Positions 1-64,000 are shown, counted from the first letter of the stretch. The stretch: 64,000 bases of DNA from Phyllosticta citribraziliensis (GCF_038025025.1 NW_027117352.1:248001-312000), one strand, 5' to 3'. The notes: generated from the sequence alone by a model not told the origin. Numbers and translations are program-made.

Positions 1-831
1 ATTTGCATAGCGGCAATGCCCGAGACATACGGCCCTTTGCTGCTGACCTGGAAGGCCGCACACTTACGCCAGATTACTGGAGACGACCGCTTCCGCGCCG
101 AGCATGAGATTGTGGACTCGACGCTCTTCTCCCGCCTCAAAGTCGCCATGACTCGACCCTTCCTCATGTTGACGGAGCCAATTGTCATGTCGATGACTCT
201 CTACCTCACGGTCGTCTACATTGTCCTTTTCACCTTCTTGGACGGCTACACCTACATTTTTCAGGAAACGTACGGCATCTCCCAAGGACTCACGAATGTA
301 ATCTTCGTCGCCATGTTCTTGGGTGTCCTCTCGGTCGGCTTCCTCATTCCGCCCATTTACCGCATGACTGTCAACGAGCTCGAGCGCGCGCGCACAAAGG
401 GAGAGAAGATGTTCAACCCAGAAGTTCGCCTCTGGTTCTGCATGCTTGGAGCCGCTCCCGCCATTCCGATTTCTCTGTTCTGGATGGGCTGGACCGCATA
501 CCCGAACATCTCCATCTGGTCTCCCATCATCGCCTCCTTTGTCTTTGGCTTCGGCATCACAGGAATCTTCATCACAGCGTACATGTACATCATCGACTCG
601 TACGAAGTGTACAGTGCCTCGGCGCTGACATTTGTGTCGCTGGTGAGATATGTCGTAGCGGGTGGAATGACGGTCGTCGGCATTCCCTTCTACGAGAACT
701 TGGGCACGCATTACACATGCACAATTCTTGCTTGCATCTCCACTCTGCTGGTCCCGATCCCGTACATCTTTTACAAGTATGGATACATAATCCGGCGCAA
801 CAGCAAGTACGCTGTCTCGAGAGAGGTGTGA
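1..831 (+). CDS. MFS transporter, DHA1 (drug:H+ antiporter) family, C-terminal half; 5' end lies upstream of the window
   Basis: The frame is open from base 1. It contains PETY, RPFLMLTEPIV, Y(I)IDSY and SALTFVSLVRY motifs and several hydrophobic helices typical of fungal DHA1 proteins. Confidence 0.9.
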   Translation: MCIAAMPETYGPLLLTWKAAHLRQITGDDRFRAEHEIVDSTLFSRLKVAMTRPFLMLTEPIVMSMTLYLTVVYIVLFTFLDGYTYIFQETYGISQGLTNVIFVAMFLGVLSVGFLIPPIYRMTVNELERARTKGEKMFNPEVRLWFCMLGAAPAIPISLFWMGWTAYPNISIWSPIIASFVFGFGITGIFITAYMYIIDSYEVYSASALTFVSLVRYVVAGGMTVVGIPFYENLGTHYTCTILACISTLLVPIPYIFYKYGYIIRRNSKYAVSREV

Positions 832-1246
832 TCGGACCACGGTTCGAGGACTATGGACACAAAAAGACTTCAGCATCAGGCAACGCATCTTACGGCCGCA
901 TTTTCCAGACCAATCACGGACGAATCGCAAACCAGGCGCACTCAATCACGGGTCCAGGAGAAATTGAGACCATGGCCAACCAATAGACGGAGGATTCAAA
1001 GCCCTGGTATGGCCAGTCATATTTTCCAGCAGACGAATCGCAAAAGGCGGTGCTCCTATTGATGAGCCCGGAGAAAATTGAGACCAACATGACCAACGAA
1101 GAACGGGAGGATTTCATGGCTTGATCTGTCATCCAGACTCTTTTCATTTCTTTTTAGTACTAATTTAATAGACGTAATTTTCACGCTCTTCCATCTTCAA
1201 CAATTCTTTTTTTCCTCATTCCAGACACACTTCGTCTACTCACATT

Positions 1247-3216
1247 CTACAGTTTAACACCCAGCTCCCTCTTCGTTTGCTCTCGCAGTTGATTTTTCAA
1301 AGTCTTGCCACCTGCGTTCTTGGGGATAGAATCGACCACCTTCACGCCGCCCTCTAATTTCTTGTATTTCGCCAGCCTCTCCGCGACATGATCGAACACT
1401 TCTTTCTCCGACAACTTGGCGCCCTGGTTTCTCACGACATATGCGCGCGGCAACTCGGACCCGTCTCTCGTCAGCACGACGCCAATGACGGCTGCCTCTG
1501 CAATCGCAGGGTGGCTGAGCAGCACGCCTTCTATCTCTGCCGGCGCCACTTGGAAACCGCGGACTTTTATAAGCTCCTATGTGCACAATTAGCTTTGATG
1601 GCACTGTCAGCGCTGGAGCTGTGCTCGCCTTCTTCCGGTCAACAATGTACCAAGACTCGGTTTGCGCATCGCGGTACGCGACGTCGCCCGTATGGAAGTA
1701 GCCTTCGGCGTCAAAGTCTCGCGCATTTGCTTCATCGTTACGGTGGTAGCCGCGGATGATGATCGGACCGCGCACGCAGAGCTCGCCGCGGGTGTTGAAG
1801 GCCGAGATGTCGTTTCCTGAGTGGAAAGGTTCAGCGCTTGTGCTTCTTCAAGTCTACAGCACTCCCTCGCTCCAAAGAAAAGCTCACCAGCATCATCCAC
1901 GATCTTCGCGTCCAGGTTCGGAATGTTGCGCCCAACGCCACCAGTGCGATCTTCCTCGGGCCAGTACAGCATCGTCGCAATCCCACTCGTCTCGCTCATG
2001 CCCCACACCTGATTGAACGGACAATCTTCCCTCAGCAGCGCACGAAAACGCGCCTGCTGCTCGCGCCTCAGCGGCGCCGCGCCACACCACGTATTGCACA
2101 GGCTGGCCAGGCTGTGGCCAGGGCGCCCCGGCAGGTCCGAATTGACGACGGCGTTGACCATCATGGGCACGGTGTTGACCTCAGTGATGGCGAAGCGGTC
2201 GATGTTGCGCAGCCACGCGCCGACCTCGAAGCGCCGCATCACGACGCTGACGTCGCCGCTGCGCAGCGGCGTCGCGTGCGTTCGACACACTTGGCTCACG
2301 TGGAACATGGGCGTGCAGAGCAACCGGCGCACGGTGTAGGCGGCGCGCCGCCGTGGTGCGTGGAGTGGGTGCTCCATGACGAGCGTGTGCTGCGCGATCA
2401 GGTTGTGGTGCGTGAGGTTGAGCGCTTTGGGGAGCCCAGTGGTGCCGCTGCTGAAGAGGCGGGTTGCCGCTGTTGAGGTGGCTGTTGCGTGGTCGGAGAA
2501 GCGGTGCCAGTCGCTGGAGCCGTGTGAAAGGAGCCATTGCCAGTCGTGAAGGGCATGCTGTGACTGCAGTGGCGAGCTTTGTGTTGCGGCGTCGCTGTCT
2601 GGTGGGTTGAAGACCATGATGCGCGATAGGGGCAGTGAGGTAATTTCCGCAGCAGATATTGCGTTTGGAAGCAGGGAGGGCTCAACGAGCAGGTATTCGA
2701 CGTCGGCGGTGCGGATTGCGTGGGCGAGCTCGTAGGGCGTGTAGGAAGGATTCGTGCCAGCAAACACACCTCCTGCTCCAATGACTCCAAGGAAAGCCAT
2801 CGAATAGAAGACCTGTATTGTAGTATCAGTATCAAATTGAGGTACCCAGCTTCGGTAGAAACAAGCAGTGACAGAGCAGCAGCAAAGGTACATGTAGAGA
2901 GAATGACAACGCGAAACAACATGCAGGAAACACACATCGTTAAAGGCATGCATGCAAACGCAATACCCCTTCTTGACGCCAGCCGCCTTGAAGCCAGCGA
3001 TCAGCTTCTCAATCAGACCGCGAGCCTGTCTGGCACTGATCGTCCGCGACGGCTTCGCCGCATCAATGAACACCTCGAATATGTATCAGCACACCCCACT
3101 ACGTACAGCTCGCCTGAGCTCACCGATCTATCCAAGTCATAATGCGGCTTGTCCAAGGACCACGATAGGATGTCTTGGTCCGGGATAGGCAAGTGTTCGG
3201 AGGCGAGGAATGGCAT
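1247..3216 (-). CDS. AMP-dependent ligase (4-coumarate-CoA ligase-like / acyl-CoA synthetase), multi-exon
   Basis: Start MPFLASEHLPIPDQDILSW at 3216. Adenylation motifs FSSGTTGLPKA, WGMSET, YFHTGD, YIVDRKK and IPKNAGGK are spread over ORFs 1607-3073, 1254-1775 and 1247-1549, joined by GT-AG introns. The C-terminus is GVKL. Confidence 0.9.
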
Positions 3217-3774
3217 GATGGCGAGCAGTGAAAGCTCAACGTCTCTTGAGTATTGTTCAAAGGACAGGATTGAATCTTCGCTCTGCTGGTCGTCCAAATG
3301 CAGTGCTGCATCTCGGTTCTGACGGCAAGCTTGTTGCGGGGTAGTCCCTGCATGAGGTTTCGTGGGGTAGAGCAGGTCCTGTCTCCGCACTTGCTCACTC
3401 GCCCCAGCGGCCGGGACGGCACGAAACGTGGAGAGTGGGCACTGCAGATCCGGGAAGAGATAGGCATCATTGTCGAGGAAGTATCCTGTCAGATTTGCTG
3501 GTAGAAACTCAGTAGTGGATGCCCTCTTCATTGCGGAAAAGAAAGTATCTGTTGTAGATCTACCAGAGCAGGATGGAATAATCTCAAATGGGACTCTGCG
3601 GTCCATTATCCCAGAAGTCGAGTTTTCTTGTGCAAAATTGGCTGATTTATACATTAATTCTGTCTTATCTGAGCCAATGAGGCCAGACAATGCCAGGGTA
3701 TCTACAAACGGGTATCTTGCATCATGAGTGATATTTACCTTCCCGGATCTCCACATCTTTACCACCTCACCTTC

Positions 3775-4888
3775 TCATGCCGGCTCGCCAGAGCACGTCA
3801 CCGGCTGCTCCATGCTGCCCCCCAAATCGGCGTTGCACCTCGCGCTGTACCGAATATTCATAGTCCGGCGTGCTTCCACCACGGTTCCTTGGTCGACCCC
3901 GTTGATGATGCTATCATGGGGCCCGGCCATCTCGTGCTGGTGGAAGAGTTCCGGGTTGACAGCATAGCAGCGCAGCTCTCCGCGCTCGCACGCAAAGTGC
4001 ATCCACACGTCAAAGGCCACTGCCTGGCCCGCCGACGCGCGCTCGACGATCGACCGCGCGGCTGCTTGCGTCACGGCGTACGCGAAAGAGCAGATTGGGG
4101 AGCCTGTGCGATACACGTAGCGTTGGTGCGTTGGGTTTTCAATGAGTTGCGGGATCGATGTTTTGACGATTGGCGGCAGGGTCGTGTCTGTGAAGCTCGT
4201 AATCTGTGCTGCTTCGTCGTCCTCCCTGGGGAGCGAGCTGCCGCAATGTCCCAGCCAAAGCACGTCCCAGGAGAGACCGTATGGTGCGTCGGATTCTTCA
4301 TTCAAGACCTTGTCTTGTTCGTCATCGTGGGGATGGGTCAAGTCCCAAATGGCCTCGGCAACTGCAACGCTTTGCTCGCGGATTGCCACGTCCCAATCAA
4401 CATCGTCCTCGAAGATGAGCGCGGTCCGGTGCTCTGTTGCCTGCTGCAGTGTGTACAAGTGACCTAGCCAGGCCTTTGCGGCGCCACCTTTCGGCTCTCC
4501 ATCCGGGCTGTTTGCGGCAAGGCGTTCAGTATCGGACTCGTTCCACTGCGGTTGCCGTGGATATCCAATGTCGAGTCCGTTGAAAGAGGCTGCCTGCTGC
4601 ATGCCCGCTTTGCGCCATGAGGTCCTTTCTGGCGGCGAGTGTGGTGTCACGGCTAATATGGCACCGAACTGGGACTGGATTAGCGGTGACACAAGCGCGG
4701 TGAGTGGGGGGACACCCTACTCCCAGTGTCGCGTTGCCGGCCAGCTGATGCAGCGAAATGCTTTGAGTGTTCTGGTAATCTCTATACCACGAGGCCTGAA
4801 GCAGCCAATATTGTAAAAGAAGCACTAGGACGATGATGGAAACAGTTAGTTTGAGAATGAACGGGCGTGAGAGTCTGGGGTGATCCAT
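3775..4888 (-). CDS. Glycosyltransferase family 25-like protein with N-terminal membrane anchor
   Basis: N-terminal TM segment, then NATLG|FGAILAV across intron 4669-4720. Motifs AWLGH, ALIFEDDVDWD, PYGLSWDVLWLGHC and ICSFAYAVT are typical of fungal GT25 proteins. Confidence 0.85.
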
Positions 4889-5697
4889 GATGGAAATCGA
4901 CGGGACGGCCTAGCAAAGACCGTCTGGGGACTGGAAAGTCCATGTTAAAGAGGTGACTGGGGCGCGCAGGCGCCGAAGCGCGCGGACACGATCGCTTGTC
5001 CATTATCAGGTCTTCTCCAGTAAATCCACGTCGAGTCGCCCAATCGCCTGCTTGTGACTTGAAAACCTGCGCCGCATCGGCTGTTGGGCCCGGACGGCCG
5101 ACCTCAGTCGGGCGCTTGATCTCCGGCTTCATGGACCAATCACGTCACTGGAATCCGCAGAGCCGCAGGAGTGGCAGAAAGACTGACCGCCTTCTGTCTG
5201 CCCCATTGCTGTCGTTGCCCTGTGCCTCGACCTCAACCCTCTCGCGTTATCAACAAACAACGCTCAGGTCGATTTGAACTTCTTTGGCATTCGCAACTCA
5301 CTCCACCCGCCTTGAGTATCGCCCGAAACTATTCTTGGGCCCACTTGCACAACTTTCCGCCGAGCCGGCTTCCACTCCACGGGCAAGAATTCCTTCATTC
5401 AAACACACTCTCGTTTATCATCGCGGCGAAGTGGGAGCGGTAATCACACGGAAAGGGCCATTTGGCGGCTAAGATACCAATGAGCAGATGTGGCGAACAT
5501 GGGCCCAAATCCTTCCGCACGCAAGTGCAAAAGCTCGCTTGATGCTTTCCATTCGCGATTGCGGCGCGGTGGCATTCAGCGCGCTTAGACGTGCATCAAA
5601 TACAACATGGAATCCTTGACCAGCACTCATAGATTTCTGTGATCCCTGGGTACCAGGTTGCAAGCTGTTTCTCTGGCTTTCTCTTGTCCCCTTCATC

Positions 5698-6599
5698 ATG
5701 GGGCAGTATCGCTCATGCTCATGTGGTAGCCCTCGAGCGGGCCCTACCATTTTACTTGTCCTTCTCTTTCTATTCACCTACCCTGCGAGCTCGGAAAACT
5801 CCAACTACTTCTCTTTCCCGCTTCTTGCTGCTTCAATACCCACTGTCCACAATGGTGACACGGTCAATGTGACATGGAAATCGCACACAGCGCAGGCAAG
5901 CCTGAATCACTGGTGCAATCAGGCACTACGTAAGTTCGTCCGAGCGCACAAATGTCCTGCCAGCCAAAATAATCACTGGCTAACCACAAACACAAACTTT
6001 CAGTTGAAGAGATTGACGGCCTTTCCGGCGATGGCCATCACGTCTTCACTGTGAACACCAGTTGGACCGGCCCGTGTCATTTTCAATACGTCAACTCCGC
6101 AGACACGAGTGACTACATTGACAGCGGTGCCCTCGACATCACCAACTCGAAGGCTACGCCCGCTGTAACATGGGTTCCCAGCGCCATCGGAACAGCCTGC
6201 GGTGTCCAGACAGTAACAAGCACCCTGAGCGCCGGTCAGAAAGTGACGGCCACGACGACCATTTTCTCAGTCGTCACCGCATCAGCAAGCATCTGTCCAA
6301 AACATCGGCTGTCAGAAGGCGCAGGAATCGGTATCGGGATTGCCGTTGGTGCTGCCGGGGTCGGTCTGATGACGGCAGTTGTCTGGATGCTGATGCGCAG
6401 ACGGCAAAGGCGACAGCAACAGCAACACATTCAGCTGGATGAACGCAAGCCGGAAGACATCAAAAGCCCCTTCTACGGTTTCGAGCTGAACGATAGGGCT
6501 GTTCCGATGGAGCTGGATCCAAATCACAGGCCGGCAGAAATGTCGTCAACGCCGAAGCTCAGAGAGCAGTCGCGGACAGGCTCTGGCAATTTCTTCTGA
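5698..6599 (+). CDS. Single-pass type I membrane protein (signal peptide, Ser/Thr-rich ectodomain, TM, basic juxtamembrane tail); function unknown
   Basis: Intron 5930-6003 (GTAAGT...CTAAC...CAG) joins ORFs 5698 and 6051 in frame. TM LSEGAGIGIGIAVGAAGVGLMTAVVWML is followed by MRRRQRR and a PMELD motif. Confidence 0.75.
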
Positions 6600-6818
6600 C
6601 ATTACGGCAAATTCTCAGAATTCCTGTGGGATGTGTGCGATCACATTGGACTGGAACATGTGAAAAGAAGTGTACAAATAACGTTTCGCCCAATGTGCGG
6701 CCTGTCAACACAAGCAGGACACCAAATTCTGTCATGAAGACTTTTGAATATGCAAATCCGAGCCCTTTTGCGGCGTAATTTCCTTTTCTTACCAAGTCAT
6801 TGCGACGTCGAAAGCCAA

Positions 6819-9178
6819 CTAAGAGCTCATAAAACATTCAACATCTGGCGATAGACCAAACGCCTGCACCTGGTCAGTTCTTGTTCAATTCGCGCCTCTT
6901 TAAGGCAGCTTACAGAGAAATCTAGATCAAGCCAGTCACTCGCTTGCCACTGACCAATAGGGTTCGATGCCGAGGCATACGCATCCGTTGGTCCATCAAA
7001 CATGGCGTGAAAGCCGCCGTTCAATTGCTCAGTCATTTCGCGTCCATTCGATTCGTGGTTCATTTCTTCACTCTCCGTCGCATCAGCACGCAGGGAGTCC
7101 TGCCCACCATTACTGACTGCCTCCAAACGCAGCTCTTCGATAATGATTGCGTATCTCCGACTCGGCGACTCGGACGGCAGGGTTCGAGTGAGATGAGACT
7201 GACATTTCTCAGCGAGGGAGAAGAGTGTCGAGTCTTTCTGGCTTCCGGTCGCGAATGATTTCTGCTGAATCTCCAGTACGTACACCACCGCCAGGGCGCA
7301 GAAGGTGACGTATGGCGTCCACCACAATGCGCCGTACGGCACTTTCATGTTGATGAACATGCGATTGATGGTCTCGAGAGCAACTCTTGCAGCACCAACA
7401 CACTCGGATACGCATTCTTGCAATGCGTCAGAGTCGCAATTGCTTGGTTGGTCGAGCAGAAATGGTCTATTGGCATGCATGATGGCGTGGCAATAGGCCA
7501 GCTTCAACGCCGTCGCTTGACGGCTGAACGACGCATTCAAACTCGATGGTCTGACTGCTCCGAGATGAGGTGGCAATTCTTTGCGCCACTCCTGCAGTTG
7601 ATGGTTGAACCCCTGGACAGCTTCCAGTCTCTCAAGGTTGCTCAGGGGCTTCGCAGAGTAGATCTCCCGGGAGATGTTGTCAATGATCTTGGCGACTCTG
7701 TTCAAGGTCAGTGAAGCGCATTTTGTTTATTGGAACCCTTACTTGGCATGGAATATCAGTGAATCAACGTGGTAGTCCATCGTGGGTTCAGCATCGGACG
7801 GCCCGTCTGGAGTCATATCTTCATCGTTGACTCGATCTGGAAAATCCTGATCAACGTCGTCATTGTGATAGAAACGCGGTCTACCAAAAACAATGGCGAG
7901 ATACTTGTCGATGGTATACACCACCCAAAACGTCCTCTTGCGGAATTCGGTCGTGATGTAGTCCGCGTTGGGAGTCCGCGTGCCCCCCGGTCGGCTGCGA
8001 ATCGACTTGCGATGCAGACTGATGGCCAAGACAATAGGGACGGTGCAACCGAAAACGTGCCAGGCTTGATTCATGCGAGAAGTCTGGAGGAGGTAGAGGA
8101 CTTGCAAAATGCGGGCTTGCGCAGATTCGAGACGGGGCAGGCCAGTCTCTATTGATGTGAGTTGAAGAGAAGCATTGAAGAAATCTTCGCTCTGCTGCAG
8201 GATGAAGGAGTCATTTCTGGTGGTCTCGGAGGAAACGACAGAGGCTTTGTGCTTTCTCAAACTAGCAATGGCCAGGATGTTGACCACAATGGCCGCCTTC
8301 GCATGATCAATGTTGCTAAAGAGTGGCAAACTGTTACGGCAGTTGTGTATGACAGTTTGGAGCCAAGTGGAACAGAATGACTGGTTCAGAAAGCGATAGG
8401 TGATGACGCAGTTCTCGAAGTAGAAGTTGAACAGATCAGTAAAAGATTGCGGATCAAGAAAAAGGGAGCCGTAGCTGTTTCCCGAAAGGAAGGGCTTGTC
8501 ACCTGCGGACATGAGTGGTTGAAAGTGTTCCGTGCCTGTCAAGACATTTGGCACAGCGTGTTGCTTTTGCAACGCCAACCGTCTCCAGGCTCGGTGGATG
8601 AAGCTCAAGTTTGATGTGGGATCAACAATCTGTCCTTCAATCTCAGCAGCACCTAGAGCTGGTGATGACCGTGAGGTTGCTGCCCCTGACTGCCGTACGG
8701 GACTGTTTTCGGTCATCAATAGTACAGTCGGTGTCTTCTGTTTCCGATTTTCGCCGCTTGAAGCGTCAGAGTTTGATTGATGATGATTTGGAACAACTGA
8801 CTTTTCCAGCCGATGAGTGGATGGTACAGGAGGGTCGTGGATGCCGTCATTGCTTCCTCTGCTACCACAGAGAGCAGCAGGCGGCGTGGGTGGCCGACCG
8901 CGTCTGTATTGCGCATCGTACAGACAGTCCAAACTCTTCCTCGTGCAGATGTTGCACGGAATCGTCCCAGAACATTTGAGCTTTTTGGTCTTGCAATGGT
9001 CGCAAGCGCGACTAACCTTGGGCGCCTTTTGTCGGTTCTCCGGATTTTTGGCTCGGGAATCCGAGCGGCGCTTCCGGTTGGTTGGGGCCCTATGACTTTG
9101 ACTGGCCGACAGCAACATCCTCGAAGCTGGGGTCGCTGGCTCGACAGCAATCTGATCTCGGGCGTCTTGGTCCGTCAT
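6819..9178 (-). CDS. Zn(II)2Cys6 transcription factor with fungal-specific middle domain
   Basis: RACDHCKTKKLKCSGTIPCNICTRKSLDCLY zinc cluster and EFRKRTFWVVYTIDKYLAIVFGRP motif. Introns at 7698-7742 and 6864-6913; last exon AFGLSPDVECFMSS*. Confidence 0.92.
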
Positions 9179-9230
9179 TTGGGGGCCGTGGACGATGCTG
9201 GAGAGCTAGCGAGGGGAAAAGACTCCCAGG

Positions 9231-9402
9231 AATCCGAGAGGTGGAGGGTGAACGTGTCCGGATTATGGGCCTCTGACAAGAGCGTTGTCGTGATTTTAGC
9301 GGGAAAGAGGGGTCGGATTACGAAAGTGGGAATCCGTGGCGTAATAGCGGCCAGCACTTCCTGCAAATGGTAATATGCGGGGAACAAAATTCAGCCAATC
9401 CG
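9231..9402. promoter_or_regulatory. Cluster of five CGGATT/AATCCG motifs upstream of the Zn2Cys6 TF (putative autoregulatory sites)
   Basis: Motif copies at 9231, 9259, 9314, 9331 and 9397. CGG triplets are the canonical Zn2Cys6 half-site. Confidence 0.55.
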
Positions 9403-9723
9403 TATTCCGTCCAGTCGGGCTGACAGAAGCAGAGGCAGAGGCAACTGAGGAGGCCTGATGTGTGCCGACGATGCCCGGAAACATGGATCAGGGAAAAGGG
9501 CAGCAATGAATTTGGAGCGAAGTTGTTACTGTACAACAATTGTCTACCGATCCCATTACAGTAAAATCAAGCTACAGAAGAATGCTGGCCTCCTCCTGAA
9601 CCTGCGCGTCTTGTTTGGTCGTTTGTTCCTCCTAGGTCTGAAACTACTCTGCGGTAGAAATCGAACAATAGTTTCTCTTGTTTTCTTTGTTTCCGCACTT
9701 GTCTTCGTCCATCACGACAGATT

Positions 9724-10650
9724 TCATGCAACCTTTGACAGTTGTGACGCAGAAACAGCCGCGTAGATCTCCTCTTCAGCTCCGTCTCCGAGGGGCACCA
9801 ATGGAGATCGAACTGTGGCGTGCTCGAGGATTCCACGTGCGACGAGGACGTGCTTCAAGGCAACGGTACCCTCCATATGCGAGCCACGGTGGTAGACAGC
9901 TTTAGTCAGAGGCAAGAGCTGGTCGTGGATTTGACGCGCCCGCTTATAGTCTCCAGCCTTGCCAGCTTCGATGAGCTGCAGGAGTTCCTCAGGGGCAATG
10001 TTGCCGTATCCGACAAGCATACCGTCAACGTCGAAAGCAGTGTGAAGGAGGTATTCGTCGTGGCAGGTCAGCACGGGGACGTTTGGGCGCTCCTTGCGGA
10101 AGACGGGGATCTCGGTGTCCCAGCGGCGCATATTACGAACACCATTCTTCATTGCAATGACGCCGGGGAGTGCAGCAATGTCGAGAAGTGTCTGCAGGTT
10201 GTAGTTGGCCTCTGTGTTGTCGGGGTACTGGAAGAGAATGAGGGGAAGCTTGGAGACCTCGTAGACGGTCTTGTAGCGGTCCTGGGGAGCACCGGGCTGA
10301 TAACCGAAGCGTAGCCAGCCGTGAGATGGGTAGAGAAGGCCAGCCTGGGCACCGGCCTCCTTCGCGCGCTTCGCCTCGTACGCTGCGACTTCAGTTCCCT
10401 CGCCAGTGATTCCAGCAATGATTGGAATGCGGTTGTCGACAGACTTGACAAAGGCCTTGATGGTTTCGACTTGCTCGGCTTGAGTGAGGAAGGTACCTTC
10501 ACCAGCGTGGCCGAGTACCACCAAACCCTTGACACCCTTAATACTGCCGAGCCAAGAACCAAGGCGCTGGATAGCATCATAGTCGACTCTGCCATCCTTG
10601 GTGAATGGGGTGACAGGTGCGGGAATAAGGCCCTTGAGATCGAAAGACAT
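9724..10650 (-). CDS. DHDPS/NAL-superfamily class I aldolase/dehydratase-like protein (intronless, 308 aa)
   Basis: GLIPAPVTPF, GHAGEG (at the GTTGE position), IPIIAGI, Schiff-base Lys in AMKNG, DGMLVG and VRSPL motifs. Confidence 0.9.
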   Translation of the reverse strand: MSFDLKGLIPAPVTPFTKDGRVDYDAIQRLGSWLGSIKGVKGLVVLGHAGEGTFLTQAEQVETIKAFVKSVDNRIPIIAGITGEGTEVAAYEAKRAKEAGAQAGLLYPSHGWLRFGYQPGAPQDRYKTVYEVSKLPLILFQYPDNTEANYNLQTLLDIAALPGVIAMKNGVRNMRRWDTEIPVFRKERPNVPVLTCHDEYLLHTAFDVDGMLVGYGNIAPEELLQLIEAGKAGDYKRARQIHDQLLPLTKAVYHRGSHMEGTVALKHVLVARGILEHATVRSPLVPLGDGAEEEIYAAVSASQLSKVA

Positions 10651-10814
10651 GATGAGTGTCGTAGAAGTAGTTTGCGATGCTTCGGGACTGGAGAGAAGTC
10701 GAGTTGATGATGTTCTGACAAAGTGTTCAGCAGAGGTATGGCACTGTTTCTTTTAAGTCAGACATCATTAGCAGTCTGCTTCTTTCGCGTCTCCGCATCT
10801 GAAGTTCGCGACAG

Positions 10815-11161
10815 ATCCGGAGACGGACATCCCCAGTCCAGGCGAGCAGAAATCCGGATTCCCCCGGATTCCGGCCACGTTGAAGTGGAACCAGAAGTAA
10901 TCTTCAGGGGTGAAGTGGGTGATTTGTTTGGCCCTGTCTAAATCCGGAGCATGAGATCGGGAAAATACACCGGATTCCCGGATTACCTCGCTGAGTATCT
11001 GCCACCGGAGGGCTTCCCCCGCGCGCTTTGATGATTGGCTTCGATCCACTGGACTCCACTGGACTAACCTTGACTCTCGGGTGTTTGCCTTGGTTTTTAG
11101 ACGTGTCTCTGGAGAGAAAAGCTTGTTTCTCCACAACCCCACGAATCCCCCAGAAAATCCG
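10815..11161. promoter_or_regulatory. Divergent promoter with about seven CGGATT/AATCCG motifs, including the palindrome AATCCGGATT
   Basis: Motifs at 10851-10860 (palindrome), 10865, 10941, 10971, 10979 and 11156. A TATA-like TATAAATA lies near 11217, ahead of the MFS gene. Confidence 0.6.
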
Positions 11162-11299
11162 GGGTAACGTCAGATCAGAAGAGGAGGTTGAATGATCTCA
11201 ACTTTTTCCATGGAGATATAAATATCTTGCAGTCGTGGTGCTCAATCTATCCAAAAAATCACTTGACATCTCTGTAAAATATCTTGTACCTGGGCAAAT

Positions 11300-12959
11300 A
11301 TGACGGGCGACTCAAAGTCAGCAGATGTCGAGAATTTCCACACTGAGAAGGTCGACTACTCGTACCAACAGACTGCTAGTCCTAATGGCATCACTCAAGA
11401 AGATTTCGACTTCCTCAACAACTTTCCTGACGAGAAGAGAAAGAAGATCCTCAGAAAGGTGGACGTACGTATCGGAAGACAACTGACCTTTGCGGGGAGA
11501 ATTGACGACTGACCTGTTGCAGTTACGATTGATGCCCATGCTGACGCTCTTGTATCTTGTCGCCTACATTGACAAGACCAACATCGGGAATGCCAAAATC
11601 GAAGGCATGACCGAGGACTTGCATCTGAGAGGTCTCGAATACAACATCGTTGTGGCCATCTTCTTCATTCCCTTTATCCTTTGTGGTAAGTTTGGCAACT
11701 TTACGAATTGATGACTTCTGACAGCGTCTGTGGCAGAGGTTCCATCCAACATGATCCTGTACAAGTTCGCTCGACCGTCAATATACATCGGATCAATCGT
11801 CCTCGCTTGGGGCACCATCATGACACTCACCGGCATCGTGCAAAACTACGCAGGGCTTTTGGCAATCAGGTTTCTCCTCGGCATCTTCGAGGCCGGTTTC
11901 TTGCCCGGCGCGATTCTGATCATCTCAAACTGGTACCTTCCCAACGAGACGCAAGTCCGAATAGCGCTGCTTTACACGTCCGCTGCCACCGGAGGCGCAT
12001 TCTCTGGCTTGCTGGCTTTCGCCATTGCCAACATGTCCGGCGTGGCTGGTCTGCGTGGTTGGCGCTGGATCTTCATCATCGAGGGCATCTTCACCGTCGC
12101 CGTTGCCGTCATGTGCTTCTTCCTGCTCTGCGACACTCCGGCGCTGTCTTCTGGGTGGCTTGACGCCGAAGAGATCCGGTACCTGGAGCTTCGTCAAATC
12201 AGCCGACGCGCCCAGATGCCGAGCGAATACAAGGAGAGTGACGGCGGCCACTTCAACTTGAAAATCTTCAGGGACATCTTGTTCGACTGCAAGATCTACC
12301 TCCTCACCTTCGCCAGCTGGTCCAACGCCGTTCCAAACTACGCCATGAAGTTCACCATGCCCTCGATTCTGACGGGCATGGGCTACGCCAACTCGGCCGC
12401 GCAACTCATGACCATCCCCCCGTACGCAATCGGCGCCGTCTCCGCGTTCGGCTTCGCCATCTTTGCGGACCGCACGTCGTGGCGCTACCCCTTCCTCGTC
12501 GGCCCGCAGCTCTGCATCATCACAGCCTTCGTCATCCTCTTTGCCATGTCGGGCGACATCAAGGACAACGTCGCCGTCTGCTACTTTGCAGTGTGTCTGG
12601 CGTGCTTTGGCATGTATCCCGTCCTGCCCAGCGTCAACGCGTGGAACGTCGCCAACACGCCCGACCCGGCCAAGCGCTCCGTCAGCATCGGACTGCTCGT
12701 GTGCACGGGCAACGTTGGCGGGCTCGTCGGCTCGTACATCTACCTCGACAAGGAGGCGCCGCGCTACCCGACTGGCTACGGCACGTCGCTCGCTTTCGGT
12801 GGAGCTGGTATCATCGCAGCCACGTGCCTGGAGCTGTTGCTGAAGAGAGCGAATCGCAAGAAGGCCGCGATATCGGAGGAAGAAATTCATCGCGCATTCA
12901 CAGCGGAAGAGCTGCGGCAGATGGGCGAGAAGAGTCCTCTCTTCATGTATGCACTGTGA
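11300..12959 (+). CDS. MFS transporter, anion:cation symporter (Dal5/Tna1-like) family
   Basis: RKVD|LRLMP, DKTNIGNAKI, EVPSN, RFLLGIFEAG, GWRWIFIIEG and APRY motifs. Introns at 11465-11522 and 11686-11736. Confidence 0.93.
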
Positions 12960-13787
12960 ACAGGGGTAGTAGCGAATGGAGAATACTGCCGCACTCCATA
13001 TCCGCATGATCCAGTTGAAGATGCCATGCAAGCTTCTCGATGGCCTCAGTCAAAACTTGAGACTCGTTCCAGCACGATGCCTGGGCTGTCATCTCTCCAC
13101 TGCTCCGTCGCGAGGCCGCAGCATTCCTCTCCCGCTCTGATTCCTCTCGCTAGACGCAAGGGGCAGGTATTCCACGCGCGCATTCACATGCTCCAGTCCC
13201 AAGAAAGTGAAAAGCAAAAGACAAGAAAGAAGAATAAAGGCGTCGCTGGCCGAAGCATGTAAGTCATGGTTTACTAAACACGCGCAGCGACGCGAAAGAA
13301 GCTTTTCCGCCGCGACTGTTGAATGCTGTTGGACAACGGTCGAAGGTCAGCATGGGGGTGCTACTACTCCCATGCGTCTACCAGCGAAAAAATGCCCGTC
13401 GAACGGAAAAGCTCTTACACAGCTCAAACGAAGCACCCCAATTCTCCACACCACCCGCAAAAAAAGAAAGGAACCGAAGAAGAAGTAGTAGCGCGAGCGT
13501 CGAAAGAAAAACTGGCTCAGCGCACCAACCATCTCGCAGCGCGCAGCGCGCAGCAAGCAGCAAGCCTCGGCTACGAGCAGAGTGGACCAGGGGGGCACCC
13601 CGCAGCGGAGAACGGGCGGGAGCTACCCGGATTACTATCCACCTTTTTGTGGCCGCCGGCCATGGATGTGCCCAATGGCGCGGCGCGCGATGTAAACAAG
13701 ATGGGCGGCACTCGTCGTTTGGTGGGTGGATGTGTGCAATCCGGCGATGCTTGCGCCCACGACTGCGATTGAGACTGCTGCGACGAA

Positions 13788-13818
<31 letters not shown>

Positions 13819-13964
13819 GCGCTGGACTGCTGCGATTTGTATAGTGCAGCACCCAACCAGCAGACGACCCCACAGACCTCCAGAGGTACCTCACCAACCT
13901 CTAAAGCTCCCAACGCTCCCCAGCAAGCACCAAGCGCACTACCACCACCACCACCACCACCACC
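13788..13964. repeat. Microsatellites (GAC)n at about 13788-13815 and (CCA)n at about 13939-13964, directly before the ATG
   Basis: Visible trinucleotide runs. Confidence 0.85.
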
Positions 13965-15801
13965 ATGGCACCCGCAACGCCCAGCACAACGCACACGCGC
14001 GCGGCCGTCAGCGCGCACAACAGCTTGTCGGACCTCTGGACAATCATTGACCACCGCGTCTACGACCTCAGCGACTTCGCCGACGCGCACCCAGGCGGCT
14101 CAATCGTGCTGCAGCAAGTGGCCGGCACGGACGCGACGACGGCTTTCTACAACCTGCACCGGCACGAAGTGCTGTCGCAATTCGACGACCTGTGCATCGG
14201 CACCGTCGAGGGCGAGACGCCCGAGGTCGTCGACGTCGGCGTCGGCGAGCTGAGCCCCGTCCCGTATGCCGAGCCCATGTGGCTGCGGCCGGCTTTCCAC
14301 TCGCCGTATTATGGCGACAGTCATAAGAGGCTAAGGAGAGAGGTGCGCGAGTTTGTGGAGCGCTGGGTCAAGCCCGAGGCGCAGGCGTGCGAGGCCAGCG
14401 GCAAGCACATTAGCCAGGAGCTGATTGATCGCATGGCGGCGACGAATGTGTTGGCGATGCGCTTGGGGCCCGGGCGCCATTTGCACGGGCGGAAGCTGCT
14501 TGAGGGCGCGGTTGAGGGGGATAAGTTTGATTATTTTCATGACTTGATCGTGTCGCAGGAGATGACGAGGAATAATGCGAGAGGATTTCAGGTAGGCGCG
14601 CTTTGCTGATGGGTTGGGCTCTGAAAGCGATGGCTGACTTGCTGCAGGATGTACGACGACGTCCCGTCAAACATGTCGAGCGAGTGCTAACGTGATCAGG
14701 GCAACATGGCTGGCTTGGTGATTGGGTTGACGGCAGTGAAAGAGTGGGCGAGGGACAAGGAATTGAGGGACAGAGTGACCGAGGAATGCTTGACGGGAAA
14801 GAAGAAGATCTGCCTGGCCATTACCGAGGCCTTTGCTGGTCTGTCGCGTCACCCAATATTGCTGTGAAGCCAAACACTGACGCGTGGCACAGGCAGCGAT
14901 GTGTCCGGCATCCGGACGACTGCCAAAAAGACTGCCGACGGCAAGCACTACATCATCAGCGGGACCAAAAAGTGGATTACCAATGGCATGTTCAGCGACT
15001 ATTTTGTCGTCGGCTGCAGGACAGAAAAGGGCTTCTCGGTCATTCTCGTCGAAAAGGGCGACGATGTCGACACCAAGCCCATCAAGACGTCGTACTCGAG
15101 TACGGCTGCCACAACCTTTATCGAGTTTGACAATGTCAAGGTGCCTGTAAACCACTTGCTTGGCGAGGAGCACAAGGGATTCAAAGTCATCATGTCCAAT
15201 TTCAACCACGAGCGGTGGGGCATGGCGGCTGCGGCGCTGCGCTTCAGCCGAACCATTGTCGAAGAGTGTCTCAAGTGGTCGAACCAGCGCATCGTCTTTG
15301 GCAAGAAGCTTGCCGAGCAGCCAGTCATCAGGCAAAAGTGTGTGGCCCCGATCTTTTTCCCGTCCCCAAGCTCTTGTGGCTGACACTGAGAGCACACAGG
15401 CTTGCCAAAATGATTTCCCTGGTCGAGAGCGGCCAAGCATGGCTGGAGCAAATTACCCAACAAATGTGCCAAATGAGTTACGAGGAGCAGGCTAGACACC
15501 TCGGCGGTCCGATTGCGCTGCTCAAGGTGTTTGCGACGCGGACGACGCACGAGGTATGAGAATGCGACGGTTAGGTCAGAGCGTGTAGTCGACAGGTTCG
15601 CTAACGGTTCAACTCCAGGTTGCCGACGAAGCGGCTAACATATTCGGCGGCCGTGCCCTCACGCAGAGCGGAATGGGGAAGCTGGTGGAACAGTTTTCGC
15701 GAACGCACAAGTTCGACGCCATTTTGGGTGGCACAGAGGAGATCTTGGCCGACTTGGGAGTGCGGCAGGCGTTGAAGGAGATGCCAAAGGCCATGCTTTA
15801 G
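13965..15801 (+). CDS. Cytochrome b5 / acyl-CoA dehydrogenase fusion protein
   Basis: N-terminal b5 domain (VYDLSDFADAHPGG) followed by ACAD motifs CLAITEAFAGSDV, GTKKWITNG, NFNHERW and AILGGTEEIL. Exons: 13965-14591, 14648-14650, 14700-14838, 14893-15337, 15400-15553, 15619-15801. The protein ends KAML. Confidence 0.92.
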
Positions 15802-17127
15802 AGTATGTAGCGGGCCGGGGATGCGACAGATTTCAATGTTGGCAAATATTGACAGATGCTAAGATGATTGTGCACCCGTGACAAGTCAATGCGTCGCACG
15901 GCAAGACTTGGGCATCATGTGTGTCCAAGGGGGATGATGGGTTTTGTGGCACGACGATGGTTGGAGTGTTGGCGCAAGAATCAGGTGCAGGCGTTGCAGA
16001 ATGGGGGCCAGCGGACAGAAAGCCAACGTGCCTGCGTCCGTGTCGCGCGACGGCTGCGTCAAGCAAAGGATGGTACGGGTTGGAGATGGGGTCGACGGCG
16101 GTGGAGTGGAGTGGATACGTCCGTTGCGACGCCTTAGGATGCAGACCGAGGGAATAGCTTCATGTCGACAGTCGGCGATTCGAGCGACGTCAGCGCCAAG
16201 GTGGGACAGGTGTGGGTGGCAGAACGAACGGTAGCTATGCATGTCGCGCATTAGGTTGCATGAGGCGGACCCGGTTCCAAAAAGTCTACAGGGCGTGCGA
16301 CGGGGGGAGAAAAGGTACCTGGAGATGGGGGGTGAGCATGGGAGGAGAAGAGATGTGTGTCGATGGACAGAGAGGAGCAGAAGTGAAAGTAGTACGAGAG
16401 GTGGTGGTACTCCTAGGGGAGAGCCGTGGTCGAGGCCAGGGCGGCGGCCCGGCGGCGCAGCCCTGGCCGCATCAAGAGCCGCAGGCATTGGATTCGCGTC
16501 GAGAGGTCCCGATGGCCTGCTGATGATTGATGAAGTTCGGCGGCTGACACGACGTGGAGGCGTGTAAAGCAACCAAGTGGCGGGCGACGATGGGATGGGA
16601 TGGGACAGGACAGGACAGATGAGGCGGGCGGCAGAGACGAATCGACTGATGGATGAGTGGAGTGGGCACCAACGGGCGGGAGGTGTTGCGATGGTCCAAG
16701 GCGGCGGCAAGCTCTCCGCCCAAGTACAGTAGGGGACAGTCAGTCAGTAGCAGTCTGGACTCTGGACACTCCCTGGCCTTACCTTACCGCCTTCCATTGC
16801 GCTGCTCATCGCCCAGGGCAGGTCAGTGCATCCTTCATAAGCACCCGGACCCGTCAACCCCATCCCATCCGCACCCAACGGCACCCTTTCACCCTCCCTC
16901 CTGCTTAATCACCGCCAAACGCCACTACAAATACCCGCCTGCCCTCGCCCGAGCCTCCCTCTCGATCCCCATTCGACACCTCACCCTTCCGCTTTCATCA
17001 ACCTCGCTGCCACCTGAGCCTGCCTTTCTTCGCTTGTCGCTCCGCTGCTGCTACTACCCGTCGCTCTCCTCACCTCACCCCGACTCGACCCAACACCACC
17101 TCACCTACGGCCCTCTTGCTCGCCATC

Positions 17128-17707
17128 ATGCGCTCCAACAGCATCACGTCCGTCTCGTCGTCCTCGTCCGCCTGGGAAAATGAAGACTCGATGCAAATCT
17201 TCGTCAAGAACGTCGCCGGCGAGAGTAGGTGGACCCCCGATGACTCCACGTCTCCAACCTCCGCAACGTCGTTCTAACCTCAACCCCCTAGCCTTTCCCC
17301 TCACAGTGCCGTCGAGCACGTCGATAGAAACCCTCAAGAGCCTCCTTGCCCTCCGCACAAACCTTCCCTCGACAGACCTCCGCCTCGTCCACGCCGGCAA
17401 GCACCTGACGTCACCCGACTCGACCCTCGCCGACTACTCCATCTCCCGCGACTCGACGCTGCACCTCGCACTGCCCGTGCGGGGCGGCATGCCGCCCAAG
17501 AAGATCCGCTGCAGCTACAAGGACTGCAAGGACATTGCGCAACGCATCGTGGGCGACTGCGGCTTTTGCTCCGGCCACTTCTGCGGCCGCCACCGTCTCC
17601 TCGAGGACCACAAATGCGAGGGCCTGGAGGACTGCAAGAAGGAGAGCCACGAACGCAACGCCGACAAGCTCAACTCGGAGAGGACCGTCGCCATCCGCGG
17701 CATCTAA
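17128..17707 (+). CDS. Ubiquitin-like domain + AN1-type zinc finger protein
   Basis: Ser-rich leader MRSNSITS..., then MQIFVKNVAGE|TFPLTV (intron 17225-17291), LRLVHAGKHL and LHLALPVRGG. The AN1 finger follows: CSYKDC...CGFCSGHFCGRHRLLEDHKC. Confidence 0.88.
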
Positions 17708-20700
17708 GCCACCACGCCTCTTCTTCCTGACACGATACGGACAAGGATTATCAACACGGGGCGTTCGGAGTCAACATGGTATCTTTGACATTTGCTGATT
17801 GATTTTGCTCTTTTCGGTCGCTGTTCTTGAGCGTTTTGTTATGGTCGCAAGCGGGGTTGATGGGCCTTGGATTCGACTTCTTTCCTCTCTCTCTCTTCTC
17901 TCTCGCTTTCCGGCCTCATTCTGCGAGCAGTAGATGGGGCACTTGTCTACACTGATGAATATCTGGTCTGGAGACAGCCTTTTTAATTGCGCCAAAAAGC
18001 GCTTCATCATCACGACGTGGCCTGAGACATGTGAAGTGCGTGCATACGAAAGACTTTTGCTGTGACACAGAATGGCTGAGCATGTGGCGTTCAGCCCGTG
18101 GTTGCACAGGACCGCTTGCGGAGAGGTCAAGGTATTGGAGCTCCAGGGCAGAAGGTATTGGTTGCTCCAGCACACAAAACTGGATAGCCAGTGGTTTGCA
18201 ACAGGCATCGCAACAGGGCAAAATAGACCGAAACGGAGCGATAGCGTCTCGAGCAGGTATTGGTGTCATGTCAGCCTGTCGTCGGGTCTCCCTCCTTATC
18301 ACCGCAGGCCGGCCGGCCTGAACGGACCACCGTCACGCGACAAAAGCCCCTGGTCCACCTAGTACCGTGCTGTACTATACCTTACGAGCTTTGGGCGGGC
18401 AGTCAAACCACAGCGCAGCGCATCCCAATCCATATAGAGGCGCGCTCTCTCATCACGACTCAACCTCCTGTGACTGCTACTGACGATACACAATCGCCGC
18501 CAACAAGATGGTGGAGCAATCCTTCGACAACGGCCACTGCGCTGTCGAAACACGCACCCACGCCAGCGGCAGCCCAGCCCAGCCCAGCCCAGCCCAGCCG
18601 ACCAAATTGGACAGGCAGTTCTTTTACCTCAGATGACCAGCAGCCAGCAGCAGCGGCAGCAGGCTTGCACAATACTCAGGCGCAGGAACGCCCCGGCCAT
18701 GGATGATGGATGTCGCCCGCCGTTGCTTGGTACCGTAGCTTTGGCGCAGCGCAAGCCGCCGTGTCGTCGGTGGCGCTGAGATCGAGTCGCGCGTGCGGGC
18801 GCTCGAGTCTGTTTGTTTGCCCTGTCTTTCAACCATGGCCATCTGCGGTCTGCGCCATCTTCACCACCATTGCTGCTGCTGCAAACGACTCGGTTCTTGC
18901 TCTCGCGATCCGCGACAGCGATGGCGTGGCGGCGGCAGGGCAACAAAGCCGCACTCGACTCGACTCCACCCAAGCACAGCGAGGTCCCACTTCGGCCAGA
19001 TGGGACCTTTCGTCATCTATCGCCAGAGTTTGCTATGCTGAGCACAGCAAGGCCGAGCGGCGAGCAAGCTTTGGTGGTGTTTCGACGTCCTTCTCTCATT
19101 TGCTCTCGCCTCCTCATCTTCCTCCTGCGCCCGCTGCCGTCGTCTCCGGGGCCCGTGGCAGTGGCAGTGGCGCGGCGGGCGGAGCGTGGCGAGCGTGGCT
19201 GACGCTTCCGGCGGCGCCGCCGTCATCTCATCCGCGCCCTCTTCACCACGGCACTGGAGCTTGACGGTGGCTGGCTGGCGGGCTGGACGGGCGCGTCGTC
19301 TCACTATTCGCGCGCTTCCTTCGACTTCGACACGGGAATGCGGCGGTCGATGCATGGAGTGATGGTGCATTCGCTCGCTTTTCGGGAAGGCTGGCGGGCT
19401 GCCAGACGCATTCGCTGCCCAGTCCGGCAAAACCGTTGAGACGCGTGTGAGATGGGGCCATGCGTTGCGCCGTTATCGCGCACCATCGTGGCGCAATCTT
19501 GGTGGTCGTGGTGTGGTGTTGTCGACTGGCCGATGCCATCCGTCTGTCGTTCTGTCAATTCGTCAGTCTGGGTGCCCGCTCCACTCGCTCTCCGCATGGC
19601 AGAACAGCGACCGACGACGACGACGACACCGTCCTTACAACACGAAACATTTTCATCGCTCCAACGTCTAGAAAGACAGCACAGCAGAACATCTCTCCGC
19701 TCCCGCAGTCCTTCCCGACCTTGACCCTGGTCCTGGTCCTTCGTTCCCCTGGCCTCGCAGCTCGCTGCCAGTCATGCCCACCTCAGGCTCAGGGTCCCCC
19801 GGCTCCACTCGTCAGGTCCATCAGATCCAGGTCCAGGTCCAGGTGGTCCCTTGCCCCCACCCTTTTTTCCGCACGCACCGTTGGTGATGACGCATGATCG
19901 TCGCCAGTCGTCCCTTTTTGTCAGAGCCGGAGTCATGATGAGTGATGTCGATGGCTTCGCTGCCTCTGCGATTGCGGGCTTTGGTGTTGGCTGCATTACT
20001 CATGCGCGCCCGTTTTGATGGGTATCGCGTGGTTGGCCCTGAGCTGGTTGCTTGCTCTTGGGCGAGCGATGACGATGTCGTGGCGGTCGTTGCGGCGTGA
20101 GGTCTCTCGTCGCGGGAACGACACACGCCAAATGATGACGACGACGCTGAACGAATGATGGCGAGATGTTCTTCACTAATTTCTTTTCTTTTTCAAACTT
20201 TTTGCAACGCCGTCGCCCATTCGTCCCGCCACCGTCTTCCGCGCGCCACAACCTCTTCCGCTCGGCTCACGGCTCCGATCCGGCTCCAGGTGTTCCATAC
20301 TCCGAGTCCTACCCAGGTCGCCAAAGTTATGACAGTACCGACAAGAGGCGAGTAGACCGTGTACAACCCATAACCTCGGATGTGCCCGACACCATCGGCG
20401 CTCGCCCTCGCGCATCTCCACCACGCGAGGTGGCCCTGTCTGCCCGCCTGCCCGCCTGTGATGTTCGACTTTGTCGTACGTCACACACAAACGCCCCGGA
20501 CTCTCGATTCTGCCTGCGGCTCTTCGGAGACGTCGTGAGGTGTAAGTTGTGGGGTCCAGGCCAGGCGGACCACGGGCAGGGCCTCCCCAGCTCGTCGGCA
20601 GTCTGTGCCTGGCCTACGCCGGAGGGGGCGCTCGTCATCCTGCAGCTGGACCCTCGTTCGGGGCGGGTATCAAGACTGGTGGACGGCGTGGCGTTGCAGG

Positions 20701-23700
20701 TACCTCCTCAACGTCGGCCTGTGCCATGTTATCAGCCAATAAAAGAGCGGGAGGGCGGGTTTCCGGATGTGGCAGTCGGGTCGTGGCGGCGGCACGACGG
20801 ACGGACGCATGGCGAGATGCGGTATTGCACGGCGTGACTGGCTGGCGCTGTTGTGTCTTCGCAGACAGAGCATTGCTGAGGGTGAGCGTCGCTGCCCGAA
20901 AATGCTGCTTTGGTCCTGAGCTCGATGCTATCGCCGGCTTTGCTTGCGAGATGCAGGCTCACCGTCGTCGACGTGGATTCGGTTGTTCATCGACTCGCGG
21001 TGTTCGCCGCTGGGGACAGCTGGCTTTTGAGCTTGGACGGCTTAGAGTACAGCAAGAGTCTTTGGAGCGGGACTGATGTGCCGACTCGAGTCGACGCTCG
21101 TCTCGTCAACTGGACCAACAGCAGCTTGGATGACAGCTTCCCAAACCCACACTGTCTCTCGGCTATCCTCTTCGAATGCCTCTTTGTTGAGTTGGGTCCT
21201 GTGATGACCAAACCCTTCTCCGGTTTGCGATGAAGACCAGCTGCCTCGGGGAGCTTCGAATGCATTCGTCGACGAATATGGCTTATCGAAGATGAATGAG
21301 TTCATTTTGTTGGCAGATTGTTGAAGACTTCGATGCAGTCGGAGTCGAATCTCGTTTGCTCGCAAGGTGGTCTTTGGTCGACTTCGATCAGGAAATTTCG
21401 TCGGCATTGAGCAACTTGGCAACGCGGTGGCCTCTCGTCTCTTCTCAACTCTTCTCGCCTCGAGTATCACTGCTTTCCAGATTTCGAGGGATATAGGCGT
21501 TATCGGCAACCTGCGACCGGCGGGTCGCGCGTTTTCATTTGCTGGTGTTCCACCGACGGTGAGCCTAGCCTAGACAAGAAAGAGAAAAGGATTCGCCGGT
21601 CGCCAGACAGCTTTTGAGGAGAGCACTGAGTTTTAGAAAGCCCTCGACGGCTCGCTTTGCCGTTTTCGTCCAAGAAAGAGCCTCTTGAACATCCTCGTTC
21701 AAGGACTCTCAGCAATCCCACGGCATGGTGGCTTCGGGACATATCAGGTCAGACTAATGGAACTGAGCTCTTGCCGCCGCTCTGCGTAAACCCATCTGAT
21801 GGGGACCGGAACCGTACAGATCTTGTGCAAATCTCCACCTGGAACGAATCGTCTGGCTTGCGACCGCGAACGCGGTGCACCGAACTCACGCTCCATCGTC
21901 ACTTGGTCTGTGGCTAAGAACACTCACGATCGAAGACTCGGCATGGCAGATCTGTATAATGAGACGAGTCAGTCCTCCGTCTGGAATCTTTGGTTCACGA
22001 ACTGGGCAGTCCATCTCGAGCATTTCCAGCTCTCCCAGCCTTTCGATACTAACCTTGTCATCCTTTTCCTTTCTCTTGAAAGTCTTTACCTTGATACGTG
22101 CCAATTCTTCAAAGAGCGGCCTTGAACAGGCGTGGAACTGGGACGGTCAGAAGTTGTCTTGTTGGGTGGCCACCAAGACAGGCTCATGCTTCACCAGGGG
22201 ACGAATTCCCTGGCTTTGATTGCCGAGCAGGGTGCCAATCGCAAAGGGATGAGCTGAAAATCCAACCAAGAGCTAACCACAGGGTCAGCCATAATCTTTC
22301 GGGGCAATCCGGTAAAGGCCCATTTCTAGAGCAAAAGATGTTGCTCAAACATGCTCCAGCGCTCCAGAAGGCCTGCAGGCAAATCGCATCTGCGACCGGG
22401 CGACGTATGCAAGCCGCGTAATGTCTCCGAGACTGTTCCCGCAGAGCTTTTGCCAAGCAGCAGTCTCTCCGGGGGCGTCGTCAGCGTCGCTGAGGAGCAA
22501 CCTACATTGCGGGTCGAATCAAGACCAAAACACGGCAAGGATGACATCGATGGCGCTGAGGCTCTTTGCTAAGCAATGCCACCAAACTCTGCTGACTCGG
22601 TGGTTTGAAGGGCCTCGACGACGACATGCGATTTTTGATCACGGCCCAAAAACTTTCGATCGACCTGCTCTCGCGTCAGCGTGTTGACGGCACGGTACCG
22701 AGGTCAACGACGAGAATCGAGTGCCGCGCTGGCTCGCTCGCTCGCGATGTCTCGGATTTCATCAATGGCATGCAAGACTAGACAAGGACGACAGGGCCTC
22801 ATGCGGATGCTTTCGGCCTGTCACATGCATTTGCGAAATAGCGCGACCAACGGTTTAAATGACGTACATTATCTAAGCAACCATGGGCGCTCCGCAAGCC
22901 TCTTGGCCAGCATACCGTTGGGCTTGGCGCCAAACTTTTCGGCACCTGGACTGCTGGACGAGACGAGCTGAAGGCTGGCGTCTGGTCACGATGCAGTGCG
23001 GCTGCGGTAGGCGGAGTCAAGCACCACGGGGGCAAGAATTGGCTTTTCTTGATTGAGCGCGAAAAGCTTCGGGTTCGGTCGAGGCTCAAGGCCGAAAAAG
23101 AGCTGGGGAAATGCTCGTCTAGCATTCAACGACGGAAAAAGCTGATTGGACGTTTGCTCGCCCGCCCGCGCGGAATACACCTGAAGACCAAATAAAGCGA
23201 TGGGCTACGATTGACGGCCCAATACACCGATGACAGCTGAGGATCGATGGGCTAGGTCCCGCCGTGCGATGGTGATGCCCTGCACTCACTGGCCGGCTGG
23301 CTCTGGGACGATTTGAAATCAAGACAAACAACGGCTTTGCTTTTTGGCTGCTCGCCTCGCCCTTGGCGGGGAGAACCGGAAACCCTCGGGCAGCATGCAC
23401 GGAGCCTCTAGACTTGACGTCTCACGGGACTCTCTCTACAATGGTGGTAGTGCAGGGACATGTCACTATTGTCTTGTGAAGACGGGGCCAGCAGCAGCTC
23501 TGGCTCTGGCCAAACACGTCCTCGATGATTCCGAAGGGGGTATCAACGCGCTGCTGACAAGTCTCGCAGAACGTGTTTGATGTTCGCTGTCAGATTCCAA
23601 AAATTGTAACGCGCACATGGGCTTGGCCGCAATCCCGTTTGTCTGGGTGTGCTGGTCTCATGCAGCGTGCGCGCGCAGTCTCCGCCAAGGCGTGTCGGCG

Positions 23701-26045
23701 GCGGGCGCAGGGTGACTGCAGACAGCACCAGAAACGAACCCCAAGCTGGGAGGGAGGGAGGCGGAAGGGCGGGATGGGGTACGTTGAAGCCCTATTCTAT
23801 ATCAACCCGCCAAGCTTATCAACTGCCGAAAGTGGGAATCACGATCCTCGCAGCGCGCGTGGGCCGTTCGACAACGACGTCCCTCCCGGTCCCTCTATCC
23901 GGAGCTCGGCAATCCCCGTCCCCGTCCCGACATGGCAGCCCGGTATCCAGTATCCGAGGCGGAGAGAGGCAGCTTGGTTGTACGTCTGGCTGGCTGGCGG
24001 CGGGGGGGAGGGGTGCCAAGAGAGGACGGGGTTTTGGGCTGTGAGGGTGAGTTGCTGCCATGCGTACACGTTTTGTATCCAGCCAAGAAACAACCAAGGA
24101 GCTAAAACACAGGAAATATCAGCGCTTCGGTGACACGCCGCCAACCCTTGTAAACCCGCCGTCCGTGTGCGAAACCCCAGTCTCGAGAATCCATTCGCTG
24201 TCGGAGCGTGGAGCGGTATCACTCATGCCCTAGATTCAGCAGCTGGAGGGAGAGGGAAAGATTTCTTCCCGTCAAATCAGCAGCGACGTAAGCGATGTTT
24301 CAAAGTCGGTGTCCGTTTCGTCCCCGGGTCTTGTACAATGCGTCCGGGGAAGGTCTGGAACTCGACGCCCCAGGTCAAGGCCCCGTCTGACGATTTACCC
24401 AGGTCTGGGTACGGGCGTCTCAGCTCCGGTGGGGTGGGGTGGCACGCGTACCGGTCGTCTGTTCAGCCGGCGAGTGTCGATCCTTGTTGTTGTTGAGGCG
24501 CTTTGCTTCTACTACTACGGCGATGAGTATTTTCTGGGGTACCTTCCACGACAGGCAAAGGGGCAGTGCTGGAGAGGGTACCAGGGCATGCAGAAGCACG
24601 CATGGACGCACGCCGGCCTTGGTTTCACCATGATGACGGCGCAAGGGCCTTGCAGCTCCTCCCACGCGCGCGCGGCGCGGCGGTGCGGCGGCGGCGGCGG
24701 CGGAGCGGCACCAGCACCACCACCACGACGCCTGGGCGGTGCTGATGAAATCTCACAGAAAAACGACGAGGTTGGACAAGAGGTGCTGGATAGAAGGCCC
24801 AGGGCCCGCAAATGAATTATATCACTTTGGGAGCTGGTGCCGAGGCTCACGTCCAGGATTACGACAGCGGCGGGAAAGTTCCGTCGGCTCTGGAGCCAAG
24901 GTGTGTGGAACCATGGTGGCTTATCGTGGATTCAGAAGGAAGAACAAACATGGACGGAGCACATGCGAGAGGAAGAGGAAGAGAGAGAGAGAGCAAGACG
25001 AACCTTTACTCGAAGCAGCCAATGGCGTCGTGCGGCGCGTTGATCACCCGGGGAATAGCAGGGGCCACGGCCAAGAGATCCGGCAAATCTGTCCTCCCTC
25101 TTGGCCGCCAAGCATCCGGTACTTCTCCCGCTCCTCCTCCCACTACCACTAGTCGGTGCTACTAACTGCTTGCGCCCTCTCCAGCCCCATCCGCCGCTCT
25201 ACTCTCCAGATCCGTGGCTCCTCCTTCGCGTCCGGCCATTCGTCATGTCCTTGGCACTGCTCAGCGGCGTGCCCTTGTACGCGGTGAGCGGGAGGATGGA
25301 TTCCAACCATCAACGTCAATGTACCACGAGCACTCAAGCTTGAACAACCACAGCCACAAACATTGGCATGAGCGCTACGGTCCGCTGTCTTGTCCAGCCT
25401 TGGCCGGCCGCCCAAGGTCCATGACTCTGGCCTGCGGTCCTCCGATGACCAAGGCATGACCTGGTCCACTCCAAGGGCTAGCGTTATCTTCTTGCGTTGC
25501 GCCCGCTTGGCGTGCTTTCCATGTCGTCGACGGTTCCGCCGATGACCCTCTTCCGCTTGCCACGAAGGCTCGATGCACGTAACACGGAGCCCCCTAGCCC
25601 ATCTCACTATGAGATACGCCGAGAAAAGTGAGCGGCCGCTGGCTGCTGCTGCCGCCTCGCCCTCTGTCCCAAGTTCATGCGGAGGCTCGGCGGATGGAGC
25701 CCTGTGGCTTCATTCATAAGTACACCTACCTCGTTGTAGCCAACAAAAGCACATCATTCGCACGGCCTCTTGGTTGACTCAGCCTGACGTCGTTTCGCAC
25801 CCGCGCTCTGTCCACTACTTTATCTCGCCCCGCCGGCTTTCACTGGTCTGAAAGTGACAAACCTTGTCTAAGCCTCATCCTTGGTCTGGGGAAAAAGAGG
25901 TCTATTCGTTTATATCCAGCCATCCTTCTGTACCCAAACTTCTAGCCCACATCGACCATCACCCCTTTGCAGAACCATACGCCCCTTGAACAATCAGATT
26001 CTCAGCATTAAAAGTTCGGAGTCTTCGGCATCGATTAAAGTTCAA

Positions 26046-27882
26046 ATGCGTCCAAACGACACGATTCCAACACCAGCCGGTGTTCTTTTCCCTCGAGACC
26101 AGCAAGCAGTCCGCAATCCAGGCCGGTCTCGCCGAAACAGAATGGACTCTTCCAGCGCCTCGTTGTCCGAGACTGACCCGGAGAAGGGGGTCCAGGAAAC
26201 CACGGGAACCGAACAGCCGGGCGACATGGAGGAGGGCAACTGGCCCACGGGGTGGCGGCCCTGGACGACGCTCGCCGCCTGCTTCTTCCTCATGTTCAAC
26301 AGTTGGGGTCTCGTCAACGCATATGGCACCTTTGCCTCTTACTACAAGGACGTCTTACTTCCGAATCAGGATGCTCTCTTCTTCAACTTCTTTGGCGCCA
26401 CCGAGTGTTTCATGGTGCTCCTTTTGTCTGGCGTCGTCGGTCGCCTCCTCGATGGCGGCTACTCTCGGATCCTCTTGGGCATCGGGGCCGTCATCACTCC
26501 TGCCAGCTTCTTCTTGCTGAGTGTCGTCAACGGCGAGGGTGAGAGGGGCGATGGCAATGTCGGCCTCATCTGGCTTACGCACGGTTTCCTCGATGGATTG
26601 GGAATGTCTTGCTTCTTCGTGTCCAGCTCGCAGAGTGAGTACCTCTACCTTGACTTTCGAATTGTTGCTAATCTTGGCCAGTCGCTGCTACGTGGTTCCA
26701 TAAGCGCAAGAGTCTGGCAATTGGTATTGTTGCATCCGGCGCCAGTATCTGTAAGTGAACACTCATGTTCTCTGTGAGAGTGCCGTACTGACTGTTCCAT
26801 CAGCGGGTCTCGTTTATCCCATTATGCTGCGCTTTCTCATCACCAAAGTCGGATTCAACAACGCAGTCCGCGGTGTTGCTGGACTGATTGGCCTCACTGC
26901 GCTATTCTCATTCCTCTTTGCCGTCCCCAACCCTACGTCCAAGCAACGCGCACCAGACTCGTGGAGGAGGGTCCGTGTGTGGCTGGACCCGGAGGCGTTC
27001 AGGAACAAGCAGTTTTGCTGGTTCACGGCCGCCATTTCCTTCATGTTCCTCGGGTTCTACGCCGTCTTCTTCAACCTCGAAGAGGTGAGTTTGAAACAAT
27101 GCTTCTCATGCATCGACCAGCGCTAACGTGCGATAGTGGGCTGCGACCAAGGGCGTTGGCTACAAGGAAGGCATCGCGTCCGAGGCTGACGAGGGAACTG
27201 ACCGGCAGATGACGGCCGGTCTGGCCACCTACTACCTTTTGGCTATTATGAACGCAATGAGCACGTTTGGCCGCATTGGTGCGGCATGGGCCAGTGACCA
27301 GTACGTTTCCCCGTTCCCCTTTGGTTTGAAAACGACTAACAGCAGACTAGCATTGGTGGCGTTCAGGTCCACACCGTGGTAGCTTCTGTGTGCTCCCTCC
27401 TCGTTCTCATCCTCTGGTCCCTGACCACCACGTTTGCCGGCGCCATGTGCTTCATCACCTTCTTCGGCATCTTCAGCGGCGCGCTGATCGGCCTCCCGCC
27501 CGCCAGCATGGCATACATCCTCGGCAAGTCGAAGGCGCGGCAAGCCAAGCTCGGCCAGTGGACCGGCATGATGTACACTGCGGCGGCCATCCCGTCGCTC
27601 GTCGGCCCCATCGTCGCCGGCCACCTCGTCAGCGAGTTCAAGGACTACATAACCGTGCAGATGTGGAGCGGCAGCTGTCTGGCCTGCGCCGCCGCCTGCA
27701 TGGGCGTCACGTGGTGGTATAAGAGCCAGGAGCTGGCGGCCGGCGGTCCCCCAACCACTATCGACGAGCCCGTCATCCCGCTCGAGAGGGTCGGCAGCCA
27801 GGCTTCGTGGGTGACGCGTGGCTACGACACCGACCGTCCGCAAGGCGACGAGGCGAAGGAGGAGGTTTATGGCAAGGACTAG
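26046..27882 (+). CDS. MFS monocarboxylate transporter-like (MCT/Mch family)
   Basis: SWGLVNAYGTF, ATWFHKRKSLAIGIVASGAS, MNAMSTFGRI and LVGPIVAG motifs. Introns at 26635-26681, 26751-26803, about 27085-27137 and about 27301-27350. An alternative start exists at 26142. Confidence 0.9.
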
Positions 27883-30800
27883 ACGCATGTCTTCCTCGCT
27901 CGATACCTGCCTGCCTCGTCGCTCCTGGCGAGCGACGACGGCACTCCGACAGGTGTTTGTTCCTTTTGATGACTTGCTCGCTGCTTGTCTTTGTACTATT
28001 GCCTGGCCTCTTGCTGGCCGCGCACCACTTTGGCCAGCTCGACCGCCTAGGCGCTTACGATCGCTACTCCACGGTCGCCCGTTTTCTTCCTTGGCTTGAC
28101 TATTGTCTCGTCTCTCGTATTATTGTTTATCTATCCCTTGTGGGAAGCGGACCGACCACTCGACACGCATACACAATGGGCAACGAGGAACAACCAAAAG
28201 ATTTTTTTCCGCGTCTTTCTTCTACTTCTTTCCCGCTTCTTTCTTCCCTTTTCCCCGTCATTGCACCCCACACAAGCCAGGCGTTCAGCTGATGACTCAA
28301 AAGCTGGTCTGTTGTTGCTGCTGTTGTTGATTCGGGTCCTAGGACCCAGTCTACACGCATATACACACACATTCTCTCTCTTGTCAACGTCATGCATGAA
28401 TGGAGGCGAAGCAGCCTTTGGGGCAGGGAAAATGCATGGGCTTGCATTGCTGCGACATGTACGGATCGGCGTTGTTGTCGGATACGACAGACACTGCCGA
28501 ATTCCTTTGGGATTTTCCGTCTCTGGCGTTCCATACTGTTTTTTTGTCCACTTGGTTCACGGCGCTGCTGGTGTTTTGGTCGGCCGACCTCGTCGGTCAC
28601 AGTGGTTTGGTTGGGACGGAATAGGTCGGTCGGTTGGTTGCTGGCGGCGTTCCTGCTGTTTTTCCTTCACGTCTGGCTAACGAGTCTCCTTGTTTTCCAC
28701 GACTGTACGGCTGCGGACGCTGGTTCGGGTGTCTGCGGCTGGTCGTCGCGTTGTCGATCGATGTCGTGAGGCGATTCTCCGTCGTCTCTTCGACACCACG
28801 TCGACTTCTGCGCGCTTGCTTGTTTGGACGAATCGATGCGTGCTGCTGCTGTCGCGTTTATCATAGATGATGATGCTGCGATGCGATCTATCGGTTCAGG
28901 GATGCGGAGAAGAGAGGGCATATACTACTACAGTACTACTACTACGAGTACAGATGGATACTGGTTGCGAAGAAGAAATCGAGAAAATTGTCACGTTTTT
29001 GCCATTGGTGTTTGTCGATTGGCTAGGTGGAATGTGATGCCTTGTGGATGATGCCACTGCTGACGCCAGGTCGTCGCTATCTCTTGCAATCTCCCCCATT
29101 AGCACTGATTCCAAACTGCTGCTACAGCTGATAGTGGTATCGCCGCGCGTCCCGTCGCGTCGCACAAGTGAGTTCAAGCGAGCAACGCGGGCAGGTGTGT
29201 ATGTAGCTTATCACTTGCATGTACACAGCCAGCCAGGCACCCTCGTCGCACTCCACCTACACACATACATGCATACCTAGCCAACTGACTGGCTGGCAGG
29301 TTTAGTCCGTCCGGTCGGCTCTCGCTGTCAGTAGGCAGCGCTAACGTTCCAAGAAAACGCTCCTCCACTCCTCTCCTCTCCTCTCCTCCGTCCTCCACTC
29401 CTCTCTCTGCGGCCCCGCCCACGCGCGTCTATCCACACATACATACATGCGTACGTACGCATCCCTTGCTGCTTGCTCGACCGCTCGCCGAGTGGCTCTC
29501 CCATGTTCCCTTATCGGCGTCCCCGCCCAGGTGGCTGGCGCGCTACGTCGTCTAGGAATAGATAGTCTGCTTAGCCACCCACGCGCGCACGCGCGCCTAT
29601 GCATCGGATGTACTGTTTGCTCTGTGCACCTTGATAGCTCGGCGCGTGTCTGGCCCGCAGCATCAACCGTCAAATGAATCAACGACGACAAAACCACCGC
29701 AACGCCCCTCCTTCCTCTTCTTGACCCCATCCCTTCCTCAACAGAAAAAGAATGGGAGGTGCGGGATGGCGTCCTACCATGCGCTGCTGCCGCCACACGT
29801 GTCGTTGTCGGTGGATGGCGTTCTTCCGTACTGCTATGTCGTGTCACTTGTTTCATGCCCCTCCCTCTCTGTTTACTCCATCTGATGCTGAAGCACTGCG
29901 GCTTGTGTCAGCGGATTCCTTATTTTCTGCTTCTTGTTCGCGCTGTTGTTGCTCGCTGTCGCTGGAAGTGTGTTGCAGCCCGCCGTCCATCCAGCAGCAT
30001 GGATGCCATTTATCCATCCATACATCTACAGCGACGGATCAAACGCAGAGGCAGAGAAGCGTGCGCTCTTGGCAGTACTGCACATACACACACACACACG
30101 ACCTGCATTCGTTTCCCAATTCGTCGTCCGCCGCCACCGCCGCTGCTGGAGAGTAAGGGACGACGAAGAGACACAGCCAGCCAGCCAAGGCCCGTACCTA
30201 TACTCACCCAAGGTCTAGACTGGGCACGCCATCGACAAACTCTCAGGTACATAAATACATACATGCCATGCCTTGCCTGTCTCGCCGCCCAACCCACACA
30301 TAGACGCCCGACGAGCCCATCGGTAAGGCAGGTAGCCGCTCCGCCCCGCTCGCTCGCTTGCCTGCCTGCCCAGCTTGGCGGCGGAGACACAGACAGCCTT
30401 GACTGTGGTGAGTGGGGCCGTGGGCTGTAGCTGAGACGGCTGTTCGCTTTCCTTTTTGCTTGGAGTGGCAGCGCGACGTGTTCGCCGCCGCCGCCGCCGC
30501 TGCTGCCAAGGTGGTTGTGAGTTTGGCCGCGTTGATGCGCGTTTTCCGGGTCGCTTTTCCGTTGCTGTGGTGGTTTTCCGCTAGACGGATGGTGAGGGGG
30601 TTGCGTGGGTGAGTACATGAGATACCTGATCTCAATGATGACGGCGTGAAGGAAACGGATTGCACATCTGCCTTTCCCGCCTTACTCTATCGTACGGTCT
30701 TCCGCTGACGGCCGGCTCGCCGGCATTCAAAAGAAGCCCAACAGCTACATATTGCTGCTGCGCTGCACTGCCTCCTCCTCCGTAGCTTTTTTGCGCCATC

Positions 30801-32237
30801 CTATTCTCTCCCAGCCTCCTCTTTCTTCACTCGGCGTAATCGTTTGTTTCCGCCATAATCACGTTTTACTCACCTTTCCAACCCCGCTCCCTTCTGCAGC
30901 GCTGCACCAGACGTCTCCATGTCCTCTCCTCTCCTCTCCCCTCCCCTCCCGCTGACTCTCCACGACATCACCAGCCAAGCCAGCGTACGCTCACCTTACT
31001 ACCTTCACTCAGCCCATCCACCTCTCAGTCCCCCATCTTCCGCGTGAAAGACTCTCGGTACATACCGAACCGCGTTTCCATGCCAACTCATCGTCCGATC
31101 CGGCGTCGCCTTGGCCAAGACGCATCGGCAGCAGCCGGGCAGCTCGCCGGCGGCCGTGGGCGCCGCCTCGGCAACGCTCATGACGGGAGGAGAGGCCTGA
31201 GGTTCAAGTGCGTGGGTGAGTTGGTGAGGGTGTAGTGGTCCTGCTTCGTCTCCGCTTCTCGGCGCCAGGCCACTGCGATACGGGGTGGCGCTGATCTCGA
31301 TGGAGGGCGCCAAGAGGGTCTGAGAAGGGACATGTCGCATCGCTGGTCCGCGTTGAGCGTTGAGAGGGACTCGGTAGGTAGACATCAGGCAGAGCCGAGG
31401 GCGTTTGAGTGTGGAGGTTGGCGCCTTTCTCGCGGCACCCCGAACTGCTGGGTCAGGCGGATTGAGTTGTATACCTGGTGGTAGACTTGGTTGCAGTTTT
31501 CAGTCACAGTAAAGTCAAACGGCTGTTTGCGCTTTTCGTCCTGCTGAGACAGACGACCTCGAATCTTCACAGCAAACATGATCGCTCCGCCATCCAGCGC
31601 CAACGCGCTCAATACTTTTCTCTCCCAAACACTTCGTTCCAGGCTCAAGCCCAAAGGCATCTCTCTCTGTCTCTGCAGTAAACACTGCACCTCAGCACCA
31701 ATCCAACTCATTATAGGGGCCATCATCGTTTTGCATCAAAGCCAATCGACGCAGCCGAGTCTCGCAGCTGCATGTGCAACCAGCGCGAGTGTTTGGCACG
31801 TAGTAGAGTCGTGAGTTGTCCGTGTAGCGGGGAGAGTGCTCCGGTCCGGCAACGTTGGCAGCAGCAGGGATGTGCGCGGGCAGGGATCGGTTGTATTGAG
31901 GCTGGGTGGGCGGGAAGCGCCGTCTAGCTGAACGGGGTGATGGGGGTGGGGTAAGGGGGTGTCGAGGGGGGTGCTGCGAGGGGTCGATTGCCAAGTTGGC
32001 CAGGAGACTTCGAGATGAAGGAGTAGAAGGATGAATCGACGCCGCTTGTGGAAGCGCGTCGAAAACAGCCAGCAATTGCGCGCGAGGTCATCCGGGCGAG
32101 CACGCCGAAAATTTTTGAAGTCCTGGCCGACCCTTCACACGCATCTGCTCTTCACAGCGGCCACATCCTCTGCATCCCCCATGTCGCTCTCAACATCAAG
32201 TACCATTAACCCCATTATCCCTGTCATACTTTTCGCT

Positions 32238-32407
32238 GGTCGATTGGTCTAGTTGGTCATGACGTGGGTATGTTTCTCTGCGCCAAACGAAAATTTCTCC
32301 AAGAGCCCGTCTCTAACGAATTCCCTATAGGTCTCATAGATTGTGCTATGATCACCTCGCTGAGGTGAGCGATCCCAAGGTCACCAGTTCGATCCTGGTA
32401 TCGACCA
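32238..32407 (+). tRNA. tRNA-Met(CAT), elongator type, with two introns: a spliceosomal-type intron (32268-32330) and a canonical tRNA intron (32339-32371)
   Basis: The spliced sequence GGTCGAT TG GTCTAGTTGGTCATGAC G TGGGT CTCATAA TCCCA AGGTC ACCAG TTCGATC CTGGT ATCGACC A folds as a 74-nt cloverleaf. It has perfect acceptor and T stems, the T31.T39 pair typical of elongator Met, intact A/B boxes and a downstream TTTT. Confidence 0.85.
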
Positions 32408-33098
32408 TGGTCTTTTGCTGTTTTGCTGCTCTGCTGTTGGGAATGGGGACGGGAATAAGGTGGTGGTTGTCGGGCCGTTTTGGTGCGGTGGGATGAGGGT
32501 TATGTTCTACTCCGTACTTCGTCTCTTCCTTTTTGGTTCTTGAACACGTCTTGAAACTCGTTTGCTTCAATCTTTCTTTCGACAGGTCCTCGGATCCTGG
32601 GATCGGTATGCTCGGCGGGAGCTTGACAGGTTGAGAACGACATTCGGGCCGCGAGCCTGTCCCAACCAACAGAACAGCTGGACGACATCCAAAGCCAACA
32701 AGAACGGAGACCCTCACTGCAAAAGACATTAGCAAATCGGACTCTCCACCTGGAGAATGGACCGCGGCGAAGTTCTGCCAAAGTGACGTTGAGGAGAAAA
32801 CACTGCGCCACTCAAACACCACACATCCACCAACAAAGCCACAACGCAGCGCAGCTCAGAAAGCCACCAAAACTGCTCTCAAGACCAAAAGGACGCAACG
32901 CAAGCATCCCAAACGCCTTCCTCCCACCCAAAACAGCAACGCACCCCTTACAAGCTAACCAGACACGGCAACCAAAAGATTCTGGCATCTACCGGTCCGT
33001 GCGCGCCCCATCATAAAAAGCTGCGAAAAATTTGTCCCCTGGCCGACGTACACGGGTGGACGATGCGTGGGCGGGTGGAGAATCAGGGGGCAAAAGGA

Positions 33099-33207
33099 TA
33101 CGGGATGCGAGACTTGAACTCGCGACCTTCAGTGCTCTTCAGACGCTCCTGATCGCTCAGAACCGCTACTGTTAGACTGACGTGATTACCAACTACACCA
33201 ACCCCGC
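33099..33207 (-). tRNA. tRNA-Val(AAC) with canonical 35-nt intron (33135-33169)
   Basis: Minus strand reads GCGGGGT TGGTGTAGTTGGTAATCACG TCAGT CTAACA [intron] C ACTGA AGGTC GCGAG TTCAAGT CTCGC ATCCCGT A, followed by a TTTT terminator. Confidence 0.93.
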
Positions 33208-33588
33208 TTGATGATGGAACTGCGAGGGGTGGATTGGATTATGTTCAGGCAGAAAGGGGGAACGATTCAGGGGGTGGGGATGATGCGACGCGATTTTGGG
33301 GCCGAGATGAGTGGTTATGGGGGTTGGTAGCAATCGAGCAGTAGCATAAGAAGGACCTGCTGTCAAGGATTGCCAGTGTAGCGAGACTTGGACTGAAGTG
33401 GGGTCTGAAGGGGGTGGAAATGACGGAGGGAATCGCGAAAGAGTGGGGACGCAAGTTGCTTGACTTGAGCTTTTGCAGTCGACCCCACGGCGTTTGACGG
33501 CCCTGATGAGACTCAAAGAGAAGTGACGGAACTGAAAAGAGCGTATGAACACTGCGGCAAAGCCTGAGAACCGTACTCAAATAAGGCA

Positions 33589-33678
33589 ATGATGTAAAGA
33601 TGCGTTGGGCGACAGGATAGGATGTACAACACCTGATGGATCTTTGCAGAGCCCCGATGCTTCTATTGCATGCTCTGA
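33589..33678 (+). ncRNA. Candidate intronic box C/D snoRNA
   Basis: Box C-like ATGATGT (33589), D' CTGA (33633) and D CTGA (33675) lie between a GTATGA donor (33543) and CTAACAG (33693-33699). No rRNA target was identified by eye. Confidence 0.3.
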
Positions 33679-36203
33679 ACCCAAAAAGATTTCTAACAGA
33701 AGGAAATGGACGTTTGATGTGTTCGCGAGACAAGGAGGCTGCAGGTGTTCACCTGCCAGCCGGTGAGTGTGGCGCTGATGCACAACGGACACCACTCTCA
33801 AAGGAAAGAAACAAACTGGAAGAAGCAGAAAGAAGCAGAGCAGGGAAAAAGAGAGCGCAATCAAACCCACCGGCGCAATTTGTCTAGTCCGCCCGCCTTC
33901 GAGCCTTCTGCGACATACACTTCGCACCTCGCAACCGCATCTCCAACCCTCACACTCACACTTACCTTGATGTCCTAAAGCCGCAAATTTAGCCGCCACA
34001 ATAGATGTGCCGTCCGTGTTCAGGCACCCGGCGCGCGGACGCCGACCCAAAACGGTAACCCGACCTGCGGTGCATCCGTCCGCAGAGAATACGGCGACAA
34101 TACGAGAGCCAAGAGGCGTCTCGAAGCGCAAAGCGAGCGTCTGGTGGGGTAAATACCTGAGTACGCATTACATGTGTTAATGTCGTACAGTGGATGATGC
34201 ACTGCTGGAGCATCCTGTGTGGATAGCTGAGTTTGGATTTGACGGGAAGAAAAAGGGCAGTCACGCTTCTTTAAACGTACTGCCATCTTGCGGCTCTGTA
34301 TGACCTCACTGAAAGCCAGCTCGCCACTTTCAGCCGCTATGATTGCGATCATCGTCAGCAGCGTCAGTCGGTGCCGTGTCGGCTTGGCCTGCAGCGAGCT
34401 GGACTGGGCGCAGCTTGGCCGACTCGAGCGAGCGTTGTTCGTCCGTCGTCGGCTTTCAACGACGCGGAGAAGAGGCTGCAAAAGCCGGAAAAGATGGGGT
34501 TGGTGGTAGTGATGAAGAAAATGATGCAAAGGTGCAGAAGTGCAACGTGTGGGAATGTGGACGGGCAATGTGGGGTCTTGCCTGCGTGCAAGACAACAAT
34601 GACCCGAGCTGCTTCGGTAGTAAAAACACAGCGACGGCGATGAGGAGCATTCTGGGGTGACAGGAGGCGAGAGATGGGAGTATGTGGGTTGCCCGTGGCG
34701 TGACGGGTGCTTGGCAAGGGGCCAGGATGGATGAGGTGCGGTGAGGCTGAAGTTACGCGGTGATGGATGTGAGGAAGACCATTTCAAAACGACAAAGAGA
34801 CCGAGAGGGCGTCTTCTTGAATTATATAGAGACCTGGCAAGGCTGGACATAGCCGGTGCGAGTCAATCAGACGGAATGGTGTTGATCAAACTGGGTTGAA
34901 GGATAAGGGTTTTGAGAGATATGGTCGTGTCTCGGTCGTCACGCAGACGGAACTTGCAAGGGACCTGGAATCATTCCAGGCTTGCCTGGTAAAGCCCCGA
35001 GAGCCGACACAGGGACCTGGGGTGGGGAGGTACTTCGGCCAGCACGAGTCGTGGAAGATACCATATCTCCGTCAGCCTTGTCCGCAGCATTTCGACGCCT
35101 GCAGTCCACAGCTATCACAGATACATCGATAACAAAAGATACAACCTCACCATGATCCAGTCTGACGTCTCCTGCTCCTTTGCCTCTGGCAGGAGACCAC
35201 TTGCACGTCATGCTCGGGGACCGGAGCAAAGAAGACGGCATGCTCCGCGCGAAAAGGCAACAATGGCCGAGGCGCACGGCCGCGCGTGGGTATTTTCCTG
35301 ACCGCAGGACCTTACCCCACGGGGCGAAAGTGCCAGCACGGCGGTTAGAGTGTGTAGAAAGTACCGAGATCCTGTGCAAAAATGGGGCCTTATCAGCCGG
35401 GGCGGCGCACCAGGCGACAACGAGAAAGTGGAGGCATTTCGCCCTGGAGCCGGGAATTAGGCCGCGCAAGGAGACAAGCCATGCAGTGTGAGCAAAGAGG
35501 AAAGTGGGAGACGTGCGTGGTGGAGAAGTGGTGATGTCGCTGATGAAAAGTGCCGGTCGGCAATTGAGAGCGCCCCCGGGGTCAGGGACCTGTGCCGGCT
35601 ATTATCATCCAGCAGCAGCAACAGCAGGAAGAAAAGAGGTTGAAGAGAGCGACGTGCCGTTTGGATAGGCACATAATTGCGGGGAAGACCGGGCCTCGCT
35701 TGGTGCAGTCCGGGGTGCATGCGTCGAGCCCATGCGTTGACGCAGCGCTGCAGAATCGCGCCCAAACAACGACACCTCCCATCATTGACGCTGCTTGACT
35801 CGCCGACCGCTGACGCACCCACTCGCCGAGCACCGCATTCTGCCTGGCTAAGCATCCCCCTTTCGAGTCCCTGGCCCGCGCCCACCGCCGCCAAGCTGCT
35901 GTCCACCTGACAGGGCGACTTGGCCCGACGGCTCTCTGGCTGAAGACATCCGGGGCGCCATTGACCCATTTGCCCTGCCTTCCCGCGCTGGGTCGCGCGC
36001 TCTCACGCGTCATGGAGAAGCGGCAGGAAGAGGAGAAAGCTGACGGCCACGGCCAGGCGTATAAAAGCAGGCTGGGCGCAATCGACGCCAAAACAGCAGC
36101 ATCCAGAGGATTCTGGCAAAACGGCGCGCCGCAGCAGCAGCCAGGGACCAATCGCAGCAGACAGCTGTTGCTCGCAGTCGTCTTCTTCCTCCTCGTCATT
36201 ACC

Positions 36204-38115
36204 ATGTGGTCCAAGTACGGTGCGCTTGCGCTCGCGGTCCAGCAAGCTTTTGCTGTGCCGACGCGCAGAGCCGATGCGCCCACTGCCGCGACTAAGAACG
36301 GCACATACGTGGGCGTCCACTCGGCGCAGTACAACCAGGACTTCTTCCTGGGCCTGCCGTATGCGCAGCCGCCTGTGGGAGACTTGCGCTTCCGCGTGCC
36401 CAAGTCACTGAACAGCTCGTGGAGCGAGCCGCGGACGGCCACCGAGTACTCGAACGAGTGCGTCGGATACGGGGTACGTTGAACCAAGATTCGATTAAGC
36501 TTGTGAGCTTATATCAGAGCCGCGGTGCTGGGCGCTGGGCGTCCAGGAACCAACCACTTTGATTGGGGAGAAGGAAAGCTAATTCGTCATTTGCCAACCG
36601 CAGTCCGACCAGTTCCCCTACACCGTCAGCGAAGACTGCCTGTACCTCAACGTGGTGCGGCCGTCGGGCTACGAGAACGCGTCGCTGCCCGTCGCCTTTT
36701 GGATCCACGGCGGCGGCTTCAGTCAGGGCGGCGGCGTCGACCAGCGCTACAACCTGTCGTTCATCGTGCAGCACGCGGCCGACATTGGCAAGCCCTTCAT
36801 CGGCGTCTCGACCAACTACCGCCTGTCGGCCTGGGGCTTCCTGAGCGGCGAGGAGGTTCAGGAGTCGGGCCAGACCAACATTGGTCTGCGTGACCAGCGC
36901 CTCGCCCTGCATTGGGTCCAGGAGAACATTGCTGGCTTTGGAGGTATGTCATCTTCTGACCCCCTGACGACCCCCTGATATCAAGACACTGGCTCACCAC
37001 GCATCCCCCTTGCAGGCGACGCCAGCAAAGTCACCATCTTCGGCGAGTCGGCGGGTGGCGCCAGCGTCGGCGCGCACCTCGTCGCCTACAATGGCCGCGA
37101 CGACTCGCTCTTCCGCGGCGCAATTGCACAGTCCGGCGGGCCCATCTACTACGGCCCGCTCAACACGTCGTCGGACAACAACGCCAAGTACCAGTCGTTC
37201 GTCAGCAGCACGCCGTGCAGCAACGCAACGGCGCCGCTGACGTGCCTGCGCACGCTCGACTACGCGACGCTCAACGCGGCCGTCAACAGCACGGGCTTCA
37301 CGTCGTGGGGGCTGGCCATCGACGGCGACATCATCGCGGGCAAGACGTCGCAGCAGGTGGCGCGCGGCGACTACGTCCACGTGCCGCTCGTCATCGGCGC
37401 CAACAGCGACGAGGGCACCGCGTTCGGCGCGCAGGGCATCAACACCACGGCCGACTTCGAGCGCGTGCTGCTCGCCTCGCGCGTCGCCACCAACCAGACC
37501 GCCGCGCTGCTCGAATACTACCCCGACGACCCGGCCGTCGGCATCCCGGGCTCGCCCCCTCTCGGCCCCCTCCCCGCCGACTTCCGCCCCCCCGCCCCCT
37601 ACGGGGCCCAGTACCGCCGCAGCGCCGCGTACACCGGCGACCAGTACTTCATCGCGCCGCGGCGCGCCGTGGCCGAGGCGTGGGCCGCGGCCGGCCTGCC
37701 CACCTGGAGCTACCGCTTCAACGCCATCCCCAACGGCATCAGCCAGATCACGGCCGCGACGCACTTCCAAGAGGTGGCCTTCGTCTTCTACAACCTGCTG
37801 GGCGTGGGGTACTACGGAGCGGCGGCCAGCCCGCCGCCCTTCGACGGCAAGCCGCAGGGCTACGCCGACCTGGCCGCCACCATGAGCGAGGCCTGGATCC
37901 GCTTCTTCGTCGACGGCAACCCGAACGGCGCCGCCGGCGACGAGGGCCTGGCCCAGGGCGGCGTCGCGACTGGCGCGTGGGAGGCGTATAGCGTCGATGC
38001 GCCGACGAACTTTGTCTTTGATGCGAATGTTACGAGCCATGTCGAGCCTGACACGTGGAGGAAGGAGGGCATTGCGTGGATTAATGCCCACGCTCTGGAC
38101 GTCTACTCCAGGTAG
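36204..38115 (+). CDS. Secreted type-B carboxylesterase/lipase
   Basis: Signal peptide, FLGLPYAQPPVGDLRF, SEDCLYLNV, WIHGGG oxyanion motif, GESAG nucleophile, NSDEG and ATHFQE catalytic residues. Introns at 36474-36603 and 36944-37015. TATAAAA lies at about 36060. Confidence 0.95.
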
Positions 38116-38387
38116 ATTTGTCGGCGGTGTGAACTAAGGGGGGGGCGATGTATATAGCTGGACAGACGAACAATGATAAAAGACATGGGTTTGACTGCAA
38201 GAAACCTTCTTCCATCCAAGGCTGCTGGGTTGACCGCGTCTTCCGAGCTCTTCTTTGGCGTGCCGTGTGCGTCATCTTCTGAGGAGTCGTGGAGCTGAAT
38301 TCTCCTTTCCAAATGGCTTCACAAAGAAGAGGGAAGAGGGACATGTTACGCGTGAACTGTTTGGCGAGCCACAGGTGATTACTATAC

Positions 38388-41300
38388 TCACTTCCACCAG
38401 TGAGGCGGCGGACGGTGCTTCCCATCAACCTCGACTTTCCTGGCAACACTCCAACAAGGCTTCGCCGCCAGGGGGATAGGCTTCCCCTTATTCGCCTCAC
38501 CCCTCTCAATCAGCTTCCTCTCCCACACGCTCGCCGAGTCCATGACCTTGCTCCTCTCGCCCTTGCTGCGTCTCACCAAAGTCATGTCTCTCTTCATGCC
38601 CTTGAGCAAAGCCAACTTTGCCGCATCCGTCACCTTGTCGCCCTTCAGCAGCGAGCGGACCTCCGTCTTCGTGGCTCTGAGTGCGCGTCGCTCTTGCTTT
38701 CGCTGTTTCCACCGCTTCATGGCGCTCTTGAACCACGTCCGCCATCTGCCATTGAGAAGCACCTTCTGGTAGCTCTCTGCAGGGCGGGATCGACTGCATC
38801 CGAGGACCGGAGTGCGCGACCAGCGCAGCAGGTCACGCGCCGGCAGCGCTGTATACGTGCGATCGTTCCACTGCCGAGGGTAGCGCTCGGCGGCGTTGCG
38901 GCCGGGGCGGACGTACTTGCGGCGGACCGGACCAATGCGGCGAGGAAAGTCGTGTTCAAACAGGCCGGCGCGGCGTACCGCTTCGACTGTGCTTGGGCCG
39001 TAGCGATCAAAGAAGCCGGCGGCGTCCCAGCGGCGTCGTGATTCTTGGATGAGGTCGCCGCGCCAGGCGTGTATCAAGCGGCCAAGCTCCTGTTCGACGT
39101 ACTCTCCTTCCAGGGGGCGCACGAACTTCTCAAAGATCCAGGAAATCTTCTTTCGCGACACCCATTGATGTTGCTGCAGGGGCGCTGTAATGCCTGAGCG
39201 TACAAAGGCCTTGGAAAGGAGCGGCGACAGTGGCAACTTCATGTCGAGAAGGTAGCGCCAGCACCACCAGACGTTGCGGAAGCGAACGCGAGGGGGAAGA
39301 ACGTTGGCATCTGCCCAAGCAAACGCAACAAAGTGGACCATTTCAGAGCGAAGCAAGGCCAGTTCATGCTTCTTGGCTGCAAACTCTTCCTCAGAGAGGA
39401 TTCCCTGATGGATCTTGGGCCAGCGATTCATGAGTGCAAAAAACTCCTCTCGCTTCAAAGCACCATGCGCAATGAGGGCGAGAGGCAAGTTCGGACACAG
39501 GCTGACCCACATACCAGGAGTCTTTTGGAAAATCTCGAGTGCTCTCAGAGGACGTTCCTCGGCAATGGATTCGATTATGGGTGCAAGAAACGTCGGGTTT
39601 TGCAGGAAAATGTCTCGAGTGGTTAATCGATGCATGAGTCTGAGAATCTCTTCAGGGCCGTGTCTTTCAAGAAGCAGCCTCATGGCCTTTTCCATACCAG
39701 TTTGGCAAACGATTTCGAAATCGGCAAAGAGGCGAAAGATGAGCTCAAACATCTTCGTGTCGTCGTATCCGTGGAGCTTATTCATTATGCGGACTCCTTG
39801 TTCAAAGGCGACCTTGAGTTTCGCGTTCTGAGCATCCCAACGACCCAGCGAATCTTGTTCCTCGGCATATCGCGGCAGCCAGGCCCGCAGCCATCCTCTT
39901 GCCAGATTCACAGGGTCTGTATTATCGAGGTGCTGTGCAGCAACGATGGGATCCGTCCGGTCAGCTAGTGCAGGTATCACTTCAAAGACTTTGAGTCTGT
40001 AGGATGGTATGTCCGGAATCAAGCAGTGACGAGCTCGAGAAAGGCAGCTGATCCATGCTGGTAGGAAATCATTGCTCTGCAGGTCAACCCGATCATCCAA
40101 AAGCTGACGAGTAGCAGCATTCATGACCCATTGAGCTTTGGTATTTGGGAGAGAGTCGACGACGCTTGTCACGGCCTGCCAGTTGAGACCGCTGGAGGTC
40201 GTGGACTCTGATGGCTCAAGGCCGACCAGCTGGCGGGCCCATGACGCGAGAATGCATTCGGGGGACTGGGCCTCTAGAGGCGACACAGTGACGGGCCAAG
40301 CTGAAGTGTAGAGCTGCAGTCGGAATAGCCAAAAAACCGTCTCGGGACGTTGCACCTGTGGTCTCTGACGCTGGCGGGCGCTGGTCGGCAGCGCATCAGG
40401 AATTGACACAACGAGCTCCGCCACCTTTCTCACAGTGCCCTTGTCTATACTTTCCCAGGGCAGGGCCATTTTTGTGCGTAGAACCCGCCATATGTTCCAG
40501 TAGGCCATGAAGAGCCAGGGTTTCGCTTCTCTCTCATCATGCTTGAACGAGTTGTGGCAGACTGAGGGTAGCAACTCCAGCACATCGGACAGGTCGCTTG
40601 CAGAAAGCTGTCCACGTCGACATGCGAATGGCAGGACCTTGGAGACAAAGTAGTCGAGGTTGTGCGACGTGGAGAAACCGGTGCTTGCCAAATGCTGGAC
40701 CGCCTTTTTGACGATTCCGGACTGCATGTCATCCTTTCGTAGAGCTCGCCAAATGTTCCAGAAGGCCTTGAGGAGCCATGACTGTGACTCTCTCGCATCA
40801 TTCTCGAACGATTTATAGCACACTGATGGCAGTATTTCTAGTATCTCGGATAGGTCGCTTGCAGAAACCTTTCGGCGTTGACACGCTGATGGCAGGAATT
40901 TGGAGATAAAGTCGTCGAGGTCGCGTGACATTTTGAAGCCGGTGCTTGCGAAATGCTTGGCCACTCTTTTGACGATTCCCGCCTCCAGAGTATCATGTGG
41001 GTTGCGGAGGACGAACTTGAAGAGGTTCTTGTGACCATCTCGACGACCGGCAACGGTCAGGGCGATGAAGTGGTCGCATGCAACTTGGCTGAATATGGCT
41101 TGATCCTCGGGCTCAATCTTGAATTTTTTCATGTGCTTCAAGGCAATGACGGGCCGCTTGACTGGTTGCAAACGCTCTCGAAATTGTTCCACGGGGTCAT
41201 ATTCGACAAACTGAAGGTCGGGTATCTCGAAGGTGGGGGCTGGTGTTGGGCAGACGTCTACTTGCAGTGCACAGTGAGAAGCAGGGCATGGGTGTTGTCA

Positions 41301-41676
41301 AGGGACTGAGAATACCAGGAGGTGTCAAAGATTGGCCCGCAGGGCGTGGAGGCTCCCACCTCCAGCTCTTTTCAATTGGCGTGCGGGCTGCGGACGGACC
41401 GCCGAACAGAGCGCCGAAGTCTGGCAGTGCGTCTGGTGGACCTACGGCAGAGGATAGACCACCCATTCGACGTCCTGCCCGCCGCCTCCTGGCTTCCAAT
41501 GGGCCTGGGACATTGCTGCCGAAGCGCTTGCTGCCACAGCGTCTGGCGGCGTCGGAGACGTTTGTGTATCGTTGTAGGGCATCGGCGAGGGCATCATCCG
41601 TGATCCAGAGAGCTTGAGAGTTTCGAGGGACAATTGAGTGCGCCGCAGCCCGGCACGCGCGAGGAGTAGGGCGCAT
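38388..41676 (-). CDS. Large uncharacterised protein (about 1075 aa) with basic, presequence-like N-terminus; possibly mitochondrial
   Basis: Exon 1 MRPTPRACRAAAH...GSNVPGPLEARRR is spliced (intron about 41258-41315, GTATTC...TAG) in frame to the 934-codon ORF. The protein is helical and contains an internal tandem duplication. Confidence 0.8.
40462..40983 (-). repeat. Intragenic tandem duplication, 261-bp period (87 aa)
   Basis: Shared anchor ACGATTCC at 40711 and 40972. The peptide GIVK..HxASTGF..SASDLS..LPSVC..WNIWR occurs twice. Confidence 0.9.
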
Positions 41677-43813
41677 CAATGGCAAGGAAAAGGTGGCATG
41701 AGGTGTTGGGAGGGCGCGCTGCTTGGGACGACGTGGAGTAGCATGGGGTCGTGTGGGGTGAGGTCCGATTAGTCAAGACGTAAATTACAGACATGAGCCA
41801 ATCACAGTCGACGCAATGTAACAGCACAACGCCTGCCTTGGAATGTCATGTTTGTCTGCCTTGCACCAGTCGTGTGTGGACTGTGACTTGTGAAGGTCGT
41901 GGCGAGGCTTGAGCATGCAGCAATGCACGTAGAGAGATATAGGAGAAGGGTTGCTATTTATGTTCAAGCCAAAGCGTGCCTGAGGCGCATGGGAATTTCG
42001 GTAGCAGTCAAGCCACGACCACCTGGCTCCTGTGGCTGGGCTCGTGGGAGACGGATACGATGTGCATTAAAATCAGAGCCCGTAACGGAGACGAGACCGA
42101 GTTGCACAAGGCTTGACGTCTCGACGCGCGGCACAGCGAGTCGACGGTGGGCTTTCTTTTCCAGGACATTGGAAGCTTTATTGACTTGTCGCCAACGCTC
42201 GCCAAGTCCGAGTCAAGAAGTCAATCAGCACGAGAATCACAAGGCCAAGACGCCGTGCGTAACATGACAGCCTCAGAGGGATTCTTGAAGGATGCCAAGG
42301 CAAGAGGGAGCAGTGGGCAGTGAGCAGTGAGGAGTGAGCAGTGAGCCAATCAGGATCGGGGTTGCGGAGGACGAGTCTAGACTGTGGAAATATGGAGAGC
42401 CCCCGCAAGCACGGATGGCGTGGAGCGAGAGGTCTCAGAATTGACGACGGACAAGAGGACGGGCGAGTGGCTATTGGTGCAGAGGGACGGGGATTGTGAG
42501 GTTGATGTGTTGACGGCGTGCAGCGGGTGGGTTCCCTGCGAGGTGGGTTGGCAGCTCAACGGCGAAAACGGTCGAGGGACGGTTACGTGGCGGGTCGCGG
42601 CTCTGTTATCCTTTTGGCAAAGGCTGCAGGCGGCCTGAAGATGTACAGATGGATGTTTGTGAGAGTGGGATACGGGTATGGACATGGAGAATGACATGGA
42701 CTGGGACCTGAGGCAGCGGGCGGCAAGGACGGAAACGGCGGGCCGCGCTGATTGGGTGGCGGGTTGATGCTGGTAACCGTCTAGCGGCTCCCAAGTTACG
42801 AGCGACAAGCTACTGTAACGGGCAACGGCTGGCGGGCTGGCGGGCTGGCGGGCGGGCGACGCGACGTTGGAGAGAGCACGCTGCTCGAGGCCGTGTGCTC
42901 GCCATTAATAGGATTGGGGTGATTGGGATGCATCGCATCGCATCGCATCGGGTCGGACGAGGGTGACGGCGGAGGACACAGGACACAGGACACAGGACAG
43001 CAAGGGGGGCGCGGGCGGCCATGGGCGCGTGCGAAATTGGCTGAGATGCTGGCTGACTAGGTCTCCTGAAGGTCACGGACACCACCACTGCCCTGCCCTG
43101 CCCTGCCTGTTCCGTCCCCGACCGTCGACCCTCACCTGCACCTGCACCCGCTGTCGCTCCTTCGTCAACCGCCTTTTTCCCAGCCCACACCACACACACG
43201 CACACAACACCACTCTCGCTCGCTCTCGTCCTCGTCCTCGTCCTGGACGACCACAACCCGACCTCGCCTCTCGCCGCCGGCCACACTCTTTCGTCGTCCA
43301 TTCCTTGCTGTCGTCTCCACTCCGAAATCGAAAAGGGGGTCCTGCCAAAAAAATATCCCCTCCGCTCCGGCCGCTGAAACATCAGCATTCCACACCTGCA
43401 ATTCCAGCGCCTGGCGTTTCAGCCTCCTCCAGGCCGACCCATCTCCCTCCATCCCAAGTCCTGTCCTCGACGTCCTCCCTCACTGCCTGAACCTTACCCT
43501 CTACATCCCAAACACCAACACCTCCACCAACCCTCAACCTGATCCTCTCCCGCTCGCTCGCGTGGTCGACGCTGCTCGACCCGACCGCCGTGTCCGTCTC
43601 CACCCACCCGGCCTACTGACTTACAACTCCACTCCTCGAGACCAAGGGGCCAACCACTGCCTCCTGGCGTGCGAGCGCGACTCTACGCAAACTGCGGCTC
43701 TTCTGTACGCCGTCTGCCAATCACCGTCGCTCGCCAGCAAACTAACCTCGCCGACCGCAAGAATTTCGTCCACCTCGCTCCCTCTCCAGCTCCTACGCCA
43801 TCCCTCTCACACC

Positions 43814-44783
43814 ATGGCGTCGAGGTTCTTGCTCGCCGTTGCGGCCGCCGCTTCGCTCCTCTCATCCGTCATCGCCGAGCCCATCGCCATCCCGGATCCC
43901 TCACCCGCTGGCGTCACCCAGACCTCCTCTCCCACCTACACGGGCGCCCTCAGGTCCATGACCTCCAAGGGATGCTTCTCTTCAGAAGAACCCCTCGAGG
44001 ACCACGGCTACTACATCTACCAAAGTCAGGGCAACTGCCAGTCCGTCTGCGTCGGCGCCCAGATGGAAGTCATGGGCTTGGTCAACGGCACAAACTGCTT
44101 TTGTGGCAACAAGCTCCCTGCCAAGAGCACCCTGGCCGACGACGACAAGTGCAACACGCCTTGCAGCGGTTACGACAGCGACAACTGTAGGTTCAGTGTG
44201 CCAATCGAGGCTCCACGTGGCTGACGTTTCTCAGGTGGTGGTAAAAACTACTGGCAGGTCTACCTCTCCGGCTTGGACAGCAACGAGGTCGACTACTACG
44301 ACGGCGGCTCTTCGTCTTCTTCCTCCCTGTCCACCAGCACCAGCGCTGGCACCCCCGTCGTCGTGACTGCTGGAGGCCAGACCGTCATTGTGACCAAGGG
44401 CGCGGAAGCTTCCAGCAAGAGCTCTGGCAGCACCGCCAGCAAGGCCGGCATCGCCGCGGGCGTCGTTGTCGGCGTCGTCGTTCTTACAGCTGTAATCGGT
44501 GGTGTGCTTCTGTTCCTGCGCCACAAGAGAAGAAAGGAAATCGAGGAAGAGGTCCGCCAGCGCCAGAGCGTCAACAACTTCGTCGCCGGTGGCAAGGTTC
44601 CTGGTACTTCGTCGCTAAACGACACCATTCTGGACCCGGCATTCGCGCGGAGGATGAGCAACGGCAGCGTGGCCGACAACCAGGACTACTCGAGAAGGAT
44701 TCTCCAGGTTGGTGCATCCACGACGACCCTTATCAACATTCTTGCTAACCCGGTGACAGGTGAGGAACCCTGACGATGACTAG
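43814..44783 (+). CDS. WSC-domain cell-wall integrity sensor (Wsc1-like)
   Basis: Signal peptide, WSC Cys pattern (GCFSS, SQGNCQSVC, CFCGN, CNTPCSG, CGG), Ser/Thr stalk, TM and C-terminal DYSRRILQVRNPD. Introns at 44187-44234 and 44708-44759. Confidence 0.92.
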
Positions 44784-46463
44784 ACGACCGCGCCGTCATG
44801 ATTACGAATCCCCTCGAATCGTTCGACTTTTCGCTTTCCTACGCGCGCCTGGGCGGCTGTTCAAGTCTCGACCGTACCTTCAGCTGTCCCGTCTCTTCAT
44901 CCCCCTGTCTTGGCTCTCTGGATCGAGCCGGCGACAACACAAGAAAAGTGGAATTCTCGTACCGCGAGGCTCCACTTTCGGAAGCGCCGGCAAAATATAC
45001 CCCTCCTCGATTCCACCGACCGCACGACTTCGCGTGCTCTTCTCTGTGACATATTTCAAGGGTCTTTTTGTGTTTTGGGGTCCAAGGAGTTGGACATTGG
45101 GAAGCGACTCACTCGGATTCGGAACGCGGCCTCTCCTTTCGCTCGACTTCCCAACTTTTCATTTGATTCTACTACCACGGGACAACGTACGTGCCACGTG
45201 CGGTACGGTACGCCCACCCGCCCTGCCCCTCTATCGCCACGGACGACCCCGTGTTCGGTGTGGAAGTTTGCTGTCGCTCGACGCCGCGCTCAGCGGAAGG
45301 CCCAACCCCAACTGATGCCCGGCCAATCGACGAAGCGAAGAAAATTCGTAAAACACCCAACTACCCCCACCCGTGAACTTTTTCCTCTTCTTTTTCCTTC
45401 ACCTTGCATTCTCACACAACACACACACCATGGAGGTGGTGGAAGTGGCCCGAGGAGTGGTTGTTGGGGAAAGTGGCTGGTACACCCAAAGCCTGAGCCG
45501 CCCTTTTTCTCGGCTGCATTTCGAGAGCCCCTTGCTTCTTTTTTTTCTGTTCTTATATTAATCTCTACTTTGCCTTCTACTACCCACTGGCCCTCACAAG
45601 TCCACTTCTCATCGCATCCCTCCTCCACCTCCTTTTTCTTCCAAGTCGGTAGCATGGTGTCGGTAGCAGAGAGAAATGTTTCACACGGTGCGGATTTTTC
45701 CAAATTTTCCTTTGCCACAAATTCCACAAATCTACTGTTGTTGCTGCGGTGCGCGAGAGACCGTCACCAACGCCAAAGAAGAACCACCCCCAAATGCCAA
45801 AAAAAATTCAAGGAATTCAAAATATTTCATTTCATGAGATCTATCACTCTCTCTCTCTCTCTCTCTCTGTGTCTCTTCCCCTCCAGTCATGTGTGTCCAT
45901 GTCTATCTGTCTGCTCTTCTTGGATCTGAATCTAGTCAGAAGAAGGCGGGCGGGCGGCCGCTTTTCCTTGGTGTCGTCTGTCTTGGTCTGTCTGCCGCGT
46001 CTATCTAGCGCGTCTCTGTCTGTCTGCTCTCTTCCCTTGGAGGCGCGGGGAATTGCTGAGTTGTGTTGTGCTGATGTTGACGAATGGCCGTAACAGCGGT
46101 AGTCGTGAGACAGGGAGTGTGTGAGATGGCAGTGAGTCAGTCGGTCGTAGTCGTAGTTGTAAGTTTCTAAACCTTAGTGCGCATGATGCTTGGGTAATGT
46201 AGTAGCTTGGGTGGCAGCTGAAGCGGGGCGGGACGAACAGCACAGTCGAGTCGGACAGATGTGTGATGGGGCTGGCTAGGTAGGCTACATGGTAGCGCAG
46301 GTAATCGAATCGCCAAACGATTGACAAGCAAACATGCCGTCCAACGCGTGTACTCTTGCAGATGACAGGCGTAGCGCAGCGCAGCGCATCAGATCGCTCC
46401 AGACAACAATCGCTTCGTTCAGGGCTAAAGCGGACCCTGGACCCTGAGCGAGATGTTGGGTCC

Positions 46464-46685
46464 CTACCTACCTACCTACCTACCTACCTACCGACCCGAC
46501 TACTAGTCTAGCTAGATAGACCCCTACATGGACGCGAGACAGACCCTGAACCGCACCAAACCGATCGGGATCGGATCGGGAGCAAATCGTCCCTGAGCTG
46601 AGGCTGAAGTGGCCTAGGTAGGAAGGACATGCAGGCAGGTAGTGTGGTAGCAGCTGAAGACGAAACGAAACGAAACGAAAACGCC
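46464..46685. repeat. Simple repeats (TACC)n at about 46464-46491 and (GAAAC)n at about 46660-46685
   Basis: Visible tandem runs. Confidence 0.8.
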
Positions 46686-47268
46686 TGAAACGCGAAACGA
46701 CCACCTACCTTTTCTAGACGTGTGTGTGTGATGCGGGAAGAGATGTTTGACAGGTCGGTCGGTCGTCGTTTGGAACGGCGGTTGCGTGTGGTGTGCGAGG
46801 CCGCGCTGTCGTGAGTTTGACAGATATATTCTTCACACGTCCACATATATACATATATCTCTTCGTGTCTGGTGCTGGTTATCAATCTAGGTTTTTGCGA
46901 CGGATTTACGCGCGCGTACCCACGTTCTTTGTGGGTGGGTGAGCAGGCAGGCAGACAGGGAGGTGTCGCATGTGCTTCACGTCATTGGAAGAAGGGGAAG
47001 GGGAACGGGTGGTTGCGCCGCAACAGAAGCTCTCCCCTCGTCGCAACACTGCCTGCGGCGGCAGCGCAGATTCAACCATCGCACGTCCACACATGATCGA
47101 AATCCACATCGGCTGCTGAAACATATTTATTTCATCGATTTTTGTCGTCTACTCGACGCACCTAAACCCATGTGCGCCCCATAATCGTCGTCATCGGCAT
47201 CGTAAAAGCAGGGAATCTCAAAGAAAGAGCCAAGGAAAAGCGACAAGAGCAAAAGGCGCTCGAGGTGG

Positions 47269-47661
47269 CTAGTTCGAAACCTTGTCCGGGACGTTCTTGC
47301 CCGTCACCTTTTCGAATGCGCCGCGGGCGGCGTCGGTCTGTTGTGGTAATTGTTAGCTGCCGTCGAGTGCTGGAGGAATGGGAAGACTGGTGGTGGAGGC
47401 TTACGATCTTCTCGTTGGTGTCGCGGTTCTGCGGGAGGCCGTACTTCTTCTCCATGGAGTCGAGGCCTGTTGGGTTGGCTTGTTAGCAATGGCTCTGCTC
47501 TCCAAACTTGATGTGATTTTGTCCAAGAAGGTAGGTAGAGCGAGTGGAAGTTGCGTACCCTTGTCAACGTAGTCCTCCTTCTGCGCGCTGTTGCCGGCCG
47601 TGTTTTGCGTGGTGCCTGAGCCGGAGCCGGAGCCAGAGAGCTTGTTCTTGAGAGCGTCCAT
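47269..47661 (-). CDS. Small (77 aa) hydrophilic conserved fungal protein
   Basis: Three exons (47559-47661, 47405-47466, 47269-47337) with canonical introns give MDALKNKLSGSG...EDYVDKGLDSMEKKYGLPQNRDTNEKITDAARGAFEKVTGKNVPDKVSN. Confidence 0.85.
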
Positions 47662-50289
47662 GATGGTGGCGGATTGTGCGAGGAGTGTTGATAAGGTTGA
47701 GTGTTGAGAAGGTTGAAAGGAAGTCGATTGGCAGGGAATGGTAAATTGGAAAAGTGGTGGCAAGGACGGACAGATCAGTCTACTTATACCCCGCACGCAA
47801 CAGGGCCGACAGGGAAGGCAGGATTTGGTCAAAGGAGCTGCCCGGCTGAGAGCTAGCTACCTGGTAGGAGTATGGTACCGCAAGGTTGCTGACTGGGTCC
47901 CTGCCCGTCGCCGTGATACTGTAGGTACGTACCTACGTACCGGTAGCGTGCCCATTTCATCACTGGTGACGGCAAACTTGGCATGGATAGGGCAAAGGCC
48001 GGGCGGCCACTATTCAACCGGCCAGCTTGCCTGGGACTCTCCCTCCCTCTACTGCTGTCCTCAGCGCTGCAGGGTACAGCAGCTCCTGCAACCTTGATTC
48101 CACGACCGCCATCCCGGACGGTGAGCAGATGCGCCCACGTCGTTGGTCGGCCAGCTGGTTGCGGAGCGAGGTAGGCCTGACTACTCGATGCCTGGGTGCC
48201 CGCCATCGCACGGCGGCCGATTTGGTGGGCGCCGGGATCCTGCCCTGCTCCCGCCGTGTCTGGCGTTATCTATAGGACGCGGCGATGTGCTCCCAGGAAC
48301 GCAGAAACACGCGCAGAGTTCTGGCGTCGTTCTGGTGCCGTCGTGGTGCTCACCTCATCCAAGTGCTCGCGCGGCGGCGGGGGCGGGTCAGGCTGGGTAG
48401 GTGACCATGGCCCTGACGTCATGCCGTTCCATGGATCCTGCGCAGACCCTGCGTCGAAACCAATGTAGGTAACTCTGCCAAAAGCACCAATCGAATGACG
48501 TGGGAGCCATCCGCTTCGAGAGCAGCCACTCGGACGTACCGCTCTCTATCTCACCACCTTCACCTGCCGCAGATTGCGCTGCATTCCAAGGTTTGAGCGT
48601 GCCCTCGACCAAAGGCCTGGCCCGCGTCTACTGGTCGACGAGAGCGTGCCGTCAGACGCCATTGGCCATGTTGGAATCGGAGGTTGAGCTTAGCCTTTTG
48701 CGACTTGTACCCGCCATTTGGCGAGCGAGGATGCGCCGGGCCACTCGTGGACAGCTGGATCCTTCCACGATAGCTTCTTCCTCTTGCCCGCTTGTCGCAA
48801 CCTGTTCCCATCGACAGCTTAATCACCAAAGTCGCGTCATCGGGTAAAAGAAGCTCGACAAAGTTCGCTTCCTCAATTTAGCCCGCTCGATCGGCGCCGG
48901 CGCCAGCTGAAACATTTTCGAGTCCAATCATCTGTTGAGCGGAATCCGTGGATCGACGGGAATCGCCCGTTCCCGTTGTCAGGGCACAACACGCTCGCAC
49001 AACGTGGCAGAGGATCTGGTTGAAAGTGTTTCAGGTTCTTCATCTGGCCACTGTTGGTTCGTCGTTTGCCAAGTTGGCCTCTCAACTGCAACTCTTCTGT
49101 CCTCTTCGCGCCGTCCGTTCTTTTCCTTTTTGGGAGAGCTAGATGCTGTGATACATGTATATAGTTGCGCTTGTCAAGTTGAGTTCCATCTGCTGTAGAA
49201 ATGAATAAAATGCTCCAGAACATGAAGCAGGACTTGCCCGTCTTGAGGCTTTGGGGGCGCAGGTGTGGGGAAGAGTTGGCCATGGCTTCAACTGCTCTCC
49301 AAGGCTTGAGGAGGCCTCAAAGAAGAGACGAGGTGGGTTTTTAGTACAAGCCAACTTTATCATCCCTGATTGAGACTGGAATTTCAAAGTCAAGGCCGGC
49401 GTGGTGATTGAGTCGAAAGTGCAGACAGGCTATATGAAATTGTACCTGGCCTAGCTGTTGCAGACCATTCGACCAAGGTGTTCGTTGTGGAGTTCTTGGT
49501 GATGGAGTGCCTCCGCTGGAGCAGACGGGAGTCTCGCGCAGCTAGTCCGTATTTGGTTAGTCCAGGCTCATGCGCGTAGTCACCACTCCCACCGCGACGA
49601 CTTCATCGCCGTCGTCGCCCCCGACCTCTCCTCTCAATCAATCAGATTTCACTCCTTTGGCCGTGCCTGGTTTTTCCGATCAGGCGTTGCGCACCAGGTT
49701 GGACTTCAATCGGCCATTGTCCTCAGCACCTTACAGAGCCCGAGCTCTTCCTTATTTACGCTCCTTGGATGGTCGTTTGTCAACAGTATCGCTTGCAATT
49801 GACCCACGCCTTTGCCGCCAGCCCCACCCCAACGCCGCCCGCGACGCAAGCCTTCCGGTTTCATTGGCGCGTTCGAAGCGCTCATACACGCATCTTACGC
49901 TGATAGCCACTGTGCCTCAACGCCACCCTCCTCCGAGCTTTGAATGACTGCTCATCCGAGGCGCCACCCAAATTCTAGCAAAGGCCAATGTCTGTTCGCA
50001 ACGAGCCGCTCTGCAAAGGACGATCCTGAGCAGGCCATGTTTGTCGGGCTATTCTAAACAGACTCCCTTGTCTTCACTCTTGCCAGGCCCGCTCATTGAG
50101 CCTCCAAGGTAAGCCCCTATTCAGCACAGCCGGCTCTGTTGCACCTATGATATCCGAGGGTACAGGAAGGTTGCGCTACTTAAAGTTGATCGTCGTGAGT
50201 CTTTGATCCCTAGCATCAGCCAAATTTCTTCTTTCGCCTTTCTTGTTGTGGCACAGAATTCAACCACACAAGTCCTCGATCAACCGGCG

Positions 50290-52557
50290 ATGGGCCGTAT
50301 GCGTCGTCGATACGGCAATGGCGTATGTCGTACCTGTTGGAATCTCAAATGCGAAGAGTTTGAGTGGGCCTTCATGGCCCACGGCGGCTTCGAGTTCGCC
50401 ACTCGACAAGACTGGAAAAGTCATCTCCTCTACACCACCTTCAATAAAATTGAACAATCTTCAGCTAGCGGCTGTGTATTCTGTTCAATCCTTCAGGATG
50501 GTATCAACAAGTTTTGGCCTCTTGAGATAGACCGGAATTTTGACTTCACAAAGAATGTGCTCGCCCGGTACGAAAACGGCCTTGGATGGAATCTGAATCC
50601 GAGCACCAACGACCTGCCAAAGAAGCAGACATGGAGACTCTGTATTGAGATACGACCAGGACGCAGCCTGCTCTTGTCCAGGATCGACCAACAGTGCTCC
50701 GCAGCGATGGCGGATAGGCGCAATTGCAACAGTGATTTTTGTGTTTTTGGCTCTTGGAGAGCTCCGATCGAGTTCTTCACTCCAAATGGTGCGTTAAGAT
50801 ACAGACGATCACACTGTTCTCATTTTACTAACAGTAATGCAGGAAAGACCCCTTTCCATGAAACTTTCGGGTCGTCTGTAGATGTACCCGCAACACTGAA
50901 GCTTGACTACATCAACCAAAAATTGACAAGATGGCTTTCAGAATGCAGTTCGAAGCACAGCTACTGCAGTAGCAGCAATTTTATTTCGGATTCGGTCTGT
51001 CCAAAACGGCTCATCCAAACGACATACGGCAAAGTACGGCTTGTCGAGCTGCCGCCAGATTCTCAAGTCTCTTACACAACGCTCAGCCACTGCTGGGGAT
51101 CTAACTCGACAAACATCCTCCGAACCCTGACTACCAACATTGCGTCCATGCGCGAGTCCATCGATTGGAATAGCATTCCACCCACTTTTCAGGATGCCAT
51201 CAGGATTACGCGATTGTTGTCGTGCGGATACATCTGGATTGATTCGCTGTGTATCATCCAGGACGACAAGAACGACTGGCAGGAGCAATCGGCGCAAATG
51301 GCCATGGTATACAGCAACTCGTTTCTCAACATTGCCGCTACTGCGTCCAAAGATAGCCATGGAGGATTGTTTGCATCTCGAGTGCTTGCCGTTAATCCGC
51401 CTCCCCAAGACGACACGAGACCTTTGGAGTCACATGCACTTCGCGATAACATGGTTGCTCGTATACACTTTCACCAAGCCCACGAGCCTTTTTTTGGGAC
51501 GAGTCTGTCCGATTCCGCGGTGAGCGTTCCTGATTTTACAAGAACACATGGAAAACCTTTTCCTTTGCTTCAGCGAGCGTGGGTCTTCCAAGAACGGATG
51601 CTCTCGCGTCGGACGGTCCACTTCACACCGTCTGAAATGGTCTGGGAATGCAGAGAGCACACAAGATGCGAGTGCGGAGGTTACGACGACACCGACAAAG
51701 ATATTGAGTATCCGAGGACTAACACCAAGACGATATTTAGCAGAGTAATCTGTGGAAAAGGAACGGAACTTCGTTCCTTGAACAGCGCTTGGCGGAACTG
51801 CGTTGCAAAATACTCCCAGTTGAACATCTCGATGAGCACGGATTGGCCTCATGCGATGGCTGGGCTTGCTATTCGACTCGTGCCACTCTTCAAGAGCAAC
51901 TACATTGCAGGAATGTGGGAAGGACATTTCCCCTACTGCCTGCTGTGGAAACCAGCCGTGGGCACCGTCAAAGGTTACAACACATCAACTCGCGAATGGC
52001 CGTTCCATACGTACTCCTTTCCAAGCGGACCACCAACTTGGTCTTGGTTCAACTGCAGAGCGGCAATCGAATCCGGGGTTGGCGAAATGAAATACCGTTT
52101 CGCAGGTCTTAAATCACAAGACGAGTGTGCAGACCTCGTCAAATTCGAGTTTGGCGATGCTATCGCCGAGGCTGACGATCAGCAATCAGCGGGCTTTCAA
52201 GTCGACCATCATGGCAGACCGTTGTACTTGACCGGACCTTTACAGGAATGCCGCATTTGGCTACCCTTGTCACCCGAGCATCCCGAAGTCAAAGTCAAAC
52301 TCCACGGCCGGGAAGACTGCGAAGACCATGGAGTATTCAAGATTTCGCTGGATTTCCAAGCTCCGGAATCTTTGGCCGGTAGTTGGTACCCTATTTATTG
52401 CCTCAGAATCTATGAGGGAAAGTCGGGCGGTCAAGAAAGCCTCGTTCTTGCCGCGTTCCCGGGCGAGAGTTTCTACGTGCGGGTTGGCACTGGCTTGTCG
52501 TATCAGAAGCAAAACCCGTTCAAGGATGCAAAGGTCTGCCGAGTCGAGGTGCGTTGA
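50290..52557 (+). CDS. HET (heterokaryon incompatibility) domain protein
   Basis: PKRLI, YTTLSHCWG, PPTFQDAI, YIWIDSLCIIQDD, MAMVYSNSFLNIAA, LLQRAWVFQERMLSRR and PTWSW motifs. A probable in-frame 54-nt intron lies at about 50789-50842. Confidence 0.93.
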   Translation: MGRMRRRYGNGVCRTCWNLKCEEFEWAFMAHGGFEFATRQDWKSHLLYTTFNKIEQSSASGCVFCSILQDGINKFWPLEIDRNFDFTKNVLARYENGLGWNLNPSTNDLPKKQTWRLCIEIRPGRSLLLSRIDQQCSAAMADRRNCNSDFCVFGSWRAPIEFFTPNGALRYRRSHCSHFTNSNAGKTPFHETFGSSVDVPATLKLDYINQKLTRWLSECSSKHSYCSSSNFISDSVCPKRLIQTTYGKVRLVELPPDSQVSYTTLSHCWGSNSTNILRTLTTNIASMRESIDWNSIPPTFQDAIRITRLLSCGYIWIDSLCIIQDDKNDWQEQSAQMAMVYSNSFLNIAATASKDSHGGLFASRVLAVNPPPQDDTRPLESHALRDNMVARIHFHQAHEPFFGTSLSDSAVSVPDFTRTHGKPFPLLQRAWVFQERMLSRRTVHFTPSEMVWECREHTRCECGGYDDTDKDIEYPRTNTKTIFSRVICGKGTELRSLNSAWRNCVAKYSQLNISMSTDWPHAMAGLAIRLVPLFKSNYIAGMWEGHFPYCLLWKPAVGTVKGYNTSTREWPFHTYSFPSGPPTWSWFNCRAAIESGVGEMKYRFAGLKSQDECADLVKFEFGDAIAEADDQQSAGFQVDHHGRPLYLTGPLQECRIWLPLSPEHPEVKVKLHGREDCEDHGVFKISLDFQAPESLAGSWYPIYCLRIYEGKSGGQESLVLAAFPGESFYVRVGTGLSYQKQNPFKDAKVCRVEVR

Positions 52558-53544
52558 GGCAGCAACTGAGTTGGTTGAGTTGTGAAATGACGACGCGCAG
52601 CACATGTGCCGCGTTCGCGTTTGCATTCGGGGAAAATCAACAGTAAATGGCGTGGATATTGGCTGATAAGTCATGGCCGCATGCAACCAACCATTCGTCC
52701 TCTCGCATAAATACTCTCTGGATCAAACAAAGCCACCATTACTATTATAAGCACAATACTCACGGCAATCATCTGAGTTACTACTCCTTCTTCAAAGATA
52801 CTATTACTTGCAACGTCCGCCCAGGATCAATCCTCCTTAAAACTCACACCAACTCATTAAAGAACTAACACAGGGACACACAACACAGGCACAGACATAC
52901 AACACCACATAGCTAGCCAGCCCTCACCACACCACCCAACCCCTCAGACCCAACACACGGCAAAACCAGCATCCAACATACGCCTCATCCCCATCAACAA
53001 ACCGACCGACCAAACAAAGGAATCGGGCTCAACACCAACCCCCGTCAACCGTTGGATGGATCCCGTCGGCGTAAGGTAGAGCGGCGTATGGGCATGGGGG
53101 GAGAGAGAGAGAGAACTATAGTTCCAAGGCGAATGCAAGTCTTTGACTGTCAGAAAGCTACTGCTTTGTGCGGAAACTTCGTGTGTGGCGCGCTCGGAGC
53201 TCTGAGCCCGATGGCCCGCTGCTGCTGCTGCTGCTGCTGCCGCCTCCTCTTGCATCTGATGGTCTTCTTGCCTCTTTGCTGCGCGTGTGCGACAGGATGG
53301 CACGCGATGCTCCTCCCCCTTCGTCCGTCCATCCGTCCCGTCTTTCAGACTGACAGGGCCGACCGCCGCCGCACGCGCACATGCATTTGTACATGCCCTC
53401 AGGCAGTCGTCGACACTGGCAGCGCTGGCCTTGCCCTTTCTTTGCCTTCGTCTTCATCATCAAAAACGACCGAACCCAGCAGCAACAAACGCAGCGCGCA
53501 ACGCACATGTGTTGGCCGGAAAAAAAGAAAAAAAAAAGGGAAAG

Positions 53545-53969
53545 GGGTTAAATTCTCAATCCACACGATATTATACCACCCCGCTCACTATCCACCCTCT
53601 TAAACTAAATATACCCTCCCCGTATCCCATCTTAATTAGGCAAGTTACCTATTATTTTTAAGTTCTTATATAATTACCACTACTACTACCACCACTACTA
53701 CCACCACCACTACCACTACTATACTCCTACACGCGCGCGCCTATAGTGATAGGGTAGAAATAAGAATAATAAGGTAGTACTAATTAGGCTAGTAAGGTTA
53801 AAAAGTGTGTATAAAATACTAGGAGTAAGATTATAATATAAGAGAACAGTGAAAATTTTGCTACTTATGGGCCCCCTTGCTTATATAATTCATAGGAGGG
53901 TGGATTTAGTTTAAGAGGGTGGATACTGAGCAATGGGGAGGGTGGGAGTGTGGATTGAGATTGTGTCCC
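53545..53969. mobile_element. Non-autonomous TIR element (MITE-like) with AT-rich, RIP-like interior
   Basis: About 75-bp imperfect inverted repeats (53545-53619 and 53895-53969) share TCTCAATCCACAC and TATCCACCCTCTTAAACTAAAT and have GGG...CCC ends. The interior is rich in TpA. Confidence 0.75.
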
Positions 53970-55332
53970 AAAAAAAAAGAGGAACAGAAAGAAGTTAGAG
54001 GTCGAGGTGCTTGGACAGAACAAAGACGTGATCAATTCCAGTCGTCTCCAGCCCTCTCTGCCTGCGTACACGCATCCATCCGCTGCTGCTGTTGCAGCGG
54101 CGGCGGCACGGCAGGCATTATTCGCATGCATACATACATGATCGCCACGTCGGTCTGTCTGTCTGTCTGTCTCGACCAACCCATCAACCCATCAACCCAT
54201 CAACCGCACTCGTCCACACACCAGCCCAGCCCAGCCCAGCCCAGCCCAGCCGCCGCCGCCGCCGAGGCCGCCATGCGCTCGCTCGCTTGCTCGATCTCTT
54301 ACACCCTACCGACCCGACTGCACCGCGAGCCAGACGAGACGAATGTCGACAAAGACTAGAGAGAAGGAATAGAAAACACGCTCGCTCCACCGCCACCGCA
54401 AAAACAGTCCGGTTCAGTCCACTCAGCAGCACACATCCCGTTCTCAGCAATCCAAGTGCGACAAAGTAAGTAATACACCACCCATACCCATCACCGTCCC
54501 AGCCCATCCATCCATCAACCAGAAGAAGAAAAGATGTCCGACGACTGACGACCTGACGACGAAGAAGATGAAATTTTCTCTTACCCCAACCAATCCAAAC
54601 GCTTTGCCCGACGACCGACAGCAAAAGGGAAGAAAAGTCGAAAAAGAAGAAGAAGAAAGAAAGAATAAGACGGCCAAGATGATACCACGGCTACTAATAC
54701 AGGGTTATAAGTGTGAAAGAAAAAGGGAAGAAATCCTTGGTTTGGCGGTCTCTTTTCGCGACGAAGAGTCGAGGGATAGAATAGGGGAAAAGGTGAGAGA
54801 GAGGGTGAGAGAGGTGAGGTGTGGATGGAGAAAATGGAGACGAGCGGGTCGACGTGCGCTCGACGTGTTGGTGAAAGAGTTGTAGAGGCCGCGTGGCCAA
54901 GGGGCGCAAACGTCGGAAACATGTAACGAGTCTCGTCGACAGACACACCTCAAGCCACTGCTCGTCGACGATTTACTTCGCCGTTGCAAGCAATCTCAGC
55001 AAGGCGGCATGCCCACCAAGCGAGCTCGCAGCAGGAAATTTTGGCCGCGTCCCACGTTCCAGCGTGGCTAAACGGGGGCGCAGCAGTTCGGCGCAGGAAG
55101 GGCGCCGGCGCCGCCCCATCTACCACGCTCTGGCCTGGACAATCACGACCGTGGTGCGGCGCCGCTTGTGCAGCGACCGCCGGCCGCGCGTCTGGTTCCA
55201 CGTCGCAAACTTGACGAGCGGAGTCCTGTCGCAGCAAGCAAGAGCATCAGCCAAGGCAGCCCCGCAAGACTTTTTGTTTGGTGTGCGGCGTAGGAGGTGA
55301 GGTGTGTGTGGACGGGTGACCAAGAGTGTCGC

Positions 55333-58300
55333 TTAGGCCACCGATTCTCCTCCGTCTCTTCCCATGGCTTCGAGGAACTCGCGAGCCTCGTCGGGAATCG
55401 CCTGCCGCGCTTCAGGGGCAGAGGTGAAGGAGTCGGCGGCTGACATGGTGTCTCTGCCCTCTTCGGCCGGGCCCTCGGCAGCGGCAGCCTTTGCCTTTTC
55501 GTTCGCCAACACGGCCTTCTCCTGCTCCCTCTCCTCGCGCTCCTTGTATATCTTGGTCTTGGTGTCATGCGCAAAGTGGAGCGCTTCAATGTACGTCTTG
55601 AACTTGATGAGTTCCTTGAGGAGGTATTCGGACTTTTTCTGAAAGTTTGTCATGGCCCTGCCGGCGTTCGGGTGGCGCGGGGAGAACTGTGACGGGGAGA
55701 GGGTAGAGTTAGCGGATTGCGCGTGGGCAGTGCTTGGACGACGCGCGGCTTGCAAGGACGACGAAGCAGACAAATCAAAGGTGCGAGGATCGAGCGCAAA
55801 CAACGTTTGGAAATCAAAATCAGACGAGGGCTGGGTTGTTTGATCCAAGGAATGGACGTGCAACTGCAGTCCATACGACACGCACAGGCCGACGTCCTGG
55901 TGGACATCTCCGCGCGAGTCGGACGGCAGCGGCAGTCCGAGTGGAAAACGATCATGGGAATCGCACGGAATACCTACCGCGATGAGCATCGGTGCCCTCA
56001 GCTCCTGATGCTTCGACAGCTCCTCTTCGACGCTCTTGACGTAGGCGGCGAGAGCCTTGAGCTGATCCACTTCCATCAAGTTGCTAGCCATCATGCTTGG
56101 CGTCGGTGGCTTCCAGTCGGAAATTGGCACTTTGTCTCCGGGCAACCTGGGCTTGATGGTGGCAGAGCCGTGGTCAATCGAACTCCGGATGGAGCTTTGA
56201 AGGCTTGGTCTTGGCATTCCGACATTGTTCGACATGGGCGACGTGTCTGGGCGGTTGATTCCAATGAGCGCGGGGTTGATGACACCCTCGCCCCATCCGT
56301 ACTCCAAGTTGCTGACTCCGCCAACGAGCGGCTCCTTTGAGAGGCGCGCAGCCCAGTAATTGGCCGTGTTGACAAACTCCTTGACAATGTCGGTCGTGTT
56401 TGCCTGGAACAAGTGGACAGCACCAGTAGGGAGAGAAAGAGCCCACACGTGCGGCCTTTGCTTGGAGTAGCCGGGAGGCGGCAAGATGGTGGCCAAAGTC
56501 TGGCGCAAGAGGAACGACTGGAGCTCCTCGGCATTGTCAAGCCAATTGCCACCTCCGACAACATCGCCCGCCGACGGCCTGCGCTTTCCTTTGTTGCGGG
56601 TCGACTTTCCGTGCGAGGGGAAGGTGAAGAGCTTCATGTAGCCCTTTTCAATGACGGCAAACACTTCGTTCCAATTGCGGTCCTTGAAGCGCTTCTGCAT
56701 CGACTCCAAATGGAACTTGTGCTTCAACATGCCCTCCTTGGCCCACGGTGGACCATGGAGCTCCAGTGTTTCGTCCTCCAACAGCGGCGCGGTGCGGCCA
56801 AAGTCCTCGCTGCTCGTGGGAACGTGGTTTTCCTCGCGGATCATGGCTTGGTTCAAGAGGTTCGCAAAACCAATCGAAGGGTTGTGGTCCACGGGCGAGA
56901 AATGAGAGCCTAGGGATTCAACTGACATGGATGTACCAGTCTTTCCAATAGAATAGCTGCTCCACTTACTCGAAGGTGCTGGGCTCCACACTGAAGGTTC
57001 TTCGAGGCTAGTCCGGCTCGAGCCCAGCGTTGAGTTGGGGTAGATCCTGGGGCGCGAACGTGCCTTTGGATTCCAGCGCGAAGTGGAGCGAAAGTCTGGG
57101 GTCCGGCCACGGTAGCTCGTCGTGTCGGAGGGAGCCTTGCTGAGAACCGAGGGTGTGCGACGCAACACTCCGCTGACAGACAGGCTGTTAGACGAGGTAG
57201 TCGGGTTACTGGAGTCGCCGTGCAGCGGCAAGCGTTGAGTCTTGATGGAGTTGTAAAACTCTTTGAGCACCACCTCGACCTGGGACTCCCACGCCTTCAT
57301 GGGTCCATCGAACGGTGCCTTGACCAACGCGGTGCATCGGTCACCAGAGCCAGAGTCGTAGGCGTACCCATCCGATTCTGGTCGATGAGAAATGGCTGGT
57401 TTGATGGAAAGGCGGTTCTTCGACCGCTTGGTGCCAAGTTCAGTAGAACCCCGGTCGCCATGATACTCGCCCGTCGGCGATGAGGGAAAGTCGTCCAGCG
57501 GCGTGTTACTCCGAGAATAGTCGTCGTGGTTACCATTGCTTTCTGAAAGCTCGGCCTCGACAACGCTGGTGATAGTCGGCAGGGTATTCTTGACAAACTG
57601 ACTACGGGTCATCTTGGACTCAATGTCGGCCATGTGGAGATCGGTGTTGAGGAGCAGCAACGAGTAGCAAATGGTATGCACGGCACCTGTGATTTTGTCA
57701 GCGTTTACACCTACCAAAAGATATATGGCAATTACCTGGCGACTTGAACCCGTGATTCGGGTTGCATTCGCACCACCTCAGCGCAAACGCATCGAGAACA
57801 CGGTCGACTTCTTGCGTCTCACCCTTCAACACCAGGCGGCTGCAAAGATCTCGCATCGCAAGCAAAATGTTAAAGCCCGACCACTCGTACAGTTCCATGT
57901 AGGCCTTGCGGCACCGCGCGCTGACCGCAGTCTTTTCGCCAAGCCATGCCGCAGCCCTGGATTTGGAGACAAAAGTCTCAATGCCCTCAAACACCTGCCT
58001 CGCCTTTTCGCGGTCGTCATCCGTCGGCTCTTCATCGATAGCAGTCAACGGGCGGCGCGCCTCGATCGATGGTCGGGTTTCGTGACCGTCAATTTGCAAC
58101 ACGGGCAGGTTCGAGGCGGGATGGTACGTGTCGCTCAAAGTGTCAGGGTCCGGCTGCTTTCGCGTTCCCTCAAGCGGCAAGGCGAGATCCGACACGTCCT
58201 CGCCGTACCCCTCGTCAGACGAATCTGGATGCAACCAGACCCGGGGTTTGCCATCGCTGACGTCACTTCCGCTTGCGTCCTGCCGCGCAGGATTCATAAT

Positions 58301-60454
58301 GACCCAGCTGTCCTCGTCCTCCATCTCCCTTTGCAGCGTCCGGTGTGGCGTGATGTTGATAGAGGGCTGGAGGTCGGAGCGTCGTTCGCCGTTCGCCTTG
58401 GGTCGAGCATTCTCCTGGCCGGGAAGCGGTGCGAGCTGAGGCGGGACGGGGCTGGTGGCAGGTCTCCTGGACTGCTGCTCGGGGACGGCCATGGAGGGAC
58501 CCTTTTCGGCGGGGGAAGGGCTCGAGGCTTTATCCTCCGCGCCGCTGCTGTCGGCCAGGAAGGACGAGTCGTCGTTCGCCCTGCTGCCCTTGCTGCGTTT
58601 CACCGTCAGTTTGTACTTAGGGCTTTGCTGCACATCGTCGGAAGCAGGTGGCACGCTGTCGTCCGTTCCACGGGAGCCCGGTTTGACGGGGCGGATTGTA
58701 GCATCCTTGTGGGGCTTGTACTCTGGGGAGAAACCAGGCACTTTATCTACTCCATCGTGGGGAGGGCGCTGATGTTCTCGGCTGTCATAGTGCGACGCCG
58801 CGGGCGAGTCGCTCCTCGGGTCGTTAAGATAGGGGGTCATTATCTGACGCAGGCTCGTCACCGAGGCACTAGGTACCACGGATTCTGGGAGCTCCGTGCG
58901 AGCTTGGCCCGGGGGAGGCATAGGCGGGGCAGCCGTTTGTTCGGTTACGGATCTCTTGCGACGTCGAAAAAACGACGAATTCTTTTTGTTCAGCACAGGG
59001 GGCGGGCGCTGGTCGTCTTTGGCGTGCGTGTTGCTGCTGTGCGGGTGCTGGGATGCTGCATAACGTCAGTACTTGGAAGCGTATGATTCGCTGCATTTGG
59101 ACGCACCATGCAACGAGTTTGCAGGCGTCGTCGAAGGACGCCTGTTGTTGGGTTCAGGAGACCGTTGCCGTTGCTGATCTGGAGGCGGTAGGCCCGCCGT
59201 CTTCGGCGATTCTTGTACCTGTTGGTTGTTTTTCCTGGCGCCAAAAACTCGGCTGAAGAAGCCACGCTGCTGCTCCTTGGGCTGAGCTGGCGTCTGGGTC
59301 GCGGGCGAGCCGACTCTGCTGTTGGACGCCGAATCTGCAAAGGCCGAGAGAGATGGGAGCCTTGGGAGTTCGTGGTTGCTCGACGAGTTGACAGCGTTGA
59401 CAAACTCTTTGGCCTGACTTCGGATGTTCTCGTCGGGGCCTGCACCTCCTCCTCCTCCTCCGCCGCCTCGAGGCTTCCCATTCCACTGCCCCTTGCTAGA
59501 TGACGATCGGAGGCTATTTTTACGCGGTATGGGGCCCGGCGTTGCAGACGTATGCGCTGGCGGCGGCGAAAAGGCCTCTCCCTGGGAAAAGTCGTAGCTG
59601 GAGCTCGATGTCGGGGCACCCTGGTGCCGCCGAGACCCTGTCGGAATGGTTGGAGTGGGCGCCGCATCGTAACCGCTAAACGACATGACATCCGGCCGGC
59701 CTCTCTCCATGATGGACTCGTGTTGTTGCTGGAAGCCGGATCGGTCTCCAAATTTTTGGTCAAAGGCGGGCGACAGGTTCAGTCGGTGGTCTGCCGGACG
59801 CCCAGTCGGAGTGCTGTAGCCAAGGTCGAGGCTGGATGCTGAACTACCCTTGCTGCCCTTTCTCCCAGCGCCTCTGACATGGTGTGAGTATCCGTCGTCG
59901 CCAAAGGGCCTGGAGCGGTGGGCGTCGGTGCTTGGTGCGCGCGAGCCGGCGCTGTCTATGCGGTCCAAGGCGGAGCGGAAGTTTTGGGGGGCGTTTCCGC
60001 GGGGGTCTCGGCGGGAGAAGCGGGACAGGTAGTCTTCGGGGGCGTCGTAGTTGACGGAGAAGGAGTTTTCGCTGCCGTGGGTGCGGAGGATGCGCGGAGG
60101 GGAGAAGCGGGCGAGGGTGGAGCGGTAGAAGTCTTGGTCGTCGTCGTAGCGCAGAGACGAGGACGAGGGGAAGGTGTCACTGCCGGAGGGCAAGTTCTCC
60201 AATGAGAAGAGCATGTTTTCGACGACCGAGGAGCGTGTGACATCCCTGAACTTGAGGTCGTGCGAATCGCGCGACAGACGCGACAGGTCGGTTGCTGTGC
60301 TACGTCTCTTGTCGGTGGGCGTCTCGTCGGCGAAGAAGGTTCCCGAGGGGGAGGAGCCGGAAGCAGCAGCAGGAGCTCGTTGCGCATGCATGGGCGGAGT
60401 CCGGGGAGGAGAGGACCTGGCCGAGCGGTCGTTTGAGGAAGTAGTGCCCGTCAT
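55333..60454 (-). CDS. Sec7-domain Arf guanine-nucleotide exchange factor with PH domain (Syt1/Yel1-like)
   Basis: LVLKGETQEVDRVLDAF and HTICYSLLLLNTDLH are Sec7 motifs. The PH region includes PWAKEGMLKHK, LPPPGYSKQRPHVWALSLP and ANYWAARLSKEPL. Introns at about 59056-59106, about 57688-57735 and 55687-55977. Confidence 0.92.
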
Positions 60455-62813
60455 GAGAGCGGCGGCAAGGGAATGCGAATGCGCGTTGGCTTGGTGGCGG
60501 GCGGCGATGCGAAGGCGCGAGGCTCATGGGCGCAGCGTCGAGGTGTCACGGCGCCAATGGCTGGAGGAGACGCGAATTGGGAGATTAGATATGGCGTCAG
60601 TGGAGGGCGGTGTACATGTGCACTTGATGTAGGAGCAGAGCACAGTGCAATGGTGGTGAGTACTGTAGATGCCGGGAGCCGTCGAGTGCAGCCCCTGGAC
60701 CCGGACCCGGACCCGGACCTGGACCTGGACCTGGAGGAGCTGGGGGACCAACGGCGGCGGCGGAGAAAATGGACGGTCGTCTACAAGACAGGGCAAGGCA
60801 AGACAAGACAGACAAGACAATGGACGGTGGTTGTGCGACGGCGACGACGAGGTTAAAATCAATCTGCGGGGCACTGATGGTTTCAGTCGCGAGACAGGGA
60901 AGCCGAGCAAGAGCATACATTAGCATCCAACGAAGCTTTTCTGCAAGGGCCGCAGCTGATGCATCTGCGCTGCGCTGCTGCTCTCCGCTCCACGTTTAGT
61001 TCGCTTTGTTGCGCGCGCGCGGATCGGAGAGCGGTTTGGCGGCCGCGCTACCTTATGCCAGTGGAGGCCTTTCCTTTGCACCGAGAGAGCCTCACCCTCT
61101 TTGTCCGTGTGCTCTTTGTTGTCTCATTTCCCGTCGACTTCTCGTCTTGCTCGCACGCGATAAGCTGAGTGAGCTGAGCCCTTTGTTTCAAACGCTGCCA
61201 ACGCATCCTTGTCCCCCTCATCCTGTTCCTCTCGCCTCCCCAGACGCCCATCCCCGTCGCAGTCGCAGTCGCAGCACCTGTCCCTGTCCCTGTCGACCAC
61301 ACAGGCACAAAACGAACCACTCCCAGCCGAGCCATGGATGCGCGCTTCCTAAACGAGCACCTCGTCATCTCCAGTCTCGTCTCGTCTCGTCTCCAATATT
61401 CTCGACACAGACCTCTTTGCCCATCTTTCGCTCCAACCGGCCAAGAGGGAATTGCGACGCGCCGCTCCAACCGTTCCTTCACTCACCTGACGATTTGCCT
61501 GATTTTTTGACGGGCAACTGACAGCTACACAACCAACACTATACCTATGTATGTACACGGGCGGCATTCTGCCAAAAGTTGCTTCCGTTCTGTCATGGTG
61601 GCCGATATTATCATTATTATTATTATCAATCACATCTAATGTATTTTCCCGTCCCTCCGTCCGTCTTTTCCCCGTCCGCACCACCACCACCACCACCACC
61701 ACCACATCCACAAACTCTAACCATCAATCATCGTCGTCCATCGTCGTGACAGAAACACCCCCTCCACACCTCAGCCTATTCCATCCATCTCCATCTCTAT
61801 CCAACACAACTATGTACCTATACCCTCCCCCGCCTTAACCTCCTCCCATCCATCCATCCCTCCCGCATCCGCTCCTCCGCCCGCCCGCCGCCCGCCGCAA
61901 CACCCAAACGCTCCCGTCTGTCGGGCCCCGTCGACATGCTGTACCTTACCTCACCTCACCTCACTGTATCTAAGACTTTATACTTTCGCCAAAGAAGCTG
62001 CTGCAAACACTGACTGACGTGCATTGTGGCTTGCTTGCATGCCTGCCTGCCTGCTTGCCATCATCCATGACTCGCGTGCTGAGGCCATTTTTTGAGTTTG
62101 GTCGTCACGGTACCTGCCTGCGTATAAGGTGCTTAGTCGGCCAGTTGGAGGTGGGTGGGTGGTTGATCGTGGGCGTCTGACTCTCGTCCTGTTGTTTCTT
62201 TTATGCTTGGTCGATACCTTTTTTTTTTTTTTTTTCTTTTTTTCTTTTTTGCGTGTGTGTGTTTGTACAAGTTGGATGATGTACTGTAGGTGATTTGTAG
62301 AGCCAAGGGGGTTATGTAGGCAGTAGATCCCTGTGTGGCACCTATCCACTCACCTACCTAACTACCACCTAGTTACGCACATGAGTAGATCGATCAGATT
62401 AGCTACTCCTGTTCACGGCTGATGGTCCGGAGATGGGCGACGACGTAGCGAAGTGGTCATGACGATGGCCAACAAAGCAACACACCACGACAGCTAGATG
62501 GGAGAGAGGGACATGGAGCTGGAGAGAGAAACCGAAGCCCATCCATTCATCCATTTCGTCTTTCCTCGACCTGTCTGTCTGTCTGTCTGTCTGTCTTTCT
62601 CGATATGCGTCTCTTTTGTCTCGCGTCTGTTCGTCTGTTTTTCGTCTCTTGCAGGCTATGCTGGCTACATGCACCTATGCAACGCACGCTCCATCCACCA
62701 CTTCCCGGCGGCCCATCGAGTGAGTGGCACGGGGTGTTTTTGTCGTTGTTGTTGAGTGTTTGCTCGCTCGACGCACTCACGCTACCCCCTCTCCCCTCCA
62801 CCACACCCCGCAC

Positions 62814-63687
62814 TCATTTCTTGCCCTTCTTCTTGTTCGCCAACTTGTTCTTCTGCAGCATACGCTGCCTCTCATCGCGCGCAATCTGATCCGCCTTGGC
62901 CTTCTCATGCTCCGCACGCTCCTCGGCCTCGGCCTTCTTGCGCGCCGCCTCCTGCTCGCGCCGCTCGCGCACCAGCGCCAGCCTCTCCAGATCCGCGCGC
63001 GCCTGGTCCGTCTTGCCCTCGGCGTGCAGCTTCTGGTAACGCTCCTTCGCCTGCTGTGCCTGCAGCGCCTCGCGCTCGCGCCGCGACAGCTGGCTCATGG
63101 GCGTCTTGCTGCTGCTGCTGCTGGGCTTGGGCTTGGGCGCGGCTGCTGCCGTCGTGGCTTCTTCTTTGGTCTTGGGCGCCGCCGCTTGCTTCTGCGCTTT
63201 CGCCGTGTGGTTCGGGTTGGCCGGCATGTCGGCGTCGTCCTCGCTGGACTCGTCTTCTTCGTCCGAGGACGGTGGCAGGTCGCCCGGCTCCGCGGCGCGC
63301 TGCGCTGCCTTGGCCTTGGCCGCCTCCTTGCGCGCCTTTGCTGCCGCGCGCCGCTCCTCGCGCGTCATCTCAGAGGCCTGCTGCTTGGGCCCGTCGTCGT
63401 CGGACGACTCGTCCGACTCGCTGTCGTCGTCTTCCTCGGACGAGCTGTCGTTGTCTTGCGCCTTGTCGCGCGGCTCGCCCCACATGCCCTCGACTTCGCC
63501 GTTGGGGCCGAGTGGCTGCAGGTTGCGGCTGAAGTGCTTGCCGCCTGTGTGGAGAGGGGTCCTGTTAGTTTGCTGTGCTGTGGACTGCGCGGGATGGGTA
63601 GGATGGTGGGTGAGGGGAGGTGAGGCGAGGGCACTTACCGCCCCGCTTGGGCTTCATGAATTTGCCGCCGCGGCCTCTGCTAGACAT
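62814..63687 (-). CDS. PP28 / PDAP1 (HASPP28)-like heat- and acid-stable phosphoprotein
   Basis: [22 protein letters not shown] (intron about 63545-63638), acidic Ser-rich tracts and [38 protein letters not shown]. Confidence 0.9.
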
Positions 63688-64000
63688 GTTTGCGGTTGTG
63701 TGGGTGAGAGCGTGTGTGTGGTGTAGAAGGCAGACGTCGTCAGGTTGCCGCCGTAAAGAGGATGGCGGGGTGGGTTGGTGGTGGTGGTGGTTGTGCGAGA
63801 ATGCCGTAAAACTGCGAGGGTCGCCTTTCAACAGTCGTTGTCGAGTACAAGGGCGAGAAAGCGAGGAGGAGAAAATAGGGCGCTCAAGGCGTAGGCTCGG
63901 TCAAAAGTGCGATGCGTTGAAACCTCAAGCCGGGAGACGTGTGGATGGGCAGCCGGGCAGAATACTGACAACAGCAAGAGTGCGAGGTTTGTGGTGACTA

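Follow-up and report, generated by a model that had tools for sequence, protein, structure and literature searches.

By the textbook division, spliceosomal introns belong to the transcripts of Pol II and to U6, whereas tRNAs have introns that are spliced by proteins. The tRNA genes of bacteria and organelles can also be interrupted by group I and group II introns, which are self-splicing ribozymes of hundreds of bases, those of group II forming lariats. Spliceosomal introns are known in U6, U1, U2 and U5 snRNA genes, including those of fission yeast and other fungi; in the accessible text of the same source, U6 is the sole documented Pol III transcript with spliceosomal splicing, and its introns are explained by reverse splicing close to the catalytic centre (PMC5855946). 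As far as that text extends, ascomycete nuclear rRNA genes carry spliceosomal introns as well (PMC5855946, which cites Bhattacharya et al. 2000). Non-canonical or multiple tRNA introns, either dependent on a bulge-helix-bulge (BHB) or very short, have been described in archaea, Cyanidioschyzon merolae and nucleomorphs, and in the Guillardia nucleomorph the elongator tRNA-Met has three introns, according to the accessible part of PMC4090602. In the literature searched, which covered few subscription journals and gave access to parts of the articles, no spliceosomal intron in a nuclear tRNA gene is described.

Here we analysed an elongator-type tRNA-Met(CAT) gene that carries, in addition to its canonical tRNA intron, a 63-nt insert with the signals of a spliceosomal intron. 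The gene lies within a window of 64 kb (the whole stretch of DNA analysed), whose gene content (HET domain, Zn2Cys6 and fungal transcription factor domains) is that of a filamentous ascomycete. All features of the gene lie on the plus strand:

32238-32407 (+): whole gene, elongator-type tRNA-Met(CAT) in three exons, from reading of the sequence and ARAGORN
32230-32233 (+): T4 run at -8 to -5 of the leader, from the sequence
32238-32267 (+): exon 1, 30 nt, tRNA positions 1-29 including 20a, ending ...GACGTGG
32245-32256 (+): A box, inside exon 1
32268-32330 (+): insert, 63 nt, spliceosomal-type, between tRNA positions 29 and 30 in the 5' strand of the anticodon stem
32268-32273 (+): donor GTATGT, starting at the first base of the insert
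32313-32317 (+): branch motif CTAAC of the insert, with branch A at 32316, 14 nt before the final G
32328-32330 (+): acceptor TAG of the insert, the first YAG after the branch, with no AG between
32331-32338 (+): exon 2, 8 nt, GTCTCATA, tRNA positions 30-37, from ARAGORN and a position check
32335-32337 (+): anticodon CAT, inside exon 2
32339-32371 (+): canonical tRNA intron, 33 nt, at 37/38, with an anticodon-intron helix, from ARAGORN and the BHB check
32372-32407 (+): exon 3, 36 nt, tRNA positions 38-73, with discriminator A73
about 32386-32396 (+): B box, inside exon 3
32413-32416 and 32421-32424 (+): two T4 runs, candidate Pol III terminators, from the sequence

Like the introns of snRNA genes, the insert is a short GT-AG element with fungal signals inside a conserved, structured non-coding RNA gene. 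Unlike in U6, the host tRNA keeps a protein-spliced intron, and two unrelated splicing systems would share one 170-nt precursor; also unlike the U6 case, the insert appears to carry DNA derived from a tRNA-Met intron. To our knowledge, no proximity of tRNA to the spliceosome has been described. With the rRNA introns of ascomycetes the insert shares its spliceosomal type and its place in a structural RNA gene not transcribed by Pol II, although those introns reside in Pol I transcripts, in another host RNA and without a second intron type in the same small RNA. The presence of more than one intron, with one in the anticodon stem at about 29/30, recalls the BHB tRNA introns, yet these are short or BHB-shaped and cut by the endonuclease, whereas the present insert has no BHB and does have donor, branch and acceptor. 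As with group I and II introns, a tRNA gene would be interrupted by an intron that, as predicted here, is not removed by the tRNA endonuclease; the difference lies between a 63-nt nuclear insert of U2 type and organellar or bacterial ribozymes. Spliceosomal introns in small structural RNA genes are thus known, and what would be new is a tRNA as host, alongside a tRNA-type intron, a reading for which we find belief and doubt in equal measure.

Read on the sequence, the three-exon anatomy set out in the original prediction held in all its coordinates and letters. In exon 1 the acceptor and D arms are intact, with T8, A14, G18 and G19 all present. When both introns are removed in silico, the expected letter is found at 27 of 27 conserved tRNA positions checked, and 19 of 21 stem pairs are standard, the exceptions being T13-T22 and T31-T39. 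The latter is probably a trait of the family, since uninterrupted paralogs align with the gene up to ...GGGT and again from the intron end. The T loop is of the elongator type. The A box, the B box and the terminator are intact and the insert contains no T4, as had been proposed, its longest run of T being 3 and that of the canonical intron 2. The leader is atypical, lacking the A-rich or CAA-type leader that precedes the paralogs and the neighbouring tRNA-Val gene; together with its T4 run, it points mildly to transcription that is weak or unusual. The trinucleotide GGT stands at both ends of the insert, so that four cut registers (from 32266|32330 to 32269|32333) are equivalent and give an identical product, and in just one of the four the removed segment has GT..AG ends. 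Moreover, TGGGT (32265-32269) runs unbroken across the upstream boundary of the insert.

Programs that search for tRNA genes have difficulty with this locus. ARAGORN at default settings reports no tRNA anywhere in the 64-kb window. With introns allowed, it calls the native locus tRNA-Ala(agc) with a 96-nt intron within the anticodon; after in-silico removal of 32268-32330 the call becomes tRNA-Met(cat) with a 33-nt intron, and with both introns removed a complete cloverleaf is drawn. The Rfam tRNA model (RF00005) leaves the native locus unmatched at the gathering threshold, and gives 0 matches over 32100-32550 at E<=10. The expectation that scanners would miss or mis-call the gene was therefore borne out. 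At the gathering threshold, the sole tRNA that Rfam reports in the whole window is a tRNA-Val(AAC) at 33099-33207 (-).

The splice signals of the insert were compared with chance. A strict motif, consisting of GTATGT, CTAAC and the first YAG 8-30 nt past the branch A, with a length of 45-100, is present a single time on the two strands of the window (128 kb), at precisely 32268-32330, and 0 times in every one of 30 first-order Markov simulations. A relaxed motif (GTRNGT...CTRAY...YAG) was dropped as a discriminator, since it matched 19 segments of the window and 14 +/- 4.6 in simulated sequence. The likely mRNA introns of the window, which are predictions from DNA chosen by ORF-joining and motifs, some of them in Pfam-supported genes, are 48-94 nt long, begin with GTRNGT and have CTRAC 10-20 nt before YAG; one of these, at 36944, also begins with GTATGT. 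The insert fits this genome's mRNA introns in size and signals, as originally claimed, and it has the marks of U2-type introns of filamentous ascomycetes, namely a GTRNGT donor, a CTRAY branch and genome-like length and composition. It is rich in A, T and C, with 44% G+C vs 57% for the window, and its region folds worse than 200 of 200 shuffles (z +2.66), i.e. it is unstructured.

In a bulge-helix-bulge, two 3-nt bulges with the cut sites are separated by a helix of 4 bp. This geometry was sought at the insert in all four registers, and at most 3 of 4 central pairs were found, with poor outer and inner helices; in minimum-free-energy folds, the insert boundaries were never placed in 3-nt bulges. 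The gene's own canonical intron, taken as a control, gave 4/4 central-helix pairs, and the intron of the neighbouring tRNA-Val gene 2/4.

Of eight public sequencing runs listed for the window, five contain part of it, and assembled contigs from four runs (X1, X2, X3 and X5, none recorded as RNA) were compared with the window at a likeness of at least 80%. X1, a metagenome, may be the source of the window itself and is not counted as independent; its contig over 32129-32314 shows no difference from the window, and its contigs leave 32315-32388 uncovered. X2 comes from organism A, which is the same species by its identical flanks; the flanks show no difference, and coverage is absent at 32270-32364. 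These gaps in X1 and X2 weigh neither for nor against the insert. Uninterrupted tRNA-Met genes were found in 4 of 4 runs, which indicates that the interrupted copy is not needed for the supply of tRNA-Met. In X1, X2 and X5, ...GGGT is directly joined to CTCATA and a different intron of the 34-nt class, rejoining the window at 32365, with depths of 3.8, 63 and 294, respectively, for the uninterrupted joint 32269->32365. X3 (organism B) has at least two uninterrupted forms among the matches listed, one of which rejoins the window at 32347 and thus shares the 3' part of the canonical intron of the locus. The original prediction had named uninterrupted identical copies as evidence against it: uninterrupted copies do exist, but those of X1 and X2 differ from the interrupted gene by 2 letters within 32238-32269, i.e. 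in the stretch of exon 1, and are not identical. Searches of metagenome contigs with a pattern specific to the canonical intron of the locus, and with an exon-3 pattern, gave 0 matches each. A gapped pattern gave 1 match among genome contigs, in a bacterial MAG, where the sequence is apparently coding and forms no tRNA; it was taken as chance.

The insert itself was found in one relative, organism C (run X5), whose flanks differ from the window at 31/239 and 53/481 places (84/720, about 12%). A contig of 251 nt spans 32031 to 32269 at a depth of 6.0. Another, of 121 nt, covers 32240-32359 with the insert included and shows 15 differences and 1 gap (depth 8.4), and a third, of 65 nt, covers 32330-32394 with 0 differences. 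The insert-bearing contig and the 65-nt contig overlap by exactly 30 nt, which equals k-1 of the assemblies; by this overlap the two would share a node and represent one locus, and because the 65-nt contig is free of differences, all 15 differences would fall within 32240-32329. The contrast between 15/90 (32240-32329) and 0/65 (32330-32394) gives a Fisher p of 2e-4, and the chance of 0/65 changes at the flank rate is 3e-4. Judged from this comparison, constraint apparently acts in organism C, the sole relative compared, on exon 2, the canonical intron and part of exon 3, and the interior of the insert apparently changes at least as fast as intergenic DNA. Conserved exons with a diverged intron interior, as the original prediction had expected of relatives, are thus seen in one of them, and the two contrasts speak against a freely decaying pseudogene.

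A form lacking the 63 nt is also present in X5, and in this run alone of the four. One contig, with a depth of 3.3, links 32266 to 32330, so that exactly 63 nt are skipped, with the GT..AG ends in +1 register; 3 letters are compatible with either side. The shorter side is 27 letters long, and joints with sides of less than 30 letters or a likeness below 95% are often derived from repeats. Its right side enters the locus-specific canonical intron, giving "insert out, tRNA intron in". This is the intermediate that had been predicted, without the 63 nt and with the tRNA intron kept, here as an RNA or a DNA copy: the contig may represent spliced RNA, or an insert-less DNA paralog or allele, the assignment of the run to RNA being a guess. 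Adapter letters are joined to the sequence at constant positions, 32648 in X5 and 33301 in X2, and depth varies 10- to 60-fold between neighbouring unique contigs; on account of these two features, X5 and X2 lean towards RNA. The insert-bearing sequence of X5 is continuous with the contig 32031-32269, whose start lies 207 nt before the gene. If X5 is RNA, this continuity would mean that a long transcript was sampled and no Pol III primary transcript. If it is DNA, the skipping contig would be an insert-less paralog or allele with an identical canonical intron.

Perhaps this is a selected tRNA-Met gene with a real spliceosomal-type intron and a canonical tRNA intron, a predicted functional two-intron gene, which on the evidence of the sequence we consider about as probable as all that speaks otherwise. 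Under this reading, we infer that the short form would be RNA made by the spliceosome from a Pol III (or longer) precursor, yielding a mature charged tRNA. It has to be weighed against a rearranged, inactive copy of tRNA-Met, a pseudogene whose anticodon stem received scrambled DNA of a paralog through an accident of repair or duplication. The resemblance to splice signals would then be due to chance, the short X5 contig would be a DNA paralog or allele, and all tRNA-Met would come from the uninterrupted genes. The uninterrupted paralogs, present in all four runs and at higher depth, agree with such a copy, and so do the blocks of paralog intron within the insert, as signs of a rearranged gene, and the atypical leader; in addition, the skipping joint is a single contig of depth 3.3 from a library whose type is off record. 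When a single member of a set of synonymous eukaryotic tRNA genes carries an insertion, it is usually read in this way, according to the accessible text of PMC4090602. Yet all 27 conserved positions checked are intact, exon 2, the intron and exon 3 show no difference over 65 places beside 15/90 upstream and about 12% in the flanks, and the full set of strict signals, absent from all simulations, stands exactly at the boundaries that restore the tRNA. An insert-less copy that keeps an identical locus-specific intron at about 12% divergence would itself need explaining. We therefore regard a pseudogene as rather unlikely. Another view is that the 63 nt are spliced solely from a long Pol II transcript, read-through or non-coding, that covers the locus by chance, with no tRNA made from this copy. 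The X5 contig running from 32031 into exon 1 has a depth near that of the insert-bearing contig (6.0 and 8.4), and such strong signals are known to be spliced in any Pol II transcript. This view leaves unexplained both the unchanged exon 2, intron and exon 3 beside a diverged insert and the persistence of the tRNA invariants and the A and B boxes. Moreover, a long transcript could still yield a tRNA, as RNase P and RNase Z can free tRNAs from long transcripts. Splicing without any tRNA is, on balance, distinctly improbable.

Two further explanations assign the removal of the insert to the tRNA endonuclease. Acting alone, the enzyme would cut at 32275|32276 and before 32372, removing a single 96-nt intron and leaving the loop ATGTTT+A with anticodon GTT, the exon with CAT becoming intronic. 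The stem TGGGT/TCCCA can form in the unspliced transcript, position 33 would be T, and ARAGORN also proposes a solution with a single 96-nt intron, though in another register. The resulting tRNA, however, would have T at position 37 and A at position 32, which is unusual in tRNAs, on a body that is that of the CAT-bearing paralogs; a conserved second anticodon loop with its own helix (4/4 pairs) and the contig that skips 63 nt would both go unexplained, and this solution is very improbable. Alternatively, the insert could be a non-canonical BHB tRNA intron at 29/30 to 31/32. The sites 29/30 and 30/31 are known in archaea, and some endonucleases of eukaryotes can process BHB introns outside the canonical site, according to the accessible part of PMC4090602; as excision is ambiguous in its register, the GT..AG ends are not forced. 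But BHB geometry was found in 0 of 4 registers, the junctions lie outside 3-nt bulges in a region that folds worse than all of its shuffles, and the full spliceosomal signal set would be a coincidence, which makes a BHB intron scarcely credible.

Returning to a spliceosomal-type intron in a selected tRNA-Met gene, its possible source was traced by comparison of the insert with the canonical intron of the uninterrupted paralog in X1. The insert blocks that resemble the paralog are:

32319-32328 (+): AATTCCCTAT, a 10/10 match to the canonical intron of the uninterrupted X1 paralog, by sequence comparison
32295-32305 (+): a 10/11 match to the 3' part of the paralog's canonical intron, corrected p about 0.007
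32309-32328 (+): GTCTC, TAA and AATTCCCTAT, resembling the paralog's anticodon loop and intron start, the first part aligned by eye

The 10-mer AATTCCCTAT occurs a single time in the window, and the probability of its match in shuffled inserts is 1.6e-4, or 0.004 when corrected for the 24 possible 10-mers. Aligned by eye, GTCTC and TAA correspond to the end of the anticodon stem and the loop of the paralog, and CTAAC then sits at the alignment place of a duplicated anticodon loop. The paralog-like blocks are in permuted order, and resemble the intron of the paralog more closely than this gene's own canonical intron does. Since two blocks match the paralog's canonical intron, the insert appears to be built at least partly from tRNA-Met gene DNA, a deduction drawn post hoc and from short blocks. 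Templated repair, duplication or ectopic recombination involving a second tRNA-Met gene thus probably gave rise to the insert. Pieces of the anticodon-loop and intron DNA of a paralog may have been copied into the gene at the GGT microhomology, and the splice signals may then have been supplied by point changes. Reverse splicing of an mRNA intron, the origin suggested at first, is disfavoured by the same two blocks. A tandem duplication of the 41 nt downstream in the gene was also tried as the source and rejected, its score being reached or exceeded in 1792 of 2000 shuffles. No internal direct repeat was found in the insert, and no second copy of it, as an introner-like element would give, in the 64-kb window.

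In the pathway that we propose, the nuclear spliceosome would remove the 63 nt, with GUAUGU as donor, the A within CUAAC as branch point and, 14 nt further on, the first AG as acceptor. The product would be a normal intron-containing pre-tRNA, whose maturation the tRNA splicing endonuclease (TSEN) and the ligase would complete. It had been proposed that the spliceosome must precede TSEN, given that the anticodon arm could not fold before; this argument loses force, as TGGGT is contiguous upstream of the insert and lets the anticodon stem fold before splicing, so that TSEN could mis-cut the unspliced precursor. TSEN measures from the tRNA body as a ruler, and a cut so guided after 32275 of the unspliced precursor would leave a GTT loop and release 96 nt as intron. 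The order of the two splicing systems, if any, would be set by kinetics or compartment; in yeasts the spliceosome is nuclear and the endonuclease is located elsewhere. In its fullest form, this is a tRNA that needs both splicing systems serially, with a spliceosomal intron converted from the protein-spliced intron of a paralog, its branch derived from a duplicated anticodon loop, and a precursor that may be a long Pol II transcript; so complete a scenario we put forward tentatively, with more doubt than trust.

Genes of this kind escape Rfam/Infernal and are mis-called by ARAGORN, and counts of fungal tRNA genes may therefore run slightly low. If the proposed pathway is true, the spliceosome can act on a tRNA precursor, and the locus would offer a natural substrate for competition among the spliceosome, La/RNase P and TSEN. 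It would also represent a dated, traceable birth of an intron from known source DNA. If RNA data confirm it, this would be an undescribed way to build a tRNA.

The tRNA-Met gene (window 32238–32407, plus strand) lies among the following features, given by window coordinates:

7742–9205, minus strand: Zn2Cys6 fungal transcription factor gene
32203–32220: tandem 9-nt repeat, CCATTAACC / CCATTATCC, occupying positions -35 to -18 relative to the tRNA-Met gene
33099–33207, minus strand: tRNA-Val(AAC) gene (Rfam, 51.1 bits; ARAGORN), whose canonical intron is 35 nt long
35814–38115, plus strand: carboxylesterase-family gene of at least 3 exons (Pfam PF00135 on two ORFs)
50113–52554, plus strand: HET-domain gene
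55336–60523, minus strand: Sec7/PH-domain gene, in which 59056–59106 is a likely intron of 51 nt

The HET-domain, Zn2Cys6 and Sec7/PH-domain genes are ordinary content for a filamentous ascomycete, and one likely intron of the carboxylesterase-family gene begins with GTATGT at 36944. The repeat upstream of the tRNA-Met gene has an A/T-rich core and could be an upstream promoter element. The tRNA-Val(AAC) gene is an ordinary tRNA gene that sits on the other strand, some 700 nt downstream of the tRNA-Met gene, and converges on it; several paralogs in public contigs carry other introns.

Contigs assembled from the public sequencing runs X2 (organism A, with flanks identical to the window) and X5 (organism C, a related species) cover the interval that separates the tRNA-Met and tRNA-Val genes (regions 32557–33128 and 33301 onward). 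A 3195-nt contig of high depth (231) has its start at 33301, where adapter letters are joined to it, and in X5 the same kind of fusion occurs at 32648. Such adapter-fused points look like fixed ends of unannotated transcripts. Pfam returned no match for the long ORFs of these two regions.

When a search pattern for tRNA-Met exons 1 and 2 separated by a gap was run against genome contigs, a single match was obtained, in a contig of a bacterial metagenome-assembled genome (L001, 601–676, minus strand). This match sits within apparent coding sequence; it was rejected as a tRNA and attributed to chance.

In organism B (run X3), a contig that leaves the window sequence at 32269 and rejoins it at 32347 (depth 8.9) represents a tRNA-Met gene that lacks the 63-nt insert (32268–32330); the 3′ part of this gene's canonical intron is shared with the window locus. 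The contigs of organism B end inside the tRNA-Met exons, and this insert-less gene is a candidate orthologue. If it is the orthologue, the 63-nt insert would have been gained after the split from organism B, or lost in the latter.
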